The notes beneath the pieces were generated by a model, which worked only from the letters and a program-made list of their open reading frames with translations, searched no databases and was not told the origin of the DNA. The translations under genes were made by a program, and so were the position numbers. A stretch of DNA of 35,218 bases from an uncultured Muribaculaceae bacterium (lineage in GTDB: Bacteria > Bacillota_I > Bacilli_A > RF39 > UBA660). Every line of letters begins with the position of its first letter. The first letter of the stretch is position 1. The stretch lies in contig CAZQOT010000001.1 of assembly GCA_964595115.1 (NCBI GenBank), forward strand, positions 1 through 35,218, in the 5' to 3' direction. Positions 1-35,218 of the stretch are shown here, piece after piece.

Positions 1-284
<284 letters not shown>

Positions 285-318
285 TCACCTCGCTAAAATT
301 ATATCACGAATAAATTAA

Positions 319-338
319 AAAGCCTATAAATAGGCTTT
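319..338 (-). terminator. Rho-independent terminator after spoIIM
   Basis: Minus strand reads AAAGCCTA-TTTA-TAGGCTTT followed by TTAATTTATT. It overlaps the spoIIM stop codon. Confidence 0.5.
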
Positions 339-966
339 ATTTTATTAATAATGTAAATAATTTCATAATGTATGGTGATACAAACGCTTCTATTAATGAT
401 GATATTACCATAACTATAATGCTAAATATCATAATAAAACTATATCGATTAATTACCTCATTAAAATTAATAGTTTTTTTCTTTACTACAGCCTCTAAAA
501 GATTAAATGAAAATCTAAGAGCATAATAACTAATCATTAGAATTACTATTAATGATATTATATAATGAGGAAAAATATATGTTAATCCCCCTACTACTCC
601 TATTAATTTATATTTTGCTATTATAGCTGCTATACTAAAACCAATCATAAAACCCCTTAAGAATAACATAATAATAATTACTGGAATACCAATAATAGAT
701 ATTCCTAATATCCATATAGCAGTTATATATAATAAATTTGATGTAATACTATTTTTTAGGGCATTATTAAAATCAATATTGTTACTCTTTATTTTATTAA
801 AGAAACTACTTATTTGATTGATTACAGTATTTTTATCAGTTTCATTTATTATTGTTATAAATAAAGACCCAAATATTACACCTATGATGAAAATAAGTAA
901 TAAAAAAAGATATAATCTTTTGGTTTTAATAGTAGATAATTGTAGTTTAGATAATAGCTTGTTCAC
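337..966 (-). CDS. spoIIM: Stage II sporulation protein M (SpoIIM)-like polytopic membrane protein
   Basis: About 210 aa with multiple TM segments and a SpoIIM-like layout. The ORF-track start (TTG at 984) has no SD. The GTG at 966 is preceded by AGAGGTGA, so it is preferred. Confidence 0.7.
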   Translation of the reverse strand: MNKLLSKLQLSTIKTKRLYLFLLLIFIIGVIFGSLFITIINETDKNTVINQISSFFNKIKSNNIDFNNALKNSITSNLLYITAIWILGISIIGIPVIIIMLFLRGFMIGFSIAAIIAKYKLIGVVGGLTYIFPHYIISLIVILMISYYALRFSFNLLEAVVKKKTINFNEVINRYSFIMIFSIIVMVISSLIEAFVSPYIMKLFTLLIK

Positions 967-1034
967 ATTTTCACCTCTAATCAATTATATTTTCGAGATT
1001 TGAAAATATGAATCTTTCTTAAAATTTATAATTA

Positions 1035-1043
1035 TGATATAAT
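1035..1043 (+). promoter_or_regulatory. Extended -10 promoter element (TGATATAAT) for the small ORF at 1072
   Basis: TGNTATAAT match about 30 nt upstream of the SD/TTG start. The -35 is poor. Confidence 0.35.
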
Positions 1044-1071
1044 ACTTTTAGTTATAAAGGAGGCGACCATT

Positions 1072-1170
1072 TTGAATAAAAAAGTTGTTAAAGTAATAAC
1101 TTGGCTAGCTGCTATTGGTATGATTGGTGGTACTATTGCTACCATTGTGGCTCCTCTCTTTGGATTATAA
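1072..1170 (+). CDS. Unannotated 32-codon small membrane peptide (DUF4044-like pattern)
   Basis: AAGGAGG lies 7 nt before TTG. The product LNKKVVKVITWLAAIGMIGGTIATIVAPLFGL has a basic N-terminus plus one TM helix and ends at TAA. It is too short for the ORF track. Confidence 0.5.
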   Translation: MNKKVVKVITWLAAIGMIGGTIATIVAPLFGL

Positions 1171-1181
1171 AAAATAATACA

Positions 1182-1697
1182 CTAGGTATTATTTTTCTTT
1201 TTAAAATCAAATCTAATTATTGCAATTAAAGCAGATATTATTATGATAACATTACCAATGACACTAACATATGCTCCAATAACAAAATTAAACAAGATAT
1301 AGGTGTAGGATTTTATTAATGATACAAGTCTTATTAATGAAACATTATCTTGCCATATAGCATAGATGAATATAATTGACATAACGATTGGAATAGAACT
1401 GTTTAAATCCTTAATGGTAAATATTCCTGTTATCCCCATTAATAAAATAAATATTATTAACATATAAGGAGGTGTTTTTTTAGTGTTTTTATTGTTATAA
1501 TAAAACATTATTGAACTAGCTAAGGCTGCTATATCCATGAATGCTGCACTCCAAGCTCCTAATAAAAAATATTGAATAGCAAAAAAGATATATGCAATTA
1601 CATGAAATTGTAATATTCTTTTTTTATCATTTTGTTGAAGACTTATTATATAGCATATTAATCCTAAAAAACTAAATATTTGAGCTGTTACTTCCAT
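1182..1697 (-). CDS. Polytopic inner-membrane protein, YgjV-like
   Basis: 171 aa with 5-6 hydrophobic helices. The resemblance to the YgjV membrane family is from memory only. Confidence 0.45.
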   Translation of the reverse strand: MEVTAQIFSFLGLICYIISLQQNDKKRILQFHVIAYIFFAIQYFLLGAWSAAFMDIAALASSIMFYYNNKNTKKTPPYMLIIFILLMGITGIFTIKDLNSSIPIVMSIIFIYAIWQDNVSLIRLVSLIKSYTYILFNFVIGAYVSVIGNVIIIISALIAIIRFDFKKKNNT

Positions 1698-1726
1698 ATT
1701 ACCACCAAATTCATTATAACATAAAA

Positions 1727-1746
1727 GATGGGATTTTCATCCCATC
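1727..1746 (-). terminator. Terminator after spoIVB
   Basis: Minus strand reads GATGGGA-TGAAAA-TCCCATC followed by TTTTATGTT. Confidence 0.5.
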
Positions 1747-1751
1747 CTTCC

Positions 1752-2747
1752 CTAGTTTTCAGTTTCTTCTAACATATGGGTAATAAATATTCCATACCCT
1801 TTGGTTGGGTCATCGACTATTACGTGGGTCACAGCTCCAATAATCATTTCATCTTGAATGATGGGGCTACCACTCATCCCTTGCACAACACCACCAGTAG
1901 CTTCTAATAATTTAGCATCAGTAATGTTAAATAAGATGTTTTTGATTTTTTGACGCTCATCATTTATTTTAATAATGTTAATATCAAATTGCTCAACTGT
2001 CTCATCTTTAATAACGGTTAGAATTGATGCTTTTCCTAGCTTTATTTCACTTGGTAAAGCTACTTTATATAGTTTTTTGTTTGAAAAATTAGTATTGAAT
2101 GAACCAAATATTCCGGTATCGGTGTTTTCTGCAATCTTTCCGTAAATGGTATTAGTGTAATACTTAGCACTTTTTTCCCCAGGAGTTCCATTTGTACTTT
2201 TTATGATTCCTTGAACCTCGGATTTAAATATTTTCCCATCTCTTACCTCAATTTTTTGCCCTGTATTTTTTTCCATTATTTCATGTCCTAGTGCTCCAAA
2301 GTTTTTGGTGTTAGGATCAATGAATGTTAAGGTACCAATCCCATTAATAGTATCTTTTACATATAAACCAGTTTTATAAAGGTTTTCTTCATTTTTTACT
2401 AGTTTTAAGTTTGTAATGTTGGTTTTGTTGTAACGCATATATGTAATTAATATACTAGATTTATCTTCATCAGCATTTATTTTATCAACCATTTGATTGA
2501 TGTTGTCAACTTTTTCATTATTGATAGCGATGATTTTATCACCTAGTTTAAGACCAGCGTCACGTCCTGGATATGTATCGTTAATTTTGTATAAACCAAC
2601 TACGATAATACCTTTAGAATTGATTTGTATGCCAATGTTTTCTCCACCAGCAATGATGTAGTCTGAATAGGCAAAAGCACTTGTGGGTAAAATAAGAAGT
2701 GTTAGAATGAAACTACACAGGATGTTTCTCGCTTTTTTTAAAAACAT
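1752..2747 (-). CDS. spoIVB: SpoIVB peptidase (S55 serine peptidase with PDZ domain)
   Basis: N-terminal signal/anchor, a PDZ-like GLKLGDKIIAINNEKV segment, and GTLTFIDP...GALGH...GMSGSPI catalytic motifs. Confidence 0.85.
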   Translation of the reverse strand: MFLKKARNILCSFILTLLILPTSAFAYSDYIIAGGENIGIQINSKGIIVVGLYKINDTYPGRDAGLKLGDKIIAINNEKVDNINQMVDKINADEDKSSILITYMRYNKTNITNLKLVKNEENLYKTGLYVKDTINGIGTLTFIDPNTKNFGALGHEIMEKNTGQKIEVRDGKIFKSEVQGIIKSTNGTPGEKSAKYYTNTIYGKIAENTDTGIFGSFNTNFSNKKLYKVALPSEIKLGKASILTVIKDETVEQFDINIIKINDERQKIKNILFNITDAKLLEATGGVVQGMSGSPIIQDEMIIGAVTHVIVDDPTKGYGIFITHMLEETEN

Positions 2748-2950
2748 AAAAACATCTCCTCTAAATTATCAATAGACTACATTACTATTGTGGATTAGAT
2801 AAGATGTTATTAACCTAGACAATATATGGTATTAATTCTGATGTTTTCTTACCTTAATAGTACCATCATCAACTTTCGATTTATAATATTCAAAAGCATT
2901 TTGAATTATCGTTATGACATTCAATAGCATTTTGTTAATTACATGTCAAT

Positions 2951-3778
2951 TCACAATTTTTTGGTTAATTGAGGTATATATCCAGTAACGTAATAAATTT
3001 CCAATATTCTATCCTTTTCCAATTGATCTTTTGCTGCAATATATTTTTTAGCTGCTTCAAGTACTCCTCTTTTTACATCTTCTTTATCGATTCCAAGTTC
3101 GTTTAAATCTTCTGTAATTACTCTTTCAAATTTCAATTGTCCCTTTTGAAACGATTCAAAATATGGATCATTAACGTTATATAGTTGAAAGCATTCATAA
3201 ACTTTTTTTAAGGCATCAGGATAGGCATAATATTCAATAGGCTGATAATTATGCAACAAAAATGTAGTTCTATATGTCTTAAGTTTTGAATTATGTTGAT
3301 ATTCTTTTAAGCCGATTCTATAATTGCGATCAATATATAATTTTGAAGAAACTAAATTGAGCCTTATTTCGTTAGTTCTATTACTATTATCTCCATTCAT
3401 TACGTTATTATAATCATCTAAACGTATTTGAGCATGATTTAACTGATATAATGCCTCAATATATGAAGTGTTGTATTCAATAATAATATCAAAATTAATA
3501 TATATATTATTGTTATCGGTATATATTCCAGTATCAATACTATAATTTGGAATAACACATGCACAAGGTCTAGATGATAACGTTGATTTAATTACTTCTA
3601 TTTCTCTAATTATTTCTAAAAAAATATCTTTTCTAGTATGTGTCCAAGAAGATAAATTGAAAAATCTTTCTAATGATTTTAATCTAACATTCAAATCAAT
3701 AGTCAACCATTCATTACTTTTAAAAAAATCTTTTAAGTTATTTTTTTGTTCAGTCACTAACTCAAATAGTTTTTCCAT
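2951..3778 (-). CDS. Hypothetical cytoplasmic protein, 275 aa, no recognisable domain
   Basis: Long intact ORF in a genome where random frames close quickly. SD GGTGGTG precedes the ATG. No TM segment or signal peptide. Confidence 0.55.
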   Translation of the reverse strand: MEKLFELVTEQKNNLKDFFKSNEWLTIDLNVRLKSLERFFNLSSWTHTRKDIFLEIIREIEVIKSTLSSRPCACVIPNYSIDTGIYTDNNNIYINFDIIIEYNTSYIEALYQLNHAQIRLDDYNNVMNGDNSNRTNEIRLNLVSSKLYIDRNYRIGLKEYQHNSKLKTYRTTFLLHNYQPIEYYAYPDALKKVYECFQLYNVNDPYFESFQKGQLKFERVITEDLNELGIDKEDVKRGVLEAAKKYIAAKDQLEKDRILEIYYVTGYIPQLTKKL

Positions 3779-3828
3779 TATCTACACCACCTTAAAATTA
3801 TTTATAAAAAAAGATGAAATATATCATC

Positions 3829-4062
3829 TTAATTTTCTGAAACATTAAAATCTTCTAGCTTGCCATTTTCAGCTAAAATCTTGTTGACTTGTTCTTCTGC
3901 TTTTTTTAATTTGTCTGAACTACTCTTAACTATTTTCATTGCTTCCGTATATTTATTGATAGCATCATCTAAATTAACATCTCCTGATTCTAATTCTTTG
4001 ATAATAGTTTCTAGTTCTTTCAATTCTTCTTCAAGAGTTTTCTCATTATTTTCCTTAGCCAT
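3829..4062 (-). CDS. xseB: Exodeoxyribonuclease VII small subunit
   Basis: 77 aa, helical, with LEELKELETIIKELESGDVNLDDAINKYTEAMKI typical of XseB. It sits immediately downstream of xseA. Confidence 0.85.
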   Translation of the reverse strand: MAKENNEKTLEEELKELETIIKELESGDVNLDDAINKYTEAMKIVKSSSDKLKKAEEQVNKILAENGKLEDFNVSEN

Positions 4063-4063
4063 T

Positions 4064-5335
4064 TTAATTCTCCTTTATATTAATAACATTGGCATTTATA
4101 ATACCCTTGCTAAACATTATATCAATATTATCATTAAGTTTCAAATTATTTATTTTTTCAATAGCTTTATTATCTTTTTTGACAATAGTATATCCTCTTT
4201 TTAGAGTGTTTAATGGATTTAAAACATCTAATTTTTCAATAAATTTTTCTAGTTTGTTTTTAGGTTTATCTAATAATTTAGATGGATTATTTAGAACATA
4301 ACTTTGTTTAATATGATTAAGTCTATTATTGTTCTTATCAATTATATTTAAAATAATTGAATTAAATTTATCTAAGTAACTATCTAGCATTTGCTCTTTA
4401 ACTTCATACATACGCAATGGATTGGTTAAGACATAGCTATCCTTTAATTTTTTTAAAATTATTTTATAATTATCAATTTTATTTGATAATACTTTACTAG
4501 CCCTTATTTTCATGTTATCAATGTAATTTAGAACATCAATCATATTAGGGACCGCTATTTCAGCGGCTCCTGTAGGTGTTGCTGCTCTAACATCGGCTAC
4601 AAAATCACTGATTGTAAAGTCTATTTCATGGCCGACGGCACTGATAGTTGGAATCTTACACTCAAATATTGCTCTGGCAACATCTTCTTCATTAAAGGGC
4701 CATAAATCTTCAATTGAACCACCACCCCGCCCAATTATTAATACATCAATCTCAAATTCCTGAGCTTTCTTGATTTGTTTTACGATATTTGCATGTGCAT
4801 CAGCGCCTTGGACTAATGATGGGAATATAATTGTTTCTACTAGTGGAAATCTTCTTTTCAAAGTTGATAATATATCTTTGATAGCAGCACCGGTAGGAGC
4901 TGTAACTATTCCTATTCTTCTTGGTATTTTTGGTATAGGTTTCTTATGCTTAGGATCAAATAATCCTTCACTGTCTAATTTAGCTTTCAATTGCTCAAAA
5001 GCAATATATAAATTACCAATACCATCTTCCTGCATCTCATCGATATATATTTGATAATTACCAGTTGGTTCATAAATACTTATTTTACCTTTGACTAATA
5101 CTTTCATTCCATCTTCAGGAGTAAACAATAGTTTAGAGGCATTTGAGATAAACATAATAGCCCCTATTCTACTGTTTTCATCTTTTAAAGTAAAATATAA
5201 GTGCCCTCTTGTATGAGGCTTAAAATTAGATATTTCGCCTTTTAAATAGACAGTTTGTAAATGCTCATCATTTTCAAACTTATATTTTAAATAACGAGAG
5301 ATGGCAGTAATAGACAAATACTTATCATCATTCAT
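4064..5335 (-). CDS. xseA: Exodeoxyribonuclease VII large subunit
   Basis: 423 aa with an OB-fold N-terminus (VYLKGEISNFKPHTRGHLYFTLKD) and a catalytic GRGGGSIEDLWPFNEE motif. Confidence 0.9.
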   Translation of the reverse strand: MNDDKYLSITAISRYLKYKFENDEHLQTVYLKGEISNFKPHTRGHLYFTLKDENSRIGAIMFISNASKLLFTPEDGMKVLVKGKISIYEPTGNYQIYIDEMQEDGIGNLYIAFEQLKAKLDSEGLFDPKHKKPIPKIPRRIGIVTAPTGAAIKDILSTLKRRFPLVETIIFPSLVQGADAHANIVKQIKKAQEFEIDVLIIGRGGGSIEDLWPFNEEDVARAIFECKIPTISAVGHEIDFTISDFVADVRAATPTGAAEIAVPNMIDVLNYIDNMKIRASKVLSNKIDNYKIILKKLKDSYVLTNPLRMYEVKEQMLDSYLDKFNSIILNIIDKNNNRLNHIKQSYVLNNPSKLLDKPKNKLEKFIEKLDVLNPLNTLKRGYTIVKKDNKAIEKINNLKLNDNIDIMFSKGIINANVINIKEN

Positions 5336-5343
5336 TTTAGCAC

Positions 5344-5742
5344 CTACTTTTCATGATAGATACTGTCCAACACACCATTAATTAAATCTTTAACAGCATC
5401 ATCTGAATATGATTTTGCCAATTCAACGGCTTCGTTGATACAAATAATTCCAGGAGTATCAGTATATATCATTTCATATATGGCCATTCTTAAAATAGCT
5501 TGATCAGTTTTCCCTAAACGATCTATTGACCAATCTTTTAAATATTTATGAGCTTTATCATCAATAGCTTTTAAATTATTTACAACACCAAAAACCATAT
5601 CTTTAACAAATTCATTATCTATTTCAATATTTTCTTTAATAACTTCATCGATGTTATAATTAACTTTATTTTTATCATACATCGATATTTGATAAAGAAT
5701 AGTCATAATAATTTTTCTAAGTTCACTACGATTGTAATGCAT
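5344..5742 (-). CDS. nusB: Transcription antitermination factor NusB
   Basis: NusB-like RSELRKIIMTILYQ...DRLGKTDQAILRMAIYEM. The ATG at 5742 follows AGGTGA plus 5 nt and is preferred over the GTG at 5751. Confidence 0.85.
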   Translation of the reverse strand: MHYNRSELRKIIMTILYQISMYDKNKVNYNIDEVIKENIEIDNEFVKDMVFGVVNNLKAIDDKAHKYLKDWSIDRLGKTDQAILRMAIYEMIYTDTPGIICINEAVELAKSYSDDAVKDLINGVLDSIYHEK

Positions 5743-5815
5743 ATCAATCACCTATAATGATTTTATCATATTAAACTTTAAATTTCTACTAAATTAAGTT
5801 ATAATTAAGTAGTGG

Positions 5816-6757
5816 GTGGTAATTTTGGAAAGTAGCAATGCTGTAAAAATGTTTATCTTAAATCCAGTTGCAGGACCAGATGATATGAGATTAATAAATA
5901 ATCGTAATTATTGTTTAGAAAATTATGTATATTCCCAAGGACTTGATTACTTTGACGTTGTTCATCGCACTAAAGAACGTGGAGATGCTAAGTTATTAGC
6001 TCAAGAATTTGCTAGTAAGTATGATAATCCAACTATATTTTGCCTTGGTGGAGATGGAACAGTTAGTGAAGTAATTAATGGTATTGGTAATAATGATGTT
6101 ATTTTAGTTATTAATCCTTGTGGGACTGGTAATGATTTTGTAAAAACTTTCTTTGGAAGAGATAGAAAAATAATAATGCAAAATTTTTATGAATGTGTAT
6201 CTAATGGTATAATTGAAGAAATAGATATTGGCATAATAAATAATAATATAAGAGTATTAAATGGTTTATCTATAGGACTTGATGCTAGGGTTGCTAAAAT
6301 AGCCTCCTTAATGAAAAATAAAAGTTATATCAAAGCTATCCCTAAAGCCTTATCAGATTTTGAATATCCTGAAGTAAGGATAACGTATTTTAGTGATAAA
6401 CTAAAACACATGATTACATTAAATCAAAAAATAACCCTACTTTCTTTAAACAATGGAAAATACTATGGTAAGGGTGTTAAAATTGCGCCTAAAGCCGACT
6501 TGTCTGATGGTCTTTTTGATATTTGTCTAGTTGATAAGATTCCTAAAGCTATTGTGCCTGTGTTTTTCCCTTTTGCTTTAGCAGGAATACATAAGTGTTT
6601 GTTTCCATTTGTTCATTTTGATAAAACAGATTATATTAAAGTTGAATCTGATCTTCCTTTTAATTATCAATATGATGGTGAATCAGGGATTACTAACGAA
6701 TTAGAACTAATAGTTGATAAGACAGTTAAGATTATAAGACCTAGAAAAAACCACTAA
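5816..6757 (+). CDS. Diacylglycerol/lipid kinase family protein (DAGK catalytic domain, YegS/BmrU-like)
   Basis: NPVAG...GGDGT motifs. The start is uncertain: GTG 5816, TTG 5825 (behind GGTGG) or ATG 5849. Confidence 0.75.
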   Translation: MVILESSNAVKMFILNPVAGPDDMRLINNRNYCLENYVYSQGLDYFDVVHRTKERGDAKLLAQEFASKYDNPTIFCLGGDGTVSEVINGIGNNDVILVINPCGTGNDFVKTFFGRDRKIIMQNFYECVSNGIIEEIDIGIINNNIRVLNGLSIGLDARVAKIASLMKNKSYIKAIPKALSDFEYPEVRITYFSDKLKHMITLNQKITLLSLNNGKYYGKGVKIAPKADLSDGLFDICLVDKIPKAIVPVFFPFALAGIHKCLFPFVHFDKTDYIKVESDLPFNYQYDGESGITNELELIVDKTVKIIRPRKNH

Positions 6758-6771
6758 ATGATAGTGGTTTT
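6747..6771. terminator. Bidirectional terminator between the convergent lipid-kinase gene and spoVS
   Basis: AAAACCACTA-AATGA-TAGTGGTTTT, with A/T runs on both sides. It overlaps both stop codons. Confidence 0.6.
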
Positions 6772-7030
6772 ATTTTGCTTCTATAATTAATTTTATAGCA
6801 GTACGTTCCTCCCCTTCGATGATTATGTCAGCAAAGGCTGGAATGCATACTAAATTTTTACCGCTTGGAGCTACAAAACCCCTTGCTATGGCAATTGCTT
6901 TTATTGCTTGATTAAGTGCCCCAGCACCTATTGCTTGTATTTCAACTGTCCCCTTTTCTCTAAAAACATTAGCTAGAGCGCCAGCAACTGAATTAGGATT
7001 TGATTTAGATGAAACTTTAAGTGTTTCCAT
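6770..7030 (-). CDS. spoVS: Stage V sporulation protein S
   Basis: 86 aa; METLKVSSKSNPNSVAGALANV...AIKAIAIARGF is a near-canonical SpoVS sequence. Confidence 0.9.
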   Translation of the reverse strand: METLKVSSKSNPNSVAGALANVFREKGTVEIQAIGAGALNQAIKAIAIARGFVAPSGKNLVCIPAFADIIIEGEERTAIKLIIEAK

Positions 7031-7189
7031 GAATGATAAGACCTCCTCTATGATTTACAATATAATATATGCAGGAAGACTTATTATAGAATATAAAAGG
7101 AAAAATTATAACTGTCAACTAAGCATTTTGTCTTTTCTTACATTAATAGATTTATGATATAATATTACTATAATAGGATAAGGTGTTAT

Positions 7190-8113
7190 ATGTTAAAATC
7201 TGTTTTAAGAGTATTGAACATAACGTTAATTATATTGGGTTGTTTATCAATTTATTTATATGTAGAAGAAAATAATATAGTTGATGAAATATGGTCATAC
7301 TATACTAAAGAATATTCTACAATTGTTACTAATGAATATGGTATTAATAAAGAAAATAATTATTTTCAAAAAAGTGATAATTTTAAACCTCAAACTAGAC
7401 TTGATTTATTAAATATTTATTATACGGTTATATCATCAGATAGTGATTCATTTACTTTTTATTGCCCCAATGATTATTCTTCTTGTATTGAAGATATAAA
7501 AGGTATTACCAATGATAGTTCATTATTATCACATATTAATAATTTTGTTCATCCTTTAAATTCATATAAAAGAGTTAAAACTACTTATTCAAATTTTGGT
7601 AAGATAACGATAAGTGTTATTAGATTGTATAGTGATAAAAAGAAAGAGTTAATAAATAATAAGATTGATGAATTATATTCTATACTTGTATCTAGCAATC
7701 GAAGTTCAACTGAGAATATCAAAAAAGTTCATGATTATATAGTAAATAATGTTACTTACGATACATCATATGAACAAGGTAATTCTATACATGAATCTAA
7801 TACTGCTTATGGCGCTTTATTTGAAGGATATGCTGTATGTAGTGGGTATACTGATTTAATGAGTATCTTCTTAAATAAAATGGGTATAAATAATTATAAA
7901 GTATCAAATGATACACATATATGGAATTTGGTTTATTTAGATGGCAAATGGTTACATTTAGATGCAACTTTTGATGATCCAGTGTCTAGCAATGGAAAAA
8001 ATTATTTGTCACATGATTATTTCCTTATAAGTACTGACAAACTAAAAGAATTAGATAAAAAGGATAATAAAAATTCTCATGTCTTCAATGAAGAAATATA
8101 TTTACTACAATAA
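7190..8113 (+). CDS. Membrane-anchored transglutaminase-like (cysteine protease fold) protein
   Basis: N-terminal TM helix. Transglutaminase core GYAVCSGYTDL...HIWNLVYLDGKWLHLDATFDD shows the Cys-His-Asp pattern. Confidence 0.7.
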   Translation: MLKSVLRVLNITLIILGCLSIYLYVEENNIVDEIWSYYTKEYSTIVTNEYGINKENNYFQKSDNFKPQTRLDLLNIYYTVISSDSDSFTFYCPNDYSSCIEDIKGITNDSSLLSHINNFVHPLNSYKRVKTTYSNFGKITISVIRLYSDKKKELINNKIDELYSILVSSNRSSTENIKKVHDYIVNNVTYDTSYEQGNSIHESNTAYGALFEGYAVCSGYTDLMSIFLNKMGINNYKVSNDTHIWNLVYLDGKWLHLDATFDDPVSSNGKNYLSHDYFLISTDKLKELDKKDNKNSHVFNEEIYLLQ

Positions 8114-8137
8114 AACCAAAGCATCTACTTTGGTTTT
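8112..8137. terminator. Bidirectional terminator
   Basis: AAAACCAAAG-CATCTA-CTTTGGTTTT between convergent genes. Confidence 0.6.
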
Positions 8138-8138
8138 A

Positions 8139-8513
8139 TTATGAATTAAAATGTATTCTAAGCTTGAAAAAATAGTATGTGAAAAAGTTAATAATTACAA
8201 TTAAATTAGTTAATATAATTGTATAAGTGTCTATTTTAAAAACTTTCAAAATAATAGTATTAACAAATAGAATAATTAATAAACAAATAATTAATATATA
8301 AATTACCTTTTTCTTACTGGCAGTAACTTTGAAAATCGTATTTTTAAAGCCTTGCCATAGAGCAAAAGCATTTATAATGATTACTGCTAAAATGTTTAAT
8401 ATGGAGTTTTCAAAGTTATAAATAGTTCGTATGGGTACAATAAAACAAAAGAGATAACTCCATAGAAAATAATAAAAACAAAATTTAATTGATACCCCAA
8501 AAATTGACAACAT
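8139..8513 (-). CDS. Hypothetical small polytopic membrane protein
   Basis: 124 aa with four hydrophobic helices and no recognisable family. Confidence 0.4.
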   Translation of the reverse strand: MLSIFGVSIKFCFYYFLWSYLFCFIVPIRTIYNFENSILNILAVIIINAFALWQGFKNTIFKVTASKKKVIYILIICLLIILFVNTIILKVFKIDTYTIILTNLIVIINFFTYYFFKLRIHFNS

Positions 8514-8539
8514 ACAACATCCGTCCCTCTTTCTAAAAA

Positions 8540-8560
8540 AATAACATCAAAAATGTTATT
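8540..8560 (-). terminator. Weak AT-rich terminator after the rubrerythrin gene
   Basis: Minus strand reads AATAACAT-TTTTG-ATGTTATT followed by TTTTTTAG. Confidence 0.35.
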
Positions 8561-8568
8561 TGTATGTT

Positions 8569-9138
8569 CTAATAATTTTCAGATAGAAGTTGGTAATATG
8601 CTTTTGGATGTGCGCACACTGGGCATATTTCTGGTGCTGAGGTGCCAACATGAACATTTCCGCATTCACGGCATATCCATGTAACTTCTTCATCTTTAGC
8701 AAATACTTTATTATTTTTTACATTTTCGTATAAAAATCTATATCGTTTTTCATGACGTTCTTCAATTTTAGAAATCTTCTCAAATAATACGGCTATATCA
8801 TTAAACCCTTCTTCTCTTGCTATTTTAGCAAATTCAGGATATAAAACAGTAGCTTCGTCCTTTTCTCCATTAGCAGCGTATTCTAGATTTTCAAGTGTTG
8901 TTCCAATATCACCTGCCGGATAAGAAGCCGTAATTTCTACTTCCCCACCCTCTAGTTTTTTATAAAATAATGATGCATGTTCCCTTTCGTTATCAGCTGT
9001 CTCTAAAAATATAGCTGCTATCTGTTCAAAACCTTCTTTTTTAGCAGTCGATGCATACATTTCATACCTTCTTTTAGCTTGACTTTCTCCAGCAAAAGCT
9101 TTCAATAAATTTTGTTCAGTCTTTGTTCCTTTTATCAT
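8569..9138 (-). CDS. rbr: Rubrerythrin (ferritin-like diiron domain plus C-terminal rubredoxin-like CxxC...CxxC)
   Basis: MIKGTKTEQNLLKAFAGESQARRYE-like start and CRECGNVH...CPVCAHP. The ATG at 9138 follows AAGGAGG; the ORF-track extension to 9183 lacks an SD. Confidence 0.85.
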   Translation of the reverse strand: MIKGTKTEQNLLKAFAGESQAKRRYEMYASTAKKEGFEQIAAIFLETADNEREHASLFYKKLEGGEVEITASYPAGDIGTTLENLEYAANGEKDEATVLYPEFAKIAREEGFNDIAVLFEKISKIEERHEKRYRFLYENVKNNKVFAKDEEVTWICRECGNVHVGTSAPEICPVCAHPKAYYQLLSENY

Positions 9139-9210
9139 ATTTATTCCTCCTTTATCATTTATAATTATATCATAAAGTACCAAAAAAGGAATTGAAATTC
9201 CTAATTAAAT

Positions 9211-10530
9211 CTATAAATAATTTTGTTTTAATGCTGTTACATATTGATCAATCATATCATGCAAATCATCAGGACTCATGAATATTACTACACTATCATG
9301 ATGATTCATTAATTTTGATGCATCATCTCGTTTAATACTTTCCCCATTATTTAATAAATCTATTATTAAATTATTTGTTACACCTGGATAATTGCTTTCT
9401 TTTTCTCTACTTGGATATACATCTAAAATATATGATTTATCTATAGTATTTAAAACATTAGCTATTTCTTTATGTAAAGCTTTGGTACGTGAATAAGTAT
9501 GGGGTAAAAAGACTCCTATTATTTTTTTATCAGGATATTTTTGTTTAGCTGCTTCAATTACTGCTTTTATCTCGGTTGGATGATGAGCGTAATCATCAAT
9601 AATAATCATATCTTTTACAAATATTTCACTAAACCTTCTTTTAGCTCCTTCATAAGTTGTTAGATAATAAGCTACTTTATCTATATTTAAACCTTCTAAA
9701 TAGGCAGTAGCAATGACAGCTAAAGAATTTAAAATCATATGTTTACCAAAAAGATTAATTTTAAAGTTATTAATTAATTTATCTTTGAAAAATACATCAA
9801 AGGTGAATCCCTTGGTAGTAGATACAACATTAGTAACTTTAAAATCATTATTATCATTAAAGCCATATAAATATACTTCTTTATTCATTTTACTTTTGAT
9901 TTCTTTGATATTTTCATCATCGCCGTAAGCAATTATTTGCTTATTTGTTTGGTTGGCAAATGATATATAAGCATCTTTTATATCCTCTAAATCTTTATAA
10001 TAATCAACATGATCAAGTTCAATATTTGTAATGATGGTCGTATTAGGATAATAATTTAAAAAATGCCTACGATATTCACAAGCCTCAATAATAAAATTGT
10101 TGTTATCTTTGTTTGCATAACCTGTGCCATCACCAATTAAATAATTAGTGCCTATAATATTATTAAATACATGGGACATAATTGATGTGGTTGTCGTTTT
10201 ACCATGACATCCACAAACAGCTATAGTGTCATATTTTTTCGATAATTCACCTAATAATTCATAATATCCATATTTTTTTATACCTAATTTATTTGCTTTG
10301 ATAAGTGCTGGATTATCTTCTTTTATAGAAGCTCCAACAATAGCTATCATGTCATTTGTTATATTAGCATTTTCGTAAGGCATTATTTCAATTCCTCTTT
10401 TATCTAAAGCAATTTGTGTAAAGAAATAATCCTCTTTATCTGAACCGTTAACATTACAACCCAAATCAAACATAATTTGAGCTAATGAACTCATACCAGA
10501 TCCTTTTATACCAATAAAATGATATGTCAT
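9211..10530 (-). CDS. murC: UDP-N-acetylmuramate--L-alanine ligase
   Basis: 439 aa with YHFIGIKGSGMSSLAQIM and GCHGKTTTTSIM Mur-ligase motifs. Confidence 0.9.
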   Translation of the reverse strand: MTYHFIGIKGSGMSSLAQIMFDLGCNVNGSDKEDYFFTQIALDKRGIEIMPYENANITNDMIAIVGASIKEDNPALIKANKLGIKKYGYYELLGELSKKYDTIAVCGCHGKTTTTSIMSHVFNNIIGTNYLIGDGTGYANKDNNNFIIEACEYRRHFLNYYPNTTIITNIELDHVDYYKDLEDIKDAYISFANQTNKQIIAYGDDENIKEIKSKMNKEVYLYGFNDNNDFKVTNVVSTTKGFTFDVFFKDKLINNFKINLFGKHMILNSLAVIATAYLEGLNIDKVAYYLTTYEGAKRRFSEIFVKDMIIIDDYAHHPTEIKAVIEAAKQKYPDKKIIGVFLPHTYSRTKALHKEIANVLNTIDKSYILDVYPSREKESNYPGVTNNLIIDLLNNGESIKRDDASKLMNHHDSVVIFMSPDDLHDMIDQYVTALKQNYL

Positions 10531-11123
10531 TAAGCTTTCCTCCTAGCAGTTGTTGAATTATATGTATATGTTTGACTACGAATTTCTTGTATTTTGTTAT
10601 AACAAGGATTATGCTTACAAAATGGAATATATGGGTAATCATTTAATGAAAATTGATAATGTAATTCATAATCTTCTATGAAACCTAAGTGTTTTGCAAT
10701 CATTAAAGAATGTTCATTATCTTTTGCTATTTCAAGAATAATAGTTTCCAAATTAAAAGGATTTGCTAGAAATATGGAATTACAAATTTTATTCAATAAT
10801 CTAGTTCCATATTTTTCGGGCAAATGACGATATTTCTTGTGAATAGCATATTCAATTGTTACAGCATTATCAATACATCTAGTATTCTTAACCGTAAAAA
10901 GGCCTATATATTCATTAATTGATTTATCTCTGACAAGAAATGCTAAAGAAATATTATCTGAAGTGCATTCTATTGATTTTTTAATATCTCCAGCAATATT
11001 ATTAATATATTTATTAATATAATTATCGCTCTCAATTTCATTTAAGAATTTTTTTTGTTCGGGATCAAATTTGTCATAAAAAACAAATTTGATTGTTGAA
11101 TCTTGATTTAGTAACTTCTCCAT
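10530..11123 (-). CDS. GNAT-family acetyltransferase-like protein
   Basis: 197 aa. The core TIEYAIHKKYR...YGTRLLNKI...AKHLGF resembles the GNAT A/B motifs. The stop overlaps the murC ATG (TAATG). Confidence 0.45.
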   Translation of the reverse strand: MEKLLNQDSTIKFVFYDKFDPEQKKFLNEIESDNYINKYINNIAGDIKKSIECTSDNISLAFLVRDKSINEYIGLFTVKNTRCIDNAVTIEYAIHKKYRHLPEKYGTRLLNKICNSIFLANPFNLETIILEIAKDNEHSLMIAKHLGFIEDYELHYQFSLNDYPYIPFCKHNPCYNKIQEIRSQTYTYNSTTARRKA

Positions 11124-11165
11124 ATATAACTCCTACTTGTTGTGTTTATTAAATTATATCATATT

Positions 11166-13265
11166 TTATATCAAAATTTCTATATTATCATTATTAAAAT
11201 CAACTGTGATGTTATCGCCATAGTTTATTTTTTCTTCAATTAGTTGCTTAGCTATTTCGGTTTCTATATGTCTTGAAATAAACCTTTTAAATGGTCTAAC
11301 TCCATAGTTAATATCGTAAGCACTATCAATGATATGTTCAATGGCTTTATTTGTAATATTTATAGTTAAGTTGTACTCATTTAATCTTGTTTCTAGTTCT
11401 CCTATGATTTTTCTTATAATTTTACTAATGATATCCTTAGACAATGAATTAAAGATAATTATTTCATCTATTCGATTTAAGAATTCTGGTCTGAATGTTT
11501 TTTTCATCAAATCAAGGACTAGGTCTTGACCTTTATTTTCTAAAATATATTCACTACCTATATTAGATGTCATAATAATTATAGTGTTCTTAAAATCAAC
11601 TACTCTACCATGACTATCTGTTATTCTACCATCATCAAGAATTTGAAGCAAAATGTTAAATACATCATGATGAGCTTTTTCAATTTCATCAAATAAGACA
11701 ATACTGTAAGGATTACGCCTAACAGCCTCTGTTAATTGACCACCTTCATCGTAACCGATATATCCTGGGGGAGAACCAATTAAACGAGAAACATTAAATG
11801 CTTCCATATATTCACTCATATCTATTCTAATCATATGGCGTTCATCATCAAACAGTTGATATGCTAAGGTTCTAGCAACTTCTGTTTTGCCTACTCCCGT
11901 AGGACCAAGGAAGATGAATGAACCAATTGGACGATTAGGATCTTTTATACCTGCTCTAGCTCTAATAATAGCCTCACTGACAAGTTTTAGAGCATCGTCT
12001 TGACCAATGACACGTTTACTCATTTCCACTTCAAGATTGAGGAGTTTTTCTTTTTCACCCATAGCAAGTTTTGTAACAGGAATGTTAGTCCATTTTGAAA
12101 TGATGCTTGCTATTGATTCTTCAGTAACAGTATCACTAAGCATTTTATTTTCATCTTTTGCTTTTAATTCTTTTAATTCTTTTTCAAGAGTTGGAATTTC
12201 ACCATGACGAATACGGGCAGAAGTCTCTAAATCATATTTGTTTTCAGCTTGTTCTAATCTAAATTTTGCATTCTCAAGTTCACTTTTTTTCTTATTAATT
12301 TTTTCGTTAATATTTTTTTCTTCTTCCCAAGCTTTACGCAACTCACTTTCTTTAGCTTTCAAAGTTATTAATTCATCATTTATAGTATCTAATCTTTTTT
12401 TGCTAGTGTCATCTTTCTCTTTCTTTAAAGCATGGCTCTCTACCTCAAGTTGCATTATATTTCGTGTTAAAGTATCTAATTCAACAGGTACTGAATCCAT
12501 TTGAACTTTGATAGTAGCACAAGCTTCATCGACTAAATCAATAGCTTTATCAGGTAAAAATCTATCTGTAATATAACGATTAGATAAATTAGCGGCAGCA
12601 ATAAGAGCTTTATCTGAAATGTTAACACCATGATGAACCTCATATCTTTCTTTTAATCCACGAAGAATTGTAATGGTGTCTGTTACAGTTGGTTCACTAA
12701 CCATAACCTTTTGAAATCTACGTTCTAAGGCACCATCTAATTCAATGTATTTACGATACTCATTTAAGGTGGTTGCTCCTATACAATGAATTTCACCTCT
12801 AGCAAGCATTGGCTTTAACATGTTAGAAACATCCATAGCACCTTCTAATCTACCAGCACCTACTATCATGTGAATTTCATCAATAAACATAATAATGTTG
12901 CCATCACTGTTTTTTATTTCTTTTAAAACAGCTTTAAGTCTTTCTTCAAATTCCCCTCGATATTTAGCACCTGCTATTAAGGCACCCATATCTAATTCCC
13001 AAATAGTCTTATCTTTTAAACTGTTTGGTACATCACCAGCCACTATTCGTCTAGCTAAACCTTCGACAATAGCGGTTTTACCAACACCTGGTTCACCTAT
13101 TAAAACAGGATTATTTTTTGTTTTACGAGATAAAATACGAGTAATGCTACGAACTTCCTCATCACGACCAATAACAGGATCTATTTTACCGTCTTTAACA
13201 TCTTTAACGATATCACGACCATACTTTTCTAAAACATTTTCTAAATTTTCTTGATAATCATTCAT
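11166..13265 (-). CDS. clpB: ClpB-type AAA+ disaggregase lacking the N-terminal domain (699 aa)
   Basis: Two Walker A sites ([16 protein letters not shown]), a long coiled-coil middle domain, and [11 protein letters not shown]. The ATG at 13265 follows GAGGTGA. The ORF-track extension to 13403 runs through the promoter and the neighbouring gene. Confidence 0.9.
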
Positions 13266-13283
13266 GATAATCACCTCAATATA

Positions 13284-13312
13284 ATTATAATATACAAAAT
13301 AGCACTCGTCAA
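13284..13312 (-). promoter_or_regulatory. SigA-type promoter of clpB (TTGACG-N17-TATAAT)
   Basis: Minus strand has TTGACG at 13312..13307, a 17-nt spacer, and TATAAT at 13289..13284, about 19 nt before the ATG. Confidence 0.6.
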
Positions 13313-13325
13313 TACCGAGCGCTAT
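13299..13325 (-). promoter_or_regulatory. CIRCE-like HrcA operator overlapping the clpB -35
   Basis: Minus strand reads ATAGCGCTC-GGTATTGAC-GAGTGCTAT, versus the consensus TTAGCACTC-N9-GAGTGCTAA. Confidence 0.6.
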
Positions 13326-13350
13326 TTCTGCTATACTACATTTTAATAAT

Positions 13351-13866
13351 TTATTCCAACCATATCTTTGTAATAACTGTGTCGTGAGCCATTCTATATC
13401 CACCTAACCAAAAATTAAAATGAATATAGTATTCTCCTTGATATGTACTAATATCTAAACTTCCTTCATATTGGGATTCATCATCGGGAAAATAAAAATT
13501 AGAAACAAACTGGTCGGTATCATCCATTTTATTATCATTTATACTTATATGTGATGCCCATGCGTTATCAGTAGTAGTTGTGTATTGCACTTTTAATGTA
13601 TTATATCCAGTTGTATCGACTTTGTTTTTGGTTGTTATTACAATACCATTACCAGCAGGTGTCATGTTTTCTTCAATATGTATGGCTATGTTATTTGCAT
13701 TAAAAGTTATTGTAGTACCAGGTTGAAGATAGGTATCTCCAATTTCCCAATCATCAGTTCCAATGCCTTCATTATACAGGTAATAATTTAATCCCAGATC
13801 GCAACTATCTTCACTTACCTCAATATTATGATATGAACCACATGCACTCCTATAATATATTGTTTT
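13351..13866 (-). CDS. Hypothetical beta-rich protein with an N-terminal CGSYHN...C module. The frame is open for 171 codons, but the first in-frame ATG is at 13665.
   Basis: The frame stays open from the TAG at 13869..13867 to the TAA at 13353..13351. The N-terminal 16 aa match the region upstream of the glycine-rich gene. No in-frame ATG/GTG/TTG exists upstream of 13665, and 13665 has no SD. Confidence 0.45.
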
Positions 13867-13904
13867 CTATATTTTAGAATAACATAGATATACGCTTTTT
13901 GCAA
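13839..13904 (-). repeat. Copy B of the 66-bp promoter/leader repeat (TTGCAA-N17-TATTCT with TG-extended -10, SD GGAGTG, ATG)
   Basis: 57/66 identical, by hand alignment, to 21023..21088. The -35 is at 13904..13899 and the -10 at 13881..13876. Confidence 0.65.
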
Positions 13905-13948
13905 CCAAAGAATATAAAGGACGTGTAAAAAAATGATAATTTAAAATT

Positions 13949-14488
13949 TTAGAACATATTTGCAATGTCTTTTAATGATGATATACATCTATATTCAAGA
14001 TGGTCTCTTTTTTCTTTAGTAAATTTCACACTTATACCTCCAGCATCTTCCCAGATACGAAGATTGCCAGAATGATCATCTACTAAAATGCAATCTTTAC
14101 AATTACGAGTAGCTGCAGTTTTAGGAAATTTCTTTGGTACACATATAACATCAACATTACCATTAATATTTTTATTGATAAATTTAAATTTAGCTTCCAT
14201 TTCCTTAAAACTGCCGACATGAGATAAAATAGCAATATTGAATTTGTTACTACTCACTAAATAATTAATATGTTTAATACTATCATTTATTGGTGGAGTT
14301 ATTTGCAAAAAATTATCCCAATCTATTTCACTAATTATTTTAGTGATTTTTTCAACATCTTCTGTTGTTACTTTTTTATTAATGTTGCGTATATGTAATT
14401 CATAATCAGTTTCTTCAATCTTTTTATACATTCCAACTATTGTATCTAAAATAACACCATCAAAATCAATATATAAATTCTTTTTCAT
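13949..14488 (-). CDS. HAD-superfamily hydrolase, probable 5'(3')-deoxyribonucleotidase-like
   Basis: DFDGV (DxDxV) nucleophile motif at the N-terminus and ILVDDHSGN near the C-terminus. The start overlaps the tdk stop (ATGA). Confidence 0.45.
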   Translation of the reverse strand: MKKNLYIDFDGVILDTIVGMYKKIEETDYELHIRNINKKVTTEDVEKITKIISEIDWDNFLQITPPINDSIKHINYLVSSNKFNIAILSHVGSFKEMEAKFKFINKNINGNVDVICVPKKFPKTAATRNCKDCILVDDHSGNLRIWEDAGGISVKFTKEKRDHLEYRCISSLKDIANMF

Positions 14489-15099
14489 TTTTTCACCTTA
14501 CTGCTTCCTTTATCAATATTTCCTTCCTTCCAGCACTGATAACATAAACCAGTGTATGATTCATCCCCTCCAATTTGTACTTCATCTCCTTCATATACAA
14601 TTATATATTTTTTACTTACTTCGTCAAACATATATCTAGCATTCACAATTTTGTTTCTCCCACATTTACATTTTGATTCAAGTGCTATTATAACATCTGC
14701 TAATTCGAAGGCTCTCATACTGCCAGGAAATAATGTTGTTTTAAAATTACCTCTTAAACCATATAACTTAACATTAATATTTAACGTATCTACAATATCT
14801 TTGAATTGTTCAATTTGCAATGGAGTCAAAAACTGAGCTTCATCGACAATAATATAAGTTGTATAAAGCAAATTATAACTGAATTTTTTAATAATGTCAT
14901 CACTAGGATTAATTAATAAGGCGTCAGCTTCAATGCCATTAATTCTAGACTTAATAATTTCCGTACCATCTCTAGTATCAATTGATGGTTTCATCAATAA
15001 AGTTGGATGTTTTTGATCTTTTAAATCATAATACTCGATTAATGCCTTCGTTGTTTTCCCGCTGCCCATTGTCCCATAAATATAAAAAAGTTCCGCCAT
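14485..15099 (-). CDS. tdk: Thymidine kinase
   Basis: GTMGSGKT P-loop, VDEAQF motif, and a C-terminal zinc ribbon CKCG...CYQCW. Confidence 0.9.
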   Translation of the reverse strand: MAELFYIYGTMGSGKTTKALIEYYDLKDQKHPTLLMKPSIDTRDGTEIIKSRINGIEADALLINPSDDIIKKFSYNLLYTTYIIVDEAQFLTPLQIEQFKDIVDTLNINVKLYGLRGNFKTTLFPGSMRAFELADVIIALESKCKCGRNKIVNARYMFDEVSKKYIIVYEGDEVQIGGDESYTGLCYQCWKEGNIDKGSSKVKK

Positions 15100-15177
15100 T
15101 TTATCACCTCACTACTATGTAATGAGATTATAACACAAACATGTGTACGGGTAAATATATTATGCAACAAAATGTTG

Positions 15178-15864
15178 TTATTTACCAAATTTTCTATTTC
15201 GATTATTGTATTCGTTGAGAATTAAATCGAAATCTTGACATGTAAAGGCCGGCCAATATGTGTCAATAAAGAACAATTCTGCATATGCAAGCTGAAATAT
15301 CATATAATTGCTTATCCTTTGTTCTCCACTTGTTCTTATTAGTAAATCTATATCAGGTAATTGATTATATAAATAATTCTTAAATGTATCATTATCAAGC
15401 TTATTGGTATCAACTTTTTCTTTTACTATCTTCTTAACAGCATCTATTATTTCTGTTTGCCCTCCATAATTAAGACATATATTGAATATATAATCATTGT
15501 TTACTGTTTCCTTCTCAAGCTTTTCCATCGCCTTTACCAATGAATTTGATAATTGTTCTCTATTACCAGAAAAAATAACTTTAATATTTTCTTTTTTAAT
15601 TTTTTCTCCCTGAGATTTAAAGAAACTCAAGAATAGTGACATAAGGTTGTCAACCTCATCTTTACTTCGATTAAAATTTTCAGTTGAAAAAGCAAATACA
15701 CTTAATACTTTTATTCCTTTCTTGAATATATGTTCCGTTATTTTAACAATATTGTTTGCTCCTTTTTTATGTCCTTCTTTTATTGATAATCCATGTTCTT
15801 TAGCCCACCTTCTATTACCATCGAGGATAATAGCTACATGATTAGGTATTATTAATTCTTTCAC
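15178..15864 (-). CDS. uppS: Isoprenyl transferase (undecaprenyl diphosphate synthase)
   Basis: HVAIILDGNRRWAKE, SVFAFSTENFNRSK, and RTSGEQRISN motifs. Confidence 0.9.
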   Translation of the reverse strand: MKELIIPNHVAIILDGNRRWAKEHGLSIKEGHKKGANNIVKITEHIFKKGIKVLSVFAFSTENFNRSKDEVDNLMSLFLSFFKSQGEKIKKENIKVIFSGNREQLSNSLVKAMEKLEKETVNNDYIFNICLNYGGQTEIIDAVKKIVKEKVDTNKLDNDTFKNYLYNQLPDIDLLIRTSGEQRISNYMIFQLAYAELFFIDTYWPAFTCQDFDLILNEYNNRNRKFGK

Positions 15865-15913
15865 CTATTCTCACCTTCCTGTAATTTTAGTATAGCATTA
15901 TATAATGTATAAC

Positions 15914-16369
15914 TCAATTATTTAATTTAATAAAGCTTTGCATTTCCCTTCTAACTATGTTAAAAGGTTTAATTGTATGTAAATTATCAATGAATATAAG
16001 AGTTGCATAGCGGCAATTACTTTTAGCAATCCAAAAATCTTCATCTAAATGTAATTGATTATTATATTTTTCTTTAATAATTTCTATATTTGTTTTTTGA
16101 AGATCAAAAAATATAATTTTTTTTATATTAAAATATCCAATTATTTTTCCTCCAGATTTTTTTATAAATACAATATCATCTTTATTAATATTTTTATAAG
16201 GATGTATTTTATTCTTTGAAAAACGAGACTCAATAGTTTTTTTACCACTCAACATTAAAGAAAGATATGGTTCGTTGAAAATACCTAAATGAATGGCTTT
16301 TCCTTTTATCATTTTTAAATCATTATCGCATAAATTATAAATAATTTGTTTATATATTTCATTTTTCAT
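15914..16369 (-). CDS. ASCH (PUA-like) domain protein
   Basis: 151 aa. LSLMLSGKKTIESRF...DDIVFIKKSGGKIIGYF is the typical ASCH beta-barrel signature. Confidence 0.5.
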   Translation of the reverse strand: MKNEIYKQIIYNLCDNDLKMIKGKAIHLGIFNEPYLSLMLSGKKTIESRFSKNKIHPYKNINKDDIVFIKKSGGKIIGYFNIKKIIFFDLQKTNIEIIKEKYNNQLHLDEDFWIAKSNCRYATLIFIDNLHTIKPFNIVRREMQSFIKLNN

Positions 16370-16413
16370 AAATCACCTTATTAATTAAAGTATAGCATAA
16401 TTTTAATAATTAA

Positions 16414-16433
16414 AAGAACACATTTGTGTTCTT
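16414..16433 (-). terminator. Terminator after ppdK
   Basis: Minus strand reads AAGAACACA-AA-TGTGTTCTT followed by TTAATTATT. Confidence 0.55.
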
Positions 16434-16436
16434 CGT

Positions 16437-19064
16437 TTATTTATTTTCATTTAATTTTGCTTGAGCAGCTGCTAATCTTGCAATTGGAACTCTGAATGGA
16501 GAGCATGATACATAATTCAAGCCTGCTTTGTGACAGAATTCTATTGAACTGGGTTCCCCACCATGTTCACCGCAGATTCCTAATTTAATATCAGTTCTAG
16601 TGCTTTTACCTTTTTCAACAGCTATTTTTACTAATTCACCAACACCTACTTGATCTAACTTAGCAAAAGGATCTGATTCAAAGATATTTTTGTCATAATA
16701 ATCGTTTAAGAATTTTGAAGCATCATCTCTTGAGAATCCAAATGTCATTTGCGTTAAATCGTTAGTTCCAAATGAGAAAAATTCTGCTTCTTTGGCTATT
16801 TCATCAGCTGTAATAGCCGCTCTTGGGATTTCTAGCATTGTACCAACAAGATATTTTAAATTTACCCCCGAATCTCTAATAATAGAGTCTGCTGTTTCAA
16901 CCACTATATTCTTAATATATTTAAACTCTTTTACTTCTCCTACTAATGGAATCATTATTTCAGGTATTACAGTCATACCTTCTTTATTGACATTAATAGC
17001 AGCTTCAATAACAGCTCTTGTTTGCATTTTAGCAATTTCAGGATATGTTATAGATAATCTACATCCACGATGTCCCATCATTGGATTAAATTCATGCAGT
17101 GAAGTGATTCTTGCCTTTAGGGACTCGAATGTCATACCAAGTTCTTTAGCAAGTGATGTAATTTCAACATCAGTATGAGGTAAGAATTCATGTAGAGGTG
17201 GATCTAAATAACGTATTGTTACTGGAAATCCTTTCATAGCTCTAAATAATCCTTCAAAATCAGTTCTTTGCATTGGTAATAATTTCGCTAAGGCAATTTC
17301 TCTTTGTTCTAATGTCTCAGCTGTTATCATTTGTCTCATTGCAAAGATTCTATCTGCAGCAAAGAACATGTGTTCAGTTCTACATAAACCAATACCTTCT
17401 GCTCCAAACTTCATAGCCTGTTCTGCATCTCTTGGCGTATCAGCATTAGTTCTAACTTTTAATGTTCTAACTTCATCTGCCCAAGCCATAAAGGTTTTGA
17501 AATCACCACTAATTTCTGGTTCAACCGTTTTAATTTGTTCACCATAAACGTTACCGGTAGAACCATCTAAACTCATATAGTCTCCTTCATGAAAATCTTT
17601 ACCATCTTTGGTTGTTAAAGTTTTTGTTTCTTCATTTATTTTTAACTCACCACAACCGCATACACAGCATTTACCCATACCTCTTGCTACAACAGCAGCA
17701 TGAGAGGTCATTCCACCACGGACAGTTAGAATACCTTGGGCTACATTCATCCCCTCTATATCTTCAGGACTTGTTTCAAGTCTTACTAACAGTACTAGTT
17801 TTTCCCCATTTTCATGAGCTTTAACTGCATCTTCGGCGGTAAAATATATTTTACCAGTAGCAGCTCCTGGTGAAGCAGCTAAACCAGTTGCAATAACTTT
17901 GGTAGCCTTTTGTGATTCTACATCAAAGTTAGGATGCAACAATTGATCTAATTGTTTTGGTTCAACTTTTAACAAGGCTTCTTCTTTAGTAAGCATGCCT
18001 TCACTCACTAAATCAACAGCTACTTTTAAAGCTGCAGGTGCAGTTCTTTTACCATTTCTTGTTTGGAGCATGAATAATTTGCCACTTTCGATTGTAAATT
18101 CCATGTCTTGCATGTCTTTATAATGATTTTCTAATAGATTAGCTATTCTAACAAATTCATTATAAACCTCAGGCATATCACTTTCTAGTTTTGATATAGG
18201 CTCAGGTGTTCTAATACCAGCAACAACATCTTCACCTTGAGCATTAATTAAATATTCACCATATAATTTTTTTTCACCGGTCGATGGATTCCTTGTGAAA
18301 GCAACACCTGTCCCACAATCGTTTCCACGATTCCCATAAACCATTTCTTGCACGTTTACAGCTGTTCCCCAATCAGACGGAATATCATTTAATCTACGAT
18401 ATACGATAGCTCTATCATTCATCCACGATCTAAATACAGCTTTTATCGCTTCCATTAATTGTACTTTTGGATCTTGTGGAAAATCTTCACCAGATAATTC
18501 TTTATAGTTTGCTTTAAATTTTTCAGTAATTTCTTTCATGTCATCAGCTGTTAATTCTAGGTCGTTTGTGACCCCTTTTTCTTCTTTTATTTTATCAAAA
18601 TATCTTTCAAAAGAAGATTTTGGATATCCTTTAACAACATCTGAAAACATTTGAATAAATCTACGATATGAATCATATGCAAATCTAGGGTTATTAGTGG
18701 CTTCTGCAAATCCCTTTGCCACTTCATCATTTAACCCAAGGTTTAATACTGTATCCATCATTCCAGGCATAGATGCTCTAGCACCACTTCTAACAGATAC
18801 TAATAGCGGATTAGAATAATCACCCATTTTCTTTCCTGTTTTATTTTCTAGCATTTCTAATGATTTGAAGATTTCATCTTCAATTTCTTTAGGCAAAGCT
18901 TCACTGTTTTCATAATATTTAGTACAAGCTTCAGTTGTAACTGTAAAACCCCTCGGTACTGGTAAACCAATATTAGTCATTTCTGCTAAATTAGCACCTT
19001 TTCCTCCAAGTAGATTCTTCATTTCTTTTTTACCTTCTTCAAAGGCATACACATATTTTGTCAT
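16437..19064 (-). CDS. ppdK: Pyruvate, phosphate dikinase
   Basis: 875 aa with an ATP-grasp N-terminus, the phosphohistidine motif GGMTSHAAVVARG, and a PEP-utilising C-terminal TIM barrel (GICGE). Confidence 0.95.
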   Translation of the reverse strand: MTKYVYAFEEGKKEMKNLLGGKGANLAEMTNIGLPVPRGFTVTTEACTKYYENSEALPKEIEDEIFKSLEMLENKTGKKMGDYSNPLLVSVRSGARASMPGMMDTVLNLGLNDEVAKGFAEATNNPRFAYDSYRRFIQMFSDVVKGYPKSSFERYFDKIKEEKGVTNDLELTADDMKEITEKFKANYKELSGEDFPQDPKVQLMEAIKAVFRSWMNDRAIVYRRLNDIPSDWGTAVNVQEMVYGNRGNDCGTGVAFTRNPSTGEKKLYGEYLINAQGEDVVAGIRTPEPISKLESDMPEVYNEFVRIANLLENHYKDMQDMEFTIESGKLFMLQTRNGKRTAPAALKVAVDLVSEGMLTKEEALLKVEPKQLDQLLHPNFDVESQKATKVIATGLAASPGAATGKIYFTAEDAVKAHENGEKLVLLVRLETSPEDIEGMNVAQGILTVRGGMTSHAAVVARGMGKCCVCGCGELKINEETKTLTTKDGKDFHEGDYMSLDGSTGNVYGEQIKTVEPEISGDFKTFMAWADEVRTLKVRTNADTPRDAEQAMKFGAEGIGLCRTEHMFFAADRIFAMRQMITAETLEQREIALAKLLPMQRTDFEGLFRAMKGFPVTIRYLDPPLHEFLPHTDVEITSLAKELGMTFESLKARITSLHEFNPMMGHRGCRLSITYPEIAKMQTRAVIEAAINVNKEGMTVIPEIMIPLVGEVKEFKYIKNIVVETADSIIRDSGVNLKYLVGTMLEIPRAAITADEIAKEAEFFSFGTNDLTQMTFGFSRDDASKFLNDYYDKNIFESDPFAKLDQVGVGELVKIAVEKGKSTRTDIKLGICGEHGGEPSSIEFCHKAGLNYVSCSPFRVPIARLAAAQAKLNENK

Positions 19065-19091
19065 TATATCATCCTTTCATACACAATTAAT

Positions 19092-19120
19092 AGTATAGCA
19101 AAATTGTTGTATTTTCTCAA
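19092..19120 (-). promoter_or_regulatory. SigA-type promoter of ppdK (TTGAGA-N17-TATACT)
   Basis: Minus strand has TTGAGA at 19120..19115, a 17-nt spacer, and TATACT at 19097..19092. Confidence 0.55.
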
Positions 19121-19266
19121 TAATTTTGCCTTAACATGCTAAATGTTTACATAAATATTATATTAAATAATTAAATAAAAATCCAAATATAATTTTGGGT
19201 TTTTATTTTAAAACTAAGTTATCTACATATGTGTCTAAAATCAATATTTTTAATAATATCATTAAT

Positions 19267-20700
19267 TTATTGTGCACCGATAAATGTAATTATAGCGTAA
19301 CCATCACCTGATCTACCGTTCATATTTCCACCATTAGGATTTGGCATTGATGTGTTACCATCAATCGTTTGGCCATCAGTTACGCCCCCAATATAACCAG
19401 AACCACCTGCACCTGAACCATATGTAACAACATAATATAGTTGTGAATTGCCAATACATTGGAATCTAGATCCACCGCCACCTCCATAGTAACCACCGCC
19501 GCCAACACCACCCCCTTGAGTAGATTTGTCACCGCCAACACCTAAGGTTCCGGCTGATCCAGCCCATTGTTCAAAAGTATAAGTACAAGTACGTGGAGTA
19601 GACGCAATAGCGCGTTGACCTCCAGCTGTTTGAGTGCCACCTTTGTTTGGTATATTGGTTGTTATTACGCTTGTATGATAAGTCCCAGAATAAATTAATC
19701 CATCTACGCCATCACTGCCACCACCAGCGCCACCCTTTATACATTGTGTAGAGTTGCTAGTATCGTATCTTAGTTCATTATGCCCTGCCGATCCACCGCC
19801 GCCAGCAACAATAATTCTATTGCTCAAATCAGTTCCCCCCATACGAATATCAGTAGCCCCACCCCCACCATAGCCTGATGAACAAGCAGAAGTAGTGCCG
19901 CCTCCGCCATTATAACACATACCACCAACATAGATATAAATTGTTTCGTTAGCATTAATGGTTACATTACCAGTAGAATAACTACCCTTACCAGCATATG
20001 ATATGTCGCATTTCCAATCACTTCCACCTTGTGCTCCCCAAACTTCCAATTTATAAGTACCTGTTACTGGTGCTATAAATGTTTGTTGAGAACCAGTGAA
20101 AGAATATTCACTAGGAGGGAATGTTACATTCACTGTTCTAGTGGCTGTTGCAACGTTACCAGCTTCATCAGTTGCTGTATAAGTAATCGTATATGTTCCA
20201 ACAGCATTTATGTTGACATCTCCTTTAGTCGACACACTTAAATTACCACTAATATCATCTGTTGCAGTAGCACCCTGATCAGTGTATGTAGATCCTAGTT
20301 CAATTGTAATTGTACTATCGCCAGTTATCGTTATTTCTGGAGCTAAAGTGTCTAATAAAAAGCTCTTTGAAAATCTAGCTACATTATCATTCAAATCACT
20401 AGCTATTGCATGGAGATAATAAGTTCCTGAGGTTATTGGAGCTTCTGTTAAGGGGTTTCCACTAACATAACTATGTATATATTCTTCGTCTGTTGGTACA
20501 TCTTCACTATTTGTCCAAACATATTTGAGACTAGAAGTATCAATAGTTTTATCAATAACTGAAATAGTTATTTTACTAACTGTCATATATGTTGATGAAC
20601 CATTTGGCGTGTATATAATAATTGGCGGTCCAAAATCTAGTTCACAATCACCTTCATATACATTAACATTATGATAACTTCCACATGAGGTAAAACCTCC
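19267..20700 (-). CDS. Surface-type protein with a Cys-loop module, two Ig-like domains (the second DUF5011-like) and a C-terminal glycine-rich domain (PF12810-like). The frame is open back to the pilin TGA; the first ATG is at 20586.
   Basis: ITITGDSTITIELGSTYTDQGATATDDISGNL...GTYTITYTATDEAGNVATATRTVNV is Ig-like. YSFTGSQQTFIAPVTGTYKLEVWGAQGGS plus repeated GGGG tracts marks the glycine-rich family. There is no signal peptide and no SD before the 20586 ATG. Confidence 0.7.
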   Translation of the reverse strand, partial: GGFTSCGSYHNVNVYEGDCELDFGPPIIIYTPNGSSTYMTVSKITISVIDKTIDTSSLKYVWTNSEDVPTDEEYIHSYVSGNPLTEAPITSGTYYLHAIASDLNDNVARFSKSFLLDTLAPEITITGDSTITIELGSTYTDQGATATDDISGNLSVSTKGDVNINAVGTYTITYTATDEAGNVATATRTVNVTFPPSEYSFTGSQQTFIAPVTGTYKLEVWGAQGGSDWKCDISYAGKGSYSTGNVTINANETIYIYVGGMCYNGGGGTTSACSSGYGGGGATDIRMGGTDLSNRIIVAGGGGSAGHNELRYDTSNSTQCIKGGAGGGSDGVDGLIYSGTYHTSVITTNIPNKGGTQTAGGQRAIASTPRTCTYTFEQWAGSAGTLGVGGDKSTQGGGVGGGGYYGGGGGSRFQCIGNSQLYYVVTYGSGAGGSGYIGGVTDGQTIDGNTSMPNPNGGNMNGRSGDGYAIITFIGAQ

Positions 20701-21021
20701 TCATTTATCTTTGCCAGTTATTATAATAAATAGTTTATCATTATGTTTAGTAAAGACAATACTTTCATAATTAGCACCGTTCAAATTTAAGGCTGTTAAT
20801 AGACCTTTCAAATCACTATTATAATCCATTGGATTAAAATCACCTATCTCTAATTTTTTTAAATCAATAGATTTCAACACTAATTTTGTATCACTTTTCA
20901 TTGAGCTCATCGTGCTTTTTTTAATAATACCTGATATTCCTGGTACGGCTATTGCTAAGATAATAGCAAGCACAACTATTACTGCCAATAATTCTACTAG
21001 CGTAAATCCTTTTTTATTCAT
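20701..21021 (-). CDS. Prepilin-type N-terminal cleavage/methylation domain protein (type IV pilin / pseudopilin-like), 106 aa
   Basis: MNKKG|FTLVELLAVIVVLAIILAIAVPG is a class III signal with Glu at +5. SD GAGGAG precedes it. The gene ends in TGA. Confidence 0.85.
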   Translation of the reverse strand: MNKKGFTLVELLAVIVVLAIILAIAVPGISGIIKKSTMSSMKSDTKLVLKSIDLKKLEIGDFNPMDYNSDLKGLLTALNLNGANYESIVFTKHNDKLFIIITGKDK

Positions 21022-21022
21022 T

Positions 21023-21088
21023 CACATGCACTCCTCTATTATATTGTTATCCATATAATAGAATATCATACATATACACTTTTTGCAA
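21023..21088 (-). repeat. Copy A of the 66-bp promoter/leader repeat (TTGCAA-N17-TATTCT, TG-extended) driving the pilin gene
   Basis: The -35 is at 21088..21083 and the -10 at 21065..21060, followed by SD GAGGAGTG and then ATG-TGA-ATG. It matches 13839..13904. Confidence 0.65.
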
Positions 21089-21140
21089 ACATAAGCATTG
21101 AAAAAATCGCGTAAAATAGATTGATATTACCAAAACAAAA

Positions 21141-21190
21141 GGAAGACCTTCTAAAATATATTTATCAAACAATATTTTAAAAGGTCTTCC
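21141..21190 (-). terminator. 10-bp perfect inverted repeat with a 30-nt loop, possibly the xerC terminator
   Basis: GGAAGACCTT...AAGGTCTTCC. On the minus strand it is followed by TTTTGTTTTGG. The loop is unusually large and the element lies about 190 nt past the xerC stop. Confidence 0.35.
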
Positions 21191-21380
21191 ATATAAATAT
21201 TAAATCAAATAATAATTATCAATCGAATATTTTATTAAACTAATTTTGATTATGATTACTTTGACACATATTTATCTCAAATGTAGTTTGATTACAACAT
21301 TACAACGAAGGTATTTATATGTATTTTTTATGTTCTTTTGGACACTTGTTTTTTCTATCCATAAATAATTAATACTTATA

Positions 21381-22274
21381 TTATTTTTTATGAGCCCTTG
21401 GATGTGCTTTTAAATATATACTTCTTAATCTTTCATTAGTAACATGGGTATATATACTAGTTGTACTCAGACTCTCGTGACCTAATAATTCTTGAACAAC
21501 TAGCAAATCAGCTCCAGATTCAAGCATATGAGTTGCAAAAGTATGTCTTATCGTATGGGGGGAAATATGCTTTTTTAATGATGTTTCTTTTATTAGATTA
21601 TTAATTATATATCTAATAGCTCTTTCCGTTATTTGATTCCCACGGTTATTTAATATTAAGTGGTCACACTTTTTATTATTTAATAGTTTTAAATATCCAT
21701 CTTTTAAATATATATTCATTATATCTTTACAACAATCTCCAAATATGACATTACGCATTTTATTTCCCTTACCAGTAACAGAAATTATTCTATTATGTAA
21801 ATCAATATCATTCATCTTAATTTGTATTAATTCACCTACTCTTATTCCAGTAGCATACAATAATTCAAGAATTAATCTATTTCTTTGCCCTAATGGATTA
21901 TCCATGTTAGGAACAACTAATAGATCTTCTAATTCATTATAGTAAAGAAATGATGGTAATTTTTTTTCTTTCTTTGGAAGAGATACAAGTAAAAATGGAT
22001 TATCATCAATTATATCTTCTACCGTTAAATATTTGTAAAAACTACGAAGTGAACTAATCTTTCTTGAAATGGTAGATCTTTTATATTTAAATTCGTGTAG
22101 TTTCATTAGATATGGTTTAATACCTTGATATGTCAATTTATTATATACAATCTGATTATCACTTAAATAACTAATAAATTCTTTTATGTCTTCTTTGTAA
22201 TTAATAATTGTATTTTCAGAATAACCGCGTTCAAATCTTAAATATTTAATAAATTTTTCAAGATAATTATTCAT
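21381..22274 (-). CDS. xerC: Tyrosine recombinase XerC/XerD family
   Basis: Core-binding N-terminal domain and a catalytic HTIRHTFATHML...LLGHESLSTTSIYTHV (R-H-R-Y). Its position downstream of topA matches the Firmicute topA...codV(xerC) synteny. The start is ATG 22274 or TTG 22286. Confidence 0.8.
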   Translation of the reverse strand: MNNYLEKFIKYLRFERGYSENTIINYKEDIKEFISYLSDNQIVYNKLTYQGIKPYLMKLHEFKYKRSTISRKISSLRSFYKYLTVEDIIDDNPFLLVSLPKKEKKLPSFLYYNELEDLLVVPNMDNPLGQRNRLILELLYATGIRVGELIQIKMNDIDLHNRIISVTGKGNKMRNVIFGDCCKDIMNIYLKDGYLKLLNNKKCDHLILNNRGNQITERAIRYIINNLIKETSLKKHISPHTIRHTFATHMLESGADLLVVQELLGHESLSTTSIYTHVTNERLRSIYLKAHPRAHKK

Positions 22275-22338
22275 ATTATCACCCAATTATATTTTATCAT
22301 AAAAAATAGTCTTTGTTTTTTGATAATTATTGCAAACA

Positions 22339-22363
22339 AAAAGATATTTTAATAATATCTTTT
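22339..22363 (-). terminator. Terminator after the 321-aa orphan gene
   Basis: AAAAGATATT-5 nt-AATATCTTTT, a 10-bp stem followed by TGTTTG. Confidence 0.5.
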
Positions 22364-23328
22364 TAAAATAATTTTAATTGGTTTGAAATTTCGTTTTTTG
22401 ATATTGGATGAGCTTCAATATATAATTGTTGGTAATCACTTGGCTTTATGCCTTCTTTTCTTGAGACTTCAAGTGCTTCATTAAAGGCTATTGCTCTTAC
22501 CTTTTCAATCATATCTACAACTTTAATATATTTATTTTGATTCTTTTTAAGATATGATAATATTTCAACACTAATATTTAAATGATGAGCCAGTTCAGCA
22601 TCATCCATTACGTCAAATAATTGTTTTACACTTTTTTTGGTGGTTCTTTCCTTTAATAATTCTTGTTGAGTTAGACCAATGCCATAAAAGGATTCATATC
22701 TTTGACGTTTAATTTCACTGACAATCATTACATTTGAGGAACAATTATACAACATACTAAATAATATTGTATCAATTTTTTTGTTAACTTTTTTCAACTT
22801 TTCTCTTATGCTATCATCTGGATTGTATATAGATTCATCTAATTTAAATTCCACTTTAATAGCTGGTATTGAATGAAAATCTTTTAATGATTCAAGATAT
22901 CTGATGAGGTATGTCCTTGGAATGTTATGATGTTCATTTATTATTTTAAAATAATCCTTTGCTCTTTTTCCAACGCTTATACCATAGTCATACATTTGAC
23001 TTTGATAATTGTTAATCATTCTAAATCTTGCGGGATTGTCTTTTAATCCTTTTTCTACTAAATCTTTGTATATCCTGCGTTCAATGTTAGTATGACAGCT
23101 AAGTAAATATTCATCACCAAGCTGTATTATTTCTTTGATAGAGTTCACTTTAATTCCCGTTTTATCTAAAATAATTTGACTTAAATCCTTTGTTGATTTG
23201 CCATAAAAGCCACGCATGACGCCTCCATAGCATGCTTTTCTTATATCCCCTGAAACTTTATATAATAAATCTTCAGTTAAATGATTTTTTTCTACCCATA
23301 TACTTCTTACTATATCTAATCTATCCAT
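22363..23328 (-). CDS. Hypothetical cytoplasmic protein, 321 aa, no recognisable domain
   Basis: Intact ORF with its own promoter and terminator, and SD AGGGGG before the ATG. Confidence 0.55.
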   Translation of the reverse strand: MDRLDIVRSIWVEKNHLTEDLLYKVSGDIRKACYGGVMRGFYGKSTKDLSQIILDKTGIKVNSIKEIIQLGDEYLLSCHTNIERRIYKDLVEKGLKDNPARFRMINNYQSQMYDYGISVGKRAKDYFKIINEHHNIPRTYLIRYLESLKDFHSIPAIKVEFKLDESIYNPDDSIREKLKKVNKKIDTILFSMLYNCSSNVMIVSEIKRQRYESFYGIGLTQQELLKERTTKKSVKQLFDVMDDAELAHHLNISVEILSYLKKNQNKYIKVVDMIEKVRAIAFNEALEVSRKEGIKPSDYQQLYIEAHPISKNEISNQLKLF

Positions 23329-23351
23329 AATAACCCCCTATTTGATTGATA

Positions 23352-23379
23352 ATTATACACTTTTTGAGGAAAAAGTCAA
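23352..23379 (-). promoter_or_regulatory. Strong SigA-type promoter (TTGACT-N16-TATAAT) for the 321-aa gene
   Basis: Minus strand has TTGACT at 23379..23374 and TATAAT at 23357..23352. Confidence 0.55.
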
Positions 23380-23418
23380 ATTTTGGAAATTAATTTCGTG
23401 TATTTAAGTATAAAAAAA

Positions 23419-23434
23419 GAGAGAAATATCTCCC
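23419..23434 (-). terminator. Terminator after topA
   Basis: Minus-strand RNA GGGAGA-UAUU-UCUCUC (one G.U pair) followed by UUUUUUUA. Confidence 0.45.
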
Positions 23435-23437
23435 TTA

Positions 23438-25471
23438 TTATGCTTCATAATCACAATTTGAACACTTGATTTTATTTTTCTTTTCTACTAATAATTTGCC
23501 ACAATTTGGACATTTTTCACCAGTTGGTTTATCCCATAATGCAAAATTACATTTTGGATAATTAGCACAACCATAGAAAATTTTCCCTTTTTTAGTTTTC
23601 TTTTCTACGATATTGCCACCACATTCAAGGCATTCACTAACTATTACTATTTCTTTTTTTTCATTTTTAATATATTTACATTTTGGATAATTACTACACG
23701 AGATGAATTCTCCGTATTTCCCTTTTCTAATAACTAGGGGATTACCACATTCAGGACAATCTTCTCCTGTTTTTATTGCTTCTTTCTTTTCCATATTTTC
23801 AAAAGCTTGCTTAACCATTGGCTCAAATTCATTATAGAACTTATCTAAGAGTTTATACCAAATAGTGTTGCCATCAGCTATATCATCTAAAGAAGTTTCC
23901 ATGTCGGCCGTATATTTTACATTTATTAAATGACTGAAGAACTCTTGTAATTTATCAGTGATTTCAATTCCTATTTCAGTAGGATGGAATTTTTTATCTA
24001 TTAATGTAGCATAATCACGATTTTCTAAGGTTTCCATTGTTTTAGCATAAGTAGATGGTCTACCAATCCCTAATTTTTCCATTTCTTCAATTAGCTTTGC
24101 TTCCGTATACCTTGCTGGAGGTTTGGTAAAGTGTTGTTCTTTATCAATAGAGGTTGCTACAAGCACATTTGATTTATATTTTTCAAGTGGAGGCAATTCT
24201 TTGTCTTCATTTTTTTCATAATCACCATATACTTTTAAATAACCATCAAAAATAATGGTACTGCCAGTAGCTTTGAATTGATAATTATTATTATCTAATA
24301 TAACAGTTGTTTGATTTACTTTAGCATCACTCATTAAGTAAGCTAAAGCTCTATAATAGATAATACTATATAGTTTATATTCATCATTGCTCAAGTATTG
24401 TTTAACACTATCTGGAGTACGATTGATACTAGTTGGTCTAATAGCTTCATGAGCGTCTTGTATTTTTTCTTGCTTCTTAGTCTTTTTTGTTTTTACTGTT
24501 CCTAAGTATTCTTCACCATAATGATTTTTTATATATGTAAATGTATTTTTTACAAATTCAGTACTTAAACGGGTTGAATCAGTTCTCATATATGTAATTA
24601 AACCAGTGGTTTCATTACCCAAATCAATACCTTCATATAGTTTTTGAGCAATTGTCATTGTCTTTTTGGCACTAAAATTTAATTTAGTACTTGCTTCTTG
24701 TTGTAATGTACTTGTTATAAAAGGAAACTTTGATTGTTTTTTCTTACTTTTCTTTTCAATGCTATCTATTTTAAAAGCTTTTGATAATTTACTTAATATA
24801 TCATCTGCTTCATTCTCATTATGAATCTCTATATTTTTATAATTATATTTTTCAAGTGTAGCATCAAAATCGGCAAATTTAGCTTCTATCGTCCAGTATT
24901 CTTCTTCTTGAAAGGCTTCTATTTCCCTTTCACGATCAACAATTAACTTTAGAGCTACACTTTGAACTCTCCCAGCACTTTTTCCACCTGTTTTAGATTG
25001 CATTAATTTACTTAATCTAAATCCAATTATTCTATCTAAAATACGTCTTGCCTCTTGTGATTTAACTAAATTATCATCAATCATTCTGGCATTATTAAAA
25101 GCTTGTTTAACCACTTCTTTAGTTATTTCATTAAAGACAACCCGTTCATACTCATCATCTTTTAGACCAATAGCATCTTTTAAATGCCAACTTATGGCCT
25201 CTCCCTCACGATCGGGATCGGTTGCTAAATATACAAAATCACTATTCTTAGCATCTTTTTTTAATTCATCTATTACTTTCTTTTTACCTTTAATTGGTTC
25301 ATATGTAGGAGCAAAATTATTATCAATTTCAACTCCAAATCCAAATTTACCGGAGGTTGCTAAATCCCTAATGTGTCCTTTGCTGGATACTACTTTATAT
25401 TCAGTTCCTAAGTATTTCTCAATCGTTTTTGATTTACTAGGGGACTCAACAATAACTAATTTCTTTCCCAT
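23438..25471 (-). CDS. topA: DNA topoisomerase I with three C-terminal C4 zinc ribbons
   Basis: Toprim KLVIVESPSKSKTIEKYLG and DPDREGEAISWH motifs, active-site region ITYMRTDS, and three CxxC...CxxC modules. The ATG at 25471 follows AAGGAGTG. Confidence 0.95.
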   Translation of the reverse strand: MGKKLVIVESPSKSKTIEKYLGTEYKVVSSKGHIRDLATSGKFGFGVEIDNNFAPTYEPIKGKKKVIDELKKDAKNSDFVYLATDPDREGEAISWHLKDAIGLKDDEYERVVFNEITKEVVKQAFNNARMIDDNLVKSQEARRILDRIIGFRLSKLMQSKTGGKSAGRVQSVALKLIVDREREIEAFQEEEYWTIEAKFADFDATLEKYNYKNIEIHNENEADDILSKLSKAFKIDSIEKKSKKKQSKFPFITSTLQQEASTKLNFSAKKTMTIAQKLYEGIDLGNETTGLITYMRTDSTRLSTEFVKNTFTYIKNHYGEEYLGTVKTKKTKKQEKIQDAHEAIRPTSINRTPDSVKQYLSNDEYKLYSIIYYRALAYLMSDAKVNQTTVILDNNNYQFKATGSTIIFDGYLKVYGDYEKNEDKELPPLEKYKSNVLVATSIDKEQHFTKPPARYTEAKLIEEMEKLGIGRPSTYAKTMETLENRDYATLIDKKFHPTEIGIEITDKLQEFFSHLINVKYTADMETSLDDIADGNTIWYKLLDKFYNEFEPMVKQAFENMEKKEAIKTGEDCPECGNPLVIRKGKYGEFISCSNYPKCKYIKNEKKEIVIVSECLECGGNIVEKKTKKGKIFYGCANYPKCNFALWDKPTGEKCPNCGKLLVEKKNKIKCSNCDYEA

Positions 25472-25519
25472 GTAATCACTCCTTAACATATATATTATTC
25501 GTATTATACATAATTTCCT

Positions 25520-26044
25520 CTACTTTTGAAAATAAAAATTATTCTTCTTTTCATATCCTAAGGTTGTTTCTTCATCATGACCTGGATATATTTTAATATC
25601 ATTATCGTATTTTTTAATTAAATTAATGCTCTTAGCCATATCCTCTTCGCTACTACCTGCTAAATCACAACGACCTATACTATCCCTAAAAAGAAAATCG
25701 CCCGTAAACATAATCTTATCTTCCCTAAAATAATAAGTAATAGCATCTTCTTTATGACCAGGCGTTCTAATAATTTCAAAACTAAAAGGCCCAATTACCA
25801 TATTATCATTTAAATTACTATAATCATATACTTTTATATTATCTTTATTAATAAAATCATTTAGAGCTCCAATATGATCAAAATGATAATGAGTAATTAG
25901 TATGCCTTCAATTTTTAAAGATTCAACTATCTTTTTGATATTATCATATTCAGCCCCTGGATCTATTATTAAACACATATCATCTTTTATAAGAATATAA
26001 CAATTAGTTTTTATTGGCCCTACAACTATCTTTTTTATTTGCAT
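25520..26044 (-). CDS. MBL-fold metallo-hydrolase
   Basis: THYHFDHIG metal-binding motif and a later GH...D motif; 174 aa. Confidence 0.75.
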   Translation of the reverse strand: MQIKKIVVGPIKTNCYILIKDDMCLIIDPGAEYDNIKKIVESLKIEGILITHYHFDHIGALNDFINKDNIKVYDYSNLNDNMVIGPFSFEIIRTPGHKEDAITYYFREDKIMFTGDFLFRDSIGRCDLAGSSEEDMAKSINLIKKYDNDIKIYPGHDEETTLGYEKKNNFYFQK

Positions 26045-26048
26045 AAAA

Positions 26049-26669
26049 TCACCTATTTTTCATTTTCTTAATAATATTAGAGACTGGGCCATAACTTTTA
26101 CGATGCTCATCTATAATCCCATACTCTTCTATTGCTTTTAAGTGTTCTTGGGTTGGATAACCTTTATTTTTTTTAAATCCATACATTGGATATTTTACAT
26201 CTAATTCATCTAACATTCTATCCCTTGTAACTTTAGCAATTACTGATGCAGCTGCAATCGTAATACTCTTTGAATCGCCTTTAATTATAGAAGTACTAGG
26301 AACGTTTAAATCAAGTTTCATAGCATCAATTAATACATGCTCTATATTACATTTAGTATTTTTAAAAGCCTCAATCATTCCTTCTTTTGTAGCTTGATAT
26401 ATATTTATTTCATCAATTCTTTTTTCATTAATAATTCCAATACCAATTCCCAAAGCTTGTTCCATAATAATATCATAATATAAATCCCTTTTTTTAGGGG
26501 ATAGTTTTTTTGAATCAATTAATCCTTCTAATTGAAAGCTTTTAGGTAAGACAACACAGGCACAAACAACAGGCCCAACTAAAGGGCCCCTTCCTACCTC
26601 ATCAATACCTGCTATAAACTCTATACCTTTATCATTTAATTCGCGTTCATATTTGTACAAATCAATCAT
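26049..26669 (-). CDS. rnhB: Ribonuclease HII
   Basis: GIDEVGRGPLVGPVV and SIIKGDSKS..IAAASVIAKVTRD motifs. Confidence 0.9.
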   Translation of the reverse strand: MIDLYKYERELNDKGIEFIAGIDEVGRGPLVGPVVCACVVLPKSFQLEGLIDSKKLSPKKRDLYYDIIMEQALGIGIGIINEKRIDEINIYQATKEGMIEAFKNTKCNIEHVLIDAMKLDLNVPSTSIIKGDSKSITIAAASVIAKVTRDRMLDELDVKYPMYGFKKNKGYPTQEHLKAIEEYGIIDEHRKSYGPVSNIIKKMKNR

Positions 26670-26721
26670 TATTTGTCACCCACGTAGCATTATAACAAAA
26701 AAGATAAGAAAAATATAGTCT

Positions 26722-27204
26722 CTATCTTATCTTTACGAAGTCTTTATCAGATTCATTAATATATATTTTTAATTTCGGTTTTATAGCATTTGGATAATCA
26801 TAAATATTATTTTTTTTCAATCCATCTATAGTGGCTCTGAATATTCTTCTAAATGCTTTGAAATCATCTAATGCATATCTCTCTATATAGAATATGTTTT
26901 CATTATTTTCATTAATTGTATAATTTCTTATACTAATTAATTCATCGTAGTAAATTACCTCTAATCTTATATTACCTGCTACAAGGGTATCATCATATAA
27001 AATTTCATTATCTTGAGTTTCTGATGTATCTATAACATTATTATCACCGTTTAATTTTAAAGCATATGTCATTTTTTTATTAGATAAGTTTGCTTCTTCA
27101 AAGTTATCTACAATTTTGAAGTTAAGGAATTCAAATGAACATAAAATTGTTCCAACAGCAATTAAGGCTATTGACACACAAAGGGAAATAATTGATCTCC
27201 TCAT
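26722..27204 (-). CDS. Hypothetical membrane-anchored extracytoplasmic protein, 160 aa
   Basis: Single N-terminal TM helix. The start overlaps the stop of the upstream DUF1700-like gene (TAATG). Confidence 0.45.
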   Translation of the reverse strand: MRRSIISLCVSIALIAVGTILCSFEFLNFKIVDNFEEANLSNKKMTYALKLNGDNNVIDTSETQDNEILYDDTLVAGNIRLEVIYYDELISIRNYTINENNENIFYIERYALDDFKAFRRIFRATIDGLKKNNIYDYPNAIKPKLKIYINESDKDFVKIR

Positions 27205-28049
27205 TATTTATCACCCCTTCTTGATAATGATGTATAAATGATATCTAATAAACTACCAAACAGTAGAATTAAACCTAATAATAAGATGGCTGGCCCAAAT
27301 ATCATAACACCTTGAATAATCAACGAGACAAGGAAGATAAAGGCAATTATCAAACCAACTTCAGCGAAGAAGAATGGAATAGTTAGAATAACAACGAATA
27401 CTTTTAGAATAATAAATATAACATCGAAAAAATCATTATTCTTTATTGTTATTTCTTCTTTCTTTTTAGGCTCACTTTTGCTTTTACCCTCAACAGTTGA
27501 AAATTTATTTATAATGGCTTCTATATAATGAATAGCAAACCATATTATGAGAATGGTATAGCATATATTTAATCCAATAATCCATATAGCTCTAACTGTT
27601 TCATATATAAAATAGTGACTAAATATTATATTAAAAATTCCTAAACCAATATACTCTACAATTTTAAATGGAATATGGATGATGGATGCAAAGATGAATG
27701 CTACAAAAATAAAGCAAATAATTAATAAAATACGTTTAGCTAATTGATCATCAATCCCTTTAAAGGCATCATCAATAAACTTTAATGTATAATCAATCCA
27801 TTTCATATTTGATTTTTTATCATTAGATTTATCAGTATCTTTTACTGAATCATCACTTACATTATCAATGTTTAATTTTACAATTAAATCAATATCACCA
27901 AGTGATGCAACAACATCTTTTTCATTCTTACCAGAGGCTATTTCTTCATCAATAATTCGTTCATATTTTTTTAATATACTATTTTTTTGTTTTTCATCTA
28001 AATCTTCTAGTTTAACTTCTAATTTTTTCAAAAAAGTTTTTTTAGTCAT
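27204..28049 (-). CDS. DUF1700/HAAS-like membrane protein (helical cytoplasmic N-domain plus polytopic C-terminus)
   Basis: [57 protein letters not shown] resembles the DUF1700 N-terminus, and at least four TM helices follow. The start overlaps the rbgA stop (TAATG). Confidence 0.5.
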   Translation of the reverse strand: MTKKTFLKKLEVKLEDLDEKQKNSILKKYERIIDEEIASGKNEKDVVASLGDIDLIVKLNIDNVSDDSVKDTDKSNDKKSNMKWIDYTLKFIDDAFKGIDDQLAKRILLIICFIFVAFIFASIIHIPFKIVEYIGLGIFNIIFSHYFIYETVRAIWIIGLNICYTILIIWFAIHYIEAIINKFSTVEGKSKSEPKKKEEITIKNNDFFDVIFIILKVFVVILTIPFFFAEVGLIIAFIFLVSLIIQGVMIFGPAILLLGLILLFGSLLDIIYTSLSRRGDK

Positions 28050-28915
28050 TATTTATTCCTCCCATCATAATAACTATATCTGTCAAAAGTAACTTTACCA
28101 AAACTACCGTTTGTTAAATCATTCATTATTAAATTATATACTTTTGTATAATCTATATCCCCACCTTTTAATAAAGCTCCTCGTCTTCTTCCAATATCAT
28201 CTAACGATTTTATAATATCTTCATTAATCTTATCTATATTATATCTTTCCCTCAATGATGAAGGATAATATTGATTTAATGTTTTTAATATATATATAGC
28301 CACATCATCGATTGGTAATACTTCATTTTTAATGGCTGTCATGGCTGCTAAATTATATGCTACCATATCATTTTCAAATTTAGGCCACAGAATTCCAGGA
28401 CTATCTAATAAATCTAGGAATGTTCCTACTCTTATCCAATTAAGTCCTTTGGTAACACCTGGTTTGTCTCCTACAACAGCTGCTTTCTTACCAACAAGTC
28501 GATTAATAAGAGTTGATTTGCCTACATTAGGGATGCCTATAATTAAGGCCCTTAGGGTCTTTTTGGTCATTCCCTTTATATTTGCTTTACTATTTAGTTC
28601 ATCTAAAATCATTTTACTTCGATCTATTATTTGATTGATATTTTTATTATTAATAAGGTCGACCCCAATAACGTAATAGCCTTTTCTCTCATAATAGCTT
28701 ATCCATTTACTTGTTTCAACCATGTCACACAAATCAATTTTGGTCATAATAAGAATTTTAGGTTTATTTTTAATTATTTGATCAATATCTTTTATTTTTG
28801 AGGAATATGGAATTCTAGCATCCACCACTTCAAAGATAACATCTATTAAATCTTTTTTTTCCTTAATCAATCTTTTAGTTTTAGCCATATGACCAGGATA
28901 CCAATTTATGTCCAT
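28049..28915 (-). CDS. rbgA: Ribosome biogenesis GTPase A (YlqF/RbgA)
   Basis: [11 protein letters not shown] and circularly permuted G motifs (MTKIDL...GIPNVGKST). The ATG at 28915 follows AGGTGA. Confidence 0.9.
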
Positions 28916-28963
28916 AAATATCACCTACTTTTACATACATATTTTACCATAAATATATATAAT

Positions 28964-29359
28964 TTAGTAATCAATCATATCACAAAAATGAGATATGTCT
29001 ATACTCATATCATTATTTTCTGTTTTTGATACAACGATATATCCGGCACACTGTTCAAATTCTTTATTGTAAATAGGTGGGATTGAAAACTCACTCATAT
29101 TGTTTTTAACACCATTATAGAGAACATCCATTTTTAAAATAGCTATATTATCTTCATTAAATGATAGTATACTAGGGTTAATGTTATAAGCATAGATGAC
29201 ACATTCTTTTAAATAATCATAATTCATAGGTTTCTTACTTTCAATATAATCAGGAATAAATTTTGATAAAAATAGAATCACTACAATAATAATTATTATA
29301 CCTAAAATATATTTATTAATATGTCTATTAATATGATCAATTATATGATTATTCTTCAT
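28964..29359 (-). CDS. Hypothetical membrane-anchored protein, about 131 aa
   Basis: One TM helix. The ATG at 29359 follows AGGTGG and overlaps the end of the upstream gene by 11 nt. Confidence 0.45.
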   Translation of the reverse strand: MKNNHIIDHINRHINKYILGIIIIIVVILFLSKFIPDYIESKKPMNYDYLKECVIYAYNINPSILSFNEDNIAILKMDVLYNGVKNNMSEFSIPPIYNKEFEQCAGYIVVSKTENNDMSIDISHFCDMIDY

Positions 29360-29939
29360 ATTGACCACCACCTACTATAACATTAAAACTCATATATGTT
29401 TTTAGTGTTGAATAAAAATTATCTTTACGTGTAATTTCAACATTAAAAAAATAACGACCCTTCTCATTTACATATTTACTTATATCTTCAACATATTTTC
29501 CATTGTATAATATATTATTTTTCCTTTTTATTACTAAATGAATGTCTGATGATGTTACTTCTCTATAATTATATTTGTCATGAAAGTTCCAACTCTTATT
29601 TTCAAATGATCTATTTTTATATTTATTCCAGTATACTTCATATTCTTTAATACTTAGTTTAAAAGGCTCGCTATATGAAATGTTATTAACAATCGGAGTA
29701 ACATCATTTGAAGAATGTTGGGAATTGACAGTTCCCATAACAAAAGGAATTATTCCTCTTTTATATTTCTCATAATATTGAACATAAATATCATTATTGT
29801 TAATGGTTACTTTGAAGGTGTTAGAATAATATTTATTACTAAAATTAAACAATAATAAAGAGAATATCACAATTACAATAATTAAAAGGTTCCTTAAAGG
29901 TTTAAACATCTCATTTAGCATAAGACTACCTACTTCCAT
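29349..29939 (-). CDS. Hypothetical membrane-anchored protein, about 190 aa
   Basis: One N-terminal TM helix followed by an Asn/Tyr/Lys-rich extracytoplasmic domain. No family recognised. Confidence 0.45.
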   Translation of the reverse strand: MEVGSLMLNEMFKPLRNLLIIVIVIFSLLLFNFSNKYYSNTFKVTINNNDIYVQYYEKYKRGIIPFVMGTVNSQHSSNDVTPIVNNISYSEPFKLSIKEYEVYWNKYKNRSFENKSWNFHDKYNYREVTSSDIHLVIKRKNNILYNGKYVEDISKYVNEKGRYFFNVEITRKDNFYSTLKTYMSFNVIVGGGQYEE

Positions 29940-30021
29940 ATTCTACTATCTATATTGTAACATTTTATGAATAAAAATAATAGATTGGTTTAAATAATCA
30001 AATCATTTCATTTATATAAAA

Positions 30022-30042
30022 ATAGCACTTGATAAGTGCTAT
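30022..30042 (-). terminator. Terminator after lepB
   Basis: Minus strand reads ATAGCACTT-ATC-AAGTGCTAT followed by TTTTATATAAA. Confidence 0.55.
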
Positions 30043-30044
30043 AT

Positions 30045-30557
30045 TTATTTTACTATGCCAAAACGTTTAAAAGGAAATAATACTAAATTGGTTTTACCTA
30101 ATATATCTTTTTTATCAATAAGACCTATTGTTCTACTATCAGCTGAAATATTACGATTATCACCTAACACAAAATATTTATTCTTAGGGATAATTCCATC
30201 CTCACATAACTCATTAGTTGAAAAATCTTCGGTATTAATATTTACTACATCTTTAATCTCTTTACCATTTATATATAATGTATTATCAATATAATCTACT
30301 TTTTCACCTGGAAAACCTATTACTCTCTTTATTAAATGTTCATTTTCATAATCAACAACAATAATATCAAATCTTTTTAAACCATTTAAATTATAACCTA
30401 TTATATTTAAAATCATAATGTCGTTATCATATAAAGTTGTTTTCATTGAATCACCATTTACTTGAATGGGGGTAATAACAAATATTCTAATAATAATAAC
30501 AGCTACTATAATAAGACCATATTCGATAATTGTTTTAACTACTTTATTCATATTCAC
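30045..30557 (-). CDS. lepB: Signal peptidase I
   Basis: N-terminal TM helix, catalytic GDSMKTTL box, and KRVIG and GDNRNISADSR boxes. Confidence 0.9.
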   Translation of the reverse strand: MNMNKVVKTIIEYGLIIVAVIIIRIFVITPIQVNGDSMKTTLYDNDIMILNIIGYNLNGLKRFDIIVVDYENEHLIKRVIGFPGEKVDYIDNTLYINGKEIKDVVNINTEDFSTNELCEDGIIPKNKYFVLGDNRNISADSRTIGLIDKKDILGKTNLVLFPFKRFGIVK

Positions 30558-30564
30558 ACCAAAA

Positions 30565-30584
30565 AATAAGGCTAGTGCCTTATT
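30565..30584 (-). terminator. Hairpin between rplS and lepB (terminator or attenuator)
   Basis: Minus strand reads AATAAGGC-ACTA-GCCTTATT followed by TTTTGG. It overlaps the rplS stop. Confidence 0.45.
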
Positions 30585-30921
30585 AATTCCTCTCTTTAAT
30601 CTTAAATTGACCAGTTATTTTTCTTAGGAAATATGCTTTGGCACGTCTTAATTTACCTTTTTTAACAACCTTGATTGATGCTATTTTAGGTGAATGAATA
30701 GGAAATGTTCTTTCCACTCCAATGCCAGAAGATTTCTTTCTAACTGTAAAAGTTTCACTGACCCCGCCACCCTTACGAGCTATAACCGTTCCTTCAAAAT
30801 TTTGAATACGTTCACGTTTACCTTCGATGATTTTAACACCGACATTAACTGTGTCACCAACTCTAAATTCAGGTACGTTAGGGTTTAATTGAGCTTTAGT
30901 AATTTTGTCAATAACGTTCAT
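30583..30921 (-). CDS. rplS: 50S ribosomal protein L19
   Basis: [12 protein letters not shown]...[28 protein letters not shown] is canonical L19. Confidence 0.95.
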
Positions 30922-30939
30922 ACGAATCCTCCTCTACCC

Positions 30940-30967
30940 AGTGATCATATCCATGTAGCGGATCACC
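30940..30967 (-). promoter_or_regulatory. Structured rplS leader hairpin (candidate L19 autoregulatory leader)
   Basis: Minus strand reads GGTGATC-14 nt-GATCACT, 11 nt upstream of SD GGAGG. An alternative CTAC/GTAG pairing abuts the SD. Confidence 0.3.
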
Positions 30968-31018
30968 TTCTTTTTTCAACCTTTATAATATATCATATAA
31001 CAAATGAATGCGCAAGTA

Positions 31019-32119
31019 TTATCTTGCTTTTCCACTTAATTCATTTTGTCTAAAATCACCAAATAATTCAAGTTTAATATTTAGTTCGTTTATTATTATT
31101 TGTAATTTTCTAAGAATTAAATCACGATATTGTTCACCTAAAAATGATGCATAGTTTGCTATTAAAAATGATCTGTATTTTATTGCTTCATCTAAAACTG
31201 CTTTTGTTCCTTCTTCATCATCAGTCGCTAATAAGTAATTAAATTTATCATATAAAGATTTTAACTTTTTATCAATTTTCATTTTAATAACTTTATCGAT
31301 AAATGATGGTTTAATTAAAATCATTTTATTGACACTAATTACATCATTTCTTTTAGCGTCATTCTTTGGTGTGATATCTAATCCTTTTAATTTATTAAAT
31401 TCAAAAAAGACAATTTCATGTTTGTTAATATTTTTATCTAATAAGAAACCATTACATTTTTTAAATAAATCAGGCCTTTTTTCTAATGTCTTTATAATTC
31501 TCTCTGTTTGTCTCCACTTTTCAATTTTCTTATGATGGCCACTAAGTAATATCTCTGGTACTTCCATTCCTTCGTAATTTTGAGGTTTAGTATAAGTTGG
31601 ATAATCTAATAACCCATCTGCAAATGAATCTTTTTGATGCGATTCATCATCAATAACACCATCTATTAATCTAATGACACTATCCATAACCACCATACTA
31701 GGTAGTTCGCCACCTGTAAGAACATAATCACCAATACTTATTTCTAAATCAGCTAATGACCTGATACGTTCGTCAAATCCCTCATAATGACCACATATGA
31801 AAATTAAATGCTCACTATCTTTTAGAGTGTATGCTAATTTTTGATCATGCATGACACCTTGAGGAGTCATTAATATTACTTTTGATTTTTTAGTACGTAA
31901 ATCTTTAACAGCATCAAAAATTGGTTGACACATTAATACCATACCAGCACCACCACCGTATGGAGTATCATCTACTTTCTTATGTTTATCAGTAGAATAG
32001 TCTCTAATGTTATGAATATTAACCTCAGTTTTCTTATTATCAATAGCCCTTTTTATGATTGATTCATTTAAGAATCCATCAAACATCTTTGGAAATAATG
32101 TTAAGACATCTATTTTCAT
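31019..32119 (-). CDS. trmD: tRNA (guanine37-N1)-methyltransferase TrmD with a ~140-aa C-terminal extension of unknown function
   Basis: IDVLTLFPKMF, DDTPYGGGAGMVL and GHYEGFDERI motifs identify the SPOUT knot core, which ends near EKRPDLFKK. The ORF then continues for about 140 more residues. The ATG at 32119 follows GGAGG. Confidence 0.85.
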   Translation of the reverse strand: MKIDVLTLFPKMFDGFLNESIIKRAIDNKKTEVNIHNIRDYSTDKHKKVDDTPYGGGAGMVLMCQPIFDAVKDLRTKKSKVILMTPQGVMHDQKLAYTLKDSEHLIFICGHYEGFDERIRSLADLEISIGDYVLTGGELPSMVVMDSVIRLIDGVIDDESHQKDSFADGLLDYPTYTKPQNYEGMEVPEILLSGHHKKIEKWRQTERIIKTLEKRPDLFKKCNGFLLDKNINKHEIVFFEFNKLKGLDITPKNDAKRNDVISVNKMILIKPSFIDKVIKMKIDKKLKSLYDKFNYLLATDDEEGTKAVLDEAIKYRSFLIANYASFLGEQYRDLILRKLQIIINELNIKLELFGDFRQNELSGKAR

Positions 32120-32132
32120 AATTACCTCCATA

Positions 32133-32633
32133 TTACTTTCTATGACTATTTTTTACTCTTGAAATACCAGAATCTTGATTAATACTTTGATAATATTGCT
32201 CAATAATTTGTTCTATATCATAACATATTTTTCTATTTTCATTTCTAGAATCTCCATATAAATTATAAAATGCTTGATAGGCATCGTATGTTTCAATATC
32301 TAAAGGGAATTTATTATCTTTATGAATTATTTCTAACATTTTGCATTTCACACGTTCAATATAACATAAACTTATACCATAAGGTAAGGCAGTATAAAGA
32401 CTGCCAGCTAATCCACAATACAAAGGTATTAATGGTGGCATATTTAAACCACACGCATAATTTGCAATAGCTGTAATCCCCATAACGTATATGCCATTAT
32501 CAAGAAAAGTGTTACGTAGAGTTTCTAAATCTTCAGTGCGTATTCTCATATCTTCATACGTACGATATAATTTTAAAAACCTCTTCTTTCTTCTCTCCTC
32601 TTTTTTTAGTTCTTCATCACTTTTTATTACCAT
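32133..32633 (-). CDS. Hypothetical protein, 166 aa, with a central hydrophobic hairpin, inserted between rimM and trmD
   Basis: Charged N-terminus (KKEERRKKRF), two predicted TM helices (GIYVMGITAIANYACGL, LYCGLAGSLYTALPYGISLCYI), and a soluble C-terminus. Tightly packed within the operon. Confidence 0.5.
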   Translation of the reverse strand: MVIKSDEELKKEERRKKRFLKLYRTYEDMRIRTEDLETLRNTFLDNGIYVMGITAIANYACGLNMPPLIPLYCGLAGSLYTALPYGISLCYIERVKCKMLEIIHKDNKFPLDIETYDAYQAFYNLYGDSRNENRKICYDIEQIIEQYYQSINQDSGISRVKNSHRK

Positions 32634-32642
32634 AAAACCCTC

Positions 32643-33107
32643 CTACAACATATAATTTGTTTTTATTGCTTTTTCATTGTGATTTATATTAATAACAAAT
32701 GTATCTATATATGGAATAATAATTCTTTTATCACTTACAACTATCATGTCATATTTAACACCTTTTAATATTTCAATTACTTTTCCTATATAAACCTCGT
32801 TATTGTAAACATCATAACCTATAATTGTTTCAAATATTTTAGAATCTAATTCATCTTTATTGAAATATATACTTTTATTTTTATAAGGTAATACTTTTTC
32901 GATTGAATCTAATCCATCTAGTGTTAGCATATCATATTTTTGGTGTTTACGATAACTTTTGATTATAAATGATTCTTTATTATCTCCAATATATATTGTT
33001 TTATCAACTTTATATATATCGTCTATATTATCAAAATTTGAAATTATTTTTATTTCACCTTTTAAGCCGTGGGTCGCTACAAATTTTCCAACATTAACAT
33101 ATTCCAT
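32643..33107 (-). CDS. rimM: 16S rRNA processing protein RimM
   Basis: VGKFVATHGLKGEIKI N-terminal signature followed by a PRC-barrel-like C-terminus. Confidence 0.8.
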   Translation of the reverse strand: MEYVNVGKFVATHGLKGEIKIISNFDNIDDIYKVDKTIYIGDNKESFIIKSYRKHQKYDMLTLDGLDSIEKVLPYKNKSIYFNKDELDSKIFETIIGYDVYNNEVYIGKVIEILKGVKYDMIVVSDKRIIIPYIDTFVININHNEKAIKTNYML

Positions 33108-33109
33108 AG

Positions 33110-33841
33110 TTATTCCCCATCTAATTGATTCAATATTATACTACAAGCTACAGCAACATTCAATGATTCACAAGCATTATTTATCTTAATATATATATTT
33201 TCATCACACATTGTTTTAATATTAATATCTAAACCATGTCCTTCATTCCCCATAATTAAGGCATATTTAGAGGGAGGATTATATTTTTTGATTTCTATAC
33301 CATCAGTTACATCAGTACCTATTATTTTATAATTATCAGCCTTTAAACTAGGTATAAATGATATTAAATCCCTTTCAATAATATTTAAATGAAAGATTAA
33401 ACCTTGAGTTGCTCTTAATACTTTAAAATTATAAATATCGACTGTACCCTTACCTAAGATGATTGCATCAATGTTGAAAGCTACAGCACTACGAATAATA
33501 GTACCTAAATTACCTGGATCTTGAATATTATCTAGTATTAATATTTTACTTCCTAATTTTGTTTTTTCTTTAATTTTATTACATATACCTATCATGGTAG
33601 TAGGATTTGTTAAATTAGACAAATGTTTCATTACAGCTTCAGAAACATATGTTGTTGGAACATTAATGTCACTTTCTATACCTTCTAACATTAATATCTC
33701 TATTAATAATCCTTTAGTATATGCTTCATTTATGAGATGCTCTCCTTCAATAATAAATTTGTTATCTATGTCTCTATATTTTTTATCATGTAATTTCTTT
33801 ATTTCTTTAATTTTAATATTTTCTTTAGATTTAATAAACAT
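33110..33841 (-). CDS. TrmH/SpoU-family RNA 2'-O-methyltransferase
   Basis: DNIQDPGNLGTIIRSA, LIMGNEGHGL and LNVAVACSII are SPOUT motifs 1-3. Confidence 0.8.
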   Translation of the reverse strand: MFIKSKENIKIKEIKKLHDKKYRDIDNKFIIEGEHLINEAYTKGLLIEILMLEGIESDINVPTTYVSEAVMKHLSNLTNPTTMIGICNKIKEKTKLGSKILILDNIQDPGNLGTIIRSAVAFNIDAIILGKGTVDIYNFKVLRATQGLIFHLNIIERDLISFIPSLKADNYKIIGTDVTDGIEIKKYNPPSKYALIMGNEGHGLDINIKTMCDENIYIKINNACESLNVAVACSIILNQLDGE

Positions 33842-33848
33842 ACAATAC

Positions 33849-34469
33849 CTACTCTCTTAATTTTTTTCTAATAATTTTATACGAAGGATAATACTTTGAT
33901 ACTGTATTCCAAAATAATTTAGAATGATTAAAATGAATAAAATGGGATAATTCATGGACTATTACATAGTCTATATATTCATAAGAAAACTTAATTAAAT
34001 CAGAGTTTAAAGTTATTGAGTTATTTTTACGATTACATACTCCCCACCTACTAGTCATTTTTCTAATTTTAAGGATAGGATATGGGATATATTCATCAAA
34101 TAAACTATAGACATATTTTAAACGTTCATTAAATATTGGTTCTGCCAAATACTTATATGCTTCTTTTAATTTATCTTTATTTTTTATATATATTTTTCCA
34201 TTAATATATTCTGGATGTTTTAAATTGGAGATAGCTACTATATCAACTTTCTCCCCTAGAAAAGAATTCTCTTCTTTAAGGTTAGATCTTTTAATCATTT
34301 TTCTAAGGGCATTAATATTATTATCTAATAATTTGTAAATATCTTTATTTGATACAAGAAATGGTACATTAAGTTGAATTTTATTATCTTTAAACCTAAT
34401 ATATAAATTCCTAATTCTTTTCTTTTCAATCACTACATCATAATAGATGTTATCTATTTCATATTGCAT
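33849..34469 (-). CDS. M48/YgjP-like (DUF45) metal-dependent hydrolase
   Basis: RWGVC...VIVHELSHFIHFNHSKLFW contains the HExxH zincin motif in the YgjP arrangement. Confidence 0.75.
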   Translation of the reverse strand: MQYEIDNIYYDVVIEKKRIRNLYIRFKDNKIQLNVPFLVSNKDIYKLLDNNINALRKMIKRSNLKEENSFLGEKVDIVAISNLKHPEYINGKIYIKNKDKLKEAYKYLAEPIFNERLKYVYSLFDEYIPYPILKIRKMTSRWGVCNRKNNSITLNSDLIKFSYEYIDYVIVHELSHFIHFNHSKLFWNTVSKYYPSYKIIRKKLRE

Positions 34470-34528
34470 AATTTCACCACTTAAATTATAGCATATTTTT
34501 TTACTTTGTTGATTTCAAAGGTGATAAT

Positions 34529-34557
34529 TTGCATATTATGTCAAAATATGGTAGAAT
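34529..34557 (+). promoter_or_regulatory. SigA-type promoter (TTGCAT-N17-TAGAAT, TG-extended) for the 180-aa gene
   Basis: TTGCAT at 34529..34534, TGGTAGAAT ending at 34557, and SD AAGGAGG at about 34578. Confidence 0.55.
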
Positions 34558-34592
34558 ATGCAACAAGTAGTTAATTAAGGAGGAAACAATTA

Positions 34593-35135
34593 ATGAATGA
34601 ATATGAAGTTAAAGTATCTAAAATGAACGAAGTCGAACTTGCAAGTTACGCTATAGGAGTGTTATCTTATATTGAAGGGATAAAATTAAGAGAACCAGGT
34701 TATTTCTTTGATAACTTTGCTGAAGCAAAAGCAATAATTAACAAAACTGGAGAATTACACAATGAAAAATTAAAATACATGGCATTGCTTTTACAAACTG
34801 ATATTGATGAAGCAGAAAAAAGAAGAAAGAATCCACTTCGTACACCTGAAGAACAAGCATTCTATAATCATATTAAGGGTATTAATTCATGGATTTTTGA
34901 AAACAGAGTTGCTTATCCCAGAATTGATGAAGCTGATACTCAAATGAAAAGATTTGTAGAATTAAATTCAAAAGATTCGGACACACTTGCTGTTATGGAT
35001 GTATATACTAGAGCATTAGTTCCTAATATTATAGCAACTTATGGAGAAGAACAAGCAAAATTATATATTGAAGGATTATATGCTACTGGAATAAGAATAG
35101 AAGATCCAGAGGCAGAAATAGGAATGGTTAGATAA
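34593..35135 (+). CDS. Hypothetical cytoplasmic helical protein, 180 aa
   Basis: Strong SD (AAGGAGG) and its own promoter. No recognised domain. Confidence 0.55.
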   Translation: MNEYEVKVSKMNEVELASYAIGVLSYIEGIKLREPGYFFDNFAEAKAIINKTGELHNEKLKYMALLLQTDIDEAEKRRKNPLRTPEEQAFYNHIKGINSWIFENRVAYPRIDEADTQMKRFVELNSKDSDTLAVMDVYTRALVPNIIATYGEEQAKLYIEGLYATGIRIEDPEAEIGMVR

Positions 35136-35161
35136 ATATCTAACTTTTTTATTAAAAAACA

Positions 35162-35182
35162 AAAGCCCCTTATAGGGGCTTT
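35162..35182. terminator. GC-rich hairpin terminator
   Basis: AAAGCCCCT-TAT-AGGGGCTTT. The T-run lies on the minus-strand side (TTTTGTTTTTT), so it may mainly terminate a minus-strand gene beyond the window. Confidence 0.5.
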
Positions 35183-35218
35183 AACTACATCATATTTCCT
35201 TGACTTTTTTGTGTTTTG

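Follow-up and report, generated by a model that had tools for sequence, protein, structure and literature searches.

Locus B: Probable Remnant of a Second Modular Type IV Pilin Gene, Truncated at Its 5' End, in an Uncultured Low-GC Bacterium of the Bacilli

Promoter/Leader Sequences of Loci A and B

The DNA analyzed in this study, herein referred to as the window, is a stretch of 35,218 nucleotides (contig CAZQOT010000001.1, positions 1 to 35,218). Two loci of this window, herein named A and B, are both located on the minus strand and share a 66-bp promoter/leader sequence. The copy at locus B (13839..13904) is identical to the copy at locus A (21023..21088) in 57 of 66 positions without gaps, exactly as counted by hand in the initial annotation of this DNA. 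The match is also detected by blastn (E = 3e-11), and the next-best 66-mer match in the entire window, with both strands considered, has 36 identical positions of 66. The two leaders are in direct orientation at a distance of 7184 bp, in agreement with the approximately 7 kb reported previously.

All of the elements initially described for leader B were found by direct reading of the sequence: the -35 box TTGCAA (13904-13899), followed by a 17-nt spacer, the TG extension (13884-13883), the -10 box TATTCT (13881-13876), and, after approximately 25 nt of the 5'UTR, the Shine-Dalgarno (SD) sequence AGGAG (13851-13847). The SD is immediately followed by the 8-nt sequence TGCATGTG (13846-13839), which contains the previously noted CATGTG. 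Leader A continues into the sequence ATG-TGA-ATG, and the start codon of the pilin is located at 21021. None of the 9 mismatches between the two leaders falls within the -35 box, TG extension, -10 box, or SD; by our own hypergeometric estimate, the chance of this distribution for randomly placed mismatches is P~0.04. The promoter of copy B was absent from the results of a consensus promoter scan of the window, its score being only 8 of 12.

The similarity between loci A and B starts precisely at the -35 box. The same boundary was observed for locus A and a contig from another species (L001; Logan SRR29050540): their leaders are 80-87% identical (86.6% over 82 nt in L001), whereas the sequences upstream of the -35 box are only 43% identical. 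According to blastn, the homology between loci A and B consists of the leader together with approximately 18 nt of the junction on the 5' side, and none was found 3' of the cargo. A metagenome scan with the leader pattern produced no match.

Modular Pilin Gene of Locus A

The pilin module of locus A (20704..21021, codons 1-106) begins with the class III signal peptide MNKKGFTLVE (PF07963, E = 4.7e-8). The profile of this module matches PilE1 of S. sanguinis (8pfb, E = 6.6e-13), its closest relative in sequence among the solved structures. Initially, locus A was described as a pilin gene followed by a gene for a separate glycine-rich protein. Nevertheless, the 106-aa pilin ORF (21021-20704) and the ORF of the 439-aa "glycine-rich protein" are in the same frame, and only a TGA codon (20703-20701, codon 107) lies between them. 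Locus A has 472 open codons. This remainder (19267..20700) encodes a GGFTS-CGSYHNVNVYEGDC hairpin, an Ig-like domain (PF16403, E = 1e-21), and a glycine-rich domain (PF12810, E = 8e-26), and the Pfam match of the downstream ORF is full-length.

The homologs of the downstream part are single chains of about 450-750 aa, containing PF07963, PF16403, and PF12810 together. In the closest homologs of locus A (P0038, P0043, and P0028), the pilin module is 59-69% identical to that of locus A. Where the homologs have "...ITVTGKGKW-AGLTACGSYHTITVSDDGCELD...", the sequence of locus A is "...IIITGKDK*-GGFTSCGSYHNVNVYEGDCELD..."; correspondingly, the pattern GKGKW-xG(F/L)(T/S)ACGSYH(N/T)...C of the homologs is represented by GKDK*GGFTSCGSYHN...C in the window. 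The Trp of the conserved GKxKW motif was found at the site of the TGA in every aligned homolog spanning it, and the corresponding codon in L001 is TGG. Because the homologs are one polypeptide spanning this Trp, the two ORFs are parts of a single gene split by one TGA. Thus, locus A is a modular type IV pilin gene, which a single nonsense codon has at least interrupted and perhaps disabled. Of the 23 GC->AT paths to a nonsense codon available in this gene, only 1-2 lead to this place, which makes the position of the TGA between the modules mildly coincidental.

The Cys-loop CGSYHN-x7-C had been described as part of an N-terminal peptide. In the continuous homologous proteins, this segment is internal, being located at residues ~113-127, after the conserved Trp. 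In the AlphaFold model for residues 1-209 of P0038 (pLDDT 87), residues 9-59 are helical, and two strands (86-94 and 97-104) precede a further pair at 112-115 (ACGS) and 121-123 (pLDDT 84-89); the Ig-like domain starts at residue 135. Based on this model, the Cys-loop is predicted to be the last β-hairpin of the pilin module, ahead of the linker that leads to the cargo. In Foldseek, the same model matched only through the Ig domain and was uninformative on the pilin part. The CGSYHN segments of loci A and B differ by synonymous changes (GGT/GGA and TCA/AGT), which shows selection at the protein level; such conservation is explained by the position of this segment inside full-length pilins.

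Two other interpretations of the TGA codon were rejected. Reassignment of TGA to Trp (code 4) was ruled out by four other genes of the window, which end with TGA and whose frames close 3-14 codons later. Selenocysteine was ruled out by the Trp, rather than Cys, in the homologs and by the lack of a SECIS-sized hairpin, with only a 5-bp hairpin being located 3' of the TGA. The window contains no tRNA genes and no matches to Rfam. Genes for pilus assembly (PilD, PilB/ComGA, and PilC/ComGB) were not found among the ORFs of the window, and a literature search for PF12810 in bacteria returned nothing relevant.

Reading Frame and Cargo Domain of Locus B

The reading frame of locus B (13866-13354, minus strand) includes 171 codons and, as stated in the initial annotation, is open throughout. 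None of 20000 shuffled sequences was open over such a length; the genome has a GC content of 28%, and a random frame there closes after about 12 codons. Codon usage also favors this frame, with a score of +20.6/+29.2, whereas the scores of the two alternative frames range from -15 to -80.

The frame opens within the 5'UTR, 9 codons ahead of the Cys residue. The first in-frame ATG, GTG, or TTG is found at 13665, which is codon 68, and none of the preceding 67 codons can be such a start. The ATG and GTG of the CATGTG sequence belong to the two other frames, closed after 5 and 8 codons, respectively. The ATG, being the only one near the SD and located 3 nt past AGGAG, opens the out-of-frame mini-ORF ATG TGG TTC ATA TCA TAA (MWFIS*, 13826..13843), whereas the 8-codon frame begins with the GTG at 13841. 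The FTLVE-type pilin N-terminus occurs only once in the window, at 21006 in locus A. Since locus B lacks a start codon, a class III signal peptide, and an SD-start pair usable in this frame, we infer that the 171-aa product proposed initially cannot be made from it by ordinary translation.

The first 19 residues of the frame align with the internal hairpin of full-length pilins. The 15 residues encoded by 13801..13845, containing the C-x12-C pair, correspond to residues ~113-127 of P0028, P0038, P0043, and P0010 and are the remnant of the last β-hairpin of a pilin module. The frame shares ACGSYHN-x-V-x-E-x2-C-x-L with the junction of locus A (10 of 19 aa). The remaining part of the frame, residues 21-164 (13354..13785, stop codon 13353-13351), forms a cargo domain that ends with KIWLE. 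The structure prediction that had been suggested for the whole frame gave a confident result for the cargo, an 11-strand β-sandwich (pLDDT 84.9), but not for the Cys-loop, which is disordered in the model of B alone (pLDDT 49-56).

The best Foldseek matches of the cargo model in PDB are the carbohydrate-binding module (CBM) of 1wky and then CBM8, CBM11, CBM86, CBM27, and CBM4, with TM-scores of 0.5-0.6 and E-values of 3e-6 to 1e-4. The β-sandwich/jelly-roll fold of these five CBM families resembles that predicted for residues 21-164; with a sequence identity of 8-18%, no Pfam match, and no ligand-binding residues found, the likeness is one of fold alone. Neither Pfam nor PHROG contained a match for the cargo, and searches with the family of B-type cargo domains likewise yielded nothing useful. 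On the basis of the model, the cargo of locus B is likely an unclassified CBM-like β-sandwich of the "YLYNEG...GEYYI...WLE" type.

A hairpin followed by a T-run was found 3' of locus B by the terminator scan (13296..13328) and could be the terminator of this locus. The same segment fits the CIRCE pattern at all but 3 positions (0.01 such matches expected by chance) and resembles an operator of the clpB-like gene.

Homologs of Locus B with Complete Pilin Modules

An exhaustive HMMER search revealed 19 remote relatives of the B domain (P0122-P0140), which have the motifs YLYNEG, KxDLTxY, and GEYYI and the C-terminal WLE. All of the residues conserved across this family are retained in locus B. 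The best relative, P0122, was found in the Bacilli MAG GCA_028690435.1 (E = 7e-9, 39% identity across the whole of B), and its layout is a pilin module, GKNKWEGLIAQGSYSTMEVSEDNSYYVYNEG, and a B-type cargo. In the DNA encoding P0122 (L002), a complete prepilin N-terminus is located upstream, with ATA instead of ATG. This contig carries a tandem array of modular pilins with an identical leader and differing cargo. Further types of cargo on the same pilin and junction were found in other relatives, for example in a tandem pair in L004. Judging from these sequences, an intact architecture of pilin, hairpin, and B-type cargo does exist, and locus B would correspond to it without the first ~112 codons.

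These data bear on the modular family suggested in the initial annotation. The combination of a constant part with variable cargo is retained here, with the constant part being the whole type IV pilin module and not a 16-aa peptide; the idea of a co-regulated family with a common N-terminal peptide was not supported.

A word-indexed protein search for closer relatives of B returned B alone, and a metagenome scan with the B protein gave no match. In a scan of genome contigs with the profile of the pilin module, relatives were found only at an identity of no more than 40%. Exact look-ups for P0001, P0141, P0002, P0028, and P0038 found none of them on record. In none of the relatives returned by these searches was the clpB-tdk position found to hold an intact allele.

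Deletion Junction at Locus B

In locus B, the sequence TGCATGTG (13839..13846) is both the end of the leader and the (A)C(G) codons of the pilin hairpin. The same 8-mer is present in leader A (21023-21030). In L001, it was found twice: the leader has the form TGTATGTG, and the second copy coincides with the ACG codons, "act gca tgt gga". Thus, the 5'UTR of leader A ends with ...AGGAGTGCATGTG|AATG, the full-length hairpin of L001 is encoded by ...ACT GCA TGT G|GA TCA TAT CA, and the junction of locus B is ...AGGAGTGCATGTG|GTTCATATCATAAT, with the crossover within TGCATGTG. This arrangement fits a microhomology-mediated deletion of about 110 pilin codons. A paralogous pilin leader joined by such a deletion to the junction of pilin and cargo had already been proposed; the comparison supports that proposal and extends the repeat from CATGTG to TGCATGTG.

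An identical junction of leader and B was found in an independently assembled Logan contig (L086, SRR8925826). This contig covers uppS, tdk, a gene for a 179-aa protein, the leader, and the first 23 nt past the junction; over its 2505 nt, 10 SNPs separate it from the window (99.6% identity). Hence, the junction is the same in a second strain and is not an assembly artefact. The window itself belongs to a MAG contig, and the end of L086 so close to the junction may mark a branch of the assembly graph, which would leave room for a binning or assembly error or for a minority variant in a mostly intact population. Nonetheless, an 8-bp repeat cannot mislead a k-mer assembler, and the two separate assemblies with the same junction are 10 SNPs apart, so we regard such an origin of the junction as quite unlikely.

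Origin and Status of Locus B

Taken together, locus B is probably what is left of a second modular type IV pilin gene after truncation at the 5' end and, as such, a recent pseudogene. Full-length homologs were found, the missing segment is internal, and the breakpoint lies within a short direct repeat. In the proposed history, the ancestral gene would have had the promoter/leader, the class III signal peptide with the pilin module (~112 codons), a short linker, and the CBM-like cargo, and its pilin module would have ended with the disulfide hairpin ACGSYHN...C. TGCATGTG would have been present twice, closing the 5'UTR and again at the Ala-Cys-Gly codons of the hairpin, and a deletion between these copies may then have removed the start codon, the signal peptide, and nearly the whole pilin module. 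Since the -35 box, TG extension, -10 box, and SD are intact, the remnant is probably still transcribed. Ribosomes recruited by the SD would meet only the out-of-frame ATG and GTG and soon terminate, and the cargo would be left without an export signal or a pilin helix for entry into the filament. Locus A would be the sister gene, with an Ig-like and glycine-rich cargo, hit in its turn by a TGG->TGA change at Trp 107.

The undamaged frame of the cargo suggests that the pseudogene is young. No further lesions and no signs of relaxed selection were observed in the remnant, which has an intact frame, the family-conserved residues, and a confidently predicted fold. The open frame, the conserved residues, the confident fold, the intact promoter, and the sharing of the deletion by two strains fit a recent deletion in a gene that had long been functional and, equally, continued selection. 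Locus B is, most likely, a damaged member of the modular type IV pilins rather than a new protein family, and we read the lesions of the two loci as recent events in a pilus system that is decaying. Apart from these lesions, the two genes are in pristine condition: their frames are open, locus A has full-length Pfam matches, locus B retains its conserved residues and a confident fold, and the promoter elements are intact. The deletion at locus B is common to two strains with a divergence of 0.4%.

Locus B could also be a working gene, the cargo-only protein of which is produced by non-canonical initiation or frameshifting at the SD-AUGUGG sequence, with the glycine-rich part of locus A being expressed likewise and the two forming a co-regulated pair. 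The intact frames of both loci, the presence of an SD followed by ATGTGG at both junctions (AGGAG-3nt-ATG in B and GGAGG-9nt-ATG in A), and the conservation of CGSYHN at the protein level, seen from the synonymous changes, are in line with this explanation. However, relative to the conserved frame, the ATG is shifted by +1 and the GTG by -1, no slippery sequence was found, re-pairing of the initiator anticodon on UGU is impossible, and the spacing between SD and ATG is unequal (3 nt in B vs. 9 nt in A). Moreover, the SD and ATG at the junction of A are a by-product of the codons for (W)GG...S-C and are missing in homologs: L001 has TGG AAT GGG...GCA TGT, and L002 encodes AQG/AEG without an ATG. 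The protein would also lack a signal peptide, whereas homologous cargo domains sit on pilins. For these reasons, frameshifting by +1 or -1 from the SD-proximal ATG or GTG was rejected, and an internal start at GGAGG-N9-ATG in locus A was not supported. Reinitiation at an ATT codon after MWFIS* was rejected, there being no equivalent in locus A, which has GTT. Overall, expression of locus B as a working gene appears quite improbable. Even less probable is that the 104-aa ORF of the public annotation (P0001, 13351..13665) is a real gene. This ORF was called in the public record and starts with an ATG, the first in-frame one, but the homology and predicted fold of the cargo (YLYNEG...) begin 47 residues ahead of that Met-68, so that the first four of the 11 strands are missing from it. 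No SD was found in the sequence ahead of the ATG at 13665 (ttgaagaaaacATG), and the 60 codons upstream of it score as coding in the same frame. We consider this ORF very unlikely to represent the gene.

A further alternative is a silent cassette or shufflon-type donor, from which the cargo of pilin A could be exchanged at the shared junction. Like pilS cassettes, locus B is missing the 5' part of the coding sequence; its junction sequence is common with the expression locus, and a gene for a tyrosine recombinase (21381-22286) adjoins pilin A. The homology available for such exchange is, however, restricted to the 5' side (leader and ~18 nt), with nothing 3' of the cargo. Because the repeats are direct and lie on either side of the housekeeping genes uppS, tdk, and ppdK, all three would be lost by reciprocal exchange, and uppS among them is probably essential. 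Inverted sfx-like repeats were not found, and the recombinase has an ordinary pair of XerC/D-type domains. A role of locus B as a donor cassette is thus extremely improbable, and the truncated relic remains our preferred reading.

Comparison with Known Systems

The modular pilins PilB and PilC of S. sanguinis, carrying a vWA module and a lectin module, respectively (Raynaud et al., 2021, PMC8179133; PMC9934059), have the layout proposed for the ancestral forms of loci A and B: a class III signal peptide, a small pilin module, a short linker, and a grafted module. In contrast to these pilins, neither gene is intact here, the TGA of locus A being located between the core and the last hairpin, and locus B having no pilin module. 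The types of cargo are also different, namely Ig-like with glycine-rich PF12810 in locus A and the "WLE" β-sandwich in locus B, rather than vWA or ConA-like. By individual features of modular pilins, the signal peptide was found in locus A and is absent from locus B. The α1 helix and β-sheet are present in A, and B keeps only the last hairpin of 15-19 aa. A linked additional C-terminal module that is not pilus-specific was found in both A and B, and an uninterrupted ORF from the signal peptide to the cargo was found in neither, that of A being broken by the TGA at codon 107.

Locus B resembles the pilS loci of Neisseria as a 5'-truncated, startless pilin copy located a few kb from the expression locus and having a common Cys segment. 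However, pilS copies are promoterless and share conserved segments with pilE on both sides of the variable region, whereas locus B has kept the full promoter and SD and has no homology to A on the 3' side. Additionally, the two cargo domains have unrelated folds, unlike the pilS copies, which are variants of one sequence. The R64 shufflon (PilV with the Rci recombinase) is similar in having a constant N-terminal pilin part with alternative C-terminal parts. That system requires inverted sfx repeats and clustered segments, whereas the repeats found here are direct and 7 kb apart, with housekeeping genes between them.

Annotation and Possible Recoding of the Two Loci

The results of this analysis provide an annotation correction: the 106-aa "pilin", the 439-aa "glycine-rich protein", and the 104-aa hypothetical protein would be parts of two damaged modular pilin genes. 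Two types of cargo are thereby added to the modular pilins of uncultured low-GC Bacilli, the first being Ig-like with the polyglycine-rich PF12810 and the second a predicted CBM-like β-sandwich. The junction of locus B would also be a clean natural case of an 8-bp microhomology deletion by which an internal codon was fused to a promoter.

If the intact downstream frames are expressed, read-through or non-canonical initiation would set the ratio of plain to cargo-bearing pilins. In particular, the boundary between the pilin core and the cargo might be a recoding site, at which the UGA of locus A is read by tRNA-Trp with low efficiency, and the B cargo, being under selection, is expressed non-canonically from the promoter and SD that locus B has kept. 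Such recoding is quite unlikely; if true, one gene would produce many short pilins and a few pilin-cargo fusions in a fixed ratio. A hint in this direction is the clustering of lesions at the boundary, which include the TGA of locus A, the breakpoint of locus B, located seven codons downstream, and, in L083 and L084, the loss of 1 nt from an A-run two codons ahead of the conserved Trp, the frame past it being open. This hint is weakened by many other metagenomic fragments of this pilin family, which are truncated at scattered positions, so that disruption seems to be common and not site-specific.

In-frame stop codons tolerated by read-through are known in bacterial genes (Belinky et al., 2021, PMC7918605). 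Locus A is similar to such cases in having one UGA at a Trp codon and an intact downstream frame, but it differs from them in showing no sign of stop conservation, the aligned homologs that span the site having Trp. Read-through across the stop codon of locus A with Trp at the UGA would produce the peptide WGGFTSCGSYHNVNVYEGDCELDFGPPIIIYTPNGSSTYMTVSK, in which the exact ancestral residue would be restored.

Reading Frame and Leader of the Locus A Pilin Gene

The modular type IV pilin gene of locus A contains an in-frame TGA (20701–20703, minus strand) where the full-length homologues examined have a conserved Trp. On the 3' side of this TGA the frame stays open for 472 codons, and the matches to the Ig-like and glycine-rich domains encoded there are complete. 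The public annotation represents the gene by two separate proteins of 106 and 439 aa, divided at the TGA. Directly 3' of the TGA lies a small hairpin, GAGGT-TTT-ACCTC (20685–20704), overlapping an SD-like GGAGG; this hairpin was ruled out as a SECIS element, being too short.

In the pilin genes of two related metagenomic contigs, L083 (~485–510) and L084 (~555–581), an A-run (GGAAAAACAAATGG / GGGAAAATAAATGG) is 1 nt shorter, the deletion being located two codons 5' of the conserved Trp. The -1 frame reads on as ...KNKWEGLTVSG... and remains open. Sequencing error could account for these deletions, as could phase variation or slippage.

Locus A carries a two-codon ATG-TGA "start-stop" (21022–21027, minus strand), placed after the SD and before the pilin ATG. 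It is kept in another species (contig L001, 4531–4536), where it reads ATGTGATG. The start-stop may be incidental, as just 3 nt separate its ATG, the first one, from the SD. Between species, the entire promoter and 5'UTR are conserved to the same degree as the coding sequence.

Modular Pilin Genes and the B-Type Cargo Domain

The pilin region of a Bacilli metagenome-assembled genome (GCA_028690435.1, JAQVBG010000001.1, 5788–10654) includes two neighbouring modular pilin genes (9171–9818 and 9862–10654) with identical leaders and near-identical pilin modules but different cargo, Ig-like vs. B-type beta-sandwich. A third gene (5788–6441), encoding N_methyl and Ig-like domains, is located upstream of this pair. 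In the gene with the B-type cargo, ATA occupies the position of the neighbour's ATG start, and thus this gene may be inactive as well.

The unclassified "YLYNEG...GEYYI...WLE" beta-sandwich was also found C-terminally in non-pilin proteins and is a candidate new domain family. Among the remote homologues of the locus B cargo, P0123, P0129, and P0140 have in common an N-terminal region, "GGGxSLNF(K/A)V...", that is conserved, and P0126 (533 aa) has a pilin-like N-terminus and two copies of the domain.

Other Genes in the Window

A CIRCE-like inverted repeat, ATAGCACTC-N9-GAGCGCTAT (13299–13325, minus strand), has three mismatches to the consensus, with a chance expectation of 0.01. It overlaps a promoter, TTGACG-17-TATAAT (13312..13284, minus strand), just 5' of a clpB-like gene, whose true start is ATG 13265; the GTG at 13403 in the ORF list is incorrect. 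This putative operator suggests control of clpB by HrcA. The hairpin and T-run at this site may also terminate locus B transcripts.

The genome has a GC content of 28%, and the relatives of its pilin point to an uncultured Bacilli/'Mollicutes'-like lineage. Homologues of SpoIIM (337–984) and SpoIVB (1752–2747) are both encoded on the minus strand, and from these the organism appears to be a spore-former.

Follow-up and report, generated by a model that had tools for sequence, protein, structure and literature searches.

Organization of the locus

The window, meaning the whole stretch of 35,218 nucleotides that was analysed, contains two consecutive open reading frames (ORFs) on the minus strand that are separated by a stop codon and a short linker. 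The elements of this region, in the direction of transcription, are as follows.

21141..21190, minus strand: inverted repeat GGAAGACCTT...AAGGTCTTCC, followed by a T-run at 21140..21131, both read from the sequence
21060..21088, minus strand: putative promoter, with -35 element TTGCAA at 21088..21083, a 17-nt spacer, and TGn plus -10 element TATTCT at 21065..21060
21031..21036, minus strand: Shine-Dalgarno sequence GAGGAG, 9 nt before the ATG at 21021
20701..21021 (stop included), minus strand: prepilin ORF of 106 aa, starting MNKKG/FTLVE and ending with a TGA stop at 20703..20701
20586..19267, minus strand: downstream ORF of 439 aa, with a TAA stop at 19269..19267

The TGA at 20703..20701 is in frame with the downstream ORF (439 codons, 19267..20586), and the 38 codons that lie between them, GGFTSCGSYHNVNVYEGDCELDFGPPIIIYTPNGSSTY, include no stop and no ATG, GTG, or TTG. 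One peptide that read-through would produce, with sequence encoded downstream of 20700, is WGGFTSCGSYHNVNVYEGDCELDFGPPIIIYTPNGSSTYMTVSK. Inspection of the 25 nt preceding ATG 20586 (cacgccaaatggttcatcaacatat) revealed no Shine-Dalgarno sequence. A preliminary description of this DNA had reported the shared frame, the stop- and start-free linker, and the bare ATG, and all three are confirmed from the sequence. It had also given an in-frame stop a chance expectation of one in three. Such stops are indeed common per se, with one found ahead of the next gene in 2 of the 36 other genes of the window, but chance fails as an account of the whole: at the base composition of the minus strand, 38 stop-free codons have P = 0.025, and 38 codons free of both stops and starts have P = 0.003 before the frame factor of 1/3 is applied. 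The arrangement of the two ORFs is not explained by chance. Because frame alone is common enough, however, it is homology, not frame, that provides the decisive evidence.

The interrupted pilin gene stands alone between xerC and ppdK. From its sequence, the inverted repeat at 21141..21190 is likely the terminator of the upstream xerC, which would set the pilin gene apart as a separate transcription unit; the repeat is absent from the consensus scan, and Rfam offers only a chance sub-threshold match there. The segment at 21060..21088 may function as a promoter, as its sequence suggests. The promoter/5'UTR block of about 90 nt is conserved upstream of the gene for the homologue P0021 and is repeated within the window at 13930..13839 (81% over 94 nt, E 1e-17). 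No pilus assembly gene occurs among the other ORFs of the 35-kb window, as had been noted previously. Relatives likewise keep such pilin genes away from the pilus machinery, so that an "orphan" location is normal for the family.

Two further features of the neighborhood were considered and set aside. The xerC gene was rejected as a dedicated phase-variation recombinase, as it is a housekeeping, topA-linked XerC/CodV that adjoins ppdK in relatives without the pilin gene. An apparent frameshift in clpB was likewise rejected as a sign of poor assembly, as this gene has its start at ATG 13265, preceded by a Shine-Dalgarno sequence, and merely lacks the N-domain.

A single gene in relatives

A prepilin N terminus, Ig-like sequence, and an ALK/LTK-type glycine-rich domain (PF07963, PF16403, PF12810) are joined in a single chain in dozens of proteins, and the single ORF is therefore the ancestral state. 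The ORF that is broken in the window by the TGA at codon 107 is uninterrupted in dozens of homologues. A conceptual 584-aa fusion of the two ORFs aligns end to end with homologues, and the close homologues of this pilin subfamily are single chains. In the motif "GKxKW.GL.ACGSY," tryptophan occupies the position of the TGA in 27 of 27 motif-matched homologues; nine further subfamily matches missed by the strict pattern also have W in the printed motif when read by eye, and W107 is nearly invariant in the family alignment. At the DNA level, the codon is TGG in all five relatives that were read. Used as a pattern, a six-sequence family alignment retrieved one locus in genomes and two in metagenomes; a 15-sequence alignment proved too diverse to serve as a pattern, and the genome-contig scan with the single fused protein as query yielded no relative.

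These comparisons establish, at the level of sequence, that the two ORFs are the halves of one predicted modular type IV pilin gene. Because both ORFs belong to one gene, the missing start codon, Shine-Dalgarno sequence, and signal peptide of the downstream ORF are accounted for. The preliminary description had proposed such an origin, along with a pilin-anchored, multidomain surface protein of what is now about 584 aa exported by way of a class III signal, and had called for a search of relatives for an uninterrupted ORF or a sense codon at the TGA; the uninterrupted homologues, with tryptophan encoded by TGG, bear out these predictions. Family-conserved columns are retained on both sides of the stop (32 of 34 upstream and 77 of 86 downstream), and the absence of decay in the downstream part indicates that the event was recent.

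Domain architecture

Region 21021..19267 of the minus strand may thus be treated as one modular type IV pilin gene. Its predicted parts would follow in the order class III signal, small pilin module (alpha1, a four-stranded sheet, and the Cys113-Cys126 loop), a pair of Ig-like domains, and finally an ALK/LTK-like glycine-rich domain.

20704..21021, minus strand: pilin module, first 106 codons, with the class III signal MNKKG/FTLVE, helix alpha1, and beta strands 1-2
20701..20703, minus strand: in-frame TGA, codon 107, at the position of the family's Trp (TGG)
20632..20700, minus strand: remainder of the pilin module, codons 108-130, with beta strands 3-4 and the Cys113-Cys126 loop SCGSYHNVNVYEGDC
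20344..20631, minus strand: first Ig-like domain, codons ~131-226 ("...SSLKYVWTNSE..."), by homology to P0007
20125..20334, minus strand: second Ig-like domain, PF16403/DUF5011 type, codons 230-299 (Pfam 76.6 bits versus a cut-off of 27)
19279..20064, minus strand: ALK/LTK-type glycine-rich (TG/GRD) domain, codons 320-581 (PF12810 ALK_LTK_GRD, 90.3 bits versus a cut-off of 24.5)

The class III signal peptide, MNKKG/FTLVELLAVIVVLAIILAIAVPG, has a basic leader ending in Gly, followed by FTLxE and a hydrophobic helix. The prepilin N terminus is recognized by both PF07963 (29.6 bits, cut-off 21.2) and TIGR02532 (29.5, cut-off 16.3), with the Pfam N_methyl match falling at residues 2-25 of the conceptual 584-aa fusion. 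C-terminal to the pilin module, the two Ig-like domains and PF12810 are grafted domains that are not specific to pilus biology.

The first Ig-like domain is colinear with residues 111-236 of P0007 (41% identity, E 3e-28). Met145, encoded by ATG 20586, falls inside it, opposite an internal Val of P0007, and is not a real start because it is internal to this conserved domain. This bears directly on whether the locus could instead comprise two separate genes, a short orphan pilin and an Ig/glycine-rich protein that is either cytoplasmic or initiated unconventionally at Met145 or at a non-canonical codon. Gene callers did return the 439-aa product (P0001), and a GGAGG lies just 3' of the TGA. Against these points, Met145 is internal, the ATG beyond the GGAGG lies in another frame and yields only MWKLS before a stop, the 38 linker codons specify pilin strands that are conserved, together with the Cys loop, and the close subfamily homologues are single-chain, leaving two genes a highly improbable arrangement. 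The unconventional initiation suggested earlier for the downstream ORF is improbable on the same grounds, as its supposed start is inside a conserved domain and its linker encodes pilin strands. Reinitiation from the GGAGG after the TGA was also rejected: ATG 20686 is out of frame, and the occurrence of the same mini-frame in the second locus described below reflects only shared CGSYHN codons.

In a search of the PDB with Foldseek, the top 21 matches to the model of P0021 are ALK/LTK ectodomain structures, 7nx4 among them (E 4e-9), with low TM-scores of 0.24-0.41 that reflect poor modelling of the glycine-rich part. The window's domain resembles the ligand-binding TG (TNF-like/glycine-rich) domain of ALK/LTK in its HMM score, well over the cut-off for PF12810, and in the structural matches of its homologue P0021, and differs in being bacterial and, by prediction, fused to a pilin. 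By eye, the window's glycine-rich copy has six extra cysteines that are absent from the aligned homologues.

A second, headless paralogue

A second member of the family lies on the same contig.

13351..13930, minus strand: headless paralogue, consisting of a copy of the pilin promoter/5'UTR (13930..13839), the Cys loop, and a C-terminal part of about 150 aa

Here, the promoter/5'UTR is joined at GCATGTG directly to the 15-aa Cys loop, with an open frame at 13866..13351, and both the pilin module and a start codon are absent. The C-terminal part of about 150 aa has no detectable homologue. Judged from its sequence, the pilin module was lost by deletion at the GCATGTG microhomology, and the paralogue is clearly dead, a loss that fits decay of this gene family in the genome. 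That two paralogues on one 35-kb contig are independently inactivated hints at rapid turnover of the adhesin repertoire. A silent cassette like Neisseria pilS was rejected for this locus, which keeps its promoter, is present in a single copy, and gives no evidence of exchange.

Nature of the interrupting codon

The most probable explanation of the codon-107 TGA is a recent TGG-to-TGA nonsense allele, either a pseudogene or an allele with low-level read-through by Trp, as opposed to programmed recoding. The change would be a single G-to-A transition in the codon for Trp107, a GC-to-AT change in a genome whose G+C content is about 27%. Of the proposals made in the preliminary description, a nonsense-split gene, listed there as an alternative, is now the best-supported.

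The TGA might also stem from a mistake in base calling or in the consensus, or from a minority allele that the assembler fixed; the real gene would then be an intact modular pilin gene of 584 codons with TGG. The TGA is one base away from the relatives' TGG, the rest of the gene is intact in its conserved columns, and the species is represented once in the protein collection, with no second copy to compare. Against such an error, the 36 other genes of the window show no stop or frameshift damage, so that the assembly looks accurate; true nonsense alleles are, by our own uncomputed estimate, commoner than consensus errors that create stops; and the second, independent lesion in the paralogue at 13351..13930 argues that the family is really decaying. 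An error is therefore unlikely, and the base call is presumably correct.

Whether TGA might be a sense codon in this organism can be judged from the remaining genes. Among the 36 other genes of the window, with 9,819 codons, there are 43 TGG and no in-frame TGA. The TGA stops of tdk and rnhB coincide with the ends of the respective family profiles, and the remaining TGA-terminated genes would gain only 3-14 codons under a sense reading, a gain no larger than chance predicts. Thus, in the window TGA is neither frequent at Trp positions nor absent as a terminator, and genetic codes 4 and 25 were rejected on the basis of the tdk and rnhB stops, these short extensions, and the count of 43 TGG to 0 in-frame TGA. 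The window contains no tRNA gene, and prfB is also outside it. The gene shares with lineages that have reassigned UGA to Trp (translation table 4; Mycoplasmatales, Entomoplasmatales, and other lineages) a TGA at a conserved Trp and a very AT-rich relative of Mollicutes as its source. It differs from them in that tdk and rnhB truly stop at TGA and in that 43 TGG are accompanied by no other in-frame TGA; unlike classical mollicutes, moreover, the source organism has sporulation and murein genes.

Signals for recoding were sought around the TGA itself. Neither Rfam nor SECIS models match there, and a small hairpin, AUGAGG/CCUCAU, folds no better than shuffled sequence (z = 0.06); no cis-acting signal, whether SECIS or stable downstream structure, was found. 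An in-frame TGA with this hairpin around it could point to selenocysteine, a barely credible assignment here given that homologues have Trp at the position, never Cys, that no SECIS family matches, and that the hairpin is unexceptional. Nor is the stop conserved in orthologues, which have TGG at five of five DNA loci and Trp throughout the subfamily. Programmed read-through or recoding of the TGA, as first proposed, is thus not supported: the stop is absent from all relatives, TGA serves as a stop elsewhere in the window, and no recoding signal was found.

A less regimented form of suppression merits separate consideration. UGA is the leakiest stop codon, near-cognate tRNA-Trp is its main suppressor, and a G following the stop lowers the efficiency of termination, as seen in leaky UGA-to-Trp alleles such as catA86-TGA and spoIIR-TGA of Bacillus subtilis and in Escherichia coli reporters (PMC7918605, PMC11126739). 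In B. subtilis, misreading of UGA as Trp amounts to about 6% (PMC7918605), and reporters in E. coli show leakiness where a G and further G-rich sequence come directly after UGA (PMC11126739); in the window the context is TGA GGA GG. By analogy with these alleles the window's stop may be leaky as well, and suppression here would restore the ancestral Trp. In addition, bacteria with a 4-bp-stem tRNA-Trp that still use UGA stops exist (PMC13092985). Functional read-through would mean that ribosomes of this AT-rich lineage, which carries the database labels Bacilli or "Mollicutes," insert Trp at UGA appreciably often, giving a regulated or low-dose full-length pilin-adhesin. The cause could lie in a weak RF2, in a tRNA-Trp(CCA) whose anticodon stem has only 4 bp, or in incipient code-4 reassignment. 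The stop falls exactly on the invariant Trp, the sequence beyond it shows no damage, precedents exist in the leakiness of a +4 G with G-rich context in E. coli and in the UGA-stop bacteria with 4-bp-stem tRNA-Trp, and the closest TopA relatives are metagenome-assembled genomes (MAGs) labelled Bacilli or Mollicutes. Yet about 10,000 codons contain a single such TGA and 43 TGG, tdk and rnhB stop at TGA where expected, no relative has TGA here, and neither Rfam nor folding found a stimulatory structure. The coincidence of the TGA with a Trp codon carries little weight, since TGG to TGA is the only single-base route from Trp to TGA and few codons (TGT/TGC, CGA, AGA, GGA, TTA, TCA) share one-step access. 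We consider functional read-through quite unlikely. A related idea is that UGA continues to terminate translation in this lineage but yields Trp so frequently that TGG to TGA is tolerated in a non-essential surface gene or serves to lower its dose. The lineage would then be a living intermediate on the way to the mycoplasma code, seen in a pilin-adhesin gene for which read-through gives exactly the wild-type protein; this is very unlikely.

Consequences for the protein

What a nonsense allele would remove can be estimated from an AlphaFold model of P0021 (mean pLDDT 80.8, pilin part >90), an intact homologue whose residue numbers match those of the window protein. In this model, alpha1 spans residues 8-58, beta1 85-93, beta2 96-103, beta3 111-114, and beta4 119-122, so that beta3, beta4, and both cysteines are all C-terminal to W107, in the part modelled with pLDDT >90. 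Codons 108-130 of the window gene, which lack a start codon of their own, align with ACGSY...C of the homologues. As modelled, the 106-aa product would be an incomplete fold lacking half of the pilin beta-sheet and the disulfide loop; the encoded ORF ends after beta2, and only conceptual read-through supplies the complete four-stranded pilin head with its C-terminal disulfide loop.

On the nonsense-allele explanation, normal translation would end after Lys106, leaving a pilin stump without strands 3-4 and the disulfide loop. The remaining 477 codons, with no start, Shine-Dalgarno sequence, or signal, would not be translated independently. Termination probably predominates at the codon-107 TGA, and full-length protein would come only from the few ribosomes that misread UGA with tRNA-Trp, restoring the ancestral residue. 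By analogy with the leaky alleles, it is conceivable that the TGA GGA GG context provides a useful amount of full-length, wild-type protein. As a separate observation, 477 intact downstream codons are what would be expected of a functional read-through gene as well.

Relation to known modular pilins

Modular type IV pilins include PilB and PilC of Streptococcus sanguinis and have been catalogued by Raynaud et al. (2021; PMC8179133). A role as adhesins at the tip of the filament has been proposed for such pilins. The IPR012902-PF12810 and IPR012902-IPR032179 (DUF5011 Ig-like) architectures are already in Dataset S1 of that study (PMC8179133). Like them, the window gene begins with a pilin module that bears a class III signal (IPR012902), to which non-pilus domains are grafted through a short linker. 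By analogy, the intact protein would be cleaved by prepilin peptidase and enter a type IV filament, displaying its C-terminal modules as a binding head, and may act as an adhesin. It differs from the known examples in combining two Ig-like modules with an ALK-like glycine-rich module, in being interrupted by TGA inside the pilin module, and in its solitary position, flanked by xerC and ppdK.

In annotation, the 106-aa "pilin" and the 439-aa "hypothetical protein" should be joined into one entry, marked as an interrupted modular pilin gene, in place of two genes or a recoding event. The locus would take on greater importance only if UGA were efficiently read as Trp in this lineage. It adds one more member to a widespread, unstudied class of pilins with Ig-like and ALK/LTK-like glycine-rich domains, whose genes appear as scattered single-gene units with a common promoter.

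Two open reading frames, one gene

The preliminary description had drawn attention to a 106-aa prepilin frame whose TGA stop lies in frame with a 439-aa frame downstream, and re-reading the sequence bears this out.

Features of the interrupted gene, with residues numbered along the conceptual 584-aa fusion
21021..20701, minus strand: frame with a 106-aa product beginning MNKKG followed by FTLVELLAVIVVLAIILAIAVPG
20703..20701, minus strand: TGA stop of that frame
20586, minus strand: ATG in the same frame, which runs on to TAA 19269..19267
Residues 2-25: prepilin N-methylation motif (Pfam and NCBIfam)
Residues 230-299: PF16403 Ig-like domain (Pfam and NCBIfam)
Residues 320-581: PF12810 ALK/LTK glycine-rich domain (Pfam and NCBIfam)

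The 38 codons past the TGA (GGFTSCGSYHNVNVYEGDCELDFGPPIIIYTPNGSSTY) contain no stop and no ATG, GTG, or TTG, and inspection of the sequence upstream of ATG 20586 found no Shine-Dalgarno sequence. From base composition, the chance of 38 stop-free codons is P = 0.025, and that of a stretch free of both stops and starts P = 0.003. As an in-frame stop ahead of the next gene is also found for 2 of the window's 36 other credible genes and is not rare in itself, the meaning of the arrangement rests on homology.

When proteins were searched with the fusion, dozens of matches carried PF07963, PF16403, and PF12810 in a single polypeptide (for example, homologues P0016, 491 aa; P0021, 497 aa; P0025, 481 aa; and P0023, 745 aa), and alignment of the fusion with single-chain homologues spans the first to the last residue. 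Fusion residues 110-234, beginning just past the TGA, are colinear with residues 111-236 of homologue P0007 (41% identity, E 3e-28). Met145 is opposite an internal valine of the conserved Ig-like domain in this alignment (‘PNGSxxY(M/V)...SSLKYVWTNSE’) and was therefore rejected as the start of the 439-aa frame. Comparison with homologues thus shows that the two frames are one gene, as had been proposed; unconventional initiation of a separate downstream gene is very improbable given the internal position of Met145 and the single-chain homologues. Ancestry within the modular type IV pilins (Raynaud et al. 2021, PMC8179133) is clear, whereas the gene as encoded has an incomplete pilin head and an interrupted reading frame. 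Dataset S1 of that study already includes pilin-PF12810 and pilin-DUF5011 architectures.

Among the homologues, the likeness of P0037 to P0049 stops abruptly at residue 618 (TGRGG), with P0049 running 182 residues further; by eye, the P0037 tail (residues 619-691) looks like out-of-frame translation. More speculatively, the four closest pilins (P0016, P0049, P0025, and P0037) may come from the window's own genome.

An invariant tryptophan at the stop position

The pilin subfamily shares the motif G-K-x-K-W-x-G-L/F-x-A-C/Y-G, of which the window counterpart is GKDK-stop-GGFTSCG. The TGA position is tryptophan in all 27 motif-matched subfamily homologues and, by eye, in 9 further matches missed by the strict pattern. 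The codon is TGG in 5 of 5 relatives read at the DNA level: L001 (a ‘Mollicutes bacterium’ MAG), L002, L004 (which carries the P0021 gene), and two genes in L005 (a ‘Bacilli bacterium’ MAG). One G-to-A transition, at the third position of the invariant Trp codon, thus separates the window from its family. This comparison with uninterrupted relatives, which the preliminary description had proposed, favors its own alternative, a nonsense-split gene, over recoding.

The structural cost of stopping here can be gauged from P0021, an intact homologue modelled with AlphaFold (mean pLDDT 80.8, pilin part >90), whose residue numbering is that of the window.

Secondary structure of the P0021 model
8-58: alpha1
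85-93: beta1
96-103: beta2
107: tryptophan (W107)
111-114: beta3
119-122: beta4

Since beta3, beta4, and both loop cysteines (113 and 126 in the window) follow W107, a product ending at Lys106 is predicted to have an incomplete pilin head, without half of the sheet and without the disulfide loop. The best PDB matches of the model's C-terminal domain are crystal and cryo-EM structures of the ALK/LTK TG domain (E down to 4e-9). The window's own glycine-rich domain (19279..20064, minus strand) has six cysteines (WKCD, MCYN, SACS, TQCI, RTCT, and FQCI), most of them missing, by eye, in aligned homologues; they may form extra disulfides, which would fit an extracellular protein.

Lesion or recoded stop

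The preliminary description had favored read-through or recoding of the TGA, a proposal that the TGG of the relatives undercuts and that the window does not otherwise sustain. The 36 other genes (9,819 codons) hold 43 TGG codons and no in-frame TGA. TGA terminates four of them, tdk and rnhB ending where their family profiles end, and reading it as sense would extend these four by only 3-14 codons, so that a table 4 code finds no support in the window. No SECIS or other Rfam element was found within 19000-21400, which makes selenocysteine at the TGA barely credible. A structured read-through signal is likewise unsupported, the 6-bp hairpin AUGAGG/CCUCAU around the UGA being no more stable than shuffled sequence (z = 0.06). 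GGAGG (20700..20696) directly follows the TGA, and the ATG 9 nt further is out of frame and gives only MWKLS and a stop (20681..20703, minus strand); an analogous mini-frame, MWFIS and a stop, occurs in a second paralogue (13827..13850, minus strand), both arising because the shared S/A-C-G-S-Y-H-N codons are read in another frame.

With 37 homologues aligned and columns counted as conserved from 75% upward, the window protein keeps 32 of 34 such columns upstream of the TGA and 77 of 86 downstream; the downstream part is undamaged. Such preservation is as compatible with a sequencing error or a tolerated read-through allele as with a recent nonsense mutation. The most likely reading, and a probable one, is a genuine TGG-to-TGA nonsense allele. 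A base-call or consensus error is unlikely; the species occurs once in the protein collection and so offers no second copy for checking the base. Efficient lineage-level UGA-to-Trp decoding, or regulated read-through, is more doubtful still in view of the 43 TGG codons, the lack of in-frame TGA, and the lack of a structured signal in the window; it is retained as an option because UGA-reading tRNA-Trp variants are described in bacteria that nevertheless use UGA stops (PMC13092985), and because no tRNA gene was found in the window and tRNA-Trp and prfB lie outside it. With a nonsense allele, termination would release a non-functional pilin stump, and full-length protein, identical to wild type, would arise only through rare misreading of UGA by tRNA-Trp. 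Such misreading occurs at about 6% in B. subtilis (PMC7918605) and is favored by a G following the stop in E. coli (PMC11126739). The stop codon is, on this evidence, an ordinary lesion in a damaged modular pilin gene.

Genomic setting and a second, headless paralogue

The window is a housekeeping stretch (~27% G+C) of an uncultured, spore-forming Firmicute, with genes that include spoIIM, spoIVB, xseA, nusB, murC, clpB, tdk, uppS, ppdK, xerC, topA, rnhB, ylqF, lepB, rplS, trmD, and rimM. The window's TopA shares 82-85% identity with proteins from MAGs that carry the label Bacilli or Mollicutes bacterium; the latter label is misleading, as spoIIM, spoIVB, and murC (337..2747 and 9211..10530, minus strand) mark a walled spore-former. 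ppdK directly follows xerC in L006, L007, and L008, the closest relatives for which DNA was available.

The interval between xerC and ppdK
19065..21380: window
14943..15027: L006
16743..16832: L008

Because this spacer is only 85-90 bp in the relatives, the window pilin gene is a lineage-specific insertion of ~2.3 kb, with a promoter-like region of its own downstream of a hairpin that is the likely xerC terminator. Pilin genes of this kind also stand singly amid unrelated housekeeping genes in relatives, so being an ‘orphan’ is the normal state in the family.

The ~90-nt promoter/5'UTR block
21023..21116, minus strand: window, pilin gene
13839..13930, minus strand: window, second paralogue
About 4445..4534: L004, from another sample, upstream of the P0021 gene

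The block (pattern TTGCAAA.AG...TATG.TAT..T...GATAACAATATAATAGAGGAGTG.ATGTG) is 81% identical over 94 nt between the two window copies (E 1e-17) and is missing at the pilin genes of L001, L002, L003, and L005; it possibly represents a regulatory region particular to this family. At the second paralogue (13351..13930, minus strand), it passes via ‘...aggagtGCATGTG’ directly into ‘Gttcatatcataat...’, which encodes the post-Trp Cys loop and then ~150 residues for which no relatives were detected. There is no start codon, and the pilin module is missing its first ~112 codons. The junction is GCATGTG, 7-8 nt of microhomology that the 5'UTR shares with the A-C-G codons, and the annotated 104-aa frame 13351..13665 is the tail of this headless copy. 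The locus is a dead remnant, broken independently of the first gene, and shows this genome to be losing modular pilin genes.

The neighboring ClpB homologue (11166..13265, minus strand) matches its profile from position 146 of 853. A GTG at 13403 was listed mechanically as its start; ATG 13265, behind GAGGTG, was taken instead, and a frameshift was rejected, the gene simply lacking the N-terminal domain. The TrmD frame (31019..32131, minus strand) is 370 aa long, with the TrmD profile covering residues 5-226 only; a similar 366-aa gene in relative L006 suggests a conserved C-terminal extension of ~140 aa.

Follow-up and report, generated by a model that had tools for sequence, protein, structure and literature searches.

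The window that we analysed, a stretch of 35,218 nt from a genome of 28% G+C, carries two related loci on its minus strand. Locus 1 is a reading frame of 585 codons (21021..19267, minus strand) that ends with a TAA at 19267 and is interrupted by an in-frame TGA (20701..20703, minus strand). Its first 106 codons (20704..21021, minus strand) encode a prepilin leader (MNKKG/FTLVELL), an alpha-1 helix and beta strands 1 and 2 of a pilin. The corresponding ORF (20701..21021) begins MNKKGFTLVELLAVIVVLAIILAIA, has the N-terminal G/F-T-L-x-E motif and hydrophobic helix by which a prepilin is recognised, and matches Pfam N_methyl (PF07963, E = 4.7e-8), TIGR02532 (E = 4.3e-8) and NCBIfam models of the GspG/ComGC type. 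It shares its frame with the open frame of 477 codons downstream of the TGA. That second frame encodes, all on the minus strand, a two-cysteine module (module 1, CGSYHNVNVYEGDCEL, 20685..20638), which homologue alignment assigns to beta strands 3 and 4 of the pilin module with a Cys at each end; a beta-rich domain immediately after it (20413..20640; it matches one domain of L086, a modular pilin without interruption, at 44% identity and E = 4e-14); a bacterial surface Ig-like domain (PF16403, 20125..20334; E = 1.1e-21, 46% identity to L086); and a glycine-rich domain of the ALK/LTK GRD type (PF12810, 19279..20064; E = 8.4e-26). Because the 44% identity to L086 extends around Met-20586, the annotated start ATG at 20586 lies inside a domain.

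Upstream of the pilin ORF is an element (21023..21091, minus strand; copy 1 of repeat D1) with a promoter-like TTGCAA-17 nt-TATTCT and a preceding TG, followed by the Shine-Dalgarno (SD) sequence GGAG and an ATG TGA. The promoter was read by eye; with 8 of 12 positions matching, it fell under the threshold of a consensus promoter scan, which therefore passed it over. Reading of the sequence also shows that the ATG TGA start-stop (21022..21027, minus strand) adjoins, and is in frame with, the pilin ATG at 21021, and holds a CATGTG hexamer (21028..21023).

At locus 2, a second copy of this element (13839..13907, minus strand; 86% identical to the first over 69 nt) carries the SD GGAG and a CATGTG (13844..13839), and is joined directly to a second two-cysteine module (module 2, 13842..13795, minus strand). 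The module belongs to an open frame of 171 codons that has no usable start (13351..13866, minus strand), and is followed there by a domain of about 150 aa ending ...GEYYIHFNF...KIWLE. The prepilin N-terminal segment and the pilin module are missing from locus 2, while the extra domain is present. A word-indexed protein search with this frame found nothing beyond its own annotated 104-aa product. The locus also retains a terminator-like hairpin of 13 pairs with a T-run (13296..13328, minus strand), 23 nt past the stop codon, in addition to the promoter-like element.

Both loci sit in a neighbourhood of housekeeping genes. The window contains no tRNA genes and no pilus machinery genes, and the nearest genomes found by a scan with pyruvate phosphate dikinase (PPDK), at 84% and 78% PPDK identity, are both without pilin loci. 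A phage origin was considered and rejected, given these housekeeping surroundings and a 12 kb megablast against a phage collection that gave only a trivial 175-nt match.

An earlier note on this DNA had drawn attention to the two 16-residue modules, to a five-codon mini-ORF overlapping each of them and to in-frame stops upstream, and on re-reading the sequence we find all of these where it placed them. The modules are identical at 10 of 16 residues and share the spacing C-X12-C. The next best match to module 1 among some 70,000 sixteen-residue windows in six frames has six identities, and the similarity of the two modules is far beyond chance. Codon-usage log-odds, trained on the genes of the window itself, give the Cys frame +19 (locus 1) and +34 bits (locus 2) between the module and the first ATG, while the other two frames are negative. 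The note's view that the Cys frame is protein-coding and that conservation is at the level of protein is supported; the coding frame is plain at both loci. The TGA of locus 1 is the sixth codon upstream of the first Cys, and a TAG at locus 2 is the ninth, with eight sense codons between. Beyond these stops, the earliest in-frame ATG, GTG or TTG codons are at 20586 and 13665, respectively.

There are several possible explanations for a conserved coding module that has a stop before it and a start codon only far behind it. One is that the module begins a separate protein, launched from the mini-ORF by frameshifting, by termination and re-initiation, or by non-canonical initiation, as the earlier note had proposed. 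At both loci an SD-like sequence is followed by an ATG one base ahead of the first Cys codon, opening the mini-ORFs ATGTGGAAGTTATCATAA (MWKLS, 20686..20669, minus strand, -1 frame) and ATGTGGTTCATATCATAA (MWFIS, 13843..13826, minus strand), and both mini-ORFs terminate at the same TAA. However, the homologues do not place the module at the start of a protein. A fused pilin-plus-module query found 916 of them. The closest, from uncultured Bacilli/'Mollicutes' metagenomes, are single ORFs through the position of the TGA, with a layout of prepilin leader, alpha-1 helix, two strands and a GK(N)KW motif, followed by adhesin-like domains, and with about 110 pilin residues preceding the module. The homology was found with the fused query; the N-terminal 125 aa after the TGA matched no homologue when used as query, and a metagenome scan with the 477-aa frame gave no match.

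The motif of the family reads ...GK(N)KW-x-G-[LF]-x-[AVS]-[C/x]-G-[ST]-x-x-x-[MVI]-x-V..., and members that bear the first Cys have the second as well. The Cys pair is found in about one-third of the aligned family, the others having S, Y, H, E or T at the first position. P0003, for example, reads ...VIGKGKWDGFSACGSYKNMTVSEGTCEIDF... and then enters an Ig-like domain; L086 is an uninterrupted pilin with the W, CGSYNKMKVVSSTSEC and an Ig-like domain; and module 2 aligns to TVCGFFNQIEIGADVEC of the intact pilin P0005. Pilin module and extra domain or domains form one polypeptide in P0003, P0005, P0011, P0014, L086 and L087, and would do so at locus 1 only if the TGA were read through.

An AlphaFold2 model of P0003 places a helix at residues 8-58 and four strands, at 85-93, 96-103, 110-114 and 119-123; block-mean pLDDT is 91-97 over residues 91-120 (97 and 96 within residues 101-120). 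In this predicted structure, the module supplies two strands (110-114 and 119-123) to a sheet of four, which lies behind the long N-terminal helix. A Foldseek search of the model against the PDB returned no significant pilin match. Judged by the alignments, the module appears to be the last beta-hairpin of the pilin part, not the N-terminus of a protein, and the likeness to the type IV pilin D-region that the earlier note had offered as speculation turns out to have been close, given the prepilin ORF upstream. Since the module lies mid-protein in broken pilin genes, no exotic translation start is needed.

The mini-ORFs themselves have simpler origins. In locus 1 the GGAGG is a pair of Gly codons, the ATG comes from xCA-TGT (here TCA-TGT) and the TAA from CAT-AAT; that is, the mini-ORF arises from the codons that encode the conserved motif W-G-G...[S/A]-C-G-x-Y-H-N. 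Eleven of the 19 minus-strand copies of GGAGG in the window are inside coding sequence. In locus 2 both the SD and the ATG belong to the 5' leader of the pilin gene itself, the ATG being that of the leader's ATG-TGA start, now joined to module 2. Among homologous loci, the mini-ORF is absent or different in the intact L082, L083 and L086, and is present by chance in L087, where the ORF is uninterrupted. Neither locus has a slippery sequence, nor an in-frame restart codon between the TAA of the mini-ORF and 20586 or 13665. The hairpin GAGGT-TTT-ACCTC, which had been proposed to sequester the SD of locus 1, exists, but the region around it (20640..20720) folds no better than shuffled sequences (z = -0.45). 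A protein that began at the module would, moreover, presumably have no export signal, although its domains are of surface-protein type. We conclude that the five-codon mini-ORF with its SD and ATG is no translation device, but in locus 1 a by-product of coding and in locus 2 a relic of the leader; that the module starts a protein of its own is very improbable.

We therefore return to the TGA of locus 1. Its position is clear from the protein alignment, in which 17 of 18 homologues have W in this column and the remaining one has Y, and in five homologous DNA loci (L082, L083, L084, L086 and L087) the codon at the equivalent site is TGG. Locus 1 is, on this comparison, one modular type IV pilin gene that appears to have been split by a TGA at a Trp codon. 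With TGA in place of the Trp codon, ordinary termination would yield a 106-residue pilin without half of its beta-sheet. Module 1 and the beta-rich, Ig-like and glycine-rich domains would be made only by misreading of the UGA, for which insertion of Trp by tRNA-Trp is the most plausible route.

A changed genetic code, with UGA read as Trp (code 4) or as Gly, is ruled out by stop-codon usage and by intact conserved genes. Four other genes of the window end with TGA at normal lengths, the next TAA or TAG following 3-14 codons on, and none of the genes for PPDK, TopA, Clp and MurC is interrupted under table 11. Nowhere else in the window does a TGA split a gene, and the TGA at 20703..20701 is the only one with at least 80 stop-free codons on either side.

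Occasional read-through under the standard code deserves closer attention. Here, near-cognate tRNA-Trp would decode the UGA at a rate of a few per cent, giving a small amount of the 585-residue adhesin-pilin, in keeping with a minor pilin located at the tip. Such leakage is known: a TGA reporter in Bacillus subtilis shows about 6% read-through in a prfB+ strain, enteric bacteria insert Trp at UGA, and in-frame stops under purifying selection have been reported as widespread (PMC7918605). The TGA of locus 1 stands in a column conserved as Trp, and the 477 codons behind it are open and encode recognisable domains. Moreover, the closest homologue, L083, has a separate, independent in-frame TGA at a column where four of six relatives carry Trp, followed by at least 280 open homologous codons; this hints that UGA at Trp positions is tolerated or used in the lineage. 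Across about 0.9 Mb of low-GC loci, no TGA but these two splits a protein-like frame and has a first start codon that is distant. (A third TGA split, in L003, was rejected as a non-coding frame ahead of a methyltransferase gene.)

Against read-through, comparison of the homologous loci shows that the stop is not conserved; a stop that is programmed for read-through or selenocysteine recoding would be, and five loci have TGG instead. There is no stimulatory RNA structure at the site or at that of L083 (z = -0.23), and, up to E = 1, no match to SECIS or any other Rfam family except for one spurious miRNA match elsewhere. The base 3' of both TGAs is G, which in E. coli is not known as a notably leaky context. 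The change from TGG to TGA is a single G-to-A transition of the kind that AT-biased mutation favours. Finally, genes of this class carry other disruptions that are not leaky, namely a TAA at a Lys position (L157/L159), a 1-nt frameshift (L084) and an out-of-frame deletion (L085), so that decay is common, and these favour decay over UGA-to-Trp read-through. The earlier note's suggestion of stop read-through thus survives as a candidate for locus 1, where a TGA replaces a conserved Trp codon, and falls for locus 2. Even at locus 1, we consider functional read-through unlikely. A related proposal, that the lineage decodes UGA weakly at Trp positions of modular pilin genes and exploits or tolerates this for a little of the large adhesin-pilin, or that we see an early, gene-local step towards UGA = Trp, is somewhat more doubtful.

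It could also be that the TGA is an artefact of assembly or consensus, or a strain polymorphism, most cells having TGG at 20701..20703 and an intact, ordinary modular pilin. The sequence is an NCBI contig of an uncultured organism, and look-ups of locus 1 in other assemblies gave no second copy of the TGA site. We regard this as quite improbable, however: the other oddity of the window, the junction at locus 2, recurs in a second assembly, L083 has the same kind of TGA in an unrelated assembly, and single-base consensus errors are uncommon in short-read assemblies.

The frame of locus 2 is collinear with residues 108-228 of P0005, and with the part of that intact pilin that follows its module, although the match is weak (23% identity, pairwise E = 0.001). 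The changeover from identity with the leader to identity with module 1 falls at the hexamer CATGTG, and the same junction sequence is found in the independent Logan contig L001 (SRR8925826). On the minus strand between 13 and 22 kb, CATGTG occurs three times only, at 21028, 20687 and 13844. In locus 1, this repeat (6-7 nt) flanks a 341-nt segment that encodes the pilin. The presence of CATGTG both at the junction and on either side of the pilin segment of locus 1 points to a microhomology deletion. We suggest that about 340 nt would have been lost from locus 2 between one CATGTG hexamer in the 5' leader and another at the [A/S]-Cys-Gly codons, and that the loss would have joined module 2, out of frame, to a promoter, SD and leader ATG of the pilin type. 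The mechanism is inferred from the paralogous locus 1 and the intact homologue P0005. What is left at locus 2 is most likely the 3' part of a modular pilin gene that no longer has its pilin half and no longer functions.

The same arrangement might be read as cassette switching, in which the CATGTG-flanked pilin segment moves or is copied between expression sites and whichever locus holds it makes a complete pilin with its own adhesin domains. Both loci do share the two borders of the pilin segment, the leader ahead of it and the module behind it, and a tyrosine recombinase gene adjoins locus 1. That gene, however, adjoins ppdK in relatives without the pilin insertion and is therefore housekeeping-like, which led us to reject a shufflon-type switch. 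The flanks are too short and diverged for homologous recombination, the longest exact matches between the modules being 7 and 9 nt, and locus 1 is stopped by its TGA even with the cassette in place. Switching of this kind we consider barely credible.

Our preferred interpretation, to which we give a probability of roughly 0.8, is that each of the two modules comes from the interior of a modular type IV pilin gene, split by a TGA at locus 1 and truncated by a deletion at locus 2. The expression status of both genes is something that we infer. The 477- and 171-codon downstream frames are still fully open in a genome of 28% G+C; if the genes are dead, their inactivation must be recent, which counts against this interpretation. 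Likewise, the promoter-like element and terminator-like hairpin kept at locus 2 make it look like a maintained transcription unit, contrary to the view of it as a remnant.

Over 1,200 modular pilins, in 264 architectures, are reported from monoderm and diderm bacteria (PMC8179133). The genes described here resemble those of the bimodular pilins PilB and PilC of Streptococcus sanguinis (PMC8179133) in that surface or adhesion domains are grafted on behind a prepilin leader and a small pilin module. They differ in that they are not single uninterrupted ORFs, and in that the grafts are not vWA or lectin domains but an Ig-like (PF16403) and a glycine-rich domain at locus 1 and an unnamed beta-rich domain at locus 2. 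Like the D-region of classical type IV pilins, the module has two Cys near the C-terminal end of the pilin module, around the last beta strands, and L003, a short pilin of a neighbouring lineage, resembles the D-region in ending C-X19-C-K-L. In the genes of the window, by contrast, the loop with its putative disulfide precedes further domains and is not the C-terminus. A UGA at a Trp position in a low-GC lineage recalls the leaky decoding of UGA as Trp in B. subtilis catA86-TGA (about 6%) and in enteric bacteria, as well as the reassignment of UGA to Trp in the Mycoplasmatales; records of the relatives are labelled 'Mollicutes/Mycoplasmatota/Bacilli'. It is important to note that, unlike in such systems, TGA is the normal terminator of four other genes here and is in frame nowhere else in the window. 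The junction of locus 2, which falls exactly in a 6-7 nt CATGTG repeat, is of the type left by microhomology-mediated deletion through replication slippage at short direct repeats.

These results remove an apparent case of unorthodox translation initiation and correct the gene models. The annotated 106-aa pilin and the 439-aa ORF from ATG 20586 would be two parts of one modular pilin gene, and the annotated 104-aa ORF at 13665 would be the tail of a truncated one. A further outcome is a modular pilin family of uncultured Bacilli from gut or rumen, in which the grafts include Ig-like and glycine-rich domains and the genes are often interrupted. In two related organisms, such an interruption is a TGA at a position aligned with Trp; if these are real and read through, they would bear on how UGA-to-Trp decoding begins in low-GC Bacillota.

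The earlier note singled out two 16-residue stretches with a common C-X12-C pattern, module 1 (CGSYHNVNVYEGDCEL; 20685..20638, minus strand) in locus 1 and module 2 (13842..13795, minus strand) in locus 2, and argued that the frame of the cysteines is translated. The modules were found again at these coordinates, with equal Cys spacing and 10 of 16 residues identical, as were the stops upstream of them and the mini-ORFs that overlap them. This similarity is beyond chance, given that the best other match to module 1 among 16-residue windows in all six frames has at most six identities. Scored by codon-usage log-odds with the window's own genes as the training set, the Cys frame between module and first ATG reaches +19 and +34 bits at the two loci, and the other frames are negative. 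Thus the Cys frame is a protein-coding frame. An in-frame TGA is the sixth codon upstream of the first Cys in locus 1, an in-frame TAG is the ninth in locus 2, and the first canonical in-frame start codons lie far downstream, at 20586 and 13665 respectively.

Comparison with homologous sequences indicates that locus 1 (21021..19267, minus strand) is one gene, interrupted by a TGA (20703..20701) at a conserved Trp codon. Module 1 is directly preceded by an ORF (20701..21021, minus strand) that encodes a prepilin, with the N-terminus MNKKG/FTLVELL and matches to the N_methyl (E = 4.7e-8), TIGR02532 and GspG/ComGC-type profiles; this ORF and the 477-codon open frame beyond it share a frame, with a single TGA between them. 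A query consisting of the pilin, a W and the module found 916 relatives in the protein database, the closest of which are single ORFs that cross the TGA position uninterrupted. The homologous protein P0003 (63% identical; N_methyl plus Ig-like domains) has ...VIGKGKWDGFSACGSYKNMTVSEGTCEIDFIAPVITLNGD... aligned with ...ITGKDK*GGFTSCGSYHNVNVYEGDCELDFGPPIIIYTPNG... of the window. Of 18 homologues, 17 have Trp in the TGA column and the other has Tyr, and the homologous DNA codon is TGG in the related contigs L082, L083, L084, L086 and L087. L086 encodes one uninterrupted protein in the order pilin module, W, CGSYNKMKVVSSTSEC, Ig-like domain and a domain with 44% identity (E = 4e-14) to the residues around Met-20586, so that the annotated start at 20586 falls inside a conserved domain.

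Each of the two modules corresponds to the final beta-hairpin of the pilin portion of a modular type IV pilin gene. An AlphaFold2 model of P0003, computed from an input alignment of 33 sequences, has a long N-terminal helix (residues 8-58) and four strands, of which the module forms strands 3 (110-114) and 4 (119-123); block-mean pLDDT over residues 101-120 is 97 and 96. Since the two Cys bracket the strand 3-4 hairpin in this model, the earlier guess of a loop like the pilin D-region came close. Only about one third of the aligned family has the Cys pair.

Locus 2, a 171-codon open frame (13351..13866, minus strand), appears to be another modular pilin gene, one from which the 5' half has been deleted. 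A repeat search (repeat family D1) found that a 69-nt stretch ahead of module 2 (13839..13907) shares 86% identity with 21023..21091, upstream of the locus-1 pilin gene. In a three-way alignment, locus 2 tracks the pilin leader (...AGGAGTGCATGTG) as far as CATGTG, and from CATGTGG on it tracks module 1. Between 13 and 22 kb the minus strand has only three copies of CATGTG (21028, 20687 and 13844), and the two in locus 1 flank a 341-nt segment, the pilin-coding part that is absent from locus 2. Such an arrangement is characteristic of deletion between short direct repeats, and a microhomology deletion of this type would have removed that part and joined the leader to the module. The same junction occurs in an independent assembly, L001 (Logan contig SRR8925826). 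The intact 274-residue pilin P0005 is collinear with the locus-2 frame after ...GKNKWAGLTVCGFFNQIEIGADVEC and up to a shared end, GEYYI...IW-x-E, at weak similarity (23% identity, pairwise E = 0.001), and a terminator-like hairpin of 13 pairs (13328..13296, minus strand) lies downstream of the locus-2 stop codon. Locus 2 retains neither an in-frame start nor a signal peptide nor a pilin leader and is therefore likeliest a remnant; that its 171 codons are still open implies either a recent deletion or some continuing expression. The Clp ATPase ORF, as listed, starts at GTG 13403 (minus strand) and overlaps locus 2; its first 40 codons hold the terminator-like hairpin and an 11/12 promoter-like site (13312..13284), and the true clp start is probably further downstream.

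The earlier note had also proposed unusual initiation, or frameshifting or re-initiation coupled to the mini-ORFs. These five-codon ORFs in the -1 frame (MWKLS* in locus 1, MWFIS* in locus 2) each begin one base ahead of the first Cys codon. In locus 1, GGAGG is a GGA-GGT (Gly-Gly) pair past the Trp position, the ATG arises from TCA-TGT (Ser-Cys) and the TAA from CAT-AAT (His-Asn); GGAGG within coding sequence is common in the window (11 of 19 minus-strand copies). The Shine-Dalgarno sequence and ATG of locus 2 belong to the pilin leader. The mini-ORF ATG is missing from the intact homologues L082 and L083 and is TTG in L086, while uninterrupted L087 has it by the same coding accident (GCA-TGT-GGT). 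The region lacks a slippery sequence and a restart codon, its folding is no stronger than that of shuffled sequence, and it matches no Rfam family. The observation is real as sequence, and is explained without unusual initiation by the module being an internal hairpin of modular pilin genes. In the pilin leader itself the sequence is GGAGTGC ATG TGA ATG AAT AAA AAA GGA TTT ACG, with a start-stop ahead of the true start of the pilin; this minimal ATG TGA (21022..21027, minus strand) abuts the pilin ATG in frame, 3 nt past the GGAG, and is absent from the homologous loci L082, L083 and L084.

The window belongs to a bacterial chromosome, has ~28% G+C and carries genes for pyruvate phosphate dikinase (PPDK), topoisomerase I, a Clp ATPase, MurC, RNase HII, TrmD, RimM, L19 and signal peptidase; a phage origin was considered and rejected. 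For the rubrerythrin ORF, whose listed start is TTG 9183 (minus strand), a start at the ATG near 9133, preceded by a properly spaced GGAGG, is more likely. The nearest genomes (PPDK identity 84-75%) are metagenome-assembled 'Bacilli bacterium', 'Mycoplasmatota' and 'Tenericutes', and both loci are absent from them. In several, a tyrosine recombinase gene directly adjoins ppdK, which argues that the pilin gene was inserted between two housekeeping genes and that the recombinase has no specific tie to it. The recombinase is XerC/D-like and directly upstream of ppdK in the relatives compared (L003, L005, L007, L022 and L050); in the window the pilin gene sits between the two (19267..21100), and L003 instead has a 138-aa pilin downstream of ppdK, with a C-X19-C C-terminus. 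A long inverted repeat (21142..21191, minus strand; GGAAGACCTT...AAGGTCTTCC, then a T-run) that separates the recombinase gene from the upstream element of the pilin gene is probably the recombinase terminator; the only Rfam match there was a spurious miRNA hit below threshold.

The window uses the standard genetic code: TGA terminates four other genes, all of normal length, and no in-frame TGA was found in its conserved genes. UGA is known to be decoded inefficiently as Trp, with ~6% read-through in a B. subtilis reporter (cited in PMC7918605). Functional read-through of the locus-1 TGA would fit its place in a Trp column and the 477 intact codons after it. It would also fit L083, the closest relative, which has TGG at this site but another in-frame TGA further on (...PIKWDGST*VDTDTF...; 4092..4094), at a position that is Trp in 4 of 6 homologues and is followed by at least 280 open codons of clear homology; apart from these two, ~0.9 Mb of low-GC loci contained no protein-like TGA split whose first start codon is distant. 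(L083 is a JGI contig, in which gene callers split this sequence into two genes.) However, the stop at the locus-1 site is not conserved, no stimulatory structure accompanies it, TGG to TGA is a single transition of the type favoured in an AT-rich genome, and the same gene class carries other, non-leaky lesions. In L084 (490..515) an A-run just before the conserved Trp codon is 1 nt shorter (GGAAAAACAAATGGG), placing the conserved KWEGLTVSGT... downstream in the -1 frame; this could be mutation, phase variation or frameshifting, and a -1 slip on the run would restore GKNKW. L085, a low-coverage contig, has an out-of-frame internal deletion, with the pilin module joined within 820..918 to a far-downstream part of the gene (...YVYKI...GWH...IEVQF). 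L157 (1258) and L159 (3038), identical in sequence here, have TAA where related modular pilins have Lys (...LLAKYNL...), followed by 179 open codons. We therefore consider ordinary inactivation of locus 1, or contingency-type loss, more likely than dedicated recoding; functional read-through is improbable, and that the TGA is an artefact or a polymorphism is more improbable still. Both loci belong to an already known kind, modular type IV pilin genes, and the only element of wider interest is a possible, unproven leakage of UGA to Trp in this lineage.
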